DNA of 64,000 nucleotides from Bacteroidaceae bacterium. GTDB lineage: Bacteria; Bacteroidota; Bacteroidia; Bacteroidales; Bacteroidaceae. The notes below the pieces were generated by a model. The model did not search any database. It was not told the DNA's origin and saw only the letters and a program-made list of their open reading frames with translations. The stretch lies in the NCBI GenBank assembly GCA_045220575.1, contig JBGUVX010000032.1, positions 4,055 through 68,054 of the forward strand. Reading direction: 5' to 3'. A program made the translations under genes and the position numbers. Below, one piece after another: positions 1 to 64,000 of this stretch (position 1 is the first letter of the stretch; every line of letters begins with the position of its first letter).

Positions 1-1721
1 GCGAAGAAGGCGTAGATGGGAATCTTGGCCGTGCAGGACATGAAGGGAGTGAGCAGGATGGTCATGCGGCGGTCGCGCTCGCTCGGCAGCGTGCGGCTGG
101 CCATGACGCTGGGCACCGAGCAGCCAAAACCGATGAGCAGGGGCACTATGCTGCGGCCCGAGAGTCCCAGACGGCGCAGCAGTTTGTCAGTGACGAAGGC
201 TATGCGAGCCATGTAGCCCGTGTCCTCAAGCATGCTGAGGAAGAAGAACAGGCAGACAATGAGGGGCAGGAACACCAACACTGTACCCACGCCGTTGTAG
301 ATGCCGTCGATGATGAGCGAATGCACCGCAGGGGCAATGTTCCAACTGGTGAGTGCCTGGTCGCTAATCTCCGTGAACCAGTCGATGCCCGTCTGGAACA
401 GGTCTTGCAGCCATGCGCCGACGGAGGAGAAGGTGAGGTAGAAGACCAGTCCCATGATGAGTACGAACGACGGAAGGGCCGTCCAGCGACCCGTCAGGAT
501 GCGGTCGATGCGGCGGCTGCGGATGTGCTCGTGGCTCTCCCGCGGCTTCACTACGGCCTGACGGGTTACGGCCTCGATGAACTTGAAGCGCATGTCGGCA
601 ATGGCAGCCTGACGGTCGAGCCCGCGCTCCTGCTCCATCTGCACGACGATGTGCTCCACCGTCTCACGCTCGTTCTGCGTCAGCCCCAGCGCCTCAGCCA
701 CCAAGGCGTCGCCCTCTGCCAGTTTGCAGGCAGCAAAGCGGGCTGGGATGTCGGCCCGCTGGCAATGGTCCTCGGTCAGGTGCATGATGGCGTGCAGACA
801 GCGGTGTACGGCACCTCCGTGGTCGTCGGGGTGGCAGAAGTCCTGCCGCTGCGGACGTTCCTGATAGCGGGCGATGTGCAGGGCATGGGCCACAAGTTCG
901 TCCACACCCTCGTTCTTCATCGCCGAGATGGGCACCACAGGCACTCCCAGCAGGGCCTCCATGCGGTTGATGCGCACCGTGCCCCCGTTGGCCTCCAGCT
1001 CGTCCATGATGTTCAGCGCCACCACCATCGGCACGCCCAGCTCCATCAACTGCAGCGTCAGGTAGAGGTTGCGCTCGATGTTCGTGGCGTCAACGATGTT
1101 AATGATTGCCGTGGGGTGCTCGTCCAAGATGTAGCGGCGGCTTACCACCTCCTCGCTCGTGTAGGGCGACAGGCTGTAGATGCCCGGCAGGTCGATGACC
1201 TGAGCCTCGGGGTGACCCTTGATGGTGCCGTACTTGTGCTCCACCGTCACACCCGGGAAGTTTCCCACATGCTGGTTGGCCCCCGTCAGTTGGTTGAAGA
1301 GCGTGGTCTTGCCGCAATTCTGGTTTCCCGCCAGCGCAAAGGTCAGGCGCTGGGTGGCAGGCAGCGGCTTCGCATGCGCCTCCGGCGACTCGTCGTGGTA
1401 GTGGCCGCCCTCACCCAGTCCCGGGTGCTCTATCTGCGACTGGAACTCCGCCTCGTCCCCCTCTTCACCATCAACCTCTAATCCTTCACCATCAACCCTT
1501 AATCCTTCAACCTCTATCTCCCCTGCCTCGGCAATGCGCAACGTCAGTTCGTAGCCGTGGATGCGCACCTCCATCGGGTCGCCCATGGGCGCAAACTGCA
1601 CCAGTGCCAGTTCGGCACCAGGTATCATGCCCATGTCCAGCAGATGCTGGCGAAGGGCACCCTCGCCGCCCACAGCGACAATGCGTGCCCTTTGTCCTAT
1701 TTTCAGTTCACTCAGTTTCAT
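1..1721 (-). CDS. feoB: Fused FeoA-FeoB ferrous iron transporter (N-terminal ~573 aa; C-terminus lies beyond the window start)
   Basis: My own minus-strand translation from the ATG at 1719-1721 gives MKLSELKIGQRARIVAVGGEGALRQHLLDMGMIPG (FeoA-like). A linker follows, then LTFALAGNQNCGKTTLFNQLTG (G1), DLPGIYSL (G3) and membrane segments. The ORF runs off the window, so it is absent from the ORF track. The + ORFs 321-1481, 649-864 and 874-1065 are its antisense shadows. Confidence 0.9.
   Translation of the reverse strand, partial: MKLSELKIGQRARIVAVGGEGALRQHLLDMGMIPGAELALVQFAPMGDPMEVRIHGYELTLRIAEAGEIEVEGLRVDGEGLEVDGEEGDEAEFQSQIEHPGLGEGGHYHDESPEAHAKPLPATQRLTFALAGNQNCGKTTLFNQLTGANQHVGNFPGVTVEHKYGTIKGHPEAQVIDLPGIYSLSPYTSEEVVSRRYILDEHPTAIINIVDATNIERNLYLTLQLMELGVPMVVALNIMDELEANGGTVRINRMEALLGVPVVPISAMKNEGVDELVAHALHIARYQERPQRQDFCHPDDHGGAVHRCLHAIMHLTEDHCQRADIPARFAACKLAEGDALVAEALGLTQNERETVEHIVVQMEQERGLDRQAAIADMRFKFIEAVTRQAVVKPRESHEHIRSRRIDRILTGRWTALPSFVLIMGLVFYLTFSSVGAWLQDLFQTGIDWFTEISDQALTSWNIAPAVHSLIIDGIYNGVGTVLVFLPLIVCLFFFLSMLEDTGYMARIAFVTDKLLRRLGLSGRSIVPLLIGFGCSVPSVMASRTLPSERDRRMTILLTPFMSCTAKIPIYAFF
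1463..1520. repeat. 21-bp (3x7) tandem repeat inside the feoAB linker
   Basis: CTTCACCATCAACCTCTAATC / CTTCACCATCAACCCTTAATC / CTTCAACCTCTATCTC. It encodes EVEGLRVDGEGLEVDGE in frame. Confidence 0.85.
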
Positions 1722-1800
1722 GACCGCAAAATTACAACATTTCGCGCGTCCGTGCAATACCCTATACTGGGTATTTTCAAAACCACAGCCCCGTGCGTAC

Positions 1801-2766
1801 TCAGCGCATGAGCTGCGACACATCGAAATGACCGTCGATGGTGCGAATCTCCACCTTGCCAGCCATGACGTCGAAGAAGAAGTCGCGGATGCGTTCGATG
1901 CTCAGCGTCACGGGATTGCCCTTGGCATCCTTGCCCATGTCGTAGCTCTTCAGCAACTGAGGCCCCAAGGCGGCAGCCGTCAGCAGGAAGTGATTCTGGA
2001 ACTTGTCCGTGTCGATGAGGTCAGCAGCCAGCACCTTGCCCACTACCGAATAGCAGCGCAGGGTCTTCTGCACCTCCTCGTCGGTAAGTGACGACTTTAG
2101 TTCGTCGGCATCCACATCCATCTCTATGCGGCCTGAGTTGGCAGACTGTTCCACACCACGATACAGGGCACCGAGGTCGGCCAGCGACAGATTGAAGAGC
2201 CTTGCCCCGGGAGCCACAGAAAGTTTCTCGATGGAGAAGGCACTGGGCAGCAGCAGATGGTTGGTGCCCGCAATATGAACGTAAGGCGCATTGAAGGTGC
2301 CTACGACGCTTCCCGTAATGTCGATTTGCTGGGTAGCAAACACACCGCCGATGACGACACAGTTCTCCAGCGTCACGTCGTCGGCATAGATGCTTCCGGC
2401 CACGAAGGCATTATAAAGCGTCACCTGCTTGGCATTGACGTCGGAGGCAAAAACGAGCTTACAGCCCGTAGCACGCGACGTTATCGAATTGGCAGAGCCC
2501 ACGGCCTTGCGGAAGGCGATATCGCCCGTAGCCGATGTGTTGACATACAGCTCCAGTTGTGTGAACACAGCTCCCTGCACCTCCAGCGGGCCGTTATTCA
2601 CCTCGAACTTGTGGGCATAGACGGCACCTTCAATGACCGTAGCCCCCTCGATGCTGATGTCGCGGTTCAGTTCGTCCACCTTCTCGGGCAGTATGCCACC
2701 CTTCACTCTGTTATTGTCCAGCTTCACGCCCTTTCCGTTGAAGCGCAATTCTTTCAGTTCTTCCAT
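1801..2766 (-). CDS. Hypothetical protein with a repetitive beta-helix (bactofilin-like) core; last gene of the six-gene operon
   Basis: The ORF track gives 1801-2787 from a TTG start. The first ATG (MEELKELRF) is at 2766. The central ~150 aa is a degenerate V/G/A/T-rich short-strand repeat (IEGATVIEGAVYAHKFEVNNGPLEVQGAVF...VTLENCVVIGGVFATQQIDITGSVVGTF). I do not recognise a family with certainty. Confidence 0.7.
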   Translation of the reverse strand: MEELKELRFNGKGVKLDNNRVKGGILPEKVDELNRDISIEGATVIEGAVYAHKFEVNNGPLEVQGAVFTQLELYVNTSATGDIAFRKAVGSANSITSRATGCKLVFASDVNAKQVTLYNAFVAGSIYADDVTLENCVVIGGVFATQQIDITGSVVGTFNAPYVHIAGTNHLLLPSAFSIEKLSVAPGARLFNLSLADLGALYRGVEQSANSGRIEMDVDADELKSSLTDEEVQKTLRCYSVVGKVLAADLIDTDKFQNHFLLTAAALGPQLLKSYDMGKDAKGNPVTLSIERIRDFFFDVMAGKVEIRTIDGHFDVSQLMR

Positions 2767-2806
2767 ATTTCTTGTGTGTTTTTTCAATAGGTAAATATGT
2801 CATATA

Positions 2807-3832
2807 TCACTTCACCCGCATGATGCGGTTTTTGGAAAACAGGTTGAGCATCATCTGACGCACCCGTTCGTCGTGGGCCGTCGGAGAAGCAAAGTGGCTA
2901 CCCACCTCGGCCTTGAAGTAGTTGGCCACACGTTCCTGCTCGGCATTGCTGACGGGTTCCCACTGACGATGCTCTATCTGGTCGCGCACCACTCCGTTAT
3001 CAATGGCGTTCGTAATGGCCTTCGGGCTATACAGGAAGGTTGACTTCACGCCGTCCTCCCCTACCCGCTCGGTCATCATCAGCGGTACGTAATAGCAGGC
3101 CTCGTCGCCTTGGAACATGTGGTGAGCAATGGTGCTTCGCATGTCGCGCTGACGATAAAGGTATTCACTGGCATGATGCAGCATTTCGGAAGCCTGATGC
3201 TTCAGCGTAGCAGACGACAAGTGAGCCTGCAACTTGGCTTCCTCACTTCCCGTCACTACAACGGTGCTCACCATGTCGCTGTCCGAACCCTTCTGTGCGT
3301 AGGCATCGGCTGTTTCGCGGAACTTGAACACAGGCAGGTCGATTTCGTGGATGCGGTTTTTCAGTTCGGCATTCAGCGTGTCGAACACCTTGATATAGCG
3401 CTGACAGATGCGCTGATAGTCGACGCCCATCTGGTTCTTCTTCTCCAGGCAGCGCTTGGTCTGCTCCACCAGATGCATGGCCAACGACTCCACTTCATTG
3501 GTGAGTTCGTTGATTTGCTGACTGATTTCCGAGCCGATGGTCTTGAAGAAACCGTTGATGATAGTGGATGCCACACGCTTGGAGTTCGAATCCACCGAGG
3601 CCACCTGAGCCGCTTCGGTAGCCGCAACGGCACCCGTCAGGATGTTCACCTGCTGGTTGCAACTGGCCACACTGTTGTCGAAGGGGTTGGTATCGACGTG
3701 CACATTCACGTTCACGACCTCTGTCGCCGTACCGCTGTAGCTCTTGGTTCCGCCAGTCTGCGAGGCAGGATAACTCACCGTACCCGAATAGTGGATGGTG
3801 ATGGTTTTACTTACTGTTCTGGTATAACTCAT
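2807..3832 (-). CDS. Hypothetical protein, paralogue A of a tandem pair
   Basis: 341-aa ORF whose ATG overlaps the stop of the upstream gene (ATGA at 3829-3832). It aligns by eye with 3829-4758 over ~130 aa (VDTNPFD...INGFFKTIGSEISQQ...GVDYQRICQRYIKVFDTLNAELKNRIHEIDLPVFKFRE). Confidence 0.75.
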   Translation of the reverse strand: MSYTRTVSKTITIHYSGTVSYPASQTGGTKSYSGTATEVVNVNVHVDTNPFDNSVASCNQQVNILTGAVAATEAAQVASVDSNSKRVASTIINGFFKTIGSEISQQINELTNEVESLAMHLVEQTKRCLEKKNQMGVDYQRICQRYIKVFDTLNAELKNRIHEIDLPVFKFRETADAYAQKGSDSDMVSTVVVTGSEEAKLQAHLSSATLKHQASEMLHHASEYLYRQRDMRSTIAHHMFQGDEACYYVPLMMTERVGEDGVKSTFLYSPKAITNAIDNGVVRDQIEHRQWEPVSNAEQERVANYFKAEVGSHFASPTAHDERVRQMMLNLFSKNRIMRVK

Positions 3833-4758
3833 GATGCAGCGGTGTTGAAGGTTTCAAAACTATTCTTCTGGAACAGTGTGCGAGCCATCTCCTTCACACG
3901 GTCGCTGGCCTGGGAGGCAGAAAGCAGTCGGTTGAACTCGTTCTGAATCTCGCCACTAATTTCCCCAGTCTGCTTCCAAGGCAGTTCGTTCACTTGTTCG
4001 AGCACACGATTACGGGTTGCCGCCACGGCCTGTGGGGTAATGCCGTTGGCATTGGCCACCACGTTGGTGGTTGTGGCTCCCGAGCTGTCGATACACGCCT
4101 CCGATACGATGTTCGGCAACATGTACAGGGCACTGGGCTTCGAAGTCGGCAGGTGCAGCAAGATGCGGTTGGTCAGCTTCTTCTGGTTGGCCATACCCGC
4201 CAGGAAGGACGACATTGTGTCGATGACCTCCAAGGCATGATGCTTCACGTTGGAAGCGGCAATGCGTTGGCTCATGGTCAGCGACTCCAACTGTGAGAGG
4301 GGCACCGTCGAGGTCAACTGTCGCGGACGGTTGGAAATCAGTTCCAAGTCGCGCTCTGCAAAGTCGAACGTGGGACGGTCCAGTTCATAGACACGCTGCT
4401 TCAGGCTCTGATTCAGGGTGCCAAAGAGTTTGGTATAGCGGGCTGTAATCATGTTGTAGTCGTGTTCCATGCGCGTCTTGATGTTCAGCAACATACGTGT
4501 CTGCTGCTGCAACTGCATGATTAGCGAGTCCACTTGGCTGGTCAGTTTTGCCGTCTTTTGGGAAATCTGCGAACGGATGAGGGTGTAGAAACCACGGTTT
4601 ACGTTGTTGCAGACATGTTCGGCAGCATCGTTTTCGGCTTTTACCACAGCTGCCTTCATCGCCACGACAGCCGTGGTGGTACCCGTCACATGATGGGAGA
4701 TGGAGTTCATCTCACTGGCCATTGGATGGGTGTCGATTATACAATCTATATTTGCCAT
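3829..4758 (-). CDS. Hypothetical protein, paralogue B of a tandem pair
   Basis: 309-aa ORF with an ATG start. It shares a motif set with 2807-3832 (IDTHPMA...VNRGFYTLIRSQISQK...MEHDYNMITARYTKLFGTLNQSLKQRVYELDRPTFDFAE). The middle looks helical. Confidence 0.75.
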   Translation of the reverse strand: MANIDCIIDTHPMASEMNSISHHVTGTTTAVVAMKAAVVKAENDAAEHVCNNVNRGFYTLIRSQISQKTAKLTSQVDSLIMQLQQQTRMLLNIKTRMEHDYNMITARYTKLFGTLNQSLKQRVYELDRPTFDFAERDLELISNRPRQLTSTVPLSQLESLTMSQRIAASNVKHHALEVIDTMSSFLAGMANQKKLTNRILLHLPTSKPSALYMLPNIVSEACIDSSGATTTNVVANANGITPQAVAATRNRVLEQVNELPWKQTGEISGEIQNEFNRLLSASQASDRVKEMARTLFQKNSFETFNTAAS

Positions 4759-4803
4759 AGAACTTATCTTCTTAGTGCAGGGTTCAACATTCCGTTATCA
4801 CTC

Positions 4804-6921
4804 TCATGCCTTTTCTTCGTCGGACTCAGGTTCGTCACCTTCGGATTCGTCGGCCTCAGAGTATTCGGCTTCGGATTCGTCGACTTCCTCAGTCTCTGCC
4901 TCATCGTCCGTAATCTCAGCTTCGTCGTCTACGACCTCATCGCCTGCGGACTCCTCATCGAAGTCCTCTTCAGGTACATCCTCGGGCACGTCTTCGGGTG
5001 TCTCTTCCACTTCGTCAACAGGCTCTTCCTCGGGTTCCGGCTCCTCGTAACGACTGTTGGCAGCATCGGGATCGCCAGTTTGCAACATGGTATCAAGGTC
5101 CTCAAGTGCACGTTGGGCCAGTCCTGGCAGGTTCAACGAGAAGTGTTCGTAGGTGACATCGTCCACCTTGGGCTGCGGCAACAGTTGTGACGTACGTGCC
5201 AACAACGGGTTAGCCAGTGCCAACGGACGGCTGCGGTCGTCGAGCTCGTTGATGGCAGCAGGACTGGAAGCCACGGCTGCATCGTTGAAGTGCGAATCGC
5301 GCAACTTTGCATCGTAGTATTCGATATGTTCGAACTTCACGGCCTTCTGGTCGATGTCTTCCTTCAGGCGTTCGATGTACTCCTCGAAGTCGTCCTGCGT
5401 CTGACGGAACTGTGCCGACTTGGTCTCGAAGGTGGCAATGGTCTCTGCCGTGTTGTCCACGACATCCACCTTTGTAGCATCCAGCGACTGCGATTTCTGC
5501 ATGTTGGCCTCGGTCTGCTGCAAGGAGATGAGGGTATTGTAGGCTGCCACATATTCGCGCAGGGTTTCCTGCATCTGGCTGATAAGCTGCGAACTCTCGG
5601 CACGGTTGGCACGATAGAAGGCATCCGTGTCCTGATGCCACTTGTTCAGGTAGTCCAACTTCTGGTCGCGGATGTGGTTGTAAATCTTCAGGCGCTCGAT
5701 GCGGTTCTCGGCCATCAGGTTCTGCACCACGGGAGCCACTATCTCTTCGTATATCTGATGTACGCCGAAGGGCATCGTCGTCGTGGAACCGTCCTCTGCC
5801 GTCCACATGCCAGAGGCCATATTGAAACGGACGCGGCTGCTGGTACGCAGTTGGAAGGGTTCGTAGCCCTGCACGTCATCGCTATAGTCGAAGCGTTCCA
5901 TGCGGATTCGCTCTATCTCGTCGTGCTCGAGCATGGGGGAATAGTGGTTGTAGGGAGCCTTCAGAATTTGGTACAGCAGTTTGTTGGACTCCAGCACCAC
6001 CTTGTCCACTGAAGCCACTTTCAGCGACGATATGGCCTGCACCGAGCCTGCCATCGTCACCATCAGCTCCTTCAACACATCCTCGAACTGCTTGGTCTTC
6101 GTGGACAGCGAGTCCTTCAGGGCATTGAGTTCCTGGAACTTGTTGATACCCTTTTCGTAGCGCTGGTCGTCGAAGACCTTCAGCACGGCTGCGTCCTCGG
6201 GTAGGTCTTTCGTGGCAAATTCGTTCAGGAATGCCTGATAGTCGCTGTTTTTGCTCACGAGAGGCAGGGACACCGACGATGTATCGAGGTCGTCCATGCA
6301 ATAGGCGATGGTGCGTAACGAATGGTCGAGTTTCCCGAAATAGTCGTGCTGGTTGATTTCCTGAATAGAGGGTGAGTAATCAGCCGTCTCCACGGTCTCC
6401 GTGTCCTCAGAGGTCTCTACCAAGGGAGCTTCAGCCGACAGTTTCTCCAAATCGGCTATCGTCTCCACCAGAAGGTCGTTCTGCCGCGACATCTGCAACG
6501 TGACTTCCGATTCGGGAACGCTTCCCGTATAGTCCACGATGAAACTCTCGTCCTCGTACTTCACCTGATTGGCAATGGGGGTATAGACCACACCCATCTT
6601 CGTTATCTTGTAGTCACGGAATATCTCGTCGTGCTGTTTCTTGAACTCTCTGATGCGAGGTTCTATGTCATCGATTTGCTTCTGCAGTCCCTTCTTCTTA
6701 AAATAATAGAAGATGAAAAGGACGATTGTGTAGGGCCACCACCAGATTTTGGCGATTTCCTCTTCGATACGCTTCTTCTGTTTCTCCAGGTCGGCAATTT
6801 CTTTCTCTATCCGTTCCTCTTCCTGGACAATCTTCTGAGCCGACCTCATGTAATAGTCGAACAACAATTTAGCCTGATCTTGGTAAACATTCTCCGACTG
6901 AGCAAAAACTTTTCCCGTCAT
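4804..6921 (-). CDS. Large hypothetical protein: N-terminal coiled coil, one TM helix, long helical body and a ~70-aa polyacidic tail
   Basis: 705-aa ORF with an ATG start. Charged heptad-like N-terminus (EEERIEKEIADLEKQKKRIEEEIAKI), hydrophobic segment WWWPYTIVLFIFYYF, and a C-terminal E/D-rich tail (EEPEPEEEPVDEVEETPEDVPEDVPEEDFDEE...). I saw no P-loop or other catalytic motif. Confidence 0.75.
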   Translation of the reverse strand: MTGKVFAQSENVYQDQAKLLFDYYMRSAQKIVQEEERIEKEIADLEKQKKRIEEEIAKIWWWPYTIVLFIFYYFKKKGLQKQIDDIEPRIREFKKQHDEIFRDYKITKMGVVYTPIANQVKYEDESFIVDYTGSVPESEVTLQMSRQNDLLVETIADLEKLSAEAPLVETSEDTETVETADYSPSIQEINQHDYFGKLDHSLRTIAYCMDDLDTSSVSLPLVSKNSDYQAFLNEFATKDLPEDAAVLKVFDDQRYEKGINKFQELNALKDSLSTKTKQFEDVLKELMVTMAGSVQAISSLKVASVDKVVLESNKLLYQILKAPYNHYSPMLEHDEIERIRMERFDYSDDVQGYEPFQLRTSSRVRFNMASGMWTAEDGSTTTMPFGVHQIYEEIVAPVVQNLMAENRIERLKIYNHIRDQKLDYLNKWHQDTDAFYRANRAESSQLISQMQETLREYVAAYNTLISLQQTEANMQKSQSLDATKVDVVDNTAETIATFETKSAQFRQTQDDFEEYIERLKEDIDQKAVKFEHIEYYDAKLRDSHFNDAAVASSPAAINELDDRSRPLALANPLLARTSQLLPQPKVDDVTYEHFSLNLPGLAQRALEDLDTMLQTGDPDAANSRYEEPEPEEEPVDEVEETPEDVPEDVPEEDFDEESAGDEVVDDEAEITDDEAETEEVDESEAEYSEADESEGDEPESDEEKA

Positions 6922-6961
6922 GGCATTAGATTTAGGAGTAAATATTAAGGTTATTCAATCT

Positions 6962-7645
6962 TCAATAGCTCTGTCTGCGAGCCTTCACAAGTTTGTCGAG
7001 CTTGTCGAGCAGGTTCGAAACCTCTTCCTGTCTGCCGGCATCCAGCGAGGCATCCAGCGAGGTAACAAGCTGCAGGATGCGGCTCTCAATAGCGCGTGTC
7101 TCAGGATTCTCACTGGCCGAGGTATAGCGCAGATCCTCCTTCATGGCTTCGATGCGCTGACGCACGTTGATGTCGGCAATGTCGTGCTCCAACAACAACA
7201 TGTTAACGCTTTTCCTGATTTCCTCGAGCGAGCTGCGCATGGCTTCCTCGCGGGCATGCACACTGGCAACCTTATCATTCATACCGAAAACGCCCGAATA
7301 GCCCAAAGACAACAGTCCCAACAGGGCAATTTGGGCAAAAAGCTGTATGCTAAAGGACCATTCCAACTTAGCACCCAGAAAAATTACGGCAATGGCCAGT
7401 AGGGCATACATCCAGTTCACCGTCCAGCGCAATCCCAACGAGCCCACTTTACGCTGAGCCTTATCGGCAAGATTGAGCCAAGGTACGAAGATGTCTACAA
7501 AGAACAAGCCGTAGATGATGAGGGAGACCACGATGTCCAGCGCCAGCACCTTATCGGGCAGTGCAGGACGACCGAATAGCAGAAATGCTCCGACGATGGC
7601 ACCTGCTCCTATGAGACAGGCCAAAATGCTTAATGCTTTTCTCAT
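6962..7645 (-). CDS. Hypothetical 4-TM membrane protein with a C-terminal helical/coiled-coil tail
   Basis: The ORF track gives 6962-7699 from a GTG start that would overlap the upstream gene by 20 nt. The first ATG (MRKALSILACLIGAGAIVGAFLLFG) is at 7645. There are four hydrophobic segments followed by a ~100-aa charged helical tail. Confidence 0.7.
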   Translation of the reverse strand: MRKALSILACLIGAGAIVGAFLLFGRPALPDKVLALDIVVSLIIYGLFFVDIFVPWLNLADKAQRKVGSLGLRWTVNWMYALLAIAVIFLGAKLEWSFSIQLFAQIALLGLLSLGYSGVFGMNDKVASVHAREEAMRSSLEEIRKSVNMLLLEHDIADINVRQRIEAMKEDLRYTSASENPETRAIESRILQLVTSLDASLDAGRQEEVSNLLDKLDKLVKARRQSY

Positions 7646-7679
7646 AGCCGTATCAGTTATATGGATAAAATGTTTCGCT

Positions 7680-8969
7680 TTAATCGCGCTTTTTGCCACA
7701 TTTAGGGCAGAACTTCACATTTGCCGGCATGGGAGTGCCACAGCGGCTGCATACGAAGTTGGCCGTGATAATCTGTGCCCCACAGTTACCGCAGAAGGTC
7801 TGGCCTGGCATAACGGGCTGTCCGCAGTTGGGACAACGGTCCTGAGCCTGCTGCAAGGTGGCTCCGCAACTGACACAGCGGCGTGCGCCCTCGGCATTGT
7901 CTGCCCCGCAATTGGGACACGGATTATAGGGGTCGCCGCAGTAGGGGCAGAACTTGGAAGTGCTGGGATATTTCTTGGCACAGTTCGAACAATAGACCAT
8001 CCGCACCTGTCCTTGTGGTACCTGCTGGCCGTCCTGCACGAAACCCTGCTGCTGACCGCCGCCCTGACCGCCGAAGGTGGGTTGGTTGTACTGGGGGTTC
8101 ATCATTCCGGCTCCCATACCGGCGCCCATGCCATTCATCATTCCCAAGGCCATGATGCCGCCAAGCATGCCGCCGCCTGTGCCGCGTCCCATGCCTTGGA
8201 CAGCCTCTTGAGCCACGCCGAACATCTGCTCCTGCTGCCAGGTGCGTCCCGTTATGGACTGCGCACTCTGCTGCGATATGGCTTCGTGTACCTTGCGACC
8301 AGCTTCCGTCGAGGTGTCGATGTCGATGCCCGTCACATAGAACTTCGTCAGTTCCAGTCCTATCTCGCTCCAGAACGAACTTGTGGCTTCCTTGAGGTAC
8401 TGGGAGAGTTGGTCGAGGTAGGCCGAAATGGACTTGAAGCCCACATGGTTCTGCATCATGAACTGCACGATGCAGGATTTCGTCTTTGTCACAAACTCTC
8501 CGTATGCCTGGTCCGTAAGGTCGCTCTCCGTGAACGTGGCACGTGTACCCACCAAACGAACCAGGAAGCGTTCGGCATCCATCACCCTCAGGCCGTAGCG
8601 ACCACTGGCCACCAGCGGCAACTGGGTCTGGTAGTCGACATCCTGAATGGACATGCTGTCGGTAGTCCAGTCCAAATTGGCGGGCAGGATTTTGTTGACG
8701 AACCACACCTCGGCCATGAAGGGGTTCTTGCCCCCAAAGGGAATGCCGAAGAGGTTGCGTAACAAGGGAATGTTCTCGGTGTCCAGAGTGTACTTTCCGG
8801 GACCGAACTTCTGCAGCAGACGTCCCTTGGAGAAGAGCACAGCCTCCTGCGACTCCTGCACGAGCAACTGTGTCCATGTGGAAAGATTGGTTTCGGGATA
8901 GCGGTAGGCAAAAATGGTCTCTTCTCGCGAATCGCGGGGAGTCCAGCTAACTAAGTCAATTATAGCCAT
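7680..8969 (-). CDS. YdjI-like SPFH/Band-7-type protein with a Gly/Met/Gln-rich linker and four C-terminal zinc ribbons
   Basis: The track start at 8975 is TTG; the ATG (MAIIDLVSW) is at 8969. The architecture matches my recollection of B. subtilis YdjI / COG4260: an N-terminal SPFH-like domain, a low-complexity linker (GMGRGTGGGMLGGIMALGMMNGMGAGMGAGMM) and a C-terminal zinc-ribbon region. Here that region holds 8 CxxC pairs (CSNC, CPYC, CPNC, CVSC, CPNC, CGNC, CSRC, CPKC). Confidence 0.8.
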   Translation of the reverse strand: MAIIDLVSWTPRDSREETIFAYRYPETNLSTWTQLLVQESQEAVLFSKGRLLQKFGPGKYTLDTENIPLLRNLFGIPFGGKNPFMAEVWFVNKILPANLDWTTDSMSIQDVDYQTQLPLVASGRYGLRVMDAERFLVRLVGTRATFTESDLTDQAYGEFVTKTKSCIVQFMMQNHVGFKSISAYLDQLSQYLKEATSSFWSEIGLELTKFYVTGIDIDTSTEAGRKVHEAISQQSAQSITGRTWQQEQMFGVAQEAVQGMGRGTGGGMLGGIMALGMMNGMGAGMGAGMMNPQYNQPTFGGQGGGQQQGFVQDGQQVPQGQVRMVYCSNCAKKYPSTSKFCPYCGDPYNPCPNCGADNAEGARRCVSCGATLQQAQDRCPNCGQPVMPGQTFCGNCGAQIITANFVCSRCGTPMPANVKFCPKCGKKRD

Positions 8970-9000
8970 ATTCAATGTGTTTTTTGGTACGTAGCGGTCA

Positions 9001-9008
9001 CAAATCTA
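9001..9008 (-). promoter_or_regulatory. -7 box TAGATTTG for the six-gene operon
   Basis: The reverse complement of CAAATCTA matches the Bacteroidota TAnnTTTG consensus. It lies 32 nt upstream of the ATG at 8969. Confidence 0.55.
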
Positions 9009-9035
9009 ATAAATAATCATGGAATAGCGTGCATG

Positions 9036-9079
9036 ATGATGTTAAAATTTGCAGTCACGCAAACATTTTTTAACATCAT
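9036..9079. repeat. Perfect 12-bp inverted repeat (ATGATGTTAAAA / TTTTAACATCAT) with a 20-nt loop
   Basis: Read directly from the sequence. It lies upstream of the operon promoter in the divergent 8970-9440 spacer. Confidence 0.8.
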
Positions 9080-9092
9080 ACCGTAAAATTCT

Positions 9093-9241
9093 CATTACAG
9101 ATTACAATTACAGTTAGGGTAGAGGCGTTTTGAAACTTGTTACTTACAATCTTTAATCTATTATATTTATTATATATTAATATATAATAACCATCTGTAT
9201 TCATTTTTCTGAAAACCTATCTGTAATCTGTAATTGTAATG
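9093..9241. mobile_element. MITE-like unit: 21-bp heptamer-word terminal inverted repeats around an AT-rich core
   Basis: Left arm CATTACAGATTACAATTACAG (9093-9113) and right arm CTGTAATCTGTAATTGTAATG (9221-9241) are 19/21 complementary. The core contains the perfect 18-bp palindrome TTATATATTAATATATAA (9170-9187). Confidence 0.6.
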
Positions 9242-9260
9242 GCTTGTGTACTTACGCCCA

Positions 9261-9334
9261 TAGGTTCGTGAACTTGTTGTCGTAGGTTCGTGAACCTTCC
9301 CTTTCAACGTGCACAAGTGTCGTATCTTCAATCA
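9261..9334. repeat. 22-bp phased units: 2x TAGGTTCGTGAAC followed by an ACGTG/GTGTCGTATC unit
   Basis: Copies at 9261-9273 and 9283-9295. The next unit is CAACGTGCACAAGTGTCGTATCTTCAA. Compare 52040-52061 (CGACGTGTCGTATCCTTCGAAG) and 52216 (CAACGTGTCGC). Confidence 0.7.
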
Positions 9335-9385
9335 TGGTGCTTGTATTTTTATGCGCTGAAATTTGCGTTTTCGCTCAGTTTGCAC

Positions 9386-9393
9386 TACCTTTG
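9386..9393 (+). promoter_or_regulatory. -7 box TACCTTTG for the SGNH hydrolase gene
   Basis: Matches TAnnTTTG, with a TTTG at 9362-9365 (20-nt spacer, -33-like). The ATG is at 9441. Confidence 0.6.
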
Positions 9394-9440
9394 ACCTGCA
9401 GAAACGATGTAACTAACCATTAATACTAATAACAAAGGAC

Positions 9441-10142
9441 ATGAAAAGACTGAGAATGGCAGGAATGACTCTCCTGCTTTGGATGGTGAGTGCTAACGGA
9501 GTGTGGGCGCAGAAGCACGACTTTGCCAACTGGAAGCGCTATGCCCAGCAAAATCAGGAACTGGGGGCCCCGAAGAAGGGCGAGAAGCGCGTGGTGCTGA
9601 TGGGTAACTCCATCACCGACGGATGGCCCGGAAAGCGCCCAGAGTTCTTCAAGGACAACGACCTCATCGGACGCGGCATAGGCGGACAGACGAGCTACCA
9701 GTTCCTGCTGCGATTCCGCGAGGATGTCATCAACCTGCAGCCCAAGGTGGTAGTCATCAACTACGGCACGAACGACATTGCCGAGAACACGGGAGCCTAC
9801 GACGAGGACCTGACCTTCGGCAACGTGCTGTCGATGGTGGAACTGGCCCGCTACCACAAGTGCAAGGTCATACTCACCAGTTGCCTGCCCGCCGCAGGGT
9901 TCTGCTGGCGCACCGAAATCAAGGATGCGATGGAGAAAATACGCCACCTGAACGAGCGCGTGAAGGCCTACGCCAAGGAGAACAAGATTCCGTATGTCGA
10001 CTATTTCAGTGCCTTGGTGAGCGAGGACGGTAGCGGCATGAAGCCCGAACTGGGCGAGGACACGCCTGCCGTGCACCCCAACAAGGACGGCTACGCTGTC
10101 ATGGAGAGCCTGCTGCTCCCCGTCATCGAAAAACTGCGTTAA
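9441..10142 (+). CDS. Secreted SGNH/GDSL-family hydrolase
   Basis: Signal peptide, then VVLMGNSITDGW (block I GDS-like), GIGGQTS, and NYGTNDIAE (block III). 233 aa. Confidence 0.85.
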   Translation: MKRLRMAGMTLLLWMVSANGVWAQKHDFANWKRYAQQNQELGAPKKGEKRVVLMGNSITDGWPGKRPEFFKDNDLIGRGIGGQTSYQFLLRFREDVINLQPKVVVINYGTNDIAENTGAYDEDLTFGNVLSMVELARYHKCKVILTSCLPAAGFCWRTEIKDAMEKIRHLNERVKAYAKENKIPYVDYFSALVSEDGSGMKPELGEDTPAVHPNKDGYAVMESLLLPVIEKLR

Positions 10143-11302
10143 AGCAGGCGCTGGATTTCCTCTTCCAGATTCCCAAGGAACTCCATGCGCCCCACGAGAT
10201 TGGAGCCGCGGTCGACGAGGAACCACGTGGGCAGCGTCTGCAGGTTGTAGATACTGACAATGTCGTTCTGCAGCCCCTCGCTGTCCCACACGCAAACCCA
10301 AGGCAGGGTTTCCGAGACGGTCTTCCAGTAGTGTTCGTCGCCGTCGAGCGACACCTGGTAAATCTCCAGTCCGAGGGCATGATATTTGCTATACAACTGT
10401 CGCAGGGCCAAGGTACGGTCCTGCGACCCTTTTATGCTGTAGGCCGTAAAGTCGAGGAGCACCACCTGACCCTTCAGGTCTGACAGACGGCGTTCGCGAC
10501 CCGCACAGTCGGGAAAGCCCATGTCGATGATGCCCGTTTCCGACACCTTCGCGTTGTCCATATCTATCTCCAGCACCTTCTGGCGCGTGTTGGCACGGCC
10601 CTGCAGGGCAATGTTGCGCAGGTTCTCGCCGCGCTGGCTGCCTGGATAGAGCAATTCCCATGAGTTGGCCAAGGCCGTGAACCACGTCACGTCGCCCGGG
10701 TCGCTCACGGGGTTGAACACCATCTGCTCGCCCACCATCTGGAACATGGCGTAGTACGACGAAGCCGCCCCGTAGCGGTTCTGGATGAAACGCAGCTTCA
10801 CGTCCGTCTTGTAGGCATCGATGAGCCGCTGTATCTGCTCCTCGCGCTCCGTGAGCATCAGTCCGCGGTCGTCGGCCACGCGCCGAACCTGCTGCACCAG
10901 CGTGTCCAGTTTCAGCGCCAGAAGGCGGATGGTGTCGCAGTTGCCGCTGCCGCTCACCTGATAGCCCAGGGCCATCTGTGGCAGGCGGGCCTCCACGCGC
11001 ACCGTCTCCGTAGAGTCGATGCTCAGGTTCACCACCTGCATGCCGATGCGCAAGCGGTAGAACTCGGGATTCGAGGGACGCGGGCCGTGGAGCGAGAAAT
11101 CGCCCGTTTCATCGAGCTTTACGCTGTCGAGCCCCACCACGCCGTCGGCCAGCGACAAGTGCTCCAGATAAAGCATCGTGTCCTGCGCCTCGGCGATGCA
11201 GCCCTCTACGGTGAACTGCTCCCCCTTCTCCCTGCAGGCGGAAAAGAAGATGAGTACAAAACCAAAGGCTACGAATAAGAAAAGCGGTCGTTTCATTGTC
11301 AT
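10139..11302 (-). CDS. TlpA-like thioredoxin-fold lipoprotein (AhpC/TSA-type C-terminal domain)
   Basis: Lipoprotein signal (LIFFSAC), an N-terminal beta-rich domain and a C-terminal thioredoxin-like region (GQVVLLDFTAYS...LPTWFLVDRGSNLV). The alternative ATG at 11296 is equally possible. Confidence 0.7.
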   Translation of the reverse strand: MTMKRPLFLFVAFGFVLIFFSACREKGEQFTVEGCIAEAQDTMLYLEHLSLADGVVGLDSVKLDETGDFSLHGPRPSNPEFYRLRIGMQVVNLSIDSTETVRVEARLPQMALGYQVSGSGNCDTIRLLALKLDTLVQQVRRVADDRGLMLTEREEQIQRLIDAYKTDVKLRFIQNRYGAASSYYAMFQMVGEQMVFNPVSDPGDVTWFTALANSWELLYPGSQRGENLRNIALQGRANTRQKVLEIDMDNAKVSETGIIDMGFPDCAGRERRLSDLKGQVVLLDFTAYSIKGSQDRTLALRQLYSKYHALGLEIYQVSLDGDEHYWKTVSETLPWVCVWDSEGLQNDIVSIYNLQTLPTWFLVDRGSNLVGRMEFLGNLEEEIQRLL

Positions 11303-11319
11303 TTCGTCGTTTTATCAGG

Positions 11320-11327
11320 CAAAAGTA
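11320..11327 (-). promoter_or_regulatory. -7 box TACTTTTG for the TlpA-like gene
   Basis: Reverse complement of CAAAAGTA; 18 nt upstream of the ATG at 11302. Confidence 0.5.
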
Positions 11328-11350
11328 CGAATTTATTCAAAAATATTTTG

Positions 11351-11358
11351 TATCTTTG
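11351..11358 (+). promoter_or_regulatory. -7 box TATCTTTG for pnp
   Basis: Perfect TAnnTTTG; 57 nt upstream of the ATG at 11415. Confidence 0.6.
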
Positions 11359-11414
11359 CGCGACTTTTCGAAAGGAAGGCCACTATTTATACACTTTTTA
11401 TACACAAAACTTAG

Positions 11415-13697
11415 ATGAACGTTATTACAAAGACAGTCGAGTTGCCTGATGGAAGAACCATCAGCATCGAGACCGGGAAACTGGCGAAACAAGCCGATGG
11501 AGCCGTCATGCTGCGCATGAACAACACTATGCTCCTGGCCACTGTTTGCGCCGCCAAAGATGCCGTTCCCGGAACAGATTTCATGCCCTTGCAGGTAGAG
11601 TACAGAGAAAAGTATTCCGCAGCTGGAAGATTCCCAGGCGGATTCACGAAGCGCGAGGGTAAGGCTAACGACGACGAGATTCTCACCTGTCGTCTGGTGG
11701 ACCGCGCACTGCGTCCCCTCTTCCCCAGCAACTATCATGCTGAGGTCTACGTGAATGTAATCCTCTTCTCCGCCGATGGCGTGGACATGCCCGATGCACT
11801 GGCCGGTTTTGCCGCCTCTGCTGCTCTGGCTGCCAGCGATATACCCTTCGAGGGCCCCATCTCCGAAGTACGCGTCGCCCGAATCAACGGCGAGTTTGTC
11901 ATCAACCCCACCTTCGAGCAACTGAAGCAGGCCGACATGGACCTGATGGTAGGTGCCACCGAAGAGAACATCATGATGGTTGAGGGTGAGATGAAGGAAG
12001 TGCAGGAGAGCGATCTCCTGGCCGCACTGAAGGCTGCCCACGAGGCCATCAAGCCCATGTGCCGCCTGCAGAAGGAACTCAGCAAGGAACTGGGTACCGA
12101 CGTCAAGCGCGAGTATTGCCACGAGGTCAATGACGAGGAACTGCGCGAGCAGGTGAAGAACGAATGCTACCAGCCCGCCTACGACGTTACGAAGCAGGCT
12201 CTGGAGAAGCACGCCCGTGCCGAGGCCTTCGAGAAGATTCGCGAGGACTTCAAGGTGCGCTACGCCGAGGCTCACGCCGACATGGCTGCCGAGGAACTGG
12301 AAGAGAAGAACGCACTCATCGACCGCTACTACCACGACGTAGAGCGCGATGCCATGCGCCGCTGCGTGCTGGACGAGGGTATCCGTCTCGACGGTCGTAA
12401 GACCACCGACATCCGTCCCATCTGGTGCGAGGCAGGCCCCCTGCCCATGCCCCACGGAAGTGCCATCTTCACCCGTGGCGAGACTCAGTCGCTGAGCACC
12501 ACCACCCTGGGCACGAAACTCGACGAGAAACTGGTGGACGACGTACTCGACAAGAGCTACATGCGTTTCCTCCTTCACTATAACTTCCCTCCCTTCTCAA
12601 CAGGCGAGGCAAAGGCACAGCGCGGCGTAGGCCGTCGTGAAATCGGTCACGGCCACTTGGCTTGGCGCGGTCTGAAGGGCCAGATTCCTGAGGACTACCC
12701 CTACACCATCCGCGTGGTGAGCGACATCCTGGAGTCCAACGGTTCCTCTTCTATGGCCACCGTTTGCGCAGGCTGCCTCAGCTTGATGGATGCTGGTGTG
12801 CCCCTGAAGGCCCCCGTCAGCGGTATCGCCATGGGACTCATCAAGAACCCCGGCGAAGACAAGTACGCCGTGCTCTCTGACATCCTCGGCGACGAGGATC
12901 ACTTGGGCGACATGGACTTCAAGACCACAGGTACTCCCAAGGGCCTGACCGCCACCCAGATGGACATCAAGTGCGACGGCCTCAGCTACGAGATTCTGGA
13001 GAAGGCCCTGATGCAGGCCAAGGCAGGCCGCGAGCACATCCTGGCCGAGATGCTGAAGACCCTGCCCGCTCCACGTCCCGAACTGAAGCCTCACGTACCA
13101 CGCATCGAGCAAATCATCATCCCGAAGGAATTCATCGGAGCCGTCATCGGCCCGGGTGGAAAGATTATCCAGGGAATGCAGGAAGAGACTGGTGCCGTCA
13201 TCACCATCGACGAGGAAGACGGCGTAGGCAAGGTGCAGGTTTGCGCCTCCAACAAGGAGAGCATCGATGCTGCACTGGCCAAGATTCGCGCCATCGTTGC
13301 CCTGCCCGAGGTTGGTGAGGTTTACGAAGGCGAGGTTCGCAGCATCATGCCCTACGGAGCATTCGTAGAGTTCATGCCCGGCAAGGACGGTCTGCTCCAC
13401 ATCAGCGAAATCGACTGGAAGCGCCTTGAGACCGTCGAAGAGGCAGGCCTGAAGGAAGGCGACAAGATTCAGGTGAAGCTCATCGACATCGACGAGAAGA
13501 CCGGCAAGTTCAAGCTCAGCCGCCGCGCCCTCATGGAGAAGCCCGAAGGCTATGTTGAGCGCGAGCGTCGTCCCCGTCCCGAACGTGGAGAGCGCCGCGA
13601 GCGTGCCGAAGGCGAACGCCGTGAACGCCGCGACAGAGGCGAGCGTCGTCCCCGTCCAGAACGTGGCGAGCACAACGAGCACAAGAGCGAAGAGTAA
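11415..13697 (+). CDS. pnp: Polyribonucleotide nucleotidyltransferase (PNPase)
   Basis: 760 aa with two RNase PH-like domains, KH ([18 protein letters not shown]) and S1 ([20 protein letters not shown]) domains, and a basic ERR-repeat tail. Confidence 0.97.
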
Positions 13698-13720
13698 TCC
13701 TTCGCCCCATCCATAAATTA

Positions 13721-13756
13721 AGCGCCGCAGCCCATCAAGGTCGCGGCGCTTTTCTT
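13721..13756. terminator. Bidirectional intrinsic terminator between convergent pnp and the fumarate hydratase gene
   Basis: AGCGCCGC (13721-13728) pairs with GCGGCGCT (13743-13750), followed by TTTCTTT. Confidence 0.75.
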
Positions 13757-13797
13757 TAGACTATAACTTCGTCGAGCTTACTCGCAGGTTTCGATTA

Positions 13798-15438
13798 TCA
13801 ATTCAGGATGGTGCAGCCGGCGCAGGGCTTGAGCTGCTTAAAGAAGTCGTTGCCCTTGTCGTCGACGAGGATGAAGGCGGGGAAGTCCTCGACCTCGATC
13901 TTCCAGATGGCTTCCATGCCGAGTTCGGGATACTCGACGCACTCGATGGACTTAATGTTGTTCTGGGCAAGGATGGCAGCGGGACCGCCGATGGAACCCA
14001 GATAGAAGCCGCCGTGCTTCTTGCAGGCATCGGTGACATCCTGCGAACGGTTGCCCTTGGCAAGCATAATCATCGAGCCGCCGTGGTCTTGGAACTCGTT
14101 GACGTAGGGGTCCATGCGACCTGCTGTGGTGGGACCCATAGAGCCGCAAGCCATGCCCGCAGGAGTCTTGGCTGGTCCAGCGTAGTAGATGGGATGATCC
14201 TTGAGGTACTGGGGCATGCCTTCGCCAGCATCGAGGCGCGCCTTAATCTTAGCGTGAGCAATGTCGCGGCCCACGATGATGGTGCCGTTCAACGAGAGGC
14301 GGGTGCTTACGGGGTACTGCGAGAGCTGCTTGCAGACCTCCGACATGGGGCGGTTCAGGTCCACGCGAACCACCTCGCCCTCGCCTGCTTTGCGCAGTTC
14401 TGCAGGGATGAGTTCGTAGGGTTTGTCGTCCATCTTCTCAATCCAGATGCCGTCCTTGTTAATCTTGGCCTTGATGTTGCGGTCGGCAGAGCAGCTTACA
14501 CCCAAGCCGATGGGGCACGAGGCACCATGACGGGGCAGACGAACCACGCGAACGTCGTGAGCCATGTACTTGCCGCCGAACTGGGCACCGAGTCCAATCT
14601 TGTAGGCCTCCTGCAGGAGTTCCTTCTCCAGCTCAACGTCGCGGAAGGCACGACCTGTCTCGTCGCCCGTTGTGGGCAGGCTGTCGTAGTAGTGCGTCGA
14701 GGCAAGTTTCACCGTCAGCAGATTCTTCTCGGCACTGGTACCGCCGATGACGATGGCGATGTGATAGGGAGGACAGGCAGCGGTGCCGAGGCTCTTCATC
14801 TTCTCCACGAGGAAGGGGATGAGCGTGCCGCGATTCTGGATGCGGGCCTTGGTCTCCTGATAGAGGTAGGTCTTGTTGGCAGAACCGCCACCCTTGGTAA
14901 CCATGAGGAAGCGGTATTCCATACCCTCGGCAGCCTCAAGGTCGATCTGTGCGGGCAGGTTGCACTTGGTGTTCACTTCGTCGAACATAGTGAGCGGAGC
15001 ATTCTGACTGTAGCGCAGGTTGTCCTCAGTGTAGGTCTCGAAAACGCCCTTCGACAGCGCCTCTTCATCGCAGAAGCCCGTCCATACCTGCTGGCCCTTC
15101 TCGCCATGAATAATGGCAGTACCGGTGTCCTGACACAGGGGAAGCTGTCCCTTGCAAGCCACCTCGGCATTGCGCAGGAAGGTGAGTGCCACATACTTGT
15201 CGTTCTCACTGGCCTCTGGGTCGCGCAGAATCTTGGCTACCTGCTCGTTGTGGCTGCGGCGCAGCATGAAGCTGACATCGTGGAAAGCCTGCTTCGACAT
15301 CATGGTCAGCGCCTCGGGGCTTACCTTCAGGATGGGGTGTCCCTCGAATTCGCTCACGCTAACTCCCTCCTTCGAAAGGAGGTAATACTCGGTCTCGTCT
15401 TTGCCCAACTGGAACATGGGCGCATACTTGAATTCCAT
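13798..15438 (-). CDS. fumB: Class I (Fe-S) fumarate hydratase
   Basis: 546 aa. [21 protein letters not shown]..., CQDTGTAII and GGTSAE motifs are typical of FumA/FumB-type hydratases. Confidence 0.9.
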
Positions 15439-15441
15439 ATG

Positions 15442-15539
15442 TAAAGTTTAAAGTTTATGGTTTAGAGTTTAGAGGCTTGGTTTTTCAATTTTCACTTCTC
15501 ACTTCTCAATCTTCAATTTTCAATCTTCAATTATTTAAT
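15442..15539. repeat. Heptamer-phased tract (14 words)
   Basis: TAAAGTT TAAAGTT TATGGTT TAGAGTT TAGAGGC TTGGTTT TTCAATT TTCACTT CTCACTT CTCAATC TTCAATT TTCAATC TTCAATT ATTTAAT. It fills the spacer between the stop at 15531 and the fumarate hydratase start at 15438. Confidence 0.85.
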
Positions 15540-15938
15540 GTCCTTGAGGCGGAGGAGGCTGTCAGGGTCTATGCCTTCCTGAATGAGAGCCTCGCGCAAC
15601 AGTTCGTTGTTCGACTTTATGTGCTCGTATTCCCACAGCTTCTTGGCAATCTTCTTGCGACGACGTTCCTCCTTACGTTGCTTTACGGCAAAGGGGTGCA
15701 TAATCATGTCTGTTGCCTTCTTTCCAATGAGGTCGCTCAGCCGCGGCACACGGGGAGTCTGCTCCTTGGTCTGCGGGTTGACGAAAATAGGCAGGCGGCG
15801 GTCCTTCGTTACTATGACCTCGCGCATCTTCACGCCCTGCAACGTAGTGTCGGGATTGAGCGTATCTTTCTTCTCGCTCTGTGCCCACACATAATGGGCG
15901 CATAAAACGAGCGTTATAAGCAGTAATATGCGTTTCAT
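15531..15938 (-). CDS. Small secreted basic hypothetical protein
   Basis: 135 aa with a signal peptide (LLLITLVLCAHYVWAQ) and a Lys/Arg-rich middle. No family recognised. Confidence 0.6.
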   Translation of the reverse strand: MKRILLLITLVLCAHYVWAQSEKKDTLNPDTTLQGVKMREVIVTKDRRLPIFVNPQTKEQTPRVPRLSDLIGKKATDMIMHPFAVKQRKEERRRKKIAKKLWEYEHIKSNNELLREALIQEGIDPDSLLRLKDIK

Positions 15939-15943
15939 GAACG

Positions 15944-15951
15944 CAAAGATA
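15944..15951 (-). promoter_or_regulatory. -7 box TATCTTTG for 15531-15938
   Basis: Reverse complement of CAAAGATA. It directly abuts the ATG at 15938. Confidence 0.45.
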
Positions 15952-15956
15952 CAACA

Positions 15957-15990
15957 TTAATTAAAAATTAAAAATTAAAAATTAAAAATT
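15957..15990. repeat. (AAAAATT)x4 heptamer tract
   Basis: TTAATT then four perfect AAAAATT units, located between divergent -7 boxes. Confidence 0.9.
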
Positions 15991-16005
15991 GTCGTGTTTT
16001 TAACG

Positions 16006-16013
16006 TAACTTTG
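16006..16013 (+). promoter_or_regulatory. -7 box TAACTTTG for the ATP-grasp-like operon
   Basis: Perfect TAnnTTTG, 8 nt before the ATG at 16022, which implies a very short or absent leader. Confidence 0.5.
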
Positions 16014-16021
16014 TGCTCGTT

Positions 16022-17020
16022 ATGTTACCTGCACTGTTCAATCCGTCGAACGACATGGCTCTGGCAGCAAACGTGCGCCAGTACTTTCCGCCACAACGCA
16101 TCCAGCAGATGGAGGACGACCTTGCCGACCTTTCACGATTCTGGGATTCAGGTCCTTGGGGATGGAGCTTAGCCACGAAGCAGCGCTATCACCGCATGGG
16201 CGTTCCTGCCGACCAGTTGCCAAGCGACGAATGGCTCGCCGAGGTGCGACGGCTGTCGAGTCGAGAGTTCGGGGTAGCATATTATCAGAAGTTGACCCCC
16301 CTCTTATCCCCCCATGATGGAGGAAGAAATCCCTTATTACCTAGTCAAGTACAATACATCAAATCCATTCCGCAGGAACTTTTTCTCTCCCCATTATGGG
16401 GGAGCAGGAGGGGGCTCATTATTAAAGCTCCCTGGTCGAGCAGCGGGCGAGGGAATATTATTATCGGCAAAGAAATTGCCGACCACGCTACATTGCAGCA
16501 CATTGAGCGAATCATACGCGAGCAGGGAGGAATAGTTGTGGAGCCGTACTATGACAATAAGGCACTGGACTTCGCGACGGAATTCGAAGTCACCGATGAC
16601 GGTACGGAATTTGTAGGGTATAGCGTATTTTATGCCGATGAAACGGGGCATTATGGTGGTAACTTAGTAAAGAGTCAGGCTGAACTACTTTCTATTATCG
16701 ACTTGCCACAGCCGCTGCTTGACGAACTCATTGCATTTCATCGTCGAGAGCTTGGCAAATTAGCATATCGCGGTCCCGTGGGAATAGACATGATGCGACT
16801 TCGCGACGGTCGAGTGCATCCTTGCGTGGAAGTGAATTTCCGCATGACCATGGGACTGTTGGCCATCCTCCTCCATCGGCAGGGTATAACCGACGACCAA
16901 CTTCTGGCCGGCCATCCCGACCAAGGATTCTCAGCCTCCATCAAACAGGGAATCCTCGTTATCGACTATAAACCATTATCGAAAAAGCAACTCCAAGAAG
17001 AACTAAACAAAAGAAAATGA
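16022..17020 (+). CDS. ATP-grasp-like hypothetical protein carrying an in-frame palindromic insertion
   Basis: The track start at 16013 is GTG and lies inside the -7 box; the ATG is at 16022. ATP-grasp-like blocks are KAPWSSSGRGNIII, IVVEPYY and GPVGIDMM...CVEVNFRMTMG. Residues LSPHDGGRN...LSPLWGSRRG are encoded by the 16295-16416 palindrome pair. Confidence 0.6.
   Translation: MLPALFNPSNDMALAANVRQYFPPQRIQQMEDDLADLSRFWDSGPWGWSLATKQRYHRMGVPADQLPSDEWLAEVRRLSSREFGVAYYQKLTPLLSPHDGGRNPLLPSQVQYIKSIPQELFLSPLWGSRRGLIIKAPWSSSGRGNIIIGKEIADHATLQHIERIIREQGGIVVEPYYDNKALDFATEFEVTDDGTEFVGYSVFYADETGHYGGNLVKSQAELLSIIDLPQPLLDELIAFHRRELGKLAYRGPVGIDMMRLRDGRVHPCVEVNFRMTMGLLAILLHRQGITDDQLLAGHPDQGFSASIKQGILVIDYKPLSKKQLQEELNKRK
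16295..16416. repeat. Cargo-less C-run/G-run palindrome pair embedded in frame in a CDS
   Basis: CCCCCCATGATGGAGG (16308-16323) and the perfect 17-bp palindrome CTCCCCATTATGGGGAG (16387-16403), followed by CAGGAGGGGGCT. Same end motifs and same order as the birA cassette. Confidence 0.7.
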
Positions 17021-17493
17021 AGAAAATTATCAATCCCTGGCGCAATCATCCCGAATACGATTGTTTCGGCTGCAGCCCCGATAACCCCATTGGACTGCAC
17101 ATGGAGTTTTACGAAGACGGCGACTACATCGTTAGTACATGGCATCCAAGCACCCACTATCAGGGTTGGGTGAATACGATGCACGGCGGCATATTGAGTA
17201 CGCTGATTGACGAAGTGTGCGGATGGGTGGTTACCCGCAAGCTGCAAACCAGCGGCTATACGGTGCAACTGACAGTTAAGTTCCGCAAGGCCATCCCGAC
17301 AACCGATCCGGAATTGACCATACGTGCCAAAGTAACGAAGCAGGTGCGGAATCTGGCCTACATCAACGCTGAGATTATCAACTCGAAGGGAGAACTCTGC
17401 AATGAAGGCGAGGCCATCTACTTCCTGATGAACGAAGAAAAGGCCAAGGAAATGGGATTCATTCGTTGCGAAGTGGAGGATAAGGATGAATAA
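17017..17493 (+). CDS. PaaI-family hotdog-fold thioesterase
   Basis: 158 aa with GCSPDNPIGLHMEF and MHGGILSTLIDEVCG motifs. ATGA overlap with the upstream gene. Confidence 0.8.
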   Translation: MKKIINPWRNHPEYDCFGCSPDNPIGLHMEFYEDGDYIVSTWHPSTHYQGWVNTMHGGILSTLIDEVCGWVVTRKLQTSGYTVQLTVKFRKAIPTTDPELTIRAKVTKQVRNLAYINAEIINSKGELCNEGEAIYFLMNEEKAKEMGFIRCEVEDKDE

Positions 17494-17788
17494 GGTTCGG
17501 ATTACTGCCATTCGCCAGACGGTCTATACAGACTTGATGGCGAAATATGAGAACCCTATTGAGCACACTTGCGATGTCAGGGAGGGACAACAGTGGGTTT
17601 CCATAGACGGAGCACGCCCAAAGGGGATGTGTCCCGAAGCTTGGTCTTCCATGCGCAAGTTTGTGGAGTCTCTGGCAAAGGGCGAAGGTAATTTCTACGA
17701 AGGATGGATGAAGAACCCCATGAGTGCAATGATTAGCTGCAACGACGGTTTCCGTCCTTTCAGTTTTTACATCGAAGCTATTGAGTGA
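17486..17788 (+). CDS. TIGR04076-family small protein
   Basis: 100 aa. KVRITAI..., PKGMCPEAW and ISCNDGFRPFSFYIE match the family as I recall it. 8-nt overlap with the upstream gene. Confidence 0.65.
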   Translation: MNKVRITAIRQTVYTDLMAKYENPIEHTCDVREGQQWVSIDGARPKGMCPEAWSSMRKFVESLAKGEGNFYEGWMKNPMSAMISCNDGFRPFSFYIEAIE

Positions 17789-17793
17789 TTACT

Positions 17794-19353
17794 ATGTTTA
17801 TATTTGAGAAGAACGGACTATTGCATAGATTCATGCTGCTGGCAACAGCTTTGCTGGTATTCGCAGAGGCAAGGCTATCCGCCACGGATGTCATCCCCCT
17901 GCGCAGTTGCAGGATGGGAACACCCAATCCCCAGTTTTCGCCCCGTCGTGCCAAGGCTATGACAAACGGCGAGAACCCATATATCGGCCAACGCCGTCAG
18001 TTGGTTATTTTGGCTTCCTTCCAAGATCAGGACTTCATCGGAGAACCTGAAGCCACGCTGCAGACGTGGAACAATATCTTAAATGCCGAGGACTTCACCG
18101 AAGGCCAGTTTGCAGGCTCGGTTCGCGACTATTTCCTGGCACAAAGTTACGGACTATTTGACCTGACATTCGACCTTGTGATGGTGACACTGCCCGATGT
18201 GCGCTATAAATATCGCAGTACTGACGATGATGAAAACTCGCAATACATGGTTGACGACATCATAGATGTCTTGCAAAATGAGCCGATAAACTGGAGCATA
18301 TACGACTGGGACGGCGACGGCTTCGTAAATCAACTGCTCATCATCTATGCAGGAAAAGGTATGAATGCTGGTGGTGGCAGCAACACCATTTGGCCCCACC
18401 AGTGGTGGCTCAGTCAGCACATGAACCTTGAGACGGAAGATCCCAACGATTTCCGCAGTTACCGCACCGTATTCAGCGGTAACAAAGAATACATCATCGA
18501 CTGCTATTGCTGTGTGCAGGAATATGTGAATCATGGTGACGTTCAGAGCTCGTTTGGAACTCTCTGCCACGAGTACAGCCATTGTTTCGGATTCCCCGAC
18601 TTCTATTATGATGGCGGAACACAGGTGGTGAGCACCTGGGACCTCATGGACTACGGAAACTACAATGAGCACGGATTCCGCCCCACTGGCTATTCGGCTC
18701 ACGAGCGCATGCTAATGGGGTGGCTCACACCTACGGAACTCACCGAAGCCACCACTATCACCGATCTGCCTGCCCTGTGCGACGAGCCACAGGCCTATCT
18801 CATCCGCAACGATGGTGCAGAAAACGAATTCTTCATCATCGAGAACCGCCAGCAGAGCGGTTGGGACCTGCGACTGCCAGGCAGTGGCATCGTCATCTTC
18901 CACATCGACTACGACAAGGAGATATGGGAGGGAACCACCTCTGTTCCCAATAGCTACGCGAAAAAACGCTATAGCATTTTCCCTGCCAACAACGGAACCA
19001 GTATATATAGACGTCAAAGTTGGGCCTACCCATATATCGTGAAAGGCAGTCAGGACAATGATTCGGTGGCAAATAACTGCTTGACCAACACATCAAAGCC
19101 CGCCGCTACGTTGAACAATGCAAATGCCGACGGAGAATACCTGATGTCGAAACCCATCACCCAGATGTCTGTTGACGCGAACGGTATGGCAAGCTTCGTC
19201 TTCATGGACGAGACAACAGGAATATCAGAGTTTCCAAAGCAATCAGAGCATCCCGACAGAAAATGGTACACCCCCGACGGTTGCAGGCTCAGCTACAAGC
19301 CTACCTCCAAGGGCGTGTATATACATAAAGGAAACAAAGTCGTGATTAAGTAA
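17794..19353 (+). CDS. M6-family (InhA-like) metalloprotease with a T9SS C-terminal sorting domain
   Basis: The track start at 17785 is GTG; the ATG is at 17794. Contains HExxH in LCHEYSHCFGFPDFY and a T9SS-type C-terminal tail (KGVYIHKGNKVVIK). Confidence 0.8.
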   Translation: MFIFEKNGLLHRFMLLATALLVFAEARLSATDVIPLRSCRMGTPNPQFSPRRAKAMTNGENPYIGQRRQLVILASFQDQDFIGEPEATLQTWNNILNAEDFTEGQFAGSVRDYFLAQSYGLFDLTFDLVMVTLPDVRYKYRSTDDDENSQYMVDDIIDVLQNEPINWSIYDWDGDGFVNQLLIIYAGKGMNAGGGSNTIWPHQWWLSQHMNLETEDPNDFRSYRTVFSGNKEYIIDCYCCVQEYVNHGDVQSSFGTLCHEYSHCFGFPDFYYDGGTQVVSTWDLMDYGNYNEHGFRPTGYSAHERMLMGWLTPTELTEATTITDLPALCDEPQAYLIRNDGAENEFFIIENRQQSGWDLRLPGSGIVIFHIDYDKEIWEGTTSVPNSYAKKRYSIFPANNGTSIYRRQSWAYPYIVKGSQDNDSVANNCLTNTSKPAATLNNANADGEYLMSKPITQMSVDANGMASFVFMDETTGISEFPKQSEHPDRKWYTPDGCRLSYKPTSKGVYIHKGNKVVIK

Positions 19354-19379
19354 CATGATTAAATGATGACACCCACAAA

Positions 19380-20588
19380 ATGATAATGGCTATGCGAAAA
19401 GTCTGTTTCTGCCTTTTTATACTGATGAGTTGTCTGCCTCCCCTTTCCTTGGAAGCCAAGCCCAAAGCCAAGCATCCAGAAATCCCCATCTTGGCCTGGT
19501 TCAGCATTCCTGATGGGAAATATGCCACAAAGGAACAATATCAGGCATTGAAAGATTGCGGATTCACCCTCTCGTTCTCTCACATCTATACCTATGAAGG
19601 GGCTATGCGAGCCCTGAATCTTTGTGCCAAGGTGGGTATGAAGTCCATCTTCATGTGCCCGGAACTGGAGAAAAAGCCTGAGGAGACAGTGAGGAAAGTA
19701 AAGAAACATCCTGGACTGGGAGGCTATTTCCTACGAGATGAGCCCCAAAACGATGCCATGAAAGCACTGGGAGAATGGGCACGGCGCATACAAAGCGTGG
19801 ACAAGAAACACCCCTGCTACCTGAACCTGTTGCCCGTTCAAGGAATGCCAGAAGGGACCTACAAGGAGCATCTGCGACTTTTCAACGAATTGACTCCCCT
19901 GCCCCAACTCTCTTACGACCACTATCCCGTGAAAGCCAACGAGAAAGGCGAAGTGAACCTAAACACCACATTCTATCAGAATCTGGAAATGGTTGCAGCG
20001 GAAGGAAAGCGGACGGAAAAGCCCTTCTGGGCCTTTGCCTTATCGACGGCACATGGCTCTTACCCCATCCCCACCATAGAACATCTTCGTCTGCAGATGT
20101 ATAGCAATTTGGCCTACGGAGCCCAGGTGCTACAGTATTTCACTTACTGGAATCCTGGCACAGAAACGTGGGACTTTCACCAAGCTCCCGTGACAGCAGA
20201 AGGCTTGCGCAGCACTGTCTATGAGCTGGTGCGAGAGTTCAACCAAGAAATCCAACAACGGGCCTTCGTATGGGCTGGTTGCAAGATGGAGTCAGTCTTT
20301 CATTTGGGCGAGAATATTCCCAAGGGAACAAGCCGTCTCACTACCCTGCCCCCGCACTTTAATCAACTAAGCGTCGAAAAAGGTTCTATCCTTATATCCA
20401 CGCTGACAAACGGTAGCAAGCATTACATACAAGTAGTGAATACAAGTCCCTCACAGTCTGCACAATTCCGACTGGTCACCGACAACAAGGTCAGCCTTGT
20501 CCGTCGCGATGGCAGCCGACAACAAGCCAGTCTTTATGATTCGCTACACATACTTGCTCCTGGCGACACCGAGATTTACGGCTATTGA
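19380..20588 (+). CDS. Secreted hypothetical protein, possibly a TIM-barrel glycoside hydrolase-like fold
   Basis: 402 aa with a signal peptide. The functional guess rests only on a loose resemblance (GGYFLRDEPQ, YDHYP, FTYWNP) to GH42-like N-domains. Confidence 0.5.
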   Translation: MIMAMRKVCFCLFILMSCLPPLSLEAKPKAKHPEIPILAWFSIPDGKYATKEQYQALKDCGFTLSFSHIYTYEGAMRALNLCAKVGMKSIFMCPELEKKPEETVRKVKKHPGLGGYFLRDEPQNDAMKALGEWARRIQSVDKKHPCYLNLLPVQGMPEGTYKEHLRLFNELTPLPQLSYDHYPVKANEKGEVNLNTTFYQNLEMVAAEGKRTEKPFWAFALSTAHGSYPIPTIEHLRLQMYSNLAYGAQVLQYFTYWNPGTETWDFHQAPVTAEGLRSTVYELVREFNQEIQQRAFVWAGCKMESVFHLGENIPKGTSRLTTLPPHFNQLSVEKGSILISTLTNGSKHYIQVVNTSPSQSAQFRLVTDNKVSLVRRDGSRQQASLYDSLHILAPGDTEIYGY

Positions 20589-20589
20589 A

Positions 20590-21522
20590 TTATAGTATCG
20601 ATTCTCCAAGAAAGAACAGGCTGACACCAACGACAGATATGACGGCTCCAATGATGGCACGCCATGTGATTCTTTCGTGGAAAAGCCACCAAGCGGGAAG
20701 AAGGATGATGATGGGTGTCATAGCCATCAGCGTGGAAGCAATGCCGGCAGCCGTGTATTGAACAGCCATCAGCGAAAAACCGACGCCTACAAAGGGACCG
20801 AAGATGGTTGTGGCGATGGCCACCGTGAGGCCTTTCCTATCGCGAACAGCATGACGCAACGGTTCCAGTCCATCGCGGAAATATAGCAACACCGAAAAAC
20901 CGATAATGCCAGCAACACAACGATAGAAGTTGGCACTGAAAGGCACAAGCCATTCGGGCATTCCACTAACAGGAACGTAATGGTCCATGCCGACTTTGCT
21001 GAGCACAAGCCCAATACCCTGACACAATGCTGCACCAATGGCAAAGAGGATGCCGTTGAGCGGCAAGCGTAGAGAAATCCTATGGTGCTCGCCTCGTCCG
21101 AGGATGGAGATGCTTATACCAAAGAGCGTCACCAACATAGCTACAATGTTCATCGGTGTCATCTGCTGACCCAACGCAATCCAAGCCGTCAGTGCTGCCG
21201 AAAGGGGCGCAAGCGTCATAAACAGCTGGCCAAAGCGCGAACCGATGATGATGTAGCACTGAAACAAGCAGAAGTCGCCAATCACATAGCCCACACAACC
21301 CGACAACAACATCCAGCCAATAGCTTCCGACGAAGCTCCCGGAGGCAACGGACTCCCAGTTACTACCATGAACAATAGCAGCGAGAACGACAATGCCAAT
21401 GCCATACGCAGCACGTTCAGCGTAAGATTGCCCAAACGCTTGCTGCCAAACTCACTCAGCAACGCCGTTGCCGTCCATGAGAATGCTACGCCTATCGATA
21501 TCAGTTCACCTATGTATGCCAT
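20590..21522 (-). CDS. EamA/DMT-family transporter
   Basis: 10-TM pattern with duplicated EamA halves. I start it at the ATG at 21522 (MAYIGELISIG) because a -7 box (21566-21573) lies inside the longer track ORF that runs to 21618. Confidence 0.8.
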   Translation of the reverse strand: MAYIGELISIGVAFSWTATALLSEFGSKRLGNLTLNVLRMALALSFSLLLFMVVTGSPLPPGASSEAIGWMLLSGCVGYVIGDFCLFQCYIIIGSRFGQLFMTLAPLSAALTAWIALGQQMTPMNIVAMLVTLFGISISILGRGEHHRISLRLPLNGILFAIGAALCQGIGLVLSKVGMDHYVPVSGMPEWLVPFSANFYRCVAGIIGFSVLLYFRDGLEPLRHAVRDRKGLTVAIATTIFGPFVGVGFSLMAVQYTAAGIASTLMAMTPIIILLPAWWLFHERITWRAIIGAVISVVGVSLFFLGESIL

Positions 21523-21565
21523 TATCCTCTTGAAAATGAAGTATATCTGTTGGGAAAAGCCGCTG

Positions 21566-21573
21566 CAAAAATA
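21566..21573 (-). promoter_or_regulatory. -7 box TATTTTTG for the EamA transporter gene
   Basis: Reverse complement of CAAAAATA; 44 nt upstream of the ATG at 21522. Confidence 0.5.
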
Positions 21574-21668
21574 CACTTTTCCCGACAAACTCTTATGATT
21601 TCGACGCATTATTTTCATCTAATCGACTATTTTCTGAAGTTTTCGGGCTGTATTAGGGGTAGATTATG

Positions 21669-21676
21669 TATCTTTG
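21669..21676 (+). promoter_or_regulatory. -7 box TATCTTTG for the ccsA-like gene
   Basis: Perfect TAnnTTTG, 4 nt before the ATG at 21681. Confidence 0.5.
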
Positions 21677-21680
21677 CACT

Positions 21681-22862
21681 ATGAAACGCAAACTTCCGTT
21701 TATCCTGTTAGGTATTGTGGCAATGGTCATTGCCGCAGCCACATTTGTAGAGAATCGTCTGGGCACTCACTATGTTCTGCAGAACATCTACGGCGCATGG
21801 TGGTTCATCTTGCTATGGGGGCTGACTGCCATAACCGGATGCTGGCTTTTGTTGAAGAAAAGGATGTGGAAACGCATGCCTGTCATGCTTTTGCACGTAA
21901 GCCTCCTTATCATCCTGGCTGGAGCGCTCACGACTCACATCACCAGCAAGAAAGGGATGATGCACCTGCGCAAAGGGGAGGTCAGCCGTACATACTGGAC
22001 AAAAAACGAACTGGGCTACTACACCTTGACAGAGGAAATGCCATTTTATCTGGCACTCAACGAATTCAAGGTCATGTACGATGCCGACGGCGTGACGCCC
22101 AGCGACTATGTCAGCAAAGTGGTAATTGCCACTACGGAAGGAGAAGAGCAGACGACCATCTCCATGAACAACATCGGACGCGTCAAGGGCTATCGCATCT
22201 ATCAGACTTCCTTCGATGACGATTTGGGCGGAAGCACCTTCACCATTAGCTACGACCCGTGGGGAACGGCCATCACGTATGCCGGCTATCTGCTGCTGGC
22301 CATCAGCATGATTCTTGTTTCGTTGAAAAAGAAGCAGCACACTACCCTCATTAGCAAAGCATCAGCTGCCGACACTCAACTCGACAAAGCCAAGAAGCGC
22401 TTCGGCGGCGAGAAGTTCTCCATTATTTTGCTGGCGTTCTGTGGAATTGTCATGGCTTCGTATATGGTGATAGCCATTTGCATGAGGCCACTGGTTCCCG
22501 TGCTGCGTTCCCCGTACCTTGTTGTTCACGTGGGCTCTATTATGCTCAGCTACATTCTGCTGGTAGTGAGCATCGTACGCCGCAGTCTATTGCGCCCTGC
22601 CGTATTCCTGTTGGCTACGGGAATCTTCCTTGGGGCCGTATGGGCTAATGTGTCATGGGGCACTTACTGGAGCTGGGACCCGAAGGAAAGCTGGGCACTT
22701 GTTACCTTATTAATATATAGTCTGCCACTGCACTCCGAGAGTCTTCCATGGTTCCGTTCCGAACGAAACTACAGACTCTACTCACTCCTGGCACTGGCCT
22801 CACTCCTGATGACTTATTTCGGAGTGAACTTCCTGTTAGGAGGGTTGCACAGCTACACTTGA
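21681..22862 (+). CDS. ccsA: Cytochrome c biogenesis protein, CcsA/ResC-like (WWD motif)
   Basis: Polytopic membrane protein with WGTYWSWDPKESWAL (tryptophan-rich heme-handling motif). The ATG at 21681 lies 5 nt after a -7 box. Confidence 0.7.
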   Translation: MKRKLPFILLGIVAMVIAAATFVENRLGTHYVLQNIYGAWWFILLWGLTAITGCWLLLKKRMWKRMPVMLLHVSLLIILAGALTTHITSKKGMMHLRKGEVSRTYWTKNELGYYTLTEEMPFYLALNEFKVMYDADGVTPSDYVSKVVIATTEGEEQTTISMNNIGRVKGYRIYQTSFDDDLGGSTFTISYDPWGTAITYAGYLLLAISMILVSLKKKQHTTLISKASAADTQLDKAKKRFGGEKFSIILLAFCGIVMASYMVIAICMRPLVPVLRSPYLVVHVGSIMLSYILLVVSIVRRSLLRPAVFLLATGIFLGAVWANVSWGTYWSWDPKESWALVTLLIYSLPLHSESLPWFRSERNYRLYSLLALASLLMTYFGVNFLLGGLHSYT

Positions 22863-22873
22863 TTTCCTTTCCC

Positions 22874-24337
22874 TTAGCGCTTTGAATAAGCAAAACGAAG
22901 CGTAGCGAGGACGGTAACGACAGAGGCAAAGACGAGTGACAGCCAATAGTTGAGACCCAGAATGGTGGGAGATACGAAGAAGAAGTCCGTAACCACCATT
23001 GTCATGAACATGGCTGGCAGCAGGGTCATCCAATAGCATTTGTGCTCCTGACGGAGATAGACGGTACACATCCACAGGGTGATGGCAGCCATCACCTGAG
23101 TTCCCCAAGCCACATACTGCCACACGGTGCCGAAGCCCGAAGGATTGCCTATCTGCCAAGCCAGCAGGGCGATGCCCACGGCAAAGACGGGCAACGAGAG
23201 TAACAAGCGGCTGCGCACGGAAGTCTGGGACCAGCCAAAAGCTTCGGAAAGGATGAGACGTGCGGCGCGGAACGACGAACCACCCGTGGTGATGGGGGCT
23301 GCCACAATGCCCAACAGCGCCAGAATGCTGCCTGCAACACCCAACCAACTATGGCACACGATGTTGACCACCGTGGGTGCATCGAAGAACTGAATGAGGG
23401 TGAGATCCGACTGACCCGTGAAGGCAGCCACCGTTTCGGGTGTACAAACCTGGCGCCAACCGTCAGCAAAGAAGAAGTAGCTGCTGATGGTAGCCCAGAC
23501 CAAGGCAACAATGCCCTCCGTAATCATGGCACCGTAGAAAACGGCTCGTCCCTGACGTTCCGACTTCATGCAACGAGCCATCATGGGCGACTGCGTGGCA
23601 TGGAAACCACTGACCGCTCCACAGGCAATGGTCACGAACAAGGCGGGGAAGATAGTTTGCTTCAGTCCGAAGCGTGCCTGCCCCCAGTTGCCCAGTCCGT
23701 CCCACACCTCGGGCAGTACAGGATGCTTGATGATGAGCACCACGCCCAAGGCCAGCACCATGAACAACATAGAAAGGGCAAAGAGGGGATAGATGCGACC
23801 GATAACCTTGTCGATGGGCATCATCGTGGTAGCAACGTAATAGGCAAAGATGATGAACACCCACATCATCTTCTCGCCCCAGATGCCACTGAGGATGATG
23901 GCTGGACAATAGACGAAGAAGGCGCCCACGAGCATCATCATCATCATGGTGAACACCACAAGTCCCTTGCGGGCGGCAGAACCCAGATAACGGCCCGTCA
24001 GTTCGGGCAGGCTCTGTCCGTCGTGGCGCAGCGAGAGCATACCACTCAGGTAGTCGTGCGTGGCACCGCCAAAGATGCAACCCAGCACAATCCACAGGTA
24101 GGCAGAAGGCCCGAACCACATGCCCATGATGGCACCGAAGATGGGACCTGTCCCTGCGATATTCAAGAACTGTATCATGAAGATGCGCCAGCCGGGCAAT
24201 ACGATATAGTCGATTCCATCAGCCTTTCTGATGGCTGGTGTTTCACGGTCGTCCGGACCGAACACACGCTCCACCACCCTACCATATACCATGTAGCCCA
24301 CAATCAAGGCCAGCAAACTAATCAAGAACGATACCAT
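22874..24337 (-). CDS. cstA: Carbon starvation protein A (peptide/pyruvate transporter family)
   Basis: 487 aa. N-terminal GRVVERVFGPDD and FLNIAGTGPIFGAIMG are typical of CstA. Confidence 0.85.
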   Translation of the reverse strand: MVSFLISLLALIVGYMVYGRVVERVFGPDDRETPAIRKADGIDYIVLPGWRIFMIQFLNIAGTGPIFGAIMGMWFGPSAYLWIVLGCIFGGATHDYLSGMLSLRHDGQSLPELTGRYLGSAARKGLVVFTMMMMMLVGAFFVYCPAIILSGIWGEKMMWVFIIFAYYVATTMMPIDKVIGRIYPLFALSMLFMVLALGVVLIIKHPVLPEVWDGLGNWGQARFGLKQTIFPALFVTIACGAVSGFHATQSPMMARCMKSERQGRAVFYGAMITEGIVALVWATISSYFFFADGWRQVCTPETVAAFTGQSDLTLIQFFDAPTVVNIVCHSWLGVAGSILALLGIVAAPITTGGSSFRAARLILSEAFGWSQTSVRSRLLLSLPVFAVGIALLAWQIGNPSGFGTVWQYVAWGTQVMAAITLWMCTVYLRQEHKCYWMTLLPAMFMTMVVTDFFFVSPTILGLNYWLSLVFASVVTVLATLRFAYSKR

Positions 24338-24372
24338 CTCTTTACCTTATTTATATAATACTGTTTCGCGAA

Positions 24373-25572
24373 TCAGCTATTAATGCTTTCGTTTGAGGAC
24401 GAATTATTTACCCCCCCCCATTTCTTTTGGTTGCGATAGAACGACTGCATGGAATCATAGCCCGAACGATGCGCCACCTCAGTCATTGACAAATTGGGCT
24501 GATGATGATGCAACTCGTTGGCATGGGAGATACGCCGACAGTTGACATAGTCCGAGAACGTGGCTCCGATGACCCGATTGAAGGCCATCGATATGTATTT
24601 CACGTTCGTCCCCAGCTTTTCCGCAACATCACTGACCCGAAGGTCTGGCTTCAAGTAGAATTCCTCCTTCGTCATCAATTCTTCGATTTGACGTGCCAAC
24701 AACGCAATCTTAGAAGTCATCTCCTCATCAGTCTCTACCGCTTCATCTAAATCGTCATGTATCTCCTGCCGATGCTCGGCCTGGAAGTCGGCAAAAGAGA
24801 ACATGGAGCGACTTCCGATATAGCAAACCAAATAAAGCATGATGGAGAATACGACGGAGGGTATGGCCAACAGCGAGACAGACTCCTGAAAGAACTGACG
24901 TCCGACGACGATAGATACCGAAGACAGGAGAGAAGCGAACACAAACACCATGAGCATAACATGCACAGGACGAAGGGTTCGGCCTTCCAAATCGGCATAC
25001 ATCTGAGCCATTCGGTGCTCAAAATTGTGAAGATGCTTGAATCCAAGCCAGCCTATCAGCATCACATTCCACAGGAACACCAACTTGAAGAACTGATGAG
25101 TCCAAGCCAAAGCAACACCAATACTCGACATCTGAGTGAAGCTTTCCTGATAAATATATTTCTCGATGAAATCGAGCGTTTCCGCCTCATCCATGCATGC
25201 ATACAGCACAGCATACAACACCCCACAGAGCACGCTGGGCAACAGCGTCAGCCAATGACGGGGAAGCAGACGACCTTGGGTCAGTTGCACGATATACAGG
25301 AAATACATGGGATAGACGGCAAGGTTTGCCATACCATAAAGCGTGTCAGTGACAGGAATCAAATTATTGAAATGCAAGAAGAAAACAGCATGACCCGCAT
25401 AAAGCACAACAGCTGTCAGACAGAACACCAGCAGGCGGAATGTGACGGCTGAACGATTCAGCAAGTAATCCAGCAAAAGATGGAGTGCCCACATCGAACA
25501 CACCATAAAAGGTAGTATTGCAAAAAGAAACCTTGTCATAGCGGATGCAAAGATACTACTTTTTATCGTCAC
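24373..25572 (-). CDS. Membrane-anchored AraC-family transcriptional regulator
   Basis: Multi-TM N-terminal half plus a C-terminal AraC HTH (VSDVAEKLGTNVKYISMAFNR...VAHRSGYDSMQSFYRNQKK). The track start is GTG; an alternative ATG lies at 25539. Confidence 0.75.
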   Translation of the reverse strand: MTIKSSIFASAMTRFLFAILPFMVCSMWALHLLLDYLLNRSAVTFRLLVFCLTAVVLYAGHAVFFLHFNNLIPVTDTLYGMANLAVYPMYFLYIVQLTQGRLLPRHWLTLLPSVLCGVLYAVLYACMDEAETLDFIEKYIYQESFTQMSSIGVALAWTHQFFKLVFLWNVMLIGWLGFKHLHNFEHRMAQMYADLEGRTLRPVHVMLMVFVFASLLSSVSIVVGRQFFQESVSLLAIPSVVFSIMLYLVCYIGSRSMFSFADFQAEHRQEIHDDLDEAVETDEEMTSKIALLARQIEELMTKEEFYLKPDLRVSDVAEKLGTNVKYISMAFNRVIGATFSDYVNCRRISHANELHHHQPNLSMTEVAHRSGYDSMQSFYRNQKKWGGVNNSSSNESINS

Positions 25573-25673
25573 AAAATAAGAATATTCGTATCAATAATAG
25601 AAAAAGTGAAGGATTTCTCGATTTGAGACTATTATTTTCATGTTATAAGGTACAACGTACTACGCTTTCGCCT

Positions 25674-25681
25674 TAACTTTG
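25674..25681 (+). promoter_or_regulatory. -7 box TAACTTTG for the 773-aa lipoprotein gene
   Basis: Perfect TAnnTTTG, 31 nt before the ATG at 25713. Confidence 0.55.
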
Positions 25682-25712
25682 CGATATACTTTAATTATTA
25701 TTATTTAATAAC

Positions 25713-28034
25713 ATGCTTATGAAAAAGATGAATTCTTGGCTGCTTGCCAGCCTGTTCATGGGAGCAATGGCATTCAGTGCTTGCTCCAGCAGTGACGACA
25801 CTCCGAGTGGCGGTACCACTCCCAGCGTTCAGCCTGGTACACCCGTCAACCCTGCCAACATGAAGATGTCGGCTCTGTCGGGTTTCGTTAAAGATGCTTA
25901 TGGATATGCCCTGAAGGATGTAGAAGTCATTTCAGGTACAGAGACCACAAAGACCGATGCCAATGGTGGTTTCGTTCTGAACAGCGTGAACGCGCAGAAC
26001 GGCCGTACCGTTGTAAAGTTCCAGAAGGATGGCTACATGGAAATCGTGCGTGCTGCCGAGAAAGTAGACGGCGACGTATGGGAAGTTGTTATGGTTTCCA
26101 CTTGGGATACCGATATTGCCCTGAATCAAGCCTATTCTACGTCAAGTACAGGTCTTAGCAAGAACGGTATGTCGGTTAATTTGCAGGCCGATGGCTACAA
26201 GGTTGATGCCACAGGTTCTGCATTCAGCGGTCTGGTTAACCAGCAGATGTTGTATCTGAGTCCCGACAAAGAGAACTTTGGCGAGATGATGCCCGGTGGC
26301 GACTTGGCAGCTGTACGTAGCGGTGAGAACGGTGGTACTGCTGGCGAGCAGGTACAGCTCATTTCCTACGGTATGACCAAGGTTGACCTGACGGATGTTG
26401 CAAGCGGTCAGAAGCTGCAGTTGGCTGACGGCAAGCCCGCAACCCTGACTTTCCCCGTTCCTGAGAAGTTCAAGGACAACACTCCCGCTGAGATTCCCCT
26501 CTGGAGCTTCAACGAGACCACGGGTCTGTGGGAAGAGGAAGGTATTGCCACATACGATGCTGGTCAAAATGTTTACGTAGGTACTGTAACCCACTTCTCT
26601 TGGGTTAACCTCGACTATCCCGAAAGACGTGTTACCCTGAAGGTTATCGTGAAGGACGCAAATGGCAACGTAGTGCCCAACGTAAAGGTGGACATCGATG
26701 GTCAGAAGAACATCACCACCAACAACAAGGGTGAGGCCGAGACTTATGTGCCCAGAGCTACCGATTTCTATGTAACTATTCACTCTGAGGACTATGCCAA
26801 CTACCCCAACGAGGTGAAGGTTGAGGTTGAGCCTCTGTACGAGGACAAGACCGTCACCATCGAACTGCCCACGCTGGCACACATCAGCGGTAAGATTATC
26901 AACAAGGGCGAGGGTGGCAACATTGCTACTGTCTGGATTGAATACAACGGCAAGTCAACCAAGAAGGTGCACAGCGACGTCAATGGTCAGTTCTATCTGA
27001 ATGCACCTGCTGACTACGAGGGTGTAGCCGTACTGAAGGTTCGCACGGGCGACGGCAAGACCAAGTCCATCAACCTCGAGCTCAACGGCAAGGACCAGGC
27101 CTTCGAAATCACCGTCAACAGCGCAGTTGGCAACGGTGGAGCTGTCCAGCTCAAGTACCAAGATAAGACTTGGGACCTGACCATCGATCCTATAGATGAT
27201 GACGAACTGTATGGTGCTACCATCTTGGACGACGAATTCTATATCGAGCCCAACGAGCACCGTCAGGGTCAGGAGATAGACTGGGAAAAGGGTATCATCA
27301 TGTTCTACACAAGAATTGAGAAATTCAAGGACGGCGTAGCCCGCTACGACAGCATCGACTTTGGTGTTAACCGTCATGGTGGAGAATACGTTAGTGCAAA
27401 CGGCAGCGGTGCCGGTACGGTTACGAAGAGTGGCGACACGTATCGCATCCAGGCTGAAGTAAATGCACTCATCTACGCTGATGGTATTGAAAGTAGCGGC
27501 AAGAACGAAACCAACGGCACCATGAAGGTAGACGTGAGCATACCGTTGCTGTATAAGGCTGTTACCAAGAAGAACGTGAAGGCCGCTGACGTACCCAGCT
27601 TCGTTACCCTGCTTTCCGGTCGCAGCAACATTGCCGCCGTCATTACCGAAAGTGCTAAACTGGGTAAGGGCTGCTCTATTGTCTACGGCGACAGTACGCT
27701 GACCAGCAAAGACTTCAATACACTGAAGGAGGCTGCCAAGAAGCAGTTTGGCGAACCCATGTACGACTCGAACGCCGGTGGTCGCGAAGTAAGTGACGAC
27801 AACTATCAGGAAGTCAAGTTCTTCAAGGATGGCAAATATCTGTTTATAGCCTATAATCCTTGGGATAAGTGGGCAGACGAAGATTTAGATAACGTATATT
27901 TCAACTTCAACTATCCCAACGGACGCATCGGCATCATCGCTCTTCCTGCTGTAACCGTTCCCATTTCTGCCCTTGACTACTATGTAAAGGCAGAGCGCAA
28001 GGACTGGCAGCCCGTTTGGAGCAAGCGCAAGTAA
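25713..28034 (+). CDS. Large surface lipoprotein with carboxypeptidase-regulatory-like beta-sandwich repeats
   Basis: Lipobox (MAFSACSSSDD). Repeated G.V.D..G..L..V....T..TD.NG.F segments. 773 aa. Confidence 0.65.
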   Translation: MLMKKMNSWLLASLFMGAMAFSACSSSDDTPSGGTTPSVQPGTPVNPANMKMSALSGFVKDAYGYALKDVEVISGTETTKTDANGGFVLNSVNAQNGRTVVKFQKDGYMEIVRAAEKVDGDVWEVVMVSTWDTDIALNQAYSTSSTGLSKNGMSVNLQADGYKVDATGSAFSGLVNQQMLYLSPDKENFGEMMPGGDLAAVRSGENGGTAGEQVQLISYGMTKVDLTDVASGQKLQLADGKPATLTFPVPEKFKDNTPAEIPLWSFNETTGLWEEEGIATYDAGQNVYVGTVTHFSWVNLDYPERRVTLKVIVKDANGNVVPNVKVDIDGQKNITTNNKGEAETYVPRATDFYVTIHSEDYANYPNEVKVEVEPLYEDKTVTIELPTLAHISGKIINKGEGGNIATVWIEYNGKSTKKVHSDVNGQFYLNAPADYEGVAVLKVRTGDGKTKSINLELNGKDQAFEITVNSAVGNGGAVQLKYQDKTWDLTIDPIDDDELYGATILDDEFYIEPNEHRQGQEIDWEKGIIMFYTRIEKFKDGVARYDSIDFGVNRHGGEYVSANGSGAGTVTKSGDTYRIQAEVNALIYADGIESSGKNETNGTMKVDVSIPLLYKAVTKKNVKAADVPSFVTLLSGRSNIAAVITESAKLGKGCSIVYGDSTLTSKDFNTLKEAAKKQFGEPMYDSNAGGREVSDDNYQEVKFFKDGKYLFIAYNPWDKWADEDLDNVYFNFNYPNGRIGIIALPAVTVPISALDYYVKAERKDWQPVWSKRK

Positions 28035-28227
28035 AAAATATCATTAACTCTTGTTTATAGTGAGAGGGGGGTGTTCCTTAGTGGGCATCCCCTTCTTCGT
28101 GCCCTTTGGTCAGGGTGCGGAAGGGATAAGGACGAACGACTGGTCTGCCGTGCCTCGGCTCGAAGCGTGCCGACATCTTCACGAAGACGACGCATTGACT
28201 CCCAGACAGCGACAGGACGTTCAGGAA

Positions 28228-28319
28228 AGTGCCATAGTATGAAACTACCCAGTGCCATAGTATGGTACCAAGTAGTGCCATAGTATGGAACAGCCCAGTA
28301 CCATAGTATGGCACTTTTG
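28228..28319. repeat. Four 23-bp phased units with the palindromic core GTGCCATAGTATGG(C/T)AC
   Basis: AGTGCCATAGTATG starts at 28228, 28251 and 28274; AGTACCATAGTATG starts at 28297. The next unit contains ACGACGTGTTGC (28323-28334) and a GCGAAGC-TAC-GCTTCGC hairpin. Confidence 0.9.
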
Positions 28320-28413
28320 GGAACGACGTGTTGCTATAAGCGAAGCTACGCTTCGCATAACGGTTCGGCACAAAATAAGTTGAAAGACGGAAGCCGAAAT
28401 AGAAAGTTTTTTG

Positions 28414-28421
28414 TAATTTTG
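28414..28421 (+). promoter_or_regulatory. -7 box TAATTTTG for xerD
   Basis: Perfect TAnnTTTG, 6 nt before the ATG at 28428. Confidence 0.5.
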
Positions 28422-28427
28422 TAAGCG

Positions 28428-29351
28428 ATGAGGACGAGAATCGTTTACAACAACGCCGTGCCTGCTGCCATCCTGCGGCGCTACGAGCAATACCTGAGAC
28501 TGGAGAAATCGTTCTCCGTCAACACGCTCGACGCCTACCTTCGCGACCTGCAGAAGCTCATCAACTTCTATGCACAGCGAGGCATCGACTTCCGCACAGT
28601 TACCCTTCAGCAAATCGACCAGTTTGCCGGCACGCTGCTCGACAGCGGAGTGACGCAGAAGACCATCGCCCGCATCCTGGCTGGCGTGCGTTCGTTCTAC
28701 AAGTTCCTGCTGTTGGAAAAGGAGATAGAGACCGACCCTACGGAGCTGTTGCCTTTTCCCAAGCGAGGTCTCTATCTACCAGAGGTGCTTTCCCTCGATG
28801 AAATCGACCGAATTGAGAAAATCATAGACATTTCGAAGGAGGAGGGCGTGCGCGACCGTGCCATCGTGGAAACGCTGTACAGCTGTGGGTTGCGCGTGTC
28901 GGAGCTTTGCAACCTCACCTTCTCGAACCTGTTTCTGGAGGAAGGCTACATCCACGTGCGCGGCAAGGGTAACAAGGACCGCCTCGTACCCATCTCACAG
29001 ACCGCCATCGACGAACTGCGACGCTGGTTCGTCACACGGCAGGGCATCAACGTGAAGCCGGGCGAGGAGGATTTTGTCTTCATCACAAAGCGAGGCAGTC
29101 GCATGAGTCGCATCACCGTCTTCCACAACATCAAGCAATACGCCCAGGCGGCAGGCATCCAGAAAGAAATCTCGCCCCACACCTTCCGACACTCCTTTGC
29201 CACCCACCTGCTGGAACGCGGCGCAAACCTGAGCGGCGTGCGAGCCATGCTGGGGCACGAAAACATCTCAACAACAGAAATTTACCTACATCTCAACCGT
29301 CAACACCTGCGCGAGGAAATCCTCACCTGCCACCCCCGTAACAAGAAATAA
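28428..29351 (+). CDS. xerD: Tyrosine site-specific recombinase XerD
   Basis: 307 aa with SAM-like N-domain motifs (NTLDAYLRDL). The catalytic region has ...GLRVSEL..., HTFRHSFATHLLERGANL, LGHENISTTEIYLH. Confidence 0.88.
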   Translation: MRTRIVYNNAVPAAILRRYEQYLRLEKSFSVNTLDAYLRDLQKLINFYAQRGIDFRTVTLQQIDQFAGTLLDSGVTQKTIARILAGVRSFYKFLLLEKEIETDPTELLPFPKRGLYLPEVLSLDEIDRIEKIIDISKEEGVRDRAIVETLYSCGLRVSELCNLTFSNLFLEEGYIHVRGKGNKDRLVPISQTAIDELRRWFVTRQGINVKPGEEDFVFITKRGSRMSRITVFHNIKQYAQAAGIQKEISPHTFRHSFATHLLERGANLSGVRAMLGHENISTTEIYLHLNRQHLREEILTCHPRNKK

Positions 29352-29381
29352 ATCGTGGGCTGCAGGCGGGCTGGTTTCTTG

Positions 29382-30404
29382 CTAATAAGGCTTGCGGTAG
29401 CGGTCCTCGTCCTTGTCGTCGAGCATTCCTAAATAAGAGGTATAGCGGCTCTGGGCGATGCGTCCCTCCTCCAAGGCCTGCAGGACGGCGCAGCCAGGTT
29501 CGTGGGTGTGGGTGCAGTCCTGGAAACGGCACTCCTGCCCGATAGTGAAGATTTCGCGGAAATAATGTCCCACCTCCGTGCGTTCGATGTCGAAGGTGCC
29601 AAAGCCCTTGATGCCCGGCGTGTCGATGAGACTGCCGCCCGTTGGCAGGTCGAAGAGTTCGCTGTAGGTGGTGGTGTGCTGCCCGGTATCGTGGGAAAGG
29701 CTGATTTCCTCCGTTCGCGCCTTCAAGCCGGGAATGAGGGCATTCAGCAGCGTGCTCTTGCCCACACCGCTGTTTCCGCTCAGCAGGGTGGTCTTGTCGC
29801 AGAGCAACTGGGTAAGCGGCGCTATTCCCTCGCCCGTAAGTGCCGAGCAGGGCACGCAGGTATAGCCAATTGCGCTATACAGCTCCACCAGTTGACGCAT
29901 GCGATTCTGCGCCATTTCATCATAAATATCGGTCTTGTTGAAGACCAGGATGACAGGCACCCTGTAGGCCTCTGCAGTAGCGAGGAAACGGTCAACAAAG
30001 GTGGTGCTGGTTTCCGGGTGGGCAATGGTGACGAGCAGCAGCACCTGGTCGACATTGGCAGCCAGGATGTGGCTTTGCTTAGAAAGGTTCGAGGCCTTGC
30101 GGATGATGTAGTTACGACGGTCGCAGATGTCGGTTATCAGCCCGACAAGTTCTGAGTTCAAAGTGCTGAGTGCTGAGTTTCCGCTGCCATTAGACGTTGA
30201 ATCCTCCGAACTCTGAACTCCCAACTCCGAACTGGCCGCAATATTAGCGGCCTTAAATACTACCCTGTCGCCCACGGCAACAGGATTGGTGCTGCGAATG
30301 CCGCGAAGGCGGAAGTTGCCCTTCACCTTGCACGAAAAAAGCTGGTCGTCGTCCGTGCGGACAACGTACCAGCTTCCTGTGTTCTTGATGACTGTACCAA
30401 TCAT
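29382..30404 (-). CDS. rsgA: Ribosome small-subunit-dependent GTPase A, with a 28-aa in-frame repeat insertion in the OB domain
   Basis: OB domain (VAVGDRV), circularly permuted GTPase motifs ([19 protein letters not shown]) and a Zn knuckle ([16 protein letters not shown]). The extra segment [28 protein letters not shown] is encoded by 30149-30232. Confidence 0.9.
30149..30232. repeat. 84-bp palindromic heptamer element inserted in frame in rsgA
   Basis: Left arm GTTCTGA GTTCAAA GTGCTGA GTGCTGA GTTTCCG. Right arm TCCGAAC TCTGAAC TCCCAAC TCCGAAC, which is the reverse complement of GTTCGGA/GTTGGGA/GTTCAGA words. 12x7 nt = 28 codons. Confidence 0.8.
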
Positions 30405-30964
30405 TAGACGGTCATGATTTCCTTCTCCTTGGCAGCGAGCAGGTCCTCAATCTTCTTGATGTACCTGTCGTGGAGCTTCTGCAGCTTGTCCTCGGCATCC
30501 TTCTCGGCATCCTCGGCAAGGCCGTCCTTCACGCCCTTCTTCAGTTTGTCGATAATCTCGCGACGACCGTTGCGCACGCTCACCTTGGCCTGTTCCTCCT
30601 CCTTGCCGCACTGCTTCACGAGCTGCTTACGACGCTCCTCCGTGAGAGGGGGAATGTTGATGCGAATGATTTCGCCGTTGTTCTCAGGCATAATGCCCAG
30701 GTCGCTGTCGATGATGGCCTTTTCGATGATGCGGAACATGCTCTTGTCCCAAGGCTTGATGGCAATGGTGCGGGCATCGGGAGTGTTCACGGCTGCCACA
30801 TTGTTCAGGGGAACCATAGAGCCGTAGCTGTCAACACGAATGTTATCCAGCAACTTAATGTTAGCCTTCCCGGCACGAATGCGAGCCAATGCATCCTCGA
30901 GATACATCACGGTTTCCTCGAAGCGCTCTTCCGCTTCGTTCAGAGTCTCTTTTACGTCTATCAT
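30404..30964 (-). CDS. frr: Ribosome recycling factor
   Basis: 186 aa with typical RRF sequence ([22 protein letters not shown]...[14 protein letters not shown]). TAATG overlap with rsgA. Confidence 0.95.
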
Positions 30965-30989
30965 AGCATTATTTTTAGAGTAATTTGTG

Positions 30990-30997
30990 CAAAAATA
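30990..30997 (-). promoter_or_regulatory. -7 box TATTTTTG for frr-rsgA
   Basis: Reverse complement of CAAAAATA; 26 nt upstream of the ATG at 30964. Confidence 0.55.
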
Positions 30998-31000
30998 CGA

Positions 31001-31049
31001 AATAATTCTTAATTCTTAATTCTTAATTCTCAATTTATTTGTATTTTTG
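31001..31049. repeat. Heptamer tract (CTTAATT words)
   Basis: AATAATT CTTAATT CTTAATT CTTAATT CTCAATT TATTTGT ATTTTTG. The last word overlaps the VTC -7 box. Confidence 0.85.
31042..31049 (+). promoter_or_regulatory. -7 box TATTTTTG for the VTC cluster
   Basis: Perfect TAnnTTTG, 10 nt before the ATG at 31060. Confidence 0.5.
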
Positions 31050-31059
31050 TCCCGAATCT

Positions 31060-31854
31060 ATGGTGAAAAACAAGAATATAGACGAACGAATCGGGACTTT
31101 GGTTAACGAATTGGAACCGATTACGTTGGAAGAGATGTCGGGCATCAAACTGATGAACCGCACGGATACCAAGTTCGTCACCAACAAACAGCATCTGGCC
31201 CGACTGCTGGAACTGGCTCAGGGCAAATACTACGCCCAGGAGACCAACGACACCCGCATTGCCGAATACATCACAACGTATTGGGACACAGACGACTTGG
31301 AATACTATTTCCAGCACCACAACGGACGCGCGCCGCGACAGAAAGTGAGGGTGCGCACATACGTGGGCAGCGACCTTACCTTCCTGGAAGTGAAGACCAA
31401 GAACAACCACGGGCGGACGAAGAAGAAACGCATCGAAGTGCCCAGTCAGGAGGTGGCAAAGGTGAAGGCCGAGGCCGATGAGTTCCTGATGCACAGGGCA
31501 AACCGCACGCTGGACGACATACACCCCACGGTGCAGAACCATTTCCATCGCATCACCCTGGTCAACAAAGGAAAGACGGAACGCCTGACCATAGACTTCG
31601 ACGTGGAGTTCCACAACTTCGAGACCAGCGACGAGAAGCAGACCGGCGACTTGGTCATCATCGAACTGAAGCGCGACGGCAACGTGCCCTCGCCCGTGCT
31701 CGACATCCTGCGCCAACTGCGCATCAAGCCCTCCGGCTTCAGCAAATACTGCATCGGCTCCGTGATGACGAATCGCGGCCTCAAGCACAACATGTTCATG
31801 GAGAAGATGGTGTGGATAAACAAACTGGTTGGAAAACCGTTGGGAACTGAATGA
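31060..31854 (+). CDS. VTC-domain (polyphosphate polymerase-like) protein
   Basis: ATG at 31060, 11 nt after a -7 box. RTDTKFV, VRVRTYVGSDLTFLEVKTKNNHGRTKKKR and VIIELK resemble the bacterial VTC (PF09359) family as I recall it. Confidence 0.7.
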   Translation: MVKNKNIDERIGTLVNELEPITLEEMSGIKLMNRTDTKFVTNKQHLARLLELAQGKYYAQETNDTRIAEYITTYWDTDDLEYYFQHHNGRAPRQKVRVRTYVGSDLTFLEVKTKNNHGRTKKKRIEVPSQEVAKVKAEADEFLMHRANRTLDDIHPTVQNHFHRITLVNKGKTERLTIDFDVEFHNFETSDEKQTGDLVIIELKRDGNVPSPVLDILRQLRIKPSGFSKYCIGSVMTNRGLKHNMFMEKMVWINKLVGKPLGTE

Positions 31855-31881
31855 AAGATTAATACATAATAATAGTATACT

Positions 31882-32589
31882 ATGGATTTCACTCTGATTA
31901 ACAACCAATTGGGCGACATGTTCGGTGTTACCCTATTCGACCCCCAGCAATTCATCTCGCTGGTACTGCGCTTTGTGATTAACCTGGTAGTGGTGTTCAC
32001 CATTGCCCGCTTCTTCTACTATCCACACAGCCGCAGGCGCGACTACATGTTCATCTTCATCCTCATGTCAATGAGCATCTTCCTGCTCGTGAGCCTGATG
32101 GAAGGCGGAGGCATGGAACTGGGAGCCGCTATGGGTCTGTTCGCCATCTTCGGCATCATGCGCTTCCGTACAGAAGCCGTACCCATCCGCGAGATGACCT
32201 ACCTGTTCATGCTGATTGCCGTCAGCGTAATCAACGCCGTTGCCCAAGGCGACTACCACCCGAAGGCACAGTACTGGGACGGCGTGGGCATTGTCACCAT
32301 CCTTTTCGTGAACCTCGTCTTCATCCTGATGGCTTGGCTCTTCGAGTCGAGCAAGATTATGACCGACAGTTGCTCGAAGTACATCAAGTACGATAACGTG
32401 GCTCTGGTGGCTCCCGACAAGCGCGAGGAGCTGAAGGCAGACCTTGAGAAGCGTACGGGACTGAAGATTCAGCGCATCGAGGTGGGCATGATCGACTACC
32501 TGAAGGATGCCGTCCTCATCCGCATCTTTTACAACGAGAAGATGGACCGCGGCAGCAGCATCGAGGGAATGACGAAGATGCCAAGATAA
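31882..32589 (+). CDS. DUF4956-like membrane protein
   Basis: 235 aa with 4-5 TM helices and a soluble C-terminal domain. Its position directly after a VTC gene is the usual pairing, from memory. Confidence 0.65.
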   Translation: MDFTLINNQLGDMFGVTLFDPQQFISLVLRFVINLVVVFTIARFFYYPHSRRRDYMFIFILMSMSIFLLVSLMEGGGMELGAAMGLFAIFGIMRFRTEAVPIREMTYLFMLIAVSVINAVAQGDYHPKAQYWDGVGIVTILFVNLVFILMAWLFESSKIMTDSCSKYIKYDNVALVAPDKREELKADLEKRTGLKIQRIEVGMIDYLKDAVLIRIFYNEKMDRGSSIEGMTKMPR

Positions 32590-32635
32590 TTAAGAGTTAA
32601 GAGTTAAGAGTTAAGAATTAAAAGATAAATAAAGA
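32587..32635. repeat. Heptamer tract (GAGTTAA words), inverted relative to 31001-31049
   Basis: TAATTAA GAGTTAA GAGTTAA GAGTTAA GAATTAA AAGATAA ATAAAGA. It spans exactly from the DUF4956 stop to the next ATG. Confidence 0.85.
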
Positions 32636-33456
32636 TGAAGCGGCTAAGCCTTTTTGTTGTCGTATTATCTCAACTTCTCATTTCTGCATCGGCACGGGCT
32701 GATGACAACACGGGTGCCTTGTGGACGGAGGTGGGCGTGACAAAGGCCCTCCCCTACAACCTGAGCGTGGAAGGCAACGTGGGGCACCGCACCATCGACT
32801 GGTTCGACTGGTCGAGCCGCACCGATGTGGGTGCAGGGCTGGGCTATAAGCCGAACAAATACGTGAAGCTCGGCTTCGGCTATGCCTACATTGCCAAGCA
32901 CAACCAGGAAACGTGGAAGCCCCACTTGAACGCTGCTGACAACTGGAACGGCTACAACGTGGACGCTGCCAACTGGGCTCAGCGCCACCGCCTGATGCTG
33001 GATGTGACGGGCACCATCCGTGCAAAGAAGCTGGTGCGCTTCTCGCTGCGCGAACGCTACCAGTACACCTACCAGCCGGCACGCGACGTCGACCGTACCA
33101 AACTGCGCAAGCCCCTGCCCGGCATCACGGAAGGCTACGAGGAATGGGACGGATATGCCAGCTCCACACAGGTGGTTGACCACAAGCACCACAAGAACCG
33201 CCATCTGCTTCGTTCGCGACTGAAAATCAGCATCGACAAGAAGGGCTGGAAGTGGGAGCCCTACGTCAGCGTAGAGACCCACAACGACCTGCAGAGGAGC
33301 ATGCACCTCGACAAGATTCGCACCGCCGTGGGCGTCGACTACAGCATAAACAAGCATCACGAGGTGGGCATGGGCTACATCTTCAACCACGAGAACGACG
33401 ACGATGGCGACCAGAACATCCACGCCATCTCCATCGGCTACAACATCAAGTTCTGA
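32635..33456 (+). CDS. Putative outer-membrane beta-barrel protein (DUF2490-like)
   Basis: Signal peptide, alternating beta-strand pattern, aromatic C-terminal signal (SIGYNIKF). Confidence 0.55.
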   Translation: MKRLSLFVVVLSQLLISASARADDNTGALWTEVGVTKALPYNLSVEGNVGHRTIDWFDWSSRTDVGAGLGYKPNKYVKLGFGYAYIAKHNQETWKPHLNAADNWNGYNVDAANWAQRHRLMLDVTGTIRAKKLVRFSLRERYQYTYQPARDVDRTKLRKPLPGITEGYEEWDGYASSTQVVDHKHHKNRHLLRSRLKISIDKKGWKWEPYVSVETHNDLQRSMHLDKIRTAVGVDYSINKHHEVGMGYIFNHENDDDGDQNIHAISIGYNIKF

Positions 33457-33490
33457 CACATACTATTATTAATTAAAGAGGAACACCGCT

Positions 33491-33847
33491 ATGAAAAAAT
33501 TGTTAATCATGGTTTTGCTTGCTGTCGGCACAGCAGCCTTTGCTGACGACTACAAGTACCTGACAATGGGATATAACAGCGTGGAAAAGAGCATCGAACT
33601 GTCCACCATACAGAAAATCACCTTCGAGAACGGACAGGTGGTGGTGGCTACGAGCAATGGCAACCAGACCTTCGCGCTGACGGAGATGGAAAAGATGTAT
33701 TTCAGCGAGGAGGCAACGGCCATCGAGCGCGTCAACCAGGAGAAAGAGCCGGCAGACGAGGTGGTCTACGACCTTTGCGGTCGCGCCGTCACCCGTCCCG
33801 CCAAGGGCATCTACATCGTGAATGGCAAGAAAGTATTAATCAAGTAA
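33491..33847 (+). CDS. Small secreted protein with a T9SS-type C-terminal tail
   Basis: 118 aa. Signal peptide, ~50-aa beta module, tail VVYDLCGRAVTRPAKGIYIVNGKKVLIK. Paralogous to 37429-37839 and 63616-63993. Confidence 0.7.
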   Translation: MKKLLIMVLLAVGTAAFADDYKYLTMGYNSVEKSIELSTIQKITFENGQVVVATSNGNQTFALTEMEKMYFSEEATAIERVNQEKEPADEVVYDLCGRAVTRPAKGIYIVNGKKVLIK

Positions 33848-33860
33848 GCACAGCACGACT

Positions 33861-35099
33861 ATGAAAAAGATTATACTTCTTCTCGCATTCCTTTCCGCCC
33901 AGTTGGGCACGCAGGCACAGGAGCTCATCCGCATCTGGCAAAACGGCGAATCCACGAAGGTGGCTCTGTCGAGTGCCGGAAACATGGTGTATAGCAACAA
34001 CGGTGCTACGCTCACCATTGCTGGAGTCACCTACCAGACCGCAGCCATCGACAGCATCACGCTGGTACATCAGGTTGCCGTCACCTATTCCGAAGGGACG
34101 GCAAATGTCACCGTACCTCAACTCGTGGCAAACGACATAACGGTTCAAAAAGACGGCGCAAACGTGACCATCACGAACAACAACGTCAGCAACGAAATAG
34201 AGTTCGTGCTCAAAGGCTCTGCCAGCAACGGCTCGTTCACCTACAACGGCTCGTACAAGACCACGCTGCGACTGAACGGCCTCAGCCTGACAAGCCAGAA
34301 GGGCGCGGCACTGGACATCCTGTGCGGCAAGCGCGTGGCAATGGTGCTGGAGGACGGAACCACGAACACCCTGGCCGACTATGCCAAGGGAAGCCAGAAG
34401 GCGAGTCTCTACTGCAAGGGACACTTGGAAGTGGAGGGCTCGGGCACGCTGAACGTCACGGGTAACCTGACCCACGCCATCAAGACCAAGGAATACCTGG
34501 AACTGAAGAAGGGCACGGGCACCATCAACATCGTGAGTGCCGCTGGCGACGCCATCCACGCAGGACAGTACTACAAGCAGAACGGCGGCACCGTCAACAT
34601 CACCTCCACCACACAGGCCGACGGCATTCAGGTGGAACAGTTGACGCTGGACGACGACGTGACCCCAGACCCCGACAAGGAACTGAACGGACAACTGATT
34701 ATCAAGGGCGGCACCCTGAACATCGAGGTTGCACACGAAGACTGCAAAGCCATAAAAGCCGACGCCGACATCACCATCTCGGGCGGCACCTTCACCCTTA
34801 AGGCCAGCGGCAACGGCAGTCGCGGCATCCAGACCGACGGCAACATGGTCATCGGCACAGAGAATGCCACTACCAAAATCACCATCACAGCCACTGGCGG
34901 CATCTGCACGGCAGAAGCCGATGCCGACGACCCACACCGCTGCATGGGCATCAAGGTGGACGGCAACCTCACCATCAACGCAGGCACCGTCACCGTCACA
35001 GCCACAGGCAAGAAGTCTCGCAGCATACGCGTAGGCGGCACCTACACCGTAGGCAAAAACGCCACCGTAACCGCCAGCCCCGACCCCAAAGTCGGATAA
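33861..35099 (+). CDS. Cthe_2159-type (PF14262-like) right-handed beta-helix 'carbohydrate-binding domain' protein
   Basis: 412 aa. Signal peptide, then repeated GxGTLN(I/V)... and ...I(T/S)GGT(L/F)... coils. Same repeat logic as 61676-63619. Confidence 0.65.
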   Translation: MKKIILLLAFLSAQLGTQAQELIRIWQNGESTKVALSSAGNMVYSNNGATLTIAGVTYQTAAIDSITLVHQVAVTYSEGTANVTVPQLVANDITVQKDGANVTITNNNVSNEIEFVLKGSASNGSFTYNGSYKTTLRLNGLSLTSQKGAALDILCGKRVAMVLEDGTTNTLADYAKGSQKASLYCKGHLEVEGSGTLNVTGNLTHAIKTKEYLELKKGTGTINIVSAAGDAIHAGQYYKQNGGTVNITSTTQADGIQVEQLTLDDDVTPDPDKELNGQLIIKGGTLNIEVAHEDCKAIKADADITISGGTFTLKASGNGSRGIQTDGNMVIGTENATTKITITATGGICTAEADADDPHRCMGIKVDGNLTINAGTVTVTATGKKSRSIRVGGTYTVGKNATVTASPDPKVG

Positions 35100-35120
35100 C
35101 AAACCCCACATACAAAGAAA

Positions 35121-35153
35121 AGCCTTTTCGCCCACAAAGCGGGAAGGCTTTTT
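35121..35153 (+). terminator. Intrinsic terminator after the Cthe_2159-type gene
   Basis: AGCCTTTTCGC...GCGGGAAGGCT stem followed by TTTTG. Confidence 0.7.
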
Positions 35154-35406
35154 GTGTGTAGGGGATTCTGGTGAGCCGATTTTAGAGGGGAAAACAAGAG
35201 AAATTACGCTGGTACACAAAATTGTGGACCACAAACTTGTGTACTTCTCCTCATTGGTCCCATAAGCCCCCTTAGGCCCCTCCCGACCTCGCCCGTCGTA
35301 CCCTCCTTCGCGACACGTCGCATCCCATCACGCGATACTATCCCTGTGGCTGATGCATTACTATCGCGTCGCCCCTGAAAAACGTACACTCACGGAAAAA
35401 CCTCCC

Positions 35407-35452
35407 AACCTCCCCCAGAGCCGATGAATAAAGGGCTCGCGAGGGGGAGGTT
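35407..35452. repeat. G-run hairpin H1 (perfect 10-bp stem AACCTCCCCC / GGGGGAGGTT)
   Basis: The loop contains GCCGATGAATAAAGGG and the stem is followed by TTTATTTG. Related to H2 at 35608-35664. Confidence 0.75.
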
Positions 35453-35607
35453 TATTTGTAAAGGTCACCCAGACCTCACCTAAACCTCCCCGCTTTGATT
35501 TGATTGCTCCAAAGTGTAAATCATTGATTTTCAATTACCCCGTTTTTGATATAGTCCTTAATCGGAGGGGAGGTTTGGGGGACTTTTGGGTGAGGTTTGG
35601 AGGCAAA

Positions 35608-35664
35608 CCTCACCGCCTCCAGCCCCGATAAATAAAGGGAAGGGGGAGGTGAGGAGGTGTTTTT
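35608..35664. repeat. G-run hairpin H2 (CCTCACC...GGTGAGG), related to H1
   Basis: The loop contains CCCCGATAAATAAAGGG and the stem is followed by GTGTTTTT. Confidence 0.65.
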
Positions 35665-35892
35665 AAAGTTTTGACTAAATGTCAAAACGGCCCGACGAAG
35701 GGAGCCATAACTCCTATGGCGATGGAGGGATGTGAGGTTTCCTGCAGAATTCCCTCATTTTTGCAACAACCGTCAACCTATTGCAGGGTTAAAAGGTGAG
35801 AGTCAATCTATATAAGTTTTAATGTTTAACCGAGTCAACTAATCTTAGGGTTTAGACATACTGACAGTCAACCCTAATCAGGAAACGTCATT

Positions 35893-35951
35893 TTTGCAAA
35901 AATCCTGCGATTCTCTTTCGGCTGTGAAAATCTTTTCGTAATTTAGCAGCC
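35893..35951 (+). repeat. 59-bp direct repeat, copy 1
   Basis: TTTGCAAAAATCCTGCGATTCTCTTTCGGCTGTGAAAATCTTTTCGTAATTTAGCAGCC. 57/59 identical to 37094-37152. Confidence 0.9.
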
Positions 35952-36036
35952 AAGTACCCGCTAATTTTCGTGTCACATGGAGAGTAGCCATAAGGAAGAA
36001 AAGGAGTAAACAAGAAAAAACAACAACTATAGATAT

Positions 36037-36084
36037 ATGAGCAACAAAGAACCCGGCTACGTTTACATTCTTGAAAATAATTGA
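36037..36084 (+). pseudogene. Possible 15-codon remnant of a GIY-YIG-type nuclease gene
   Basis: ATG at 36037 gives MSNKEPGYVYILENN then a stop. KPGYVYIL.N is the usual N-terminal GIY block. It is too short to be functional. Confidence 0.3.
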
Positions 36085-36085
36085 T

Positions 36086-36093
36086 TATCTTTG
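36086..36093 (+). promoter_or_regulatory. -7 box TATCTTTG for dinD
   Basis: Perfect TAnnTTTG, 53 nt before the ATG at 36147. Confidence 0.55.
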
Positions 36094-36146
36094 CACCAAT
36101 AACAAGTAATCAGCAGAGTCGTCCCTGTAATTCAACATATAGGAAT

Positions 36147-37004
36147 ATGGATATACAGAAAATACAAGAATACAAATCAGCCTTTGACTTGATAGCAAAG
36201 AATATCAAGGATGAAGAAGGTAATACTATTGAAGTATGGTACGCCCGCGAGCTGCAACAAGTGTTAGGCTATTCCAGATGGGAGAATTTTGTCGTAGCCA
36301 TTGGTCGTGCAATGGAATCATGTAAAACACTGGGAATCAACATTGACGATCATTTTCGTGAGGTCACGAAAATGATAGCGTTGGCAAAGGGTGCTCAGCG
36401 TGATATTCAGGACTTCATGCTCACCAGATATGCCTGCTATCTGATAGCTCAGAATGGTGACCCGAAGAAGGAAGAGATTGCTTTTGCTCAAAGTTATTTT
36501 GCCGTGCAGACTCGCAAGGCAGAACTCATAGAGGAGCGTTTGAATGAGTTTGCCCGCCTCAATACCCGTGAGCGTTTACGTGCATCGGAGAAACAACTTA
36601 GTCGCAATATTTATGAGCGTGGAGTGGATGACAAAGGCTTTGGCCGTATCCGTTCCAAAGGCGATTGTGCCCTGTTCGGCGGACTCTCTACAGAGCAGAT
36701 GAAGAAGCGGTTGGGCATCAAAAGCGGTGCTTTGGCCGACTATTTGCCGACGCTCACCATCGCTGCCAAGAATCTGGCGACGGAGATGACCAACTACAAT
36801 GTGGAACAGAAGGACCTCTATGGCGAGGCCAACATTACTGCCGAGCATGTTCAGAACAACCGTAGTGTTCGTAGTATGCTGGGCCAGCGAGGCATCAAGC
36901 CTGAGAACCTCCCACCTGCTGAGGACATCAAGAAGGTAGAAAGGCGTGTAGCCAAAGATGAAAAGAGTATGCAGAAAGATACACCAAAATTACCTAAGAA
37001 ATGA
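36147..37004 (+). CDS. dinD: DNA damage-inducible protein D homologue
   Basis: Aligns by eye with E. coli DinD (ARELQQVLGYSRWENF, IDDHFRE, LTRYACYLIAQNGDPKK, SYFAVQTRKAEL). The track start at 36081 is TTG; ATG at 36147. Confidence 0.85.
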   Translation: MDIQKIQEYKSAFDLIAKNIKDEEGNTIEVWYARELQQVLGYSRWENFVVAIGRAMESCKTLGINIDDHFREVTKMIALAKGAQRDIQDFMLTRYACYLIAQNGDPKKEEIAFAQSYFAVQTRKAELIEERLNEFARLNTRERLRASEKQLSRNIYERGVDDKGFGRIRSKGDCALFGGLSTEQMKKRLGIKSGALADYLPTLTIAAKNLATEMTNYNVEQKDLYGEANITAEHVQNNRSVRSMLGQRGIKPENLPPAEDIKKVERRVAKDEKSMQKDTPKLPKK

Positions 37005-37093
37005 GAAGGCCTAATATTTACGATTGCACTTTTATATGCTCCTATGACATTATAATATTTGGACTATACCGAAGTGCTTGAAGTCCACGAGGC

Positions 37094-37152
37094 TTTGCAA
37101 AAATCCTGCGAATCTCTTTCGGCTGTGAAAAACTTTTCGTAATTTAGCAGCC
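37094..37152 (+). repeat. 59-bp direct repeat, copy 2
   Basis: TTTGCAAAAATCCTGCGAATCTCTTTCGGCTGTGAAAAACTTTTCGTAATTTAGCAGCC. It lies 1201 bp downstream of copy 1. Confidence 0.9.
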
Positions 37153-37375
37153 GTAACAACCAAAATTGACTGCCAATGGAATAATATATTGATGTAAGGA
37201 CATACAGACAGAAGCGTCCGCTTAGATTCTTGTTCTACAAATTCGCCAAAATTTCAAGAACTATCAAGAGTAAAGGCACGGATGCTCACGCCGATGGCGT
37301 GGGCTTTTACTCGGATATGATAGTTGGGTGTTTGGCGATACCTGTAGAGCGTAGACGAATGAAGTCCACGTCTTT

Positions 37376-37383
37376 TATATTTG
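37376..37383 (+). promoter_or_regulatory. -7 box TATATTTG for 37429-39467
   Basis: Perfect TAnnTTTG, 45 nt before the ATG at 37429. Confidence 0.5.
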
Positions 37384-37428
37384 TATACAATACATCTCTT
37401 CCAAATAAGATTCTAAATCTTTAAAGCA

Positions 37429-37839
37429 ATGAAGAAAAAGTTACTTCTTTTATTATTTTCAACAATATCTCCTTTAGCTGGTATAGGCCAATGTAGTATT
37501 CTTACAATATGGCAAACAGGCAAACCAGCAGTGGAATTCGCTTTCGAGAACAAACCGCGAATTACTTACCAAGCAGAGACGATGCTTCTCAAGGCCAATA
37601 ACATTCAAGTTGAATATCCTCTTAAAGAAATAGAGAGAATTACATTCAATGGAGCACAGCAGGATGCAATCAGTTTTCTATATGTTAAAGCTAAATCAGG
37701 AGGGACCAGCGTGTACTCTATGGATGGGCAACTCATCCAAACTATTGACCAGGAAAGACAACTGAACTTAGACGCGCTTCCCAAGGGTGTCTATGTCATT
37801 GAACGCAATGGCGTAACATTTAAATTGCTGAAGAAATGA
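37429..37839 (+). CDS. Small secreted protein with a T9SS-like tail (paralogue of 33491-33847)
   Basis: 136 aa. Signal peptide, N-terminal beta module, tail SVYSMDGQLIQ...LPKGVYVIERNGVTFKLLKK. AT-rich codon usage. Confidence 0.65.
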   Translation: MKKKLLLLLFSTISPLAGIGQCSILTIWQTGKPAVEFAFENKPRITYQAETMLLKANNIQVEYPLKEIERITFNGAQQDAISFLYVKAKSGGTSVYSMDGQLIQTIDQERQLNLDALPKGVYVIERNGVTFKLLKK

Positions 37840-39467
37840 GAACGATTTACACTTACGCACTTTTGTTTGCACTGTCAGCGACGTTGAGGATAGAAGCACA
37901 GACCATTCAGGTTTATCGCAAAAACCTTGGATTAGAACAATACATGTCTTCAAAGGTTGATTCGATTTTATCATTCTATGATGGTATAGAATACTTTCAC
38001 GAGATAAGGCAAGGCGAGAACAGCGAAACAATATATGTCAATGATATTGATAGTATCATCTGCACTTCTGAGGGGAATCAACAGGTCACAGGTCCAACTG
38101 TAGGACGTTTCCTTGCTGATTGTTTGGAAAATCCGATCTCAGGATACCAAGTCTGGGCAAAGCTAACACAGGCTACAGGATTCAAGGATTCTCTAAACGC
38201 CACCTCACAAAATTCATGGGAATCCCGATTTACCCTCTTCGCTGAACCTGACACCTGCTGGGAAAAGATATTGAGTAAACCTGCAGCGGACATAACTGTT
38301 GAAGATATTAAAGGATACATCCTTCAGGTAGATAATTCATTGGATGGAACCAATGATAATGAATACACAAACGATTCAAATGTTGTTCATCAGTTTGTGG
38401 CATACCATATTCTACCCGTGCAGCTCTCTCCTTATCAACTGGTCGTGCATGCAAACGAATATGCTTACGACATAAATCGCCCTGGAAAGTTAACCATCCC
38501 CGTGATGGATTATTACCAGACAATGAATAGTCGTCTACTGAAAGTGTATGAATCAGCTGAGAGTAATGGCATATACCTGAACAGATTCCCTGTCCTTGAC
38601 AATTCACGTCATGGAACTGGGCATGAAATTTCATGTTCCCAAGAATATATTGGTGTGAGGGTTCAAAAGGACAATGCCATATTGAACCTGACTAATGGCA
38701 TCATCTATCCTATCGAAGGTTTACTCTTGTATGATACAAAAACAAAGCATTCATTAGCAGACAGTCGTTTACGCTTTGATGCTATTACCCTGTTCCCAGA
38801 ATTATTGAATCTCGGTATACGTCGAAAATGCTCAAAAGAAGAAGCAGACCAAAATGTTTCAATACCCGTTGATACAATATTCCAAGGTTCTGACAATCTT
38901 GAAGCGAACGATGAAACTTCACTTGTATATTTCAATGGATATAAAGAAAACTATTGTTATTATCAAGGCGATGTCCTTAACTTCAATGGCGATTCTTATA
39001 ATATAGTTATTAAACTCCCACCAATTCCTGCAACGGGAACATATCAATTTAGAATAGGTTCAACCTTAGCAGATGATAGGAGCTTATATCAGTTATATTT
39101 CGGAGAAGATAAAAACATGTTGATGCCTATGGGAATTCCTCAAGATTGGCGTACAAGGATGATTGAATCCTCTGGTTGGAAGGAAGATACAAATGATGAT
39201 GAGACAAATGCACTACATGATAAAAATATGCGAAACTTAGGATTTTGCAAAGGACCTTTCAGCTACGGAGGTGAAGGCTATGAGTCAGCACGTAATAATC
39301 CCAAAAGTTTAAGAAATATTGGTTTCATCCAAAAAATGGAAGTGGATAAATCCTATTACATCCGCATTAAAAATGTATGGCAGGGAAATGGCATCTTCCT
39401 CGATTATATTGAATTAGTTCCTGAATCGATATATAATAATCCCAATATAGAAGAAGACATTTGGTGA
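37836..39467 (+). CDS. Secreted hypothetical protein (543 aa)
   Basis: Signal peptide. ATGA overlap with the upstream small gene. AT-rich. FVAYHILP is faintly FAS1-like, but I am not confident of any family. Confidence 0.65.
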   Translation: MRTIYTYALLFALSATLRIEAQTIQVYRKNLGLEQYMSSKVDSILSFYDGIEYFHEIRQGENSETIYVNDIDSIICTSEGNQQVTGPTVGRFLADCLENPISGYQVWAKLTQATGFKDSLNATSQNSWESRFTLFAEPDTCWEKILSKPAADITVEDIKGYILQVDNSLDGTNDNEYTNDSNVVHQFVAYHILPVQLSPYQLVVHANEYAYDINRPGKLTIPVMDYYQTMNSRLLKVYESAESNGIYLNRFPVLDNSRHGTGHEISCSQEYIGVRVQKDNAILNLTNGIIYPIEGLLLYDTKTKHSLADSRLRFDAITLFPELLNLGIRRKCSKEEADQNVSIPVDTIFQGSDNLEANDETSLVYFNGYKENYCYYQGDVLNFNGDSYNIVIKLPPIPATGTYQFRIGSTLADDRSLYQLYFGEDKNMLMPMGIPQDWRTRMIESSGWKEDTNDDETNALHDKNMRNLGFCKGPFSYGGEGYESARNNPKSLRNIGFIQKMEVDKSYYIRIKNVWQGNGIFLDYIELVPESIYNNPNIEEDIW

Positions 39468-39667
39468 ACTGCATCAACGAACATGAGAGTCATAGGGACG
39501 GCTTCGCTAACCTTATGAGGGCATTTACGAATAGAAAAACCGCATTTGTCACTCAGTTAGGTGGCAGGTGCGGTAGAACGCGAAAGGGCAGATAAAAGGG
39601 CAGATAAACAAATATATAAAAGGAGATTAACATCCCGAACCACAAACTATCGACTATTGGAAAGAAA

Positions 39668-39709
39668 CACCGCACTTGTCACTCATCGTGGCAGGTGCGG
39701 TTTGGTTTT
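39668..39709. terminator. Strong hairpin terminator between convergent genes
   Basis: CACCGCACTTGTCAC-TCATC-GTGGCAGGTGCGGT (about 14 bp including G-U pairs) followed by TTTGGTTTT. A related hairpin lies at 39539-39574. Confidence 0.75.
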
Positions 39710-39872
39710 GTGGTGAAGCAGGGGCGGTTAGAAGGCGCGTTCGGCCCAGTCGCTACGGTCGAGGTTGCGGTAGCCGATGGCTTCGGCGATGTGGTGGGAT
39801 TGCAGGTATTCACATCCTATGTTCCGATGGCGGACTGCCTTGGCACGATGATGGGGTGATGTCTGCGAAGGG

Positions 39873-42437
39873 TTATTTGGCTACGATCTTATTGCCGCCC
39901 TGGATGTAGATGTTCCCTTTTTCTACCTTGTTGACTCGCACGCCGCTGAGGTGGTAGATAGGCTGAGCGTGGGTTTCCGCTTCTGTGATGCGGTTCGCCC
40001 CTGTCTCGATAACATCATAGACTGTGATCTTCCAGTCGGTGGACCAGTTATATTGGTCAGACTGCACGGTGTTGTTTGATGCTTTGTATTTACCGCCCAT
40101 ATCACCATTCTCGGAAGAGGCTGACCACACACCATTGATGCGCATTGACAGACAACCGGCGGCAACACCGGGCTCGATGGTATAGACGGCCCCCGTGGCA
40201 TCCACGCCCTCGTACGTCAGATAACGGCCTTCTGCCTTGGCGGATTCAAACTTCCAGCCGCCATCCACCTTCACAGCCCTCCAACCGCCGTCGCTGTCGG
40301 TAGGTGGGGTAGTGCTCATCGAACGGGTCGTGCCGTCGTAGTAAACGTAGTTGGTGGTGCCGCCATTGCGGGCAACATATCCCGCGATGGTATATAGCTG
40401 GCCGTCCTGAACTTGTAGGCGGTCGAAATCGGAAGCGTCCACCTCTTCAATCTTGTACTTACAGCCGTCATCGCTCAAATTGCTGCCGCCGCCCCAGTTC
40501 AGAATGTTGTAGGGGGTGTTGTTCTGCTGGTTGAGCTGGTTCGTGCCGCTCTTGATGATAAACAGCCCGGGGGTGTTGCTCTCGACAAACGACCATCCGT
40601 TGGCGGGTTTTGCCTTTGTCGTGGAAATAGGCGAGGTCATGGCCATGTAGGAGTCGTCATAGACGCTCTTGATGTCGAAAGAGCCATCGTTACGTCCCTC
40701 CAACTGCCATACTTGACTGTCGAAGGTGGTTAGTGGCAGACCAGACATGGTTGTGCCGCTGCCGTTGTTTGTCAGATAGCGGGAACCGCGGTTGGGAGTA
40801 TAGAGGCGGAAGTACTTGCCTGCTGTGTTCGCACTTGTGGGGGCAATCACCTCAAGACCGGCCTTAAGCGCATTGACGGCATTCGTCACCTCGGCATCGG
40901 TGATGGTCTGCTGGGCCAGCACGCTAAATGCGGCATCCTCTGCAGCCCTGAAGGCACTGACGCTGGCTTCGGTGTAGTCGCCGACTTTCGTCCCGGCCAC
41001 TATGTCACGACCAGCGGTGATGGCTGTTCCGATGGTGTTGCGGCGCGTGGCCATGGCATAGTTGGTGTTGCCTGTCTCAACGGATACGGGAACCAGTTGG
41101 TTGGTGTCAAAATCGGCATTGTAGGCGGCAGCCATCGCATTGGCAAAGACTACACTACCTTTTCCGAGGAGGTATTGGTTGCTGTTGACGTAGTTGCCAT
41201 CCGCATTGTCACCATTGAGCAACGGGGTGTAAGTATCTACGAACTTGACATTCGCGTCGCCGGCAGCGAGCGTATTATTTAACCAGTTGTTGAAGGTGGT
41301 GATGCGGCCTGTATTCAGAGAGGCATTGTTGTAGCGAGGATGGATGGCCATCACGTAGATCTTAGCTGTCGGGGCTTTCGCCTTCAGCTTGTTGATGAGC
41401 GCTGTGTAGTTCGACTGCACCGTTGCCATGGCGGTAGAGCCTGTGACATCGCTCGTTCCTGTATATACGAAGATGGCTCTCGGACAGCCGGACTTGTCGG
41501 CGCCGGTGGCTGCCCATGTGGCATCCACTTCCTTGCTGGTTGTGGCGATGTCTCCGCTGTTGTTCCAGCCCGTGCCGCGGTTCTTGACGTTGGGGTTGCC
41601 CAGCAGCTCCCACCATTCGGCCGTCTTGATCTCGGCATCGCCGAATATCATGATGTCATCGTCGCTGATGGGCATCACCGAGAACATGGTGGCACGTCCA
41701 CCGTGCATACTGGTGAGGCCGTCCTGACGCTGAACGGTGGTGAGGTCTCCGTTGACATCGTCGTACACGCTGGTGACATTCTCGCCTAAGTAGGGTAGGA
41801 TGGCGTGACACCATATCTTATAGGCGGCGGCATTGGGGTGGAGGTTGTCATTGCTCCAGGCTCCGCCGTTAGCCAGATTCTGCAGTGCGTCGTAGATATC
41901 TACGAAGGTGAGGAGGGCATCGTTCGATGTGTTGATGTAGTCCTTCAGGATCTCGTTGTAGTGCAGCCACGTTGCCCGAACACGATTACCAGTGTTGTTG
42001 TTCAGAATCGGGTACAGGTAGATATGTGTGCTTGGCGAACGCCGGTGAATGCGATTCACCATGCTCTTGACATAGCTGAGCACCTGCTCGGGGGTGAAGT
42101 TGAGGCCGCCGCTGGTGGCGATGTCGTTTGTGCCTATCATCAGAAACACCTTGGATGGTCCGTTGGCAATGTAGCTCTCGATGTTCTCACTCTGCTCCGT
42201 GGAGTAGGAACCCGAGTTTCCGCGGTTGCAGATGGGTAGGTAGTTGCCGTTGGCATCCCGGAATACCTCCTGCCAGATGTGCATGTCGGTGATGCTGTTA
42301 CCGATCATCAGGATACTGCCTGCCTTGGGAGACAACACCTTGAAACCGTCATAGCGTGCAGTACGGAATGGACCGTCGGCCCATGATAGAACGATGCCGC
42401 AGATGAGCAACATCAGTGTAGTTAAGGTCTTTTTCAT
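39873..42437 (-). CDS. Secreted tandem SGNH/GDSL esterase with lectin-like domains and a T9SS C-terminal sorting domain
   Basis: 854 aa. Contains ILMIGNSITDMH and LMIGTNDI, then a second SGNH-like half (IMIFGDAEI, VYTGTSDV). Tail is IYHLSGVRVNKVEKGNIYIQGGNKIVAK. Confidence 0.8.
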   Translation of the reverse strand: MKKTLTTLMLLICGIVLSWADGPFRTARYDGFKVLSPKAGSILMIGNSITDMHIWQEVFRDANGNYLPICNRGNSGSYSTEQSENIESYIANGPSKVFLMIGTNDIATSGGLNFTPEQVLSYVKSMVNRIHRRSPSTHIYLYPILNNNTGNRVRATWLHYNEILKDYINTSNDALLTFVDIYDALQNLANGGAWSNDNLHPNAAAYKIWCHAILPYLGENVTSVYDDVNGDLTTVQRQDGLTSMHGGRATMFSVMPISDDDIMIFGDAEIKTAEWWELLGNPNVKNRGTGWNNSGDIATTSKEVDATWAATGADKSGCPRAIFVYTGTSDVTGSTAMATVQSNYTALINKLKAKAPTAKIYVMAIHPRYNNASLNTGRITTFNNWLNNTLAAGDANVKFVDTYTPLLNGDNADGNYVNSNQYLLGKGSVVFANAMAAAYNADFDTNQLVPVSVETGNTNYAMATRRNTIGTAITAGRDIVAGTKVGDYTEASVSAFRAAEDAAFSVLAQQTITDAEVTNAVNALKAGLEVIAPTSANTAGKYFRLYTPNRGSRYLTNNGSGTTMSGLPLTTFDSQVWQLEGRNDGSFDIKSVYDDSYMAMTSPISTTKAKPANGWSFVESNTPGLFIIKSGTNQLNQQNNTPYNILNWGGGSNLSDDGCKYKIEEVDASDFDRLQVQDGQLYTIAGYVARNGGTTNYVYYDGTTRSMSTTPPTDSDGGWRAVKVDGGWKFESAKAEGRYLTYEGVDATGAVYTIEPGVAAGCLSMRINGVWSASSENGDMGGKYKASNNTVQSDQYNWSTDWKITVYDVIETGANRITEAETHAQPIYHLSGVRVNKVEKGNIYIQGGNKIVAK

Positions 42438-42521
42438 AGTTGTAACTTATTGGTTGAGTTATTTAATTTCCGTTTGTCTATTTACCATCTGACGATTTAT
42501 GATTTATCATTTACCGTTTAT
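42438..42521. repeat. Heptamer-phased spacer (12 words)
   Basis: AGTTGTA ACTTATT GGTTGAG TTATTTA ATTTCCG TTTGTCT ATTTACC ATCTGAC GATTTAT GATTTAT CATTTAC CGTTTAT. It is the whole comM-to-esterase spacer. Confidence 0.75.
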
Positions 42522-42523
42522 TG

Positions 42524-44083
42524 TCACTCTCCCCACGTTTCGCGGTCGAGACTGCGGTAACCGATGGCCTCGGCAATATGCTGGCGCTGCACCTTCTCCG
42601 AGCCTTCGAGGTCTGCAATGGTGCGGGCCACCTTCAAGATGCGAGTGTAGGCACGAGCCGAGAGGCTTAGCTTCTCCATAGCCATTCGCAGCATATCGAA
42701 ACTCTGTGCATCGGGTTCGGCAAACTGGTGCAGCATCTTTTCCGTCATTTGTGCATTGCAATAGATGCGTGAGGCGCCCTCGGCAATAGGGAGCGAACGG
42801 AAACGCTCTTCCTGAATCTGTCTTGCCTTGATGACTCGCTCTCGAATCTTTTCGCTTGGTTCCCCTGGCTGCATCTGACTAAGCTGAGCAAAGGGCACGG
42901 GCTGTATCTCGCACTGGATGTCTATGCGGTCGAGCAGCGGGCCGCTGATTTTGCTCATATACTGCTGGATGCGACCGGGCGTGCAGGTACAGGTGTGGGT
43001 AGGGTCGCCATAATAGCCGCAGGGGCATGGATTCATGCTGGCAACGAACATGAAGGATGCAGGATAGGTGACGGCATAGCGAGCACGGGATACGTTGATA
43101 ATCCTGTCCTCCAAAGGCTGGCGCAGGACTTCGAGCACCGAACGCGAAAACTCTGGCAATTCATCAAGGAAAAGAACTCCATTGTGAGCCAGGCTAATCT
43201 CGCCCGGCTGCGGGTTTTGTCCACCTCCCACGAGAGCCACCTGTGAGATGGTATGATGAGGCGAGCGGAAGGGACGCTGGGCAATGAGCGACGTATCGCG
43301 GTTCAGCTTTCCTGCCACAGAATGAATCTGTGTCGTTTCCAAGCTTTCGCTGAGCGTAAGAGGTGGCAATATGGTTGGAAGCCGCTTGGCCAACATGGAC
43401 TTTCCACTTCCCGGCGGCCCTATCATTATCATATTGTGCCCTCCAGCAGCAGCCACCTCCATCGCACGCTTCACAGCCTCTTGTCCCTTGACATCTGCAA
43501 AGTCCAGCTCAAAGTCATTCTGGCGACGATAAAACTCCTCGCGCGTCTGCACCTCGGTAGGTGAGATGGCAAGTGGGGTGTCGTTGAGCAGGTCGATGAC
43601 CTGTTGCATGTTGTCGGCCCCGTAGACCTGCAACTTATTGACCACAGCAGCCTCACGCACATTCTGCTGAGGCACGATGAGCCCTTCGTAACCTTGTTCA
43701 CGAGCCATTATGGCTATGGGCAAGGCACCACGTATGGGCAGCAGGGAACCGTCGAGACTGAGTTCGCCCACCATCAGGAACTTCGGCAGGCGCTCGGTAG
43801 AAACTTCACCCGCCGTAGCCATAATGCCGATGGCTATGGGCAGGTCATAAGCCGAGCCTTCCTTCTTCAGGTCGGCAGGCGTGAGGTTCACCGTCAGGTT
43901 CTGCATGGGGAAGCGGTAGCCGCTGTTCTGAATGGCAGCCACAATGCGCTGGTAGCTTTCCTTAACCGCATTGTCCGGGAGTCCCACGAGGAAGAAGTGC
44001 ATACCTCGCGAGGCATTTACCTCCGTCGTTACGGGAATGGCTTCCAAACCCTGTACTGCTGCTGCGTGAACCTTAACGAGCAT
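42524..44083 (-). CDS. comM: YifB/ComM-family Mg-chelatase-like AAA+ ATPase
   Basis: 519 aa. Lon-like N-domain, Walker A (IGPPGSGKSMLAKRL), FLDELPEF, and a C-terminal ChlI-like domain. Confidence 0.9.
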   Translation of the reverse strand: MLVKVHAAAVQGLEAIPVTTEVNASRGMHFFLVGLPDNAVKESYQRIVAAIQNSGYRFPMQNLTVNLTPADLKKEGSAYDLPIAIGIMATAGEVSTERLPKFLMVGELSLDGSLLPIRGALPIAIMAREQGYEGLIVPQQNVREAAVVNKLQVYGADNMQQVIDLLNDTPLAISPTEVQTREEFYRRQNDFELDFADVKGQEAVKRAMEVAAAGGHNMIMIGPPGSGKSMLAKRLPTILPPLTLSESLETTQIHSVAGKLNRDTSLIAQRPFRSPHHTISQVALVGGGQNPQPGEISLAHNGVLFLDELPEFSRSVLEVLRQPLEDRIINVSRARYAVTYPASFMFVASMNPCPCGYYGDPTHTCTCTPGRIQQYMSKISGPLLDRIDIQCEIQPVPFAQLSQMQPGEPSEKIRERVIKARQIQEERFRSLPIAEGASRIYCNAQMTEKMLHQFAEPDAQSFDMLRMAMEKLSLSARAYTRILKVARTIADLEGSEKVQRQHIAEAIGYRSLDRETWGE

Positions 44084-44086
44084 AGT

Positions 44087-44503
44087 CTATTCTTCGTTGA
44101 GAATTTCCTGAAGCGGCATCATCACGAATTCGCGTTCGTTGATGTGGGGATGCGGCAGCACAAGGTCGGGTTCTTCGATGTGCAAGTCGTCATACATCAG
44201 CAGGTCGATGTCGATGGTGCGATCCTGAAAGAGACCGTTCTCCGTTTTATCGGTACGTCCCAACTGACGCTCGATACGCTGCGACTCCTTCAGACAACGC
44301 TGTGGCGAGAGCGTGGTGATGACCAGTGCGGCGGCATTGAGGAATTCATTCTCGGACTCGAATCCCCAAGGTGCCGTTTCATAGTACGACGACACACGAA
44401 CAACCTGCCCGATGCGTTCGTCAACCAGTTGCAACGCCTCGTCGAGCAAAGCCTTACGGTCGCCCAGATTACTGCCCAGACCAATATACAACTTGTGTTC
44501 CAT
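44087..44503 (-). CDS. folK: 2-amino-4-hydroxy-6-hydroxymethyldihydropteridine diphosphokinase
   Basis: Starts at the ATG at 44503 ([16 protein letters not shown]), which forms an ATGA overlap with the queA stop. Contains IDIDLL, LVLPHP. Confidence 0.88.
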   Translation of the reverse strand: MEHKLYIGLGSNLGDRKALLDEALQLVDERIGQVVRVSSYYETAPWGFESENEFLNAAALVITTLSPQRCLKESQRIERQLGRTDKTENGLFQDRTIDIDLLMYDDLHIEEPDLVLPHPHINEREFVMMPLQEILNEE

Positions 44504-45567
44504 CAGTCTTGAATAATAAGCATGGCATCGCCGTAAACGCCAAAGCGGTAGCGCTTGTCGTGAAGGGCTTCGTTGTAGGCTTTCATAATACGTTCGTAGC
44601 CACCGTAGGCACAAGTGAGCATGAGCATCGTGCTCTGTGGCATATAGAAATTAGCCACCATAGCATCGGCTATCTGGAACTCGTAGGGAGGGAAGATGAA
44701 GCGGTTGGTCCAGCCCTCGAATTCCTTTATCTTTCCATCGGCAGAAACGGCTGTTTCGAGAACACGCTGCACGGTGGTACCCACGGCACAAATCTTGTTT
44801 CCCTCTTCCTTGGCCTTGTTCACGGCATCGCAAGCCTGCTGTCCGACGTGCATCTCCTCGCTGTCCATCTTGTGCTTGGTCAGGTCTTCGACATCGATTT
44901 CGCGGAAGTTACCCAAACCGCAATGCATGGTGACATAGGCAAACTCGATACCCTTGATTTCCATGCGCTTCAACAGTTGGCGCGAGAAGTGGAGTCCTGA
45001 GCAAGGAGCCGTCACGGCACCTTCGTTACGGGCATAGATGCACTGGAAGTTTTCCATGTCATCGGGCTCAGACGGACGCTTTATCATCTCCTTCGGCAGC
45101 GGAGCCTCACCAAGGGCAAAGAGTGCCTGCTTGAATTCTTCGTGGTCGCCATCGTAGAGGAAGCGAAGCGTACGACCGCGGCTTGTGGTATTGTCGATGA
45201 CTTCGGCCACCATAGAATCGTCCTGACCAAAATAAAGTTTGTTGCCGATACGAATCTTTCGTGCCGGGTCGACGAGGACGTCCCACAGGCGTAACTTCTC
45301 ATTCAACTCCCGAAGCAGGAACACCTCAATCTTGGCACCTGTCTTCTCCTTGTTACCATAGAGGCGGGCAGGGAACACCTGCGTGTCGTTGAACACGAAA
45401 ACATCCTTCTCATCGAAATAATCCAGTATGTCACGGAACTGATCACGATGTTCGATGACGCCACTCTTGGTATGAATGACCATCAGTCGGCAATCGTCAC
45501 GATAGGGGGTGGGATACTGTGCTATGCGTTCCTCTGGAAGTTTGTAGTTGAATTGTGAAAGCTTCAT
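44503..45567 (-). CDS. queA: S-adenosylmethionine:tRNA ribosyltransferase-isomerase
   Basis: 354 aa. [41 protein letters not shown]. Confidence 0.95.
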
Positions 45568-45630
45568 ATAAACAATTTAACGATTAACTATTTACAATTT
45601 ATTTACGATTTACTATTACCGATTTGACAA
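45568..45630. repeat. Heptamer tract (ATTTAC words)
   Basis: ATAAACA ATTTAAC GATTAAC TATTTAC AATTTAT TTACGAT TTACTAT TACCGAT TTGACAA. It covers the truB stop and the spacer up to the queA start. Confidence 0.8.
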
Positions 45631-46313
45631 TGTTCGAGCCACGACTCGAAGTCGTCAATCTGCATACATTGCTCCACCCGAACATCAGCAATTCGTGTGC
45701 GGCGCAGGGCAATGAGGTGTGCCCCACTCTGCAGGGCCTGCCCTATGTCGCGAGCCAAGGCCCTTATATAGGTTCCCTTGCTGCAGACAATGCGAAGGGT
45801 CAGTTGCATCTTCCCTGCATCGAATGCCACAAGCTCCAGTTCATCGATAACCAGAATCTTCGGTTTCAACGGCACATCCTCGCCCCGTCGGGCCAGTTTG
45901 TACGCCCTGTGCCCATCGACCTTGCAGGCAGAGAAGGCAGGGGGAACCTGCTCGATGCGTCCCATGAAACGGGGCAGAATCTGCTGAATGAGCTCAAGGG
46001 TGATGTGTTCGGTGGGATAGGTCTGGTCTATGGGTTTCTCCAAGTCGAAGCAGGGCGTGGTGGCTCCCAGTTGCAAGGTTGCCACATATTCCTTGGTGCC
46101 TGCCTGCAGTTCATCGATGCGCTTTGTGGCGCGACCGGTGCAAACGATGAGCACCCCTGTTGCCAGAGGGTCGAGTGTGCCGGCATGTCCCACCTTCAAT
46201 TTCTTCAGACCGAGGCGCTGACAAAGCATCCAGCGCACCTTGGCCACCAGATTAAACGATGTCCAACGCAGCGGTTTGTCGAAATAGAGAATCTGTCCTT
46301 CTTCGAAATCCAT
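45603..46313 (-). CDS. truB: tRNA pseudouridine(55) synthase
   Basis: 236 aa. KVGHAGTLDPLATGVL catalytic block. The last ~8 codons (CQIGNSKS) are encoded by a heptamer tract. Confidence 0.93.
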   Translation of the reverse strand: MDFEEGQILYFDKPLRWTSFNLVAKVRWMLCQRLGLKKLKVGHAGTLDPLATGVLIVCTGRATKRIDELQAGTKEYVATLQLGATTPCFDLEKPIDQTYPTEHITLELIQQILPRFMGRIEQVPPAFSACKVDGHRAYKLARRGEDVPLKPKILVIDELELVAFDAGKMQLTLRIVCSKGTYIRALARDIGQALQSGAHLIALRRTRIADVRVEQCMQIDDFESWLEHCQIGNSKS

Positions 46314-46353
46314 ATTTCTTTGTTTTGCCCGGATAGCACCGGGTCATCCAAGG

Positions 46354-47157
46354 TTATCCCAGGAAGATTAGCAGCAAACCTACGATGGCACAATAGATGC
46401 CAAAGTAGATGAGTTTTCCACGGCGTACAATACCTATCATCCAACGGCAAGCCAGACATCCGCTGACGAAAGCAGCCAGAAAACCTGCCACAAGAGGCCA
46501 CAGTCCTATGCCGGCTGTTGCAGCCTCCGTCCCTTCCTTCATGGCCTTCATGACATCGAGCAATGCCTCACCTAATATGGGAGGTATGACCATCAGGAAG
46601 GAGAACTGTGCCAGCTTCTCCTTCTTGTTACCCAACAAAAGACCCGTGGCAATGGTGCTGCCCGAACGGCTGAGGCCTGGCAGGACGGCTGCGGCCTGAG
46701 CCAATCCGATGATGAAGGCATCTCCTAAAGAAACATACTCCTTACGGCGAGGTTTGGCGTAGTAGCTGAAAATGAGCAAAGCAGCCGTCAGCAGCAGGCA
46801 GCAGCCGACGACAAACAGTCCAGCGCCGAATATCTCTTCAACGTAGTCCTTAAAGAATACGCCCACAATGCCCACGGGAATCATTGAGACCAAGATGGCC
46901 AAAGCATAGCGCTGTTCGGCATTCATGGCTCCGTCCCACTTGAAGAGGCCGCGCAATATCCACACGATTTCCTTCCACAGGATGACGAGTGTAGAGAGCA
47001 CCGTAGCCACATGTACGGCAACGGTAAATGTAAGGTTCTGCTCTCCGTCGACACCCAAGAAATGCGATGCAATGGTCAGATGACCACTGCTCGATACGGG
47101 CAGGTACTCCGTCAGTCCCTGCAGTATGCCCATCAATATGGCTTCAATCGTACTCAT
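46354..47157 (-). CDS. uppP: Undecaprenyl-diphosphate phosphatase
   Basis: 267 aa. [18 protein letters not shown] and PGLSRSG motifs. Confidence 0.93.
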
Positions 47158-47384
47158 GCCTTGTCGCTGGGTTTATGCATAATACCATAAATCATGAACA
47201 GGAATCCCAGGAAGCATACCACTGGGGCCACCTTGATGCGCTGGGCGCTGAAGATGTCAGCATTGAAGGTGGTCTCGTTGCTACCCGAGCCAGCCATCAA
47301 CACAAAGCCCAGAATGATGACAACCATGCCGATAGCCAGCAGGATGTAGTTCATTCGGCCAAATGCAAAATCTTTCTTACTCAT
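47154..47384 (-). CDS. DUF3098-like small 2-TM protein
   Basis: 76 aa with two TM helices. ATGA overlap with uppP. Its position between ftsX and uppP is typical of Bacteroidota, from memory. Confidence 0.7.
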
Positions 47385-47412
47385 ATCTAATGTTTAGTCG
47401 TTAATGTGAGTT
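47385..47412. repeat. Short heptamer tract
   Basis: ATCTAAT GTTTAGT CGTTAAT GTGAGTT. It is the whole ftsX-to-DUF3098 spacer. Confidence 0.6.
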
Positions 47413-48284
47413 TAACCGTAAAGCTCCTTTTCGCGCATGGAGAGGAAGTGGCTGACGCTGATGAAGGTGCAGAGCAGCGTCAAAAGCAATCCGCAGCCCA
47501 AGACTGCCAAAGCCGTAATGATGACATTCTCCTGCGTAACATAGGCCTGCATAACAGGGTCGTAGTTCCACAGCGCACGGATGCCTCCGAGCAAGACGGC
47601 ATCGGCCAACACGCTTGCAGCCAGTCCTATCCACAAGGCACGCAGCATGAAGGGACGTCGGATGAATCCCCAACTGGCACCCACGAGCTTCATGGTGTGT
47701 ATGATGAAGCGACGCGAATAGACCGACAGGCGCACGGTATTGTTGATGAGCACCAGCGTAACGAGCAACAGCAGAATCGCAATGCCCAGCAGTACGTAGG
47801 TCACTTTACGCAGGTTGCTGTTCAGTCGCTCTATCAGTTCCTTCTGGTATATGACGTCCGTCACCAGTTTGTTGCTCTTCAGGCGCTTGCTTATCCACAG
47901 CAGGCTGTCGGTGCAGGCATAGTCAGCTACGAGGTACAGTTCCAGCGAGGGGGTGAAAGGGTTCACTCCTCCCAGGAAGTCTGTTGGATCGGTGCCCAAG
48001 GCTTCGGTCTGCTCTTCGAGAGCCTGTTCGCGGCTGATGAAGGTGATGTCCTTCACCCAGGGACGTTTCTCAAGCTTTGCCTTGTAGTCGAGCGCATCCT
48101 GATTCGAGGCGTCGTCGCCCATCATCACCATGACGGTCAGGCTTTCCCTCACACTCTCGCTCAACTGTCGGGCGGTGAGGGCACAAATGACAACCAGCCC
48201 CATCAGTATGAGCACAAAGGTCGTACTGATGGTGCTGGTGAGGGCCTGCCAACGCAGGGATATCTTCTTTCTTTTTCTTGGCAT
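47412..48284 (-). CDS. ftsX: FtsX-like cell-division permease
   Basis: 290 aa with 4 TM helices and a periplasmic loop; FtsX topology. Confidence 0.8.
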   Translation of the reverse strand: MPRKRKKISLRWQALTSTISTTFVLILMGLVVICALTARQLSESVRESLTVMVMMGDDASNQDALDYKAKLEKRPWVKDITFISREQALEEQTEALGTDPTDFLGGVNPFTPSLELYLVADYACTDSLLWISKRLKSNKLVTDVIYQKELIERLNSNLRKVTYVLLGIAILLLLVTLVLINNTVRLSVYSRRFIIHTMKLVGASWGFIRRPFMLRALWIGLAASVLADAVLLGGIRALWNYDPVMQAYVTQENVIITALAVLGCGLLLTLLCTFISVSHFLSMREKELYG

Positions 48285-48291
48285 TACACAG

Positions 48292-48326
48292 CGCTTAGTT
48301 CTTCACTTCTATTTCTTAATCCTTCA
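48292..48326. repeat. Heptamer tract (CTT words)
   Basis: CGCTTAG TTCTTCA CTTCTAT TTCTTAA TCCTTCA. It overlaps the stop of the CoA-transferase gene. Confidence 0.65.
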
Positions 48327-49830
48327 AATACTCAGCCCAGTCGGTCAAGCGCATATCACCTTTGCGCAGGAAGGTATCGTGCATGGCAAAGGCAGCGCTG
48401 AGGCAGTGGTGAGTGTGACCACCCGTCTTCTCGGCATACTTCAGGTAGTCCATCAGCATGGGGCGATAGTCGGGATGAGCCACCTTGATGAGTTCGAGGC
48501 TCTTCTGCATGTCGCTCTTGTGACGCAGGTCAGCCACGCCGTATTCCGTAATCACGGCATTGACAAAGTGGTTGGTGTGGTCGATGTGGCTGGCGAAGGG
48601 CACGATGCTCGAAATGGCACCACCCTTGGTGGTAGAGCCGCAGGTGAAGATAGAGAGGTAGGCATTATTCGTGAAGTCGGCGCTTCCACCGATGCCGTTC
48701 ATCATCTTCGTACCGCAAATCTTGGTGGAGTTGACGTGTCCATAGAGGTCAACCTCGATAGCAGTGTTCAGCGAGCAAACGCCGATGCGTGCAATGACTT
48801 CGGGATTGTTGGAGATTTCGGAGGGACGCAGCACCAGCTTGTCCTTAAAGAAGTCCATATCACGATAGATGCCCTTCATGCACTCGTTTGTGACGGTGAG
48901 CGAGCAGGCAGAGGCAGAGAGCACGCGGCCCTCGCGCATCAATTCGATGGGAGCATCCTGCAGCACCTCGGTGTAGATGTTGAAGTTGGGCACCTCGGGG
49001 CACTGTCCCAGTGCGCCCAGCACGGCGTTTGCACCACTGCCCACACCGCTCTGCAGGTTCAGGAATGTGGGAGGAATCTTGCCTGCCTTCATGTTTGCCA
49101 GCAGGAAGTCGGCTACGTTCTGACCAATCTGTGTGGTGATGGGGTCGGCATCCTTGAACGAACGGGCCTCATCGGGGATATTGCCCTCTACAACGCCTAC
49201 GATGCGGTCGGCATCCACCTCGATATAGGGTTTACCGATGCGGTCGCTGGGCTTCATAATCATGATGGGCTTACGGTAGGGATGGTCCTCTATCTCGTAA
49301 ACGTCGTGAATGCCCATTCCGCTACGCTCGTGGAAGGCGTTCAGCTCGATGATGATGCCCTCGGTGGCCAGTCGGCAGACAGTGGGGGCGATACCGCCGG
49401 CAGCAGTCAGGTAGATGTGTGCCTTGTTGCCAACCTTCTCGATAGCGCAAGCCTCGATAATAGCCCAGTTGACAGGGCCAAGATAGCCTTGGCGAATCTG
49501 CGTGGCCATGTTCGAGAGGTTCAGGTCGCTATAGTTCAGCTCGTTCAGGTTCACGTGTTTACGGAAGTCAGGGTTCGTAGTGTAGGGGGCGCGGAAGTCG
49601 ATTGCCTGTGCGTTCGACATAGCACCGTCGCAGCTCTGACCCGTAGAGGCTCCCGTAAAGATGTTTACCTTGTAGGGGCGTCCGGCAGCATGTTCTGCCT
49701 CTGCCAGCTTAGCAATCTCGGCAGTAGTCATCTTGGCTGTGCCGGCAGGTGTGAATCCACTCAATCCGATGGTCTGACCATTCTTTACCAACGCTGCAGC
49801 TTCGGCAGCGGTAATTTTATTGAAATCCAT
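48316..49830 (-). CDS. Acetyl-CoA hydrolase/transferase family protein (succinate/acetate CoA-transferase type)
   Basis: 504 aa. GLSGFTPAG, SGVGSGANAVL, and the EVDLYGHVNST...NGIGGSADF blocks. Confidence 0.88.
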   Translation of the reverse strand: MDFNKITAAEAAALVKNGQTIGLSGFTPAGTAKMTTAEIAKLAEAEHAAGRPYKVNIFTGASTGQSCDGAMSNAQAIDFRAPYTTNPDFRKHVNLNELNYSDLNLSNMATQIRQGYLGPVNWAIIEACAIEKVGNKAHIYLTAAGGIAPTVCRLATEGIIIELNAFHERSGMGIHDVYEIEDHPYRKPIMIMKPSDRIGKPYIEVDADRIVGVVEGNIPDEARSFKDADPITTQIGQNVADFLLANMKAGKIPPTFLNLQSGVGSGANAVLGALGQCPEVPNFNIYTEVLQDAPIELMREGRVLSASACSLTVTNECMKGIYRDMDFFKDKLVLRPSEISNNPEVIARIGVCSLNTAIEVDLYGHVNSTKICGTKMMNGIGGSADFTNNAYLSIFTCGSTTKGGAISSIVPFASHIDHTNHFVNAVITEYGVADLRHKSDMQKSLELIKVAHPDYRPMLMDYLKYAEKTGGHTHHCLSAAFAMHDTFLRKGDMRLTDWAEYLKD

Positions 49831-49863
49831 ATTGTTTTAGTTTTGATTTTGGTTTAGCGCGTG

Positions 49864-49871
49864 CAAAGATA
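49864..49871 (-). promoter_or_regulatory. -7 box TATCTTTG for the CoA-transferase gene
   Basis: Reverse complement of CAAAGATA; 34 nt upstream of the ATG at 49830. Confidence 0.55.
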
Positions 49872-49875
49872 CAAT

Positions 49876-49920
49876 AATTTAATTAAAAATTAAAATATTG
49901 AAAATTAAAATTTGATTTGA
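49876..49920. repeat. Heptamer tract (TTAAAAA words)
   Basis: ...TTAAAAA TTAAAAT ATTGAAA ATTAAAA TTTGATT TGA. It lies between the pyrH stop and the CoA-transferase promoter. Confidence 0.75.
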
Positions 49921-49924
49921 GGGC

Positions 49925-50635
49925 TCAATTATGCACGAGCGTACCTATTTCCTCGCCTGCCATCACCTTCTTCAGGTTGCCGACGATGTCCATGTTGAAG
50001 ACGTAGATGGGCAGGTCGTTCATCTTACACATGGTAGTGGCTGTCAGGTCCATCACCTTCAGACCGCGGTTGTAAATTTCGTCGTAGGTGATTTCCTTGA
50101 ACTTCGTAGCCGTGGGGTCTTTCTCCGGGTCGGCGGTATAAACGCCATCTACACGTGTTCCCTTCAGCATCACGTCGGCCTCAATCTCTATGCCGCGAAG
50201 CGAAGAGCCCGTGTCGGTAGTGAAGTAGGGATTGCCTGTCCCGCCACTCATGATGACCACCTCGCCGCGCTCCATTGCCTCGATGGCCTTCCATTTAGTG
50301 TACAGCTCGCCGATGGGTTCCATGCGGATAGCCGTCAGCACCGTCGTCTTTTGTCCGATGGCTTGCAGGGCACTGCACAGGCCCAGCGAGTTGATGACGG
50401 TTGCCAGCATTCCCATCTGGTCGCCCCTGACGCGGTCGAAGCCCTTGCCGGCTCCAGTCAGACCGCGGAAGATGTTTCCGCCTCCGATGACGATTCCCAC
50501 CTGGACACCCATGTCCACTACTTCCTTAATCTGACGTGCATAGTCGTTCAGACGGTTCACGTCGATGCCATAACCCTGTTCTCCCTGCAGGCTCTCGCCC
50601 GAGAGCTTCAGCAGAATTCTCTTAAACTTTGCCAT
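49925..50635 (-). CDS. pyrH: UMP kinase
   Basis: 236 aa. RILLKLSGE, VIGGGNIFRG, TGNPYFTTD. Confidence 0.96.
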   Translation of the reverse strand: MAKFKRILLKLSGESLQGEQGYGIDVNRLNDYARQIKEVVDMGVQVGIVIGGGNIFRGLTGAGKGFDRVRGDQMGMLATVINSLGLCSALQAIGQKTTVLTAIRMEPIGELYTKWKAIEAMERGEVVIMSGGTGNPYFTTDTGSSLRGIEIEADVMLKGTRVDGVYTADPEKDPTATKFKEITYDEIYNRGLKVMDLTATTMCKMNDLPIYVFNMDIVGNLKKVMAGEEIGTLVHN

Positions 50636-50677
50636 AATATCTTAATTCTTAACTCTTAATTTTTAATTCTTAATTTG
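50636..50677. repeat. Heptamer tract (TAATTCT words), inverted relative to 49876-49920
   Basis: AATATCT TAATTCT TAACTCT TAATTTT TAATTCT TAATTTG. It encodes the birA C-terminal KLRIKN plus stop, and the whole birA-pyrH spacer. Confidence 0.85.
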
Positions 50678-51891
50678 TATTCCACTTCCTTAAAGCCATA
50701 GCTTCGTTTTCTGCCCGTTTCATCGACAATTATCAGGTGCCCCGCAGGCTCCACATCCACGATGGTGCCCACGAACTCCCCATCCTTGTCGCGAAACGTA
50801 TGCTTCTCGCCGCGACGATAGAGTTGATCGAGGTACATCTCGTGCAGTTCGTCCAACCGCCCCTGTTCCGTCCACTCGTAGTAGTGGGTAAAGTTCTCCA
50901 CCACCCTTTCAAGGACGAAGCGACGTTCCACCTCCTCGCCCACAATCTGTACCAACGACACAGGTTCTGCCATTCGTCGCAGGCCGTCCTGTTGGGTTCT
51001 GTCGAATGTGAACTCCGTCTGGTTAATGTTGATGCCCACGCCCATCACCGAGCGCTCTATCCTGTCGCCCCTCAGTTCGTTCTCGATGAGCATTCCACAT
51101 ATCTTCCTGTCGCCCCAATAAATATCGTTGGGCCACTTGATTTGAAGCCCCCCACCATCTCCCCCCATAATGGGGGAGGGTTGCAAAGCCACTTGAAGAG
51201 TACGACACACGTTTTGTGTATTACCAATTATTTCTTCGTTCGTGAAACGTATAACTCTGAACCCCATACGTTGTAGCGAGGCTGTTCTATCGGCATCACA
51301 TTCCTTTTGCTCCGAGTGTTTATGGTAGCCACCATCTATTTCAACTATCAAGTTGTGCTGAAGGCATACGAAATCAACTATATAGTCTCCAATAATATGT
51401 TGTCTTCTGAAGGAAACCCCCAGATTTTTATTTTTTAATATTTCCCACATAGCATTCTCTGCCTCTGTGGGATATTGTCTGTTTTCTTTTGCGAATTCCT
51501 TCAGCAGTTTGTATCTGTCTGGCGAGGCTGTCTTATAGGCATCACGTCCATTACTGCGGGCAAAGTCCCCCCTCATGGGGGGATTTAGGGAGGCCTGGAT
51601 GGCGAGGGAAAGGACCTCGCTGAGGACGAACATGCGGTCGGCAGGGATGTGGCGAGGGTGCAGGAGCAAGCTGAACAGCAGGTTCTGCCCAGGCTGCGAC
51701 TCCCACCGGTTGCTGCCCGCCCCGCGACCAGCCGTCTGGTATTCCGCCGTCACCAGCGTCAAGCGTCGCTCCGGCCCCACAGGGCGGTAGTTGCGCAGGA
51801 AGTCGTTCGTGCTCGTCACCTCCCCCAGCTCCACCATACGGAACTCGGGCGAGTCGTCCAGACAAAAATGTCTATCCAATTTATAGTCCAT
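50656..51891 (-). CDS. birA: Biotin--[acetyl-CoA-carboxylase] ligase interrupted in frame by a ~145-aa DUF559 endonuclease cassette
   Basis: Starts at the ATG at 51891 (MDYKL), downstream of the -7 box at 51929-51936. BirA blocks are TAEYQTAGRGAGSNRWES and, after the insert, IKWPNDIYWGDRKICGMLIE, GVGININ. One uninterrupted reading frame runs through the insert. Confidence 0.85.
   Translation of the reverse strand: MDYKLDRHFCLDDSPEFRMVELGEVTSTNDFLRNYRPVGPERRLTLVTAEYQTAGRGAGSNRWESQPGQNLLFSLLLHPRHIPADRMFVLSEVLSLAIQASLNPPMRGDFARSNGRDAYKTASPDRYKLLKEFAKENRQYPTEAENAMWEILKNKNLGVSFRRQHIIGDYIVDFVCLQHNLIVEIDGGYHKHSEQKECDADRTASLQRMGFRVIRFTNEEIIGNTQNVCRTLQVALQPSPIMGGDGGGLQIKWPNDIYWGDRKICGMLIENELRGDRIERSVMGVGININQTEFTFDRTQQDGLRRMAEPVSLVQIVGEEVERRFVLERVVENFTHYYEWTEQGRLDELHEMYLDQLYRRGEKHTFRDKDGEFVGTIVDVEPAGHLIIVDETGRKRSYGFKEVEYKLRIKN
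51147..51593 (-). mobile_element. Palindrome-bounded DUF559 (Vsr-like PD-(D/E)xK endonuclease) cassette inserted in frame in birA
   Basis: The encoded segment PPMRGD...YPTEAENAMWEILKNKNLGVSFRRQHIIGDYIVDFVCLQHNLIVEIDGGYH...RMGFRVIRFTNEEI...SPIMGGDGGGLQ matches DUF559 as I recall it. Its boundaries are CCCCCCTCATGGGGGG (51567-51582) and CCCCCATAATGGGGG (51162-51176). The interior is visibly AT-rich compared with birA. Confidence 0.75.
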
Positions 51892-51928
51892 AACCTGATG
51901 GCAACGCGATGCCGATATCAAAACCACA

Positions 51929-51936
51929 CAAAGATA
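51929..51936 (-). promoter_or_regulatory. -7 box TATCTTTG for birA
   Basis: Reverse complement of CAAAGATA; 38 nt upstream of the ATG at 51891. It lies inside the longer track ORF, which argues for the shorter start. Confidence 0.55.
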
Positions 51937-52017
51937 GAAAATATTTGCGAATTGTGCATTATGAATCCCGCTTTATTTATGGATTAGGTCTTAATCAACG
52001 TGAGTTCTTGGACAAGG

Positions 52018-52237
52018 CGACGTGTTGTTAACGATAAGACGACGTGTCGTATCCTTCGAAGCGACGTGTCGTTAGTTTAAAAGGATAATTATCCGACATC
52101 GATAGGATAATTATCCGATGGCATTAACATAATTATCCGTTTGTGATAGGATAATTATCCTGTTTTGAAAAGATAATTGCACGAGTAAAGCAACGATACG
52201 TCGCTTGGAGGCAAACAACGTGTCGCTCCGCCTGTTT
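52018..52237. repeat. Ten contiguous 22-bp phased units: 3x CGACGTGT(C/T)G, 5x (G)GATAATTATCC-type, 2x ACGT(G)TCGC-type
   Basis: Units start at 52018, 52040, 52062, 52084, 52106, 52128, 52150, 52172, 52194 and 52216. The perfect 12-bp palindrome GGATAATTATCC occurs at 52083, 52105 and 52149, with degenerate copies at 52127 and 52171. Confidence 0.9.
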
Positions 52238-52410
52238 TTTCCCGTTGAGTTTGGCGGAAGGAACGGAATACATTCCATACACTTCTTGCAGATGGGAAAA
52301 GGGGAACAAAAGGTTAGTAGATAGGGAGAGTTTTTGGTCGTTTGGCTTTTTATTTGTAATTTTAGCGCGAAATAAACGATATTGCCCATAAAAACATAGA
52401 AGAAAGTCTC

Positions 52411-56966
<4,556 letters not shown>

Positions 56967-56968
56967 GC

Positions 56969-57649
56969 ATGAAAGTTATAGTATCGAAGGAAATAGAACA
57001 GGTGTGCCCCGATTTCGTGGGGGCCTGCGTGGAGGCACAAGTGGTGAATTCGCCCTATTGTCAGGAGCTTTGGCAAGAGATAGAGGTGTTGGGCGAGCGC
57101 TTCCGCAGCGAACTGACAACGGAGTCGCTGAAAGACATAGCCAGCATTGCCGCCACCCGCAGGGTATACAAGGCCTGCGGCAAGGACCCCTCGCGCTACC
57201 GGCCCGCCTCAGAGGCACTGATACGGCGCGTGCTGCAAGGCAAGGAACTCTATCAGCGCGACACGCTGGTGGACTTGGTGAATCTGGCCTCCATAGCCTA
57301 TGGTTACAGCATCGGAGGCTTCGATGCCGACCGCTTCGTGGGCGACACGCTGACGCTGGGCATCGGACGCGAAGGCGAACCCTATGAGGGCATCGGACGG
57401 GGTATGCTGAACATCGAGGGACTGCCCGTCTATCGCGATGCCATGGGCGGAGTGGGTACTCCCACCAGCGACAACGAGCGAACGAAAATGACGCTCGACA
57501 CCACACATCTGGTGGTGCTAATCAACGGATACGACGGCAACGAACAGCGCGTCCGTGAGAATGCCGAATACATCCAGCAGCTTCTTCGCAGGTATTGCCA
57601 AAGCGACGGGGGAAGTTATGAAGTGTACAGAAGCCCCTCTTCTAATTAA
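56969..57649 (+). CDS. B3/B4 tRNA-binding-domain protein (PheT-related)
   Basis: Re-called from the ATG at 56969 (MKVIVSKEI). The track ORF from 56750 would overlap the GH2 gene. RRVYKACGKDPSRYRPASEAL and LVDLVN are typical of the family. Confidence 0.75.
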   Translation: MKVIVSKEIEQVCPDFVGACVEAQVVNSPYCQELWQEIEVLGERFRSELTTESLKDIASIAATRRVYKACGKDPSRYRPASEALIRRVLQGKELYQRDTLVDLVNLASIAYGYSIGGFDADRFVGDTLTLGIGREGEPYEGIGRGMLNIEGLPVYRDAMGGVGTPTSDNERTKMTLDTTHLVVLINGYDGNEQRVRENAEYIQQLLRRYCQSDGGSYEVYRSPSSN

Positions 57650-57661
57650 TGAGGGAATAAA

Positions 57662-59698
57662 ATGATATATGATATGAAAGGAAAGGGATTATTGTGTTTG
57701 GTGATGCTGATGGGCATCCTGACGGGAGGGAGCGCCCGTGCCGAAGAGACGGAAAAACCGTTTTGGACCTTGAACGACGAGGGAGGGATTACATGGACAA
57801 ACGATGGAAGGGCGCATAGCGACCACATCGAGATGTCGGGCAAGCGGATGTCGGTGGTGCTGCACTATGGCATAGCACCCGAGGGGAACTTCACCTGCGA
57901 ACGTCATTTGGTGTTTCCCATGCTCAGAACTATCCCCAACGACACGCACGCCAGCTTCATCCGCTACGTCAACTGGAATCCGCTGGAGAGTGTGCTCATC
58001 GGGCAGAGCCGCTTGACGAACCGCAAGGAGCGGGTGGAAAAGATTTCCCTGCAGGAGGGCGCGATGGTGGTAGAAAGCCACTTTGGCAACATCAGCGTCA
58101 GCCGCAGGCTGAGTCCTTCGCCAACATTGCCCGCGCTGGTAGAGCTGTACGCGCTGACGAATACGGGCGACCGCACCTTGTCCGTCAGCATCGAACCCAC
58201 GGAACACCGCATAACGAGCGATGCCTCCAAAGGCGTGGACGGAGCCTACGTAGTGGAGTCCAGGCTTTACGATACAGGCACTTTCCAGTTGAAGCCCAAA
58301 GAGAGCCTGACCTTCTCGTCAGTAGTCAGCGCCCGCAGGCAAAGCGAACAGCCGCTGACCTGTGATGCTTCAGCAGAGATGGCAGCCCGACGGGAATTAG
58401 TGGAAAGCTGGCAAAAGAATCTGGTGCTACAGACGCCAGACCCCGTGCTCGACCGCATGTTCGCCTTCTCCAAGATTCGTGCCTGCGAGAGCATCTACGA
58501 GACCAAGAACGGCCCCATGCACGGGCCAGGCGGCGAACGCTACTATGCTGCCATCTGGGCTAACGACCAGGCGGAATATGCCAATCCCTTCTTCCCCTTC
58601 ATCGGCGACGAATATGCCAACGCATCAGCTATGAACTCGTGGCGGATGTTTGCTGCGTGGATGAACGATGAATGGAAACCCATACCCAGCAGCATCATTG
58701 CCGAAGGCACGGACTACTGGAACGGCGCAGGCGACCGCGGCGATGCTGCCATGATTGCCTACGGTGCCTCACGCTATGCACTGGCTCGTGGCAACCTTGA
58801 GGAAGCCCGACAACTGTGGCCTCTCATCCAGTGGACACTGGAATACTGCCACCGGCAGTTGAACGAGGCTGGTGTGGTGCGCTCCGACCGCGACGAACTG
58901 GAGGGACGTTTCCCCAGCGGCAATGCCAACCTCTGCACCTCCTCGCTGTACTACGACGCCCTGCTCTCTGCCGCCTATCTGGCACGCGACCTGAAGCAGC
59001 CGGCAACTGTAGCGAAGAGCTATGAACGGCAGGCCCGCGAGTTGCGCACGGCTATGGACCAATACTTCCACGCCGAGGTGGAGGGTTTCGACACCTATCG
59101 CTACTACGAAGGTAACGATGTACTGCGCTCGTGGATTTGCATCCCCCTGACAATGGGCATCTTCGAGCGGGCAAAGGGAACCATCGACGCACTGTATTCG
59201 CCTCGGTTGTGGACGAAGGACGGCATGCTGACACAGGCTGGCAGCGAGACCTTCTGGGACCGCTCCACACTCTACGCCCTACGCGGAGCACTGATGGCCG
59301 GCGACACGGAGCGCACGCTGAGGTTCCTACAATATTATTCGCGTACGCGCCTGTTGGGAAGTCATGTGCCCTACGCCATCGAGGCGTGGCCTGAAGGCAA
59401 CCAGCGCCACCTCTCCGCCGAGAGTGCCCTGTACGGTCGCATCATCACGGAAGGACTGTTCGGCATACGCCCCACAGGGCTGCATAGTTTCAGCGTAGCC
59501 CCTCGCCTGCCCAAGGACTGGCCGGAGATGAGTCTGCGCCACATCCGCATCGGCGGCGGCGACTTCGACCTGCGAGTCTATCGCGATGCCAAACAACGCA
59601 TCCGCGTACAACTCATCGAGGGCAACAAGGTGGTGAAGGAGCACATCGGCATGTTACCGAAAGTGTTTGATATTCCCTGCAATCCTGAAAAGCCGTAA
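57662..59698 (+). CDS. Secreted (alpha/alpha)6-barrel-like glycoside hydrolase-family protein (family not assigned)
   Basis: 678 aa. Signal peptide, beta-sandwich N-domain, and a helical-repeat C-domain reminiscent of glucoamylase/debranching-type folds. Confidence 0.55.
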   Translation: MIYDMKGKGLLCLVMLMGILTGGSARAEETEKPFWTLNDEGGITWTNDGRAHSDHIEMSGKRMSVVLHYGIAPEGNFTCERHLVFPMLRTIPNDTHASFIRYVNWNPLESVLIGQSRLTNRKERVEKISLQEGAMVVESHFGNISVSRRLSPSPTLPALVELYALTNTGDRTLSVSIEPTEHRITSDASKGVDGAYVVESRLYDTGTFQLKPKESLTFSSVVSARRQSEQPLTCDASAEMAARRELVESWQKNLVLQTPDPVLDRMFAFSKIRACESIYETKNGPMHGPGGERYYAAIWANDQAEYANPFFPFIGDEYANASAMNSWRMFAAWMNDEWKPIPSSIIAEGTDYWNGAGDRGDAAMIAYGASRYALARGNLEEARQLWPLIQWTLEYCHRQLNEAGVVRSDRDELEGRFPSGNANLCTSSLYYDALLSAAYLARDLKQPATVAKSYERQARELRTAMDQYFHAEVEGFDTYRYYEGNDVLRSWICIPLTMGIFERAKGTIDALYSPRLWTKDGMLTQAGSETFWDRSTLYALRGALMAGDTERTLRFLQYYSRTRLLGSHVPYAIEAWPEGNQRHLSAESALYGRIITEGLFGIRPTGLHSFSVAPRLPKDWPEMSLRHIRIGGGDFDLRVYRDAKQRIRVQLIEGNKVVKEHIGMLPKVFDIPCNPEKP

Positions 59699-59701
59699 AG
59701 A

Positions 59702-60415
59702 TTATTTGCTGAGGAATCTTGTATCGAGAAAAGAGCGGAAGGCATCTTTGTAGAGATCGCCGATGGGCAGGCGGGTGTTGGCATCCAAGATAACGCGGTT
59801 CTTGTCGACCTCCTGTATCTTGTTGAGGTTGACGATATATGAACGGTGGATACGCATGAAGCCGTCGGGCAGGTACTCTTCCATCTTCTTCATCGACAGC
59901 AGGGTGACGATGGGTTTCGGCTCGCCTTCCAGCCAGACCTTCAGATACTCGCTCATGCTCTCGACATAGCGGATGTCGCGGACAGAGACCTTGACGATGC
60001 GTGAATCGGCCTTCAGGAAAATATCGGAACCATCCCCCTCCCCACGCTGTGACGGCTGGGGGGAGAGCCTTTCCCTCAACCGATTTGCCGCCCGCTGGAA
60101 GTCCTGCAGGCCAAAGGGCTTCAGCAGATAATCGACAGCATTCACGCGAAAACCCTCGACAGCGTACTCCGAGTAGGCCGTGGTGAAGACAACGAGGGGC
60201 GGCGAGGCGAGCGACTTCACGAAGTCCATGCCGTTGAGGTCGGGCATGTTGATGTCGCAGAAGATGGCATCGACTGTGTCGTGCTCCAGGAACGAACGGG
60301 CCTCTATGGCGCTCTGGCACTGAGCGGCGAGTTCGAGGAAAGGCACCTTGCTGATGTAGGTGACGAGTTGTCGGAGCGCCAACGGCTCATCGTCAATAGC
60401 CATGCAACGTATCAT
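59702..60415 (-). CDS. LytTR-family response regulator
   Basis: REC domain (MAIDDEPLAL...DINMPDLNG) plus a LytTR domain (IRYVESMSEYLKVWL...HRSYIVNLNKI). The linker LSPQPSQRGEGDGSD is encoded by a C-run/G-run inverted repeat. Confidence 0.9.
   Translation of the reverse strand: MIRCMAIDDEPLALRQLVTYISKVPFLELAAQCQSAIEARSFLEHDTVDAIFCDINMPDLNGMDFVKSLASPPLVVFTTAYSEYAVEGFRVNAVDYLLKPFGLQDFQRAANRLRERLSPQPSQRGEGDGSDIFLKADSRIVKVSVRDIRYVESMSEYLKVWLEGEPKPIVTLLSMKKMEEYLPDGFMRIHRSYIVNLNKIQEVDKNRVILDANTRLPIGDLYKDAFRSFLDTRFLSK
60033..60067. repeat. Solo C-run/G-run inverted repeat in the response-regulator linker
   Basis: TCCCCCTCCCC-N14-GGGGGGAGAG on the + strand. It is read in frame as LSPQPSQRGEGDG on the gene strand. 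Confidence 0.45.
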
Positions 60416-60427
60416 GCGGGTGAAGGA

Positions 60428-61561
60428 TTAAGGGTGGAGGGGAATGACAAGGTTTACGGTAAAGACGCTGGCCTCGTCGTGTATGCTGAGGGTGTAGTTG
60501 TTGCCGTAGAGCAGGTCGAGGCGCTTGCGGACGTTGACAAGCCCCACGCCGCCCTTCTCCTCGTTGGGTTTCTCTGCCTTCGAGTTGCGGCAACGGAACT
60601 GCAGCCTGCCGTCTTCGACAGCCACCTTCACCTCGATGAACGAATCGCGCTGATAGCTGACGCCGTGCTTGAAGGCGTTCTCGATGAAGGTGATGAGGAT
60701 GAGTGGTGGTATCTGGTAATTGGGCGCGTCCATAGGCAGTTCGAGGGTTATCTTCACCTTATCGGTATAGCGCAACTGCATCAGTGCGACATAGTGGCGG
60801 ATGAAATCCAGTTCCTGAGTGAGGGGTACACCTTGTTTGTTGCCCTCATAGAGCACGAAGCGCATCATCTTCGACAGTTCCACAATGGTTTCCTTCGCCT
60901 GTTCCGGGTCGATATCGACGAGGGCGTGGATGTTGTTGAGCGTGTTCATGAAGAAGTGTGGATTAATCTGATAGCGTAGGTACTCCAGCTGCTGCTCCAG
61001 ATTCTCGTGCTCCAACTGTGCCAGCCGCCTGCGGTCGTCGCGGCTACGGAAATAGCCCTTGATGCCCAGATTGGCGCCGAACATCAGTAGCAGCACCACT
61101 ATGGCCATAATGTCGTGCTCGCCGACTATTAGCGGCGGACGGCGGTCTTGTCCGAAACGCGGCGGTTCGGGTCGTTCAGGAAAGTCCGAATCGTGTGAGG
61201 GCTCATGAAACTCGGGTCGATTCATTTCGCGGGAGGGACGCCCGTCGGGTATCTGCGGTCGGCTGTTGCACTGATAGAGCGTGAAGGTGGCAACGATGAC
61301 AGCCATTACGGAAAAGTATGCCGCACGCTTGTGTTTGTGCACCAACAGCGGTGCCAGCAGGAAATTGTGGACGAGGAACAGCAGCAGGTAAATCGCGAAC
61401 TTACGCCACACGACGAACACCTCGAACCAGTCGAATACGGCATTGGCATCGCTGGCCATGCGCACATACAAACTCAGCAGCGGGGATGCAAAGAGCAAAC
61501 CCCACACTGCCAAGTATAGCATATTTTCCTGTCGCGACTGGTGTTTCATCAGATGTGTCAT
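60428..61561 (-). CDS. LytS/YehU-type sensor histidine kinase
   Basis: N-terminal TM helices, His_kinase block (LRYQINPHFFMNTLNNIHALV) and a HATPase_c-like C-terminus. Confidence 0.85.
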   Translation of the reverse strand: MTHLMKHQSRQENMLYLAVWGLLFASPLLSLYVRMASDANAVFDWFEVFVVWRKFAIYLLLFLVHNFLLAPLLVHKHKRAAYFSVMAVIVATFTLYQCNSRPQIPDGRPSREMNRPEFHEPSHDSDFPERPEPPRFGQDRRPPLIVGEHDIMAIVVLLLMFGANLGIKGYFRSRDDRRRLAQLEHENLEQQLEYLRYQINPHFFMNTLNNIHALVDIDPEQAKETIVELSKMMRFVLYEGNKQGVPLTQELDFIRHYVALMQLRYTDKVKITLELPMDAPNYQIPPLILITFIENAFKHGVSYQRDSFIEVKVAVEDGRLQFRCRNSKAEKPNEEKGGVGLVNVRKRLDLLYGNNYTLSIHDEASVFTVNLVIPLHP

Positions 61562-61628
61562 TTCAATTTTTTGAAGTTCTTGCTAGCAAGCGTCTCTTCG
61601 AGCCGAGCGAATGAGCTTTACTCCATCT

Positions 61629-61657
61629 CCTCCCCTCGGGGAGGTCGGGAGGGGGCT
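61629..61657. repeat. Intergenic copy of the C-run/G-run palindrome end motif
   Basis: CCTCCCCTCGGGGAGGTCGGGAGGGGGCT. Compare 16387-16416, CTCCCCATTATGGGGAGCAGGAGGGGGCT. Confidence 0.7.
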
Positions 61658-61675
61658 GTTTCTCATTTTCGAGTC

Positions 61676-63619
61676 TTACCACCAAGGGCCTCCACCACCG
61701 CCGGGGCCTCCGCCGCCTCCGCTGTTACCTGTGTAGGAGGAGAGGCTGACGGACGAGCCGCTGCTGACGGTGGGACTGATGTTGCCCATGCCGCCGAAGA
61801 TGCTTGTGCCGCCCGTGACGGTGACGCCAGACTTCAGCGTGGGTTGCGATGCACCGCTGACAACGATTCCGCTGCCGCCGCTCGACGGGGTCTTGAAGGC
61901 GAAAACGTCAGAGCCGACGGTGATGCTGTACCAAGTGCTCTTGCTCCACGACGAGGACTGATAGCAGCTCTGTGTGAGGCTGCTGCCGTTCTCCAGGCCG
62001 CCAATGGCGATGATGGTGCCGCCCGTGACGTAGAGTTTGTAGCCGCCCTCGGTATTGGCATCGAGGCCCACTTCCGGCGAACCCTTGCAGATGGCATAGA
62101 CGAGGCCGCCCTTGATGTACATGTTGCCGTTGGAGTCGAGGCCGTCGTTGCCCGTTGAGTAGCCCATGACGTAGCCGCCGCTGACGGTGAGGTGACTGGC
62201 CGCGTTGATGGCATCGTCGCTGGCCTGAACGGAAACCTGTCCGCCACTGATGTCAATGGTTCCCTTCGATTCCAGTCCCTCGTGGTTTGCCGAGTAGACG
62301 GAGAGCGTGCCGCCCGTGATGACGATGTTGCCGTCGGCCTTCACGCCCTTGGCATATTTGTGGCTGGAGCTCGAACTGCCGCCGCCACCGGGCCGTGCGC
62401 CGCCACCGCTGGACGAACCGTAGTTCGAACCTTCGGCACGAGCTGTGATGTTGCCTCCGCTGATGGTAAGGGTTCCGTCGGAGTTGATAGCACGTCCGCC
62501 CTGTCCGCTGTTGGTCAGCGTCAGTGTGCCGCCAGCGATGTTTATGGCCTTGTCGCTTTTCAGGCAGGCACTGGCCGAGAGGTCTGAGGAGTTGGTCGTA
62601 TCCACGCCACCCTTGTTCGTCACCTTGACGACTGTCTCGCTGCTGCTTTCGTTTATGAAGAGTTCGCCCGTGGCCTTGATGCCCTTCGAGGCCGTTGCCG
62701 TTGTGCTCACGTTGAGCGTGCCGCCCTGGATGTAGATGTTGCCGCTGTCCTCATCGTCGTGGTCGGTGGTCTCGCCCGTCGAGGTGTCGCCGTCCAGGTC
62801 GCACTGGATGCCGTCGTCGCCCACGCCGCTGATGCTCACCGTGCCGCTTTCCATCAGGAAGTATTCGTTGCACGAGATGCCGTCGCCCACGGCCTTCGTG
62901 ATGTTCAGCACGAGGTTCTTCACGGCGATGTAGTCACCGCTCTTGATGCCGTGCTTCGTGTTGCCCACGATGTTCAGCGTGCCGTTGCCCTGCAGTTGCA
63001 ACTGTCCCTTGCTGTAGATGCAGGCCTTCTGCTCGCCGCTGGCGCCGTCCGTCAGCGTGTTCACGGTGTTCTTCTTCGCACTCAGTTGTATGCGCTTGCC
63101 GTTCGTTATGCTGATGGCAGCGCCGCTGGGGTTGGTCAGCGTCAGGCCGCCCAGCGCGATGCTGCACTTGTAGGAACCCGTGAGGGAGAACTCGCCGTCG
63201 GTGGTCGTGCCGCTCAGGGTGTAGGTTATCTCGTCGTCGTCCACAGCTTCAGTATTCGTCTGGGCGATGCTGACGTGCGCTCCGCTGACGGTTGGCGTGA
63301 CGTACTGAGCCACATTGCCTGCCACCGTCACCGTTGCCGATGCGCCGTCGTAGGTCACCGTCACTGCGTTGTCCTTCACCGTTGTGTTGTCAACATCCAT
63401 TGCATCCACCTCGCTGAGTGCGAAGGTCCTGCCCATGATGGTCACCGACTCACCGTTGTTGTAGGGCATTTCGCCCGTTTTCGAGGCGGGGAACTGGTAA
63501 ACCACATTTCCCGTGCGGACGTTCAATGTCTGCGCCCCCGCTGTCAGTGTCAGCACGAGGGCTATAAAAAGAACAAATATCTTTTTACCCATTAGGAGAA
63601 AAATCATCGAATCCTTCAT
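61676..63619 (-). CDS. Cthe_2159-type beta-helix 'carbohydrate-binding domain' protein with a Gly/Pro-rich C-terminus
   Basis: 647 aa. Signal peptide, repeated GGT(L/I)x(V/I) and GxGTLNI coils, ending ...GNSGGGGGPGGGGGPWW. ATGA overlap with the upstream small gene. Confidence 0.7.
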   Translation of the reverse strand: MKDSMIFLLMGKKIFVLFIALVLTLTAGAQTLNVRTGNVVYQFPASKTGEMPYNNGESVTIMGRTFALSEVDAMDVDNTTVKDNAVTVTYDGASATVTVAGNVAQYVTPTVSGAHVSIAQTNTEAVDDDEITYTLSGTTTDGEFSLTGSYKCSIALGGLTLTNPSGAAISITNGKRIQLSAKKNTVNTLTDGASGEQKACIYSKGQLQLQGNGTLNIVGNTKHGIKSGDYIAVKNLVLNITKAVGDGISCNEYFLMESGTVSISGVGDDGIQCDLDGDTSTGETTDHDDEDSGNIYIQGGTLNVSTTATASKGIKATGELFINESSSETVVKVTNKGGVDTTNSSDLSASACLKSDKAINIAGGTLTLTNSGQGGRAINSDGTLTISGGNITARAEGSNYGSSSGGGARPGGGGSSSSSHKYAKGVKADGNIVITGGTLSVYSANHEGLESKGTIDISGGQVSVQASDDAINAASHLTVSGGYVMGYSTGNDGLDSNGNMYIKGGLVYAICKGSPEVGLDANTEGGYKLYVTGGTIIAIGGLENGSSLTQSCYQSSSWSKSTWYSITVGSDVFAFKTPSSGGSGIVVSGASQPTLKSGVTVTGGTSIFGGMGNISPTVSSGSSVSLSSYTGNSGGGGGPGGGGGPWW

Positions 63620-63993
63620 CTTACTACTATTTTATAGGTCTTTTCTTTTGTCTTCACGATGTACACACCATGAGGTAATTTACCATTTGACAATTTACTA
63701 TTTACAATTTTCTTTCCGCTGAGGTCGTAGATAGAATCGTCCGATTCTAAATCGTCCAATTGTCCAATTGTCTCAATACCCGTAGTCTCGTCGGCATCCG
63801 AGAAGTACATCTTGGCAAGGTTCACGAGGGTGAACGACTGCGAACCAGCCTTCAGCGTGGTCCCGCTGATGCTCAGCGACAGCGACTCAACAGGCACAGA
63901 CACCCGTGCCCCGTCCGTAGTCTCAAAGGTCAGGTAGGGAAAGCCCTCGGCATTTACCGCGATTGCTCCCACAGACATGAGCAACGTTAACAT
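63616..63993 (-). CDS. Small secreted protein with a T9SS-like tail (paralogue of 33491-33847)
   Basis: 125 aa. PYLTFETTDGARVSVPVESLSLSI...LAKMYFSD module; tail IYDLSGKKIVNSKLSNGKLPHGVYIVKTKEKTYKIVVR. The ATG lies 7 nt from the window end. Confidence 0.65.
   Translation of the reverse strand: MLTLLMSVGAIAVNAEGFPYLTFETTDGARVSVPVESLSLSISGTTLKAGSQSFTLVNLAKMYFSDADETTGIETIGQLDDLESDDSIYDLSGKKIVNSKLSNGKLPHGVYIVKTKEKTYKIVVR
63676..63717. repeat. Heptamer tract inside the T9SS tail of 63616-63993
   Basis: TAATTTA CCATTTG ACAATTT ACTATTT ACAATTT TCTTTCC. It encodes KIVNSKLSNGKLP on the minus strand. Confidence 0.7.
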
Positions 63994-64000
63994 AAGTTTT

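Follow-up and report, generated by a model that had tools for sequence, protein, structure and literature searches.

Results

The array and its gene neighbourhood

In the 64-kb window, by which we mean the whole stretch of 64,000 nucleotides that was analysed, from a rumen-type Bacteroidaceae genome, two divergent promoters are separated by a tandem array of short palindromes. The features around it are as follows.

50656–51891, minus strand: birA, biotin-protein ligase with an inserted DUF559 domain, left divergent neighbour (Pfam and relatives)
51929–51936, minus strand: probable birA -7 promoter box TATCTTTG, about 90 bp from the first array unit (direct sequence reading)
52017–52072, no strand assigned: left A block, three units, centres 52022.5, 52044.5 and 52066.5
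52083–52182, no strand assigned: B block, five units, centres 52088.5 to 52176.5
52193–52226, no strand assigned: right A block, two in-phase units, centres 52198.5 and 52220.5
52335–52368, plus strand: right-hand promoter segment (side-by-side reading with the birA–B3_4 spacer of relative L115)
52411–56966, plus strand: GH29 alpha-L-fucosidase and GH2 beta-galactosidase genes (Pfam; synteny with L115, L116, L118 and L120)

Beyond birA the order leftwards is pyrH, an acetyl-CoA hydrolase gene, ftsX, bacA, truB and queA, and to the right of the array follow the GH29 fucosidase gene, the GH2 enzyme gene, a B3_4-domain gene and a gene for a 678-aa protein. The TATCTTTG box fits TAnnTTTG, which we take to be the Bacteroidetes -7 consensus. 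The right-hand promoter segment begins about 110 bp past the last array unit; it is common to the B3_4 gene of array-less relatives and in the window now drives the GH29-GH2-B3_4 genes. The first-pass annotation of this DNA had named birA, a fucosidase, a GH2 enzyme and a B3_4 gene as the flanking genes, and Pfam confirmed all four. Its statement that no rep or par gene is adjacent agrees with Pfam scans of the neighbours and of most larger ORFs in the 64 kb. The companion statement, that no transcription factor is adjacent, is correct for the immediate neighbours but not for the wider surroundings, where a LytTR response regulator (59702–60415) and a histidine kinase occupy 59702–61561, 7.5 kb from the array.

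The array itself comprises ten 12-bp dyad-symmetric cores at 52017–52226, one in each 22-nt unit (units counted from 52018), and each unit is made up of the conserved core and a 10-bp variable spacer. From the first core centre at 52022.5 to the last at 52220.5 the spacing is exactly 22.0 bp. The cores fall into blocks of three A (GCGACGTGTCGC-type), five B (GGATAATTATCC-type) and two A.

Core 1, 52017–52028: GCGACGTGTTGT, type A
Core 2, 52039–52050: ACGACGTGTCGT, type A
Core 3, 52061–52072: GCGACGTGTCGT, type A
Core 4, 52083–52094: GGATAATTATCC, type B, perfect
Core 5, 52105–52116: GGATAATTATCC, type B, perfect
Core 6, 52127–52138: ACATAATTATCC, type B
Core 7, 52149–52160: GGATAATTATCC, type B, perfect
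Core 8, 52171–52182: AGATAATTGCAC, type B, half-degenerate
Core 9, 52193–52204: ACGATACGTCGC, type A
Core 10, 52215–52226: ACAACGTGTCGC, type A

Units of the A type have the form (G)CGACGTGTCG(C), a 5-2-5 palindrome GCGAC-NN-GTCGC, and the left-most of them is mirrored, as an inverted repeat, by the outermost right A unit (GCGACRYGTTGTT). Ten contiguous phased units of 22 bp, as originally described, were recovered from the sequence, by Tandem Repeats Finder (period 22) and by a repeat search (start-to-start spacings of 22, 22 and 22), and direct reading bears out both the 3 + 5 + 2 succession of unit types with switching cores and the placement of GGATAATTATCC, perfect at 52083, 52105 and 52149 and degenerate at 52127 and 52171. 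The description of palindromes holds for the B units and needs one refinement, namely that the A units are palindromic too. The 22.0-bp centres also uphold the proposed geometry, in which each unit spans two helical turns and all sites share one face.

The phasing and dyad symmetry of the array are far beyond chance. When 12-mers phased at period 22 from 52017 were compared, 42 of 60 pairs were complementary, that is, palindromic; across 1000 dinucleotide shuffles, each scored at the best of periods 15–30, the mean was 28.4 (sd 1.5) and the maximum 35. The period-22 autocorrelation suggested in the first-pass annotation gave a self-identity of 0.54 at lag 22 and 0.43 at lag 44, over a background of about 0.25. 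Perfect copies of GGATAATTATCC occur at no other position in the 64 kb, and, when up to one mismatch is allowed, CGACGTGTCG has 17 occurrences in the window (4.5 expected), five of these within the array.

A second array and a solitary site in the window

A window-wide scan for loci with at least three phased copies at any period of 15–35 bp returned the array and one other locus. Two further features of the window carry related sites.

28229–28334, no strand assigned: second array, four GTGCCATAGTATGGnAC units at 23 bp (28229–28314), then the A-type ACGACGTGTTGC
35310–35321, no strand assigned: a lone A-type palindrome, GCGACACGTCGC, perfect and surrounded by an extended non-coding region

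The second array lies upstream of a XerC/D-like recombinase gene (28428–29351), and its A-type site (28323–28334) is in phase with the GTGCCATAGTATGGnAC units. This combination of a specific core with an in-phase A-type site indicates that both arrays in the window are built to one plan. Tandem Repeats Finder also reports that short tandem repeats are abundant in the spacers of this genome.

Gain of the array in one lineage and constraint on its cores

The PyrH protein is identical in eight public contigs. The array is kept in L117 (98.0 % nucleotide identity), with ten units as in the window, and in L119 (95–96 %), with the same units up to the break of that contig after the ninth. It is missing from L115, L116 and L118 (about 81–83 % identity) and from L120, in all of which the GH29 and GH2 genes are absent and the birA–B3_4 spacer measures 95 bp; in L121–L124 there is a different neighbour gene and a 72-bp spacer. 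Coding homology of B3_4 to the array-less relatives resumes at 56967, and the GH29-GH2 pair is placed between the B3_4 start and an upstream segment similar to the promoter that L115 has for B3_4. The short spacer and the lack of GH29 and GH2 in these relatives imply that the window lineage gained about 0.4 kb of array-bearing DNA between the two promoters and, in the same or a separate event, the GH29-GH2 genes. The array is restricted to one lineage. The first-pass annotation had set absence from close relatives of identical gene order as evidence against its reading, and here the outcome is mixed: the array is present at 96–98 % identity and absent at about 81 %, where gene order differs because GH29 and GH2 are lacking as well. 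Orthologues of the fucosidase (87 % identity) have different surroundings and lack an upstream array, and a regulatory element travelling with the fucosidase gene was rejected on this ground. Exact-protein look-ups with the fucosidase, BirA (P0121) and Frr matched no record.

When the three strains are aligned, variable sites make up 9 of 108 core positions, 21 of 85 spacer positions and 1 of 130 positions in the flank towards birA, so that cores change three times less often than spacers (Fisher P = 0.002). Core changes among the strains are mostly found in edge units that were already degenerate, and A2 and A3 (positions 2–11) are invariant in L117 and L119. Between the window and L117 the spacers differ by 13 %, the third codon positions of pyrH and birA by 5–6 %, and no difference is seen in the 125 bp that separate birA from the array. 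The spacers thus change no more slowly than silent sites, and the cores, being conserved, are under constraint.

The same core and period in unrelated loci

We scanned one genome each for 185,579 species with two B cores 22 bp apart as the query. The scan yielded a single locus, L001, in a Bacteroidaceae MAG from roe-deer abomasum that is not homologous to the window. It carries three CGGATAATTA(T/C)CC units at 22 bp, 150–205 bp upstream of an HU-HIG gene (4772–5239, 155 aa, PF18291, Pfam E = 1.8e-23). A relaxed metagenome scan gave 97 loci, mostly unrelated 21-bp arrays resembling plasmid iterons, and among them the full B core at 22 bp was found only in L037/L112 and L038, with two perfect units each; the pair in L112 precedes a gene for Fe-S assembly (DUF59). 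Three unrelated loci of other Bacteroidaceae (L001, L112/L037 and L038) therefore carry the identical 12-bp B core at 22 bp. Among the loci compared, each core is confined to its own arrays, with no scattered single sites. A literature search for the core sequences returned coincidences only, such as a fungal QA-1F site.

In viral contigs the exact B pattern had no match, for which reason a viral origin of the array was rejected, and loosening the pattern brought up two pairs, both within coding sequence and due to chance. The A-type pairs in nine viral contigs are heterogeneous, include a coding heptapeptide repeat and are uninformative.

Arrays of other cores upstream of HU-HIG genes

Further HU-HIG genes proved to have arrays of their own. 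The locus L125, fetched only for its birA, carries an HU-HIG gene with four upstream AAGACCWWGGTCTT palindromes at exactly 22 bp. In L137 (P0260), whose protein is 77 % identical to that of L001, four to five CTAATTGAACGATTG units at 22 bp lie just upstream of the promoter. Two more cases came from HU-HIG genes located by tblastn in PLSDB records: L135 (Phocaeicola), with four to five GGACGTACGTCC units at 22 bp, 60–165 bp upstream of the start, and L129 (Segatella), with four CCCTA(n)TAGGG units at 23–24 bp upstream of the gene. Weaker two- or three-unit repeats at 21–22 bp were seen at the HU-HIG genes of L128, L130 and L142, and no upstream array at those of L131, L132, L133, L134, L136 and L143. 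The subclade linked to DUF4248 mostly has no clear array (L131, L133 and L143) or weak repeats (L130 and L142). The HU-HIG-linked arrays have a different core at each gene.

When a fixed array detector (three 9-mers, at most one mismatch, periods 18–26 allowed) was applied to about 230 kb of Bacteroidales sequence, it found arrays at periods 22 and 23 only; of the six that lay outside the window, five immediately preceded HU-HIG genes. Because L001 was found through its own array, it is not an independent HU-HIG case; an unbiased set was limited to the 13 HU-HIG genes not found via an array, of whose upstream windows four have one, where 0.07 are expected (Poisson P = 9e-7). Arrays and HU-HIG genes are thus statistically linked. 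Alignment of HU-HIG proteins with different cores revealed scattered differences and no clear pattern of specificity residues. Two search attempts with a custom pattern, verified on L001 and L125, found no HU-HIG genes in viral contigs.

The array in the window has the geometry seen in L001, L125, L129, L135 and L137, at least three palindromic cores of 11–15 bp at 22–24 bp, but it is not within about 250 bp upstream of any HU-HIG gene and would count as an orphan. With two HU-HIG proteins as queries, tblastn found no HU-HIG gene in the 64-kb window, so that the link rests on core identity with L001, whose array ahead of the HU-HIG gene has the window's B core, GGATAATTATCC, at 22 bp.

Searches for origin, partition, RNA and CRISPR functions

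The proposals of plasmid or phage iterons, a partition site or a replication origin were followed through gene content and sequence. Pfam scans of most larger ORFs across the 64 kb detected no Rep family, and scans of the neighbours and most other large ORFs in the window detected no parA/parM or parB/parR. No DnaA box (TTATCCACA, at most one mismatch) lies between 47899 and 54829, the flanks of the array are only moderately AT-rich with no distinct AT-rich unwinding region, and neither 72,556 plasmid records nor 50,697 phage records gave a blastn match to the region. The DnaA-box and GC-skew scans recommended, for the full replicon, as a test for an origin gave no box in that interval and no skew turning point within the 64 kb, a length over which the skew says little. 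An origin or partition site is not supported, given the missing rep and par genes, DnaA-box cluster, plasmid or phage similarity and RNA family, and the 95-bp spacer of close relatives is incompatible with a conserved oriC. DnaA titration or oriC activity was also considered on account of the TTATCC within the B core, and rejected, as the last three box positions are unconserved and there is no DnaA-box cluster.

No Rfam families or tRNAs were found in the window. An RNA element was rejected for want of an Rfam or tRNA match, and coding sequence could not have a period of 22 nt; that the single strand of the array folds strongly is an automatic consequence of repeated palindromes. CRISPR arrays have repeats of 24–48 bp, unique spacers of similar length and cas genes. 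Here the whole unit is 22 bp with 10-bp spacers, cas genes were not found, and this candidate was rejected. A MITE was rejected because shared flanks and target duplication are absent, and a 54-nt inverted repeat at the array is explained by the palindromic cores alone. By blastn-short, the sequences flanking the arrays, two in the window and the others outside it, showed no similarity to one another.

Discussion

The array is real, is under selection and is specific to one lineage, and it is a new form of phased binding-site array with an unexpected and testable link to HU-HIG genes. The explanation we favour, tentatively, is that it serves as a phased binding platform, possibly with HU-HIG ligands, that acts on the two flanking promoters. 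The 220-bp stretch would present ten operator-like palindromes, each taking one dimer of a sequence-specific DNA-binding protein, and with ten sites on one face neighbouring dimers could touch and build a continuous nucleoprotein block between the promoters of birA and the GH29 operon. The two-turn register, the dyad symmetry, the constraint confined to cores and the recurrence of the core all point to such one-face binding by touching dimers. Of the options raised in the first-pass annotation, the cooperative binding array is the one that fits, with cores conserved against fast spacers in three strains and the same core and period in unrelated loci. Two specificities would be interleaved blockwise, five A sites and five B sites. 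The array lies 90–130 bp from the promoter boxes, which makes a simple operator role unlikely; the block may be an architectural or regulatory element that bends, insulates or titrates for promoters about 90 and 110 bp away.

We infer that a protein binds the array, that it may belong to the HU-HIG family and that its binding would affect transcription. The likeliest ligands would be paralogues of this Bacteroidetes-specific family (HU/IHF fold), the most economical candidates because arrays are enriched before HU-HIG genes with a core of their own at each. The B sites might be read by an orthologue of the HU-HIG protein that has a GGATAATTATCC array before its own gene in the MAG RGIG3756 (locus L001), and the A sites by a second, more widely used HU-HIG paralogue. 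Several points weigh against HU-HIG ligands. The 77 %-identical L137 protein has a quite different upstream core, which is unusual for direct base readout and could mean another binder or promoters that breed 22-bp duplications. Many HU-HIG genes have no array, and none is near the arrays of the window. Classical IHF wraps about 35 bp, which exceeds the 22-bp site spacing. HU-HIG is a rapidly diversifying multi-paralogue family without assigned function, which would fit one core per paralogue, but Burroughs et al. argued that, given how its sequences have evolved, its members are unlikely to act as transcription factors with sequence specificity (Burroughs et al. 2017, PMC5499826).

A broader proposal, about which we are rather doubtful, is that HU-HIG proteins in general are sequence-specific binders, each paralogue with its own 11–15-bp palindrome in 22–23-bp arrays. 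In one setting the array would stand ahead of the paralogue's own gene and mediate autoregulation; in the other it would form orphan or composite arrays, of which the ten-site A/B array and the BrickBuilt elements of Porphyromonas gingivalis may be examples. On such arrays HU-HIG proteins would build one-face nucleoprotein filaments that organise promoters.

A more conventional binder is possible, although we would not expect it: a cooperative operator or activator array for HTH or LytTR-type factors acting on the GH29-GH2-B3_4 operon and/or birA, for which the LytTR response regulator at 59702–60415 is the candidate and HU-HIG genes would merely be among the targets. Conservation of cores relative to spacers and the position between two promoters suit it, as do the LytTR regulator and His_kinase 7.5 kb downstream, and the B-core pair before the DUF59 Fe-S assembly gene in L112 looks regulon-like. 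The typical 21–22-bp period of LytTR sites, 9–10-bp direct repeats separated by 12–13 bp and placed ahead of the regulated promoter, speaks for it too, but these sites are direct non-palindromic pairs and not runs of five to ten palindromes. Moreover, a neighbouring transcription factor gene is lacking in the window and at L001, L112 and L038 alike, the 87 %-identical fucosidase orthologues have no upstream array, the separate core at each HU-HIG gene is left unexplained, and two specificities in one strict phase would be unusual for independent regulators. We consider it unlikely that the array is a minisatellite of the BrickBuilt kind, selfish or structurally driven, arising by 22–23-bp slippage and MITE-spread, maybe promoter-active but with no dedicated binder. 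BrickBuilt occurs 19 times per P. gingivalis genome as an intergenic tandem repeat whose 23-nt unit has one conserved and one variable half; it shows promoter activity and has been read as a repeat captured by a MITE (Klein et al. 2015, PMC4596501). Its copies have a leader and tail with IS5-like inverted ends, hold 1 to 23 units and change in copy number from strain to strain, and no. 14, the sole short copy lacking leader and tail, is upstream of an HU-family gene (PMC4596501). That precedent favours the minisatellite, and so do the resemblance of its conserved half, CATARTATCC, to the window's C core (CATAGTAT) and B3 core (CATAATTATCC), the lineage specificity of the array in a region with other insertions, and its strong single-strand folding (z = -6.0), as predicted for BrickBuilt. 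The window and outside arrays nevertheless share no common leader, tail or terminal inverted repeat. BrickBuilt expands and contracts, whereas the unit number here does not differ among the three strains (ten in the window and L117, the same to the ninth in L119); two unrelated cores in one register are not a product of slippage alone; and diverged spacers with kept cores argue for selection on the cores.

The remaining readings are much weaker. A very improbable reading is that the array belongs to an integrated plasmid, phage or ICE and serves it as an iteron-type origin of replication or as a partition centromere. The 22-bp period is the classic iteron spacing, as in R6K and pPS10, the array has ten direct repeats phased at about 22 bp where at least three make an iteron set, and many metagenomic GATAATTATC arrays at a 21-bp period (for example L043 and L030) look like plasmid iterons. 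On the other side, rep, par and mobility genes are absent, the neighbours are chromosomal housekeeping genes, the exact pattern is absent from viral contigs, plasmid and phage records are unmatched, and chromosomal HU-HIG genes have equivalent arrays in their promoters; the origin, iteron and partition-site proposals of the first-pass annotation were dropped accordingly. It is scarcely credible that the array arose, by chance or neutrally, as a functionless tandem duplication, or that it is the chromosomal oriC. Such a reading could draw on the richness of the genome's spacers in short tandem repeats and on the divergence of genes from the array position, but the shuffle statistics exclude chance, the cores are constrained relative to spacers and recur with the same period in other genomes, and a DnaA-box cluster and a skew inflection are absent, the skew being weak evidence over 64 kb.

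Bacteroidales dominate gut and rumen communities, and their promoter architecture and nucleoid proteins are poorly understood. A cis-element before multi-copy HU-HIG genes, with a different core per gene, is a testable candidate for the DNA target of these proteins, and the B core common to the HU-HIG promoter of L001 and the orphan array of the window makes a specific test case. Were each paralogue to recognise its own palindrome, this would be a new Bacteroidales-specific protein-DNA recognition system, and binding by HU-HIG would offer a functional view of BrickBuilt-type minisatellites, so far regarded only as MITE cargo. Even with a conventional binder, nature offers here a clean case of two specificities in one strict helical register, and the array marks recent remodelling of a promoter region.

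Comparison with known systems

The array shares its period of about 22 bp with plasmid iterons, such as the seven 22-bp repeats of the R6K gamma ori and the four of pPS10, and with the lambda ori. In iterons and in the O-protein sites of lambda, several sites on one face are bound cooperatively, and the lambda iterons are dyad-symmetric like the array cores. The array differs in having no initiator gene, AT-rich unwinding element or DnaA box and in its chromosomal setting. Plasmid centromeres (R1 parC, 10 x 11 bp; pSK41 parC, 20-bp repeats; type II/Ib) likewise have two iterated blocks by a promoter, and the ribbon-helix-helix dimers of ParR/ParG centromeres polymerise into a helical scaffold to which the array may be likened. 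Here, in contrast, there is no parM, parA or parR, the period and cores are different, and the array is not on a plasmid. With the LytTR sites of AgrA, ComE and YpdB it has in common the 21–22-bp period and a LytTR gene in the wider neighbourhood, but it consists of palindromes in runs of five and 3 + 2, and that gene is 7.5 kb away. For the HU-HIG family (PMC5499826) no DNA target has been described and the window encodes no member, yet its many paralogues evolve fast, as do the cores, and arrays are concentrated upstream of its genes.

The closest described relative of the array is BrickBuilt of P. gingivalis, for which no binding protein has been proposed (PMC4596501). BrickBuilt has one brick sequence, whereas the array has two unrelated cores and no shared flanks. 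Both are found in Bacteroidales, strictly intergenic and near promoters, with 22–23-nt units divided into a conserved and a variable half, dyad symmetry and strong predicted single-strand folding.

Genes flanking the main array

The following features lie on either side of the array of ten 22-bp phased palindromes.

Window 52335-56969: GH29 fucosidase and GH2 genes, between the promoter segment and the B3_4 start codon
Window 50656-51891, minus strand: birA, with a DUF559/Vsr-like endonuclease domain at about aa 142-248

When the two sequences are read side by side, the promoter segment 5' of GH29 resembles the B3_4 promoter of L115, a relative that carries neither GH29 nor GH2, and in relatives at about 81% identity B3_4 is found directly behind the promoter. 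In the window, GH29 and GH2 are placed between the promoter and B3_4, which makes a new GH29-GH2-B3_4 operon.

The DUF559/Vsr-like domain interrupts the catalytic BPL domain of the window BirA (Pfam E = 1e-32). The BirA proteins of close relatives, including the 96%-identical strain L119, are 265-278 aa long and lack this domain; it is also present in the strain L117 and in L125-L127, which form a sister lineage with 71% identity. This looks like the insertion of a mobile domain into an essential enzyme.

Low-GC island and leader repeats

Window 35235-39870: low-GC island, GC 0.39-0.47
Window 36081-37004: Bro-N domain gene, inside the island

The island is probably an acquired element. It also holds genes of unknown function, and 5' of the island genes lies 0.85 kb of repeat-rich non-coding DNA with GGGGAGGTTTG-type repeats and one perfect GCGACACGTCGC.

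Elsewhere in the window, many short leaders immediately 5' of start codons are filled by AT-rich heptad tandem repeats, at the following positions:

15445-15532
15959-15990
31003-31035
32590-32621
49881-49910
50635-50675
63677-63710

Two of these leaders share one heptad, AGAATTA, with 5.7 copies ahead of pyrH and 4.7 ahead of frr. Relatives likewise have an AT-rich pyrH leader, with short direct repeats that differ in sequence from those of the window.

Repeats at other loci

L112 5900-6140: spacer with two B cores, carrying four TTATCTTATGG-type units of 11-bp period
L125 8790-9030 and 9860-10030: tandem repeats of about 60-bp and about 45-bp units, 3-4 copies each
L010 490-570: three to four CGACGTGTCG-type units of 22-bp period, viral contig IMGVR_UViG_3300047564_003078
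Window 28229-28334: second phased array, four GTGCCATAGTATGGnAC units of 23-bp period and an in-phase A-type site

The spacer of the metagenome locus L112 also carries AAATTATGTAATTTTATTT twice. One promoter region here stacks several types of phased repeat; the putative product of the downstream gene, by reading, resembles a DUF59-type Fe-S assembly protein. At L125 the tandem repeats flank the HU-HIG gene on top of its 22-bp array.

In PLSDB records of Bacteroides and Parabacteroides (L130, L131, L133, L142, L143), HU-HIG genes sit within a recurring conserved cassette, ordered DUF3987, BT4734-family or DnaB helicase gene, divergent DUF4248, HU-HIG, 'smalltalk' peptide and N-acetylmuramoyl-L-alanine amidase. 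The spacers 5' of HU-HIG in this cassette subclade hold nothing beyond weak repeats or 10-11-bp repeats.

The L010 units, near one end of the 93-kb contig, share the 14-mer CGACGTGTCGTTAG with A3, the third A-type unit of the main array, a match that may be coincidence.

Near 28193 and 28214 the second window array has two further A-like sites, both degenerate, and a XerC/D-like tyrosine recombinase gene lies downstream. The core of this array has CATAGTAT in common with the brick of BrickBuilt, the 23-nt intergenic minisatellite of P. gingivalis.
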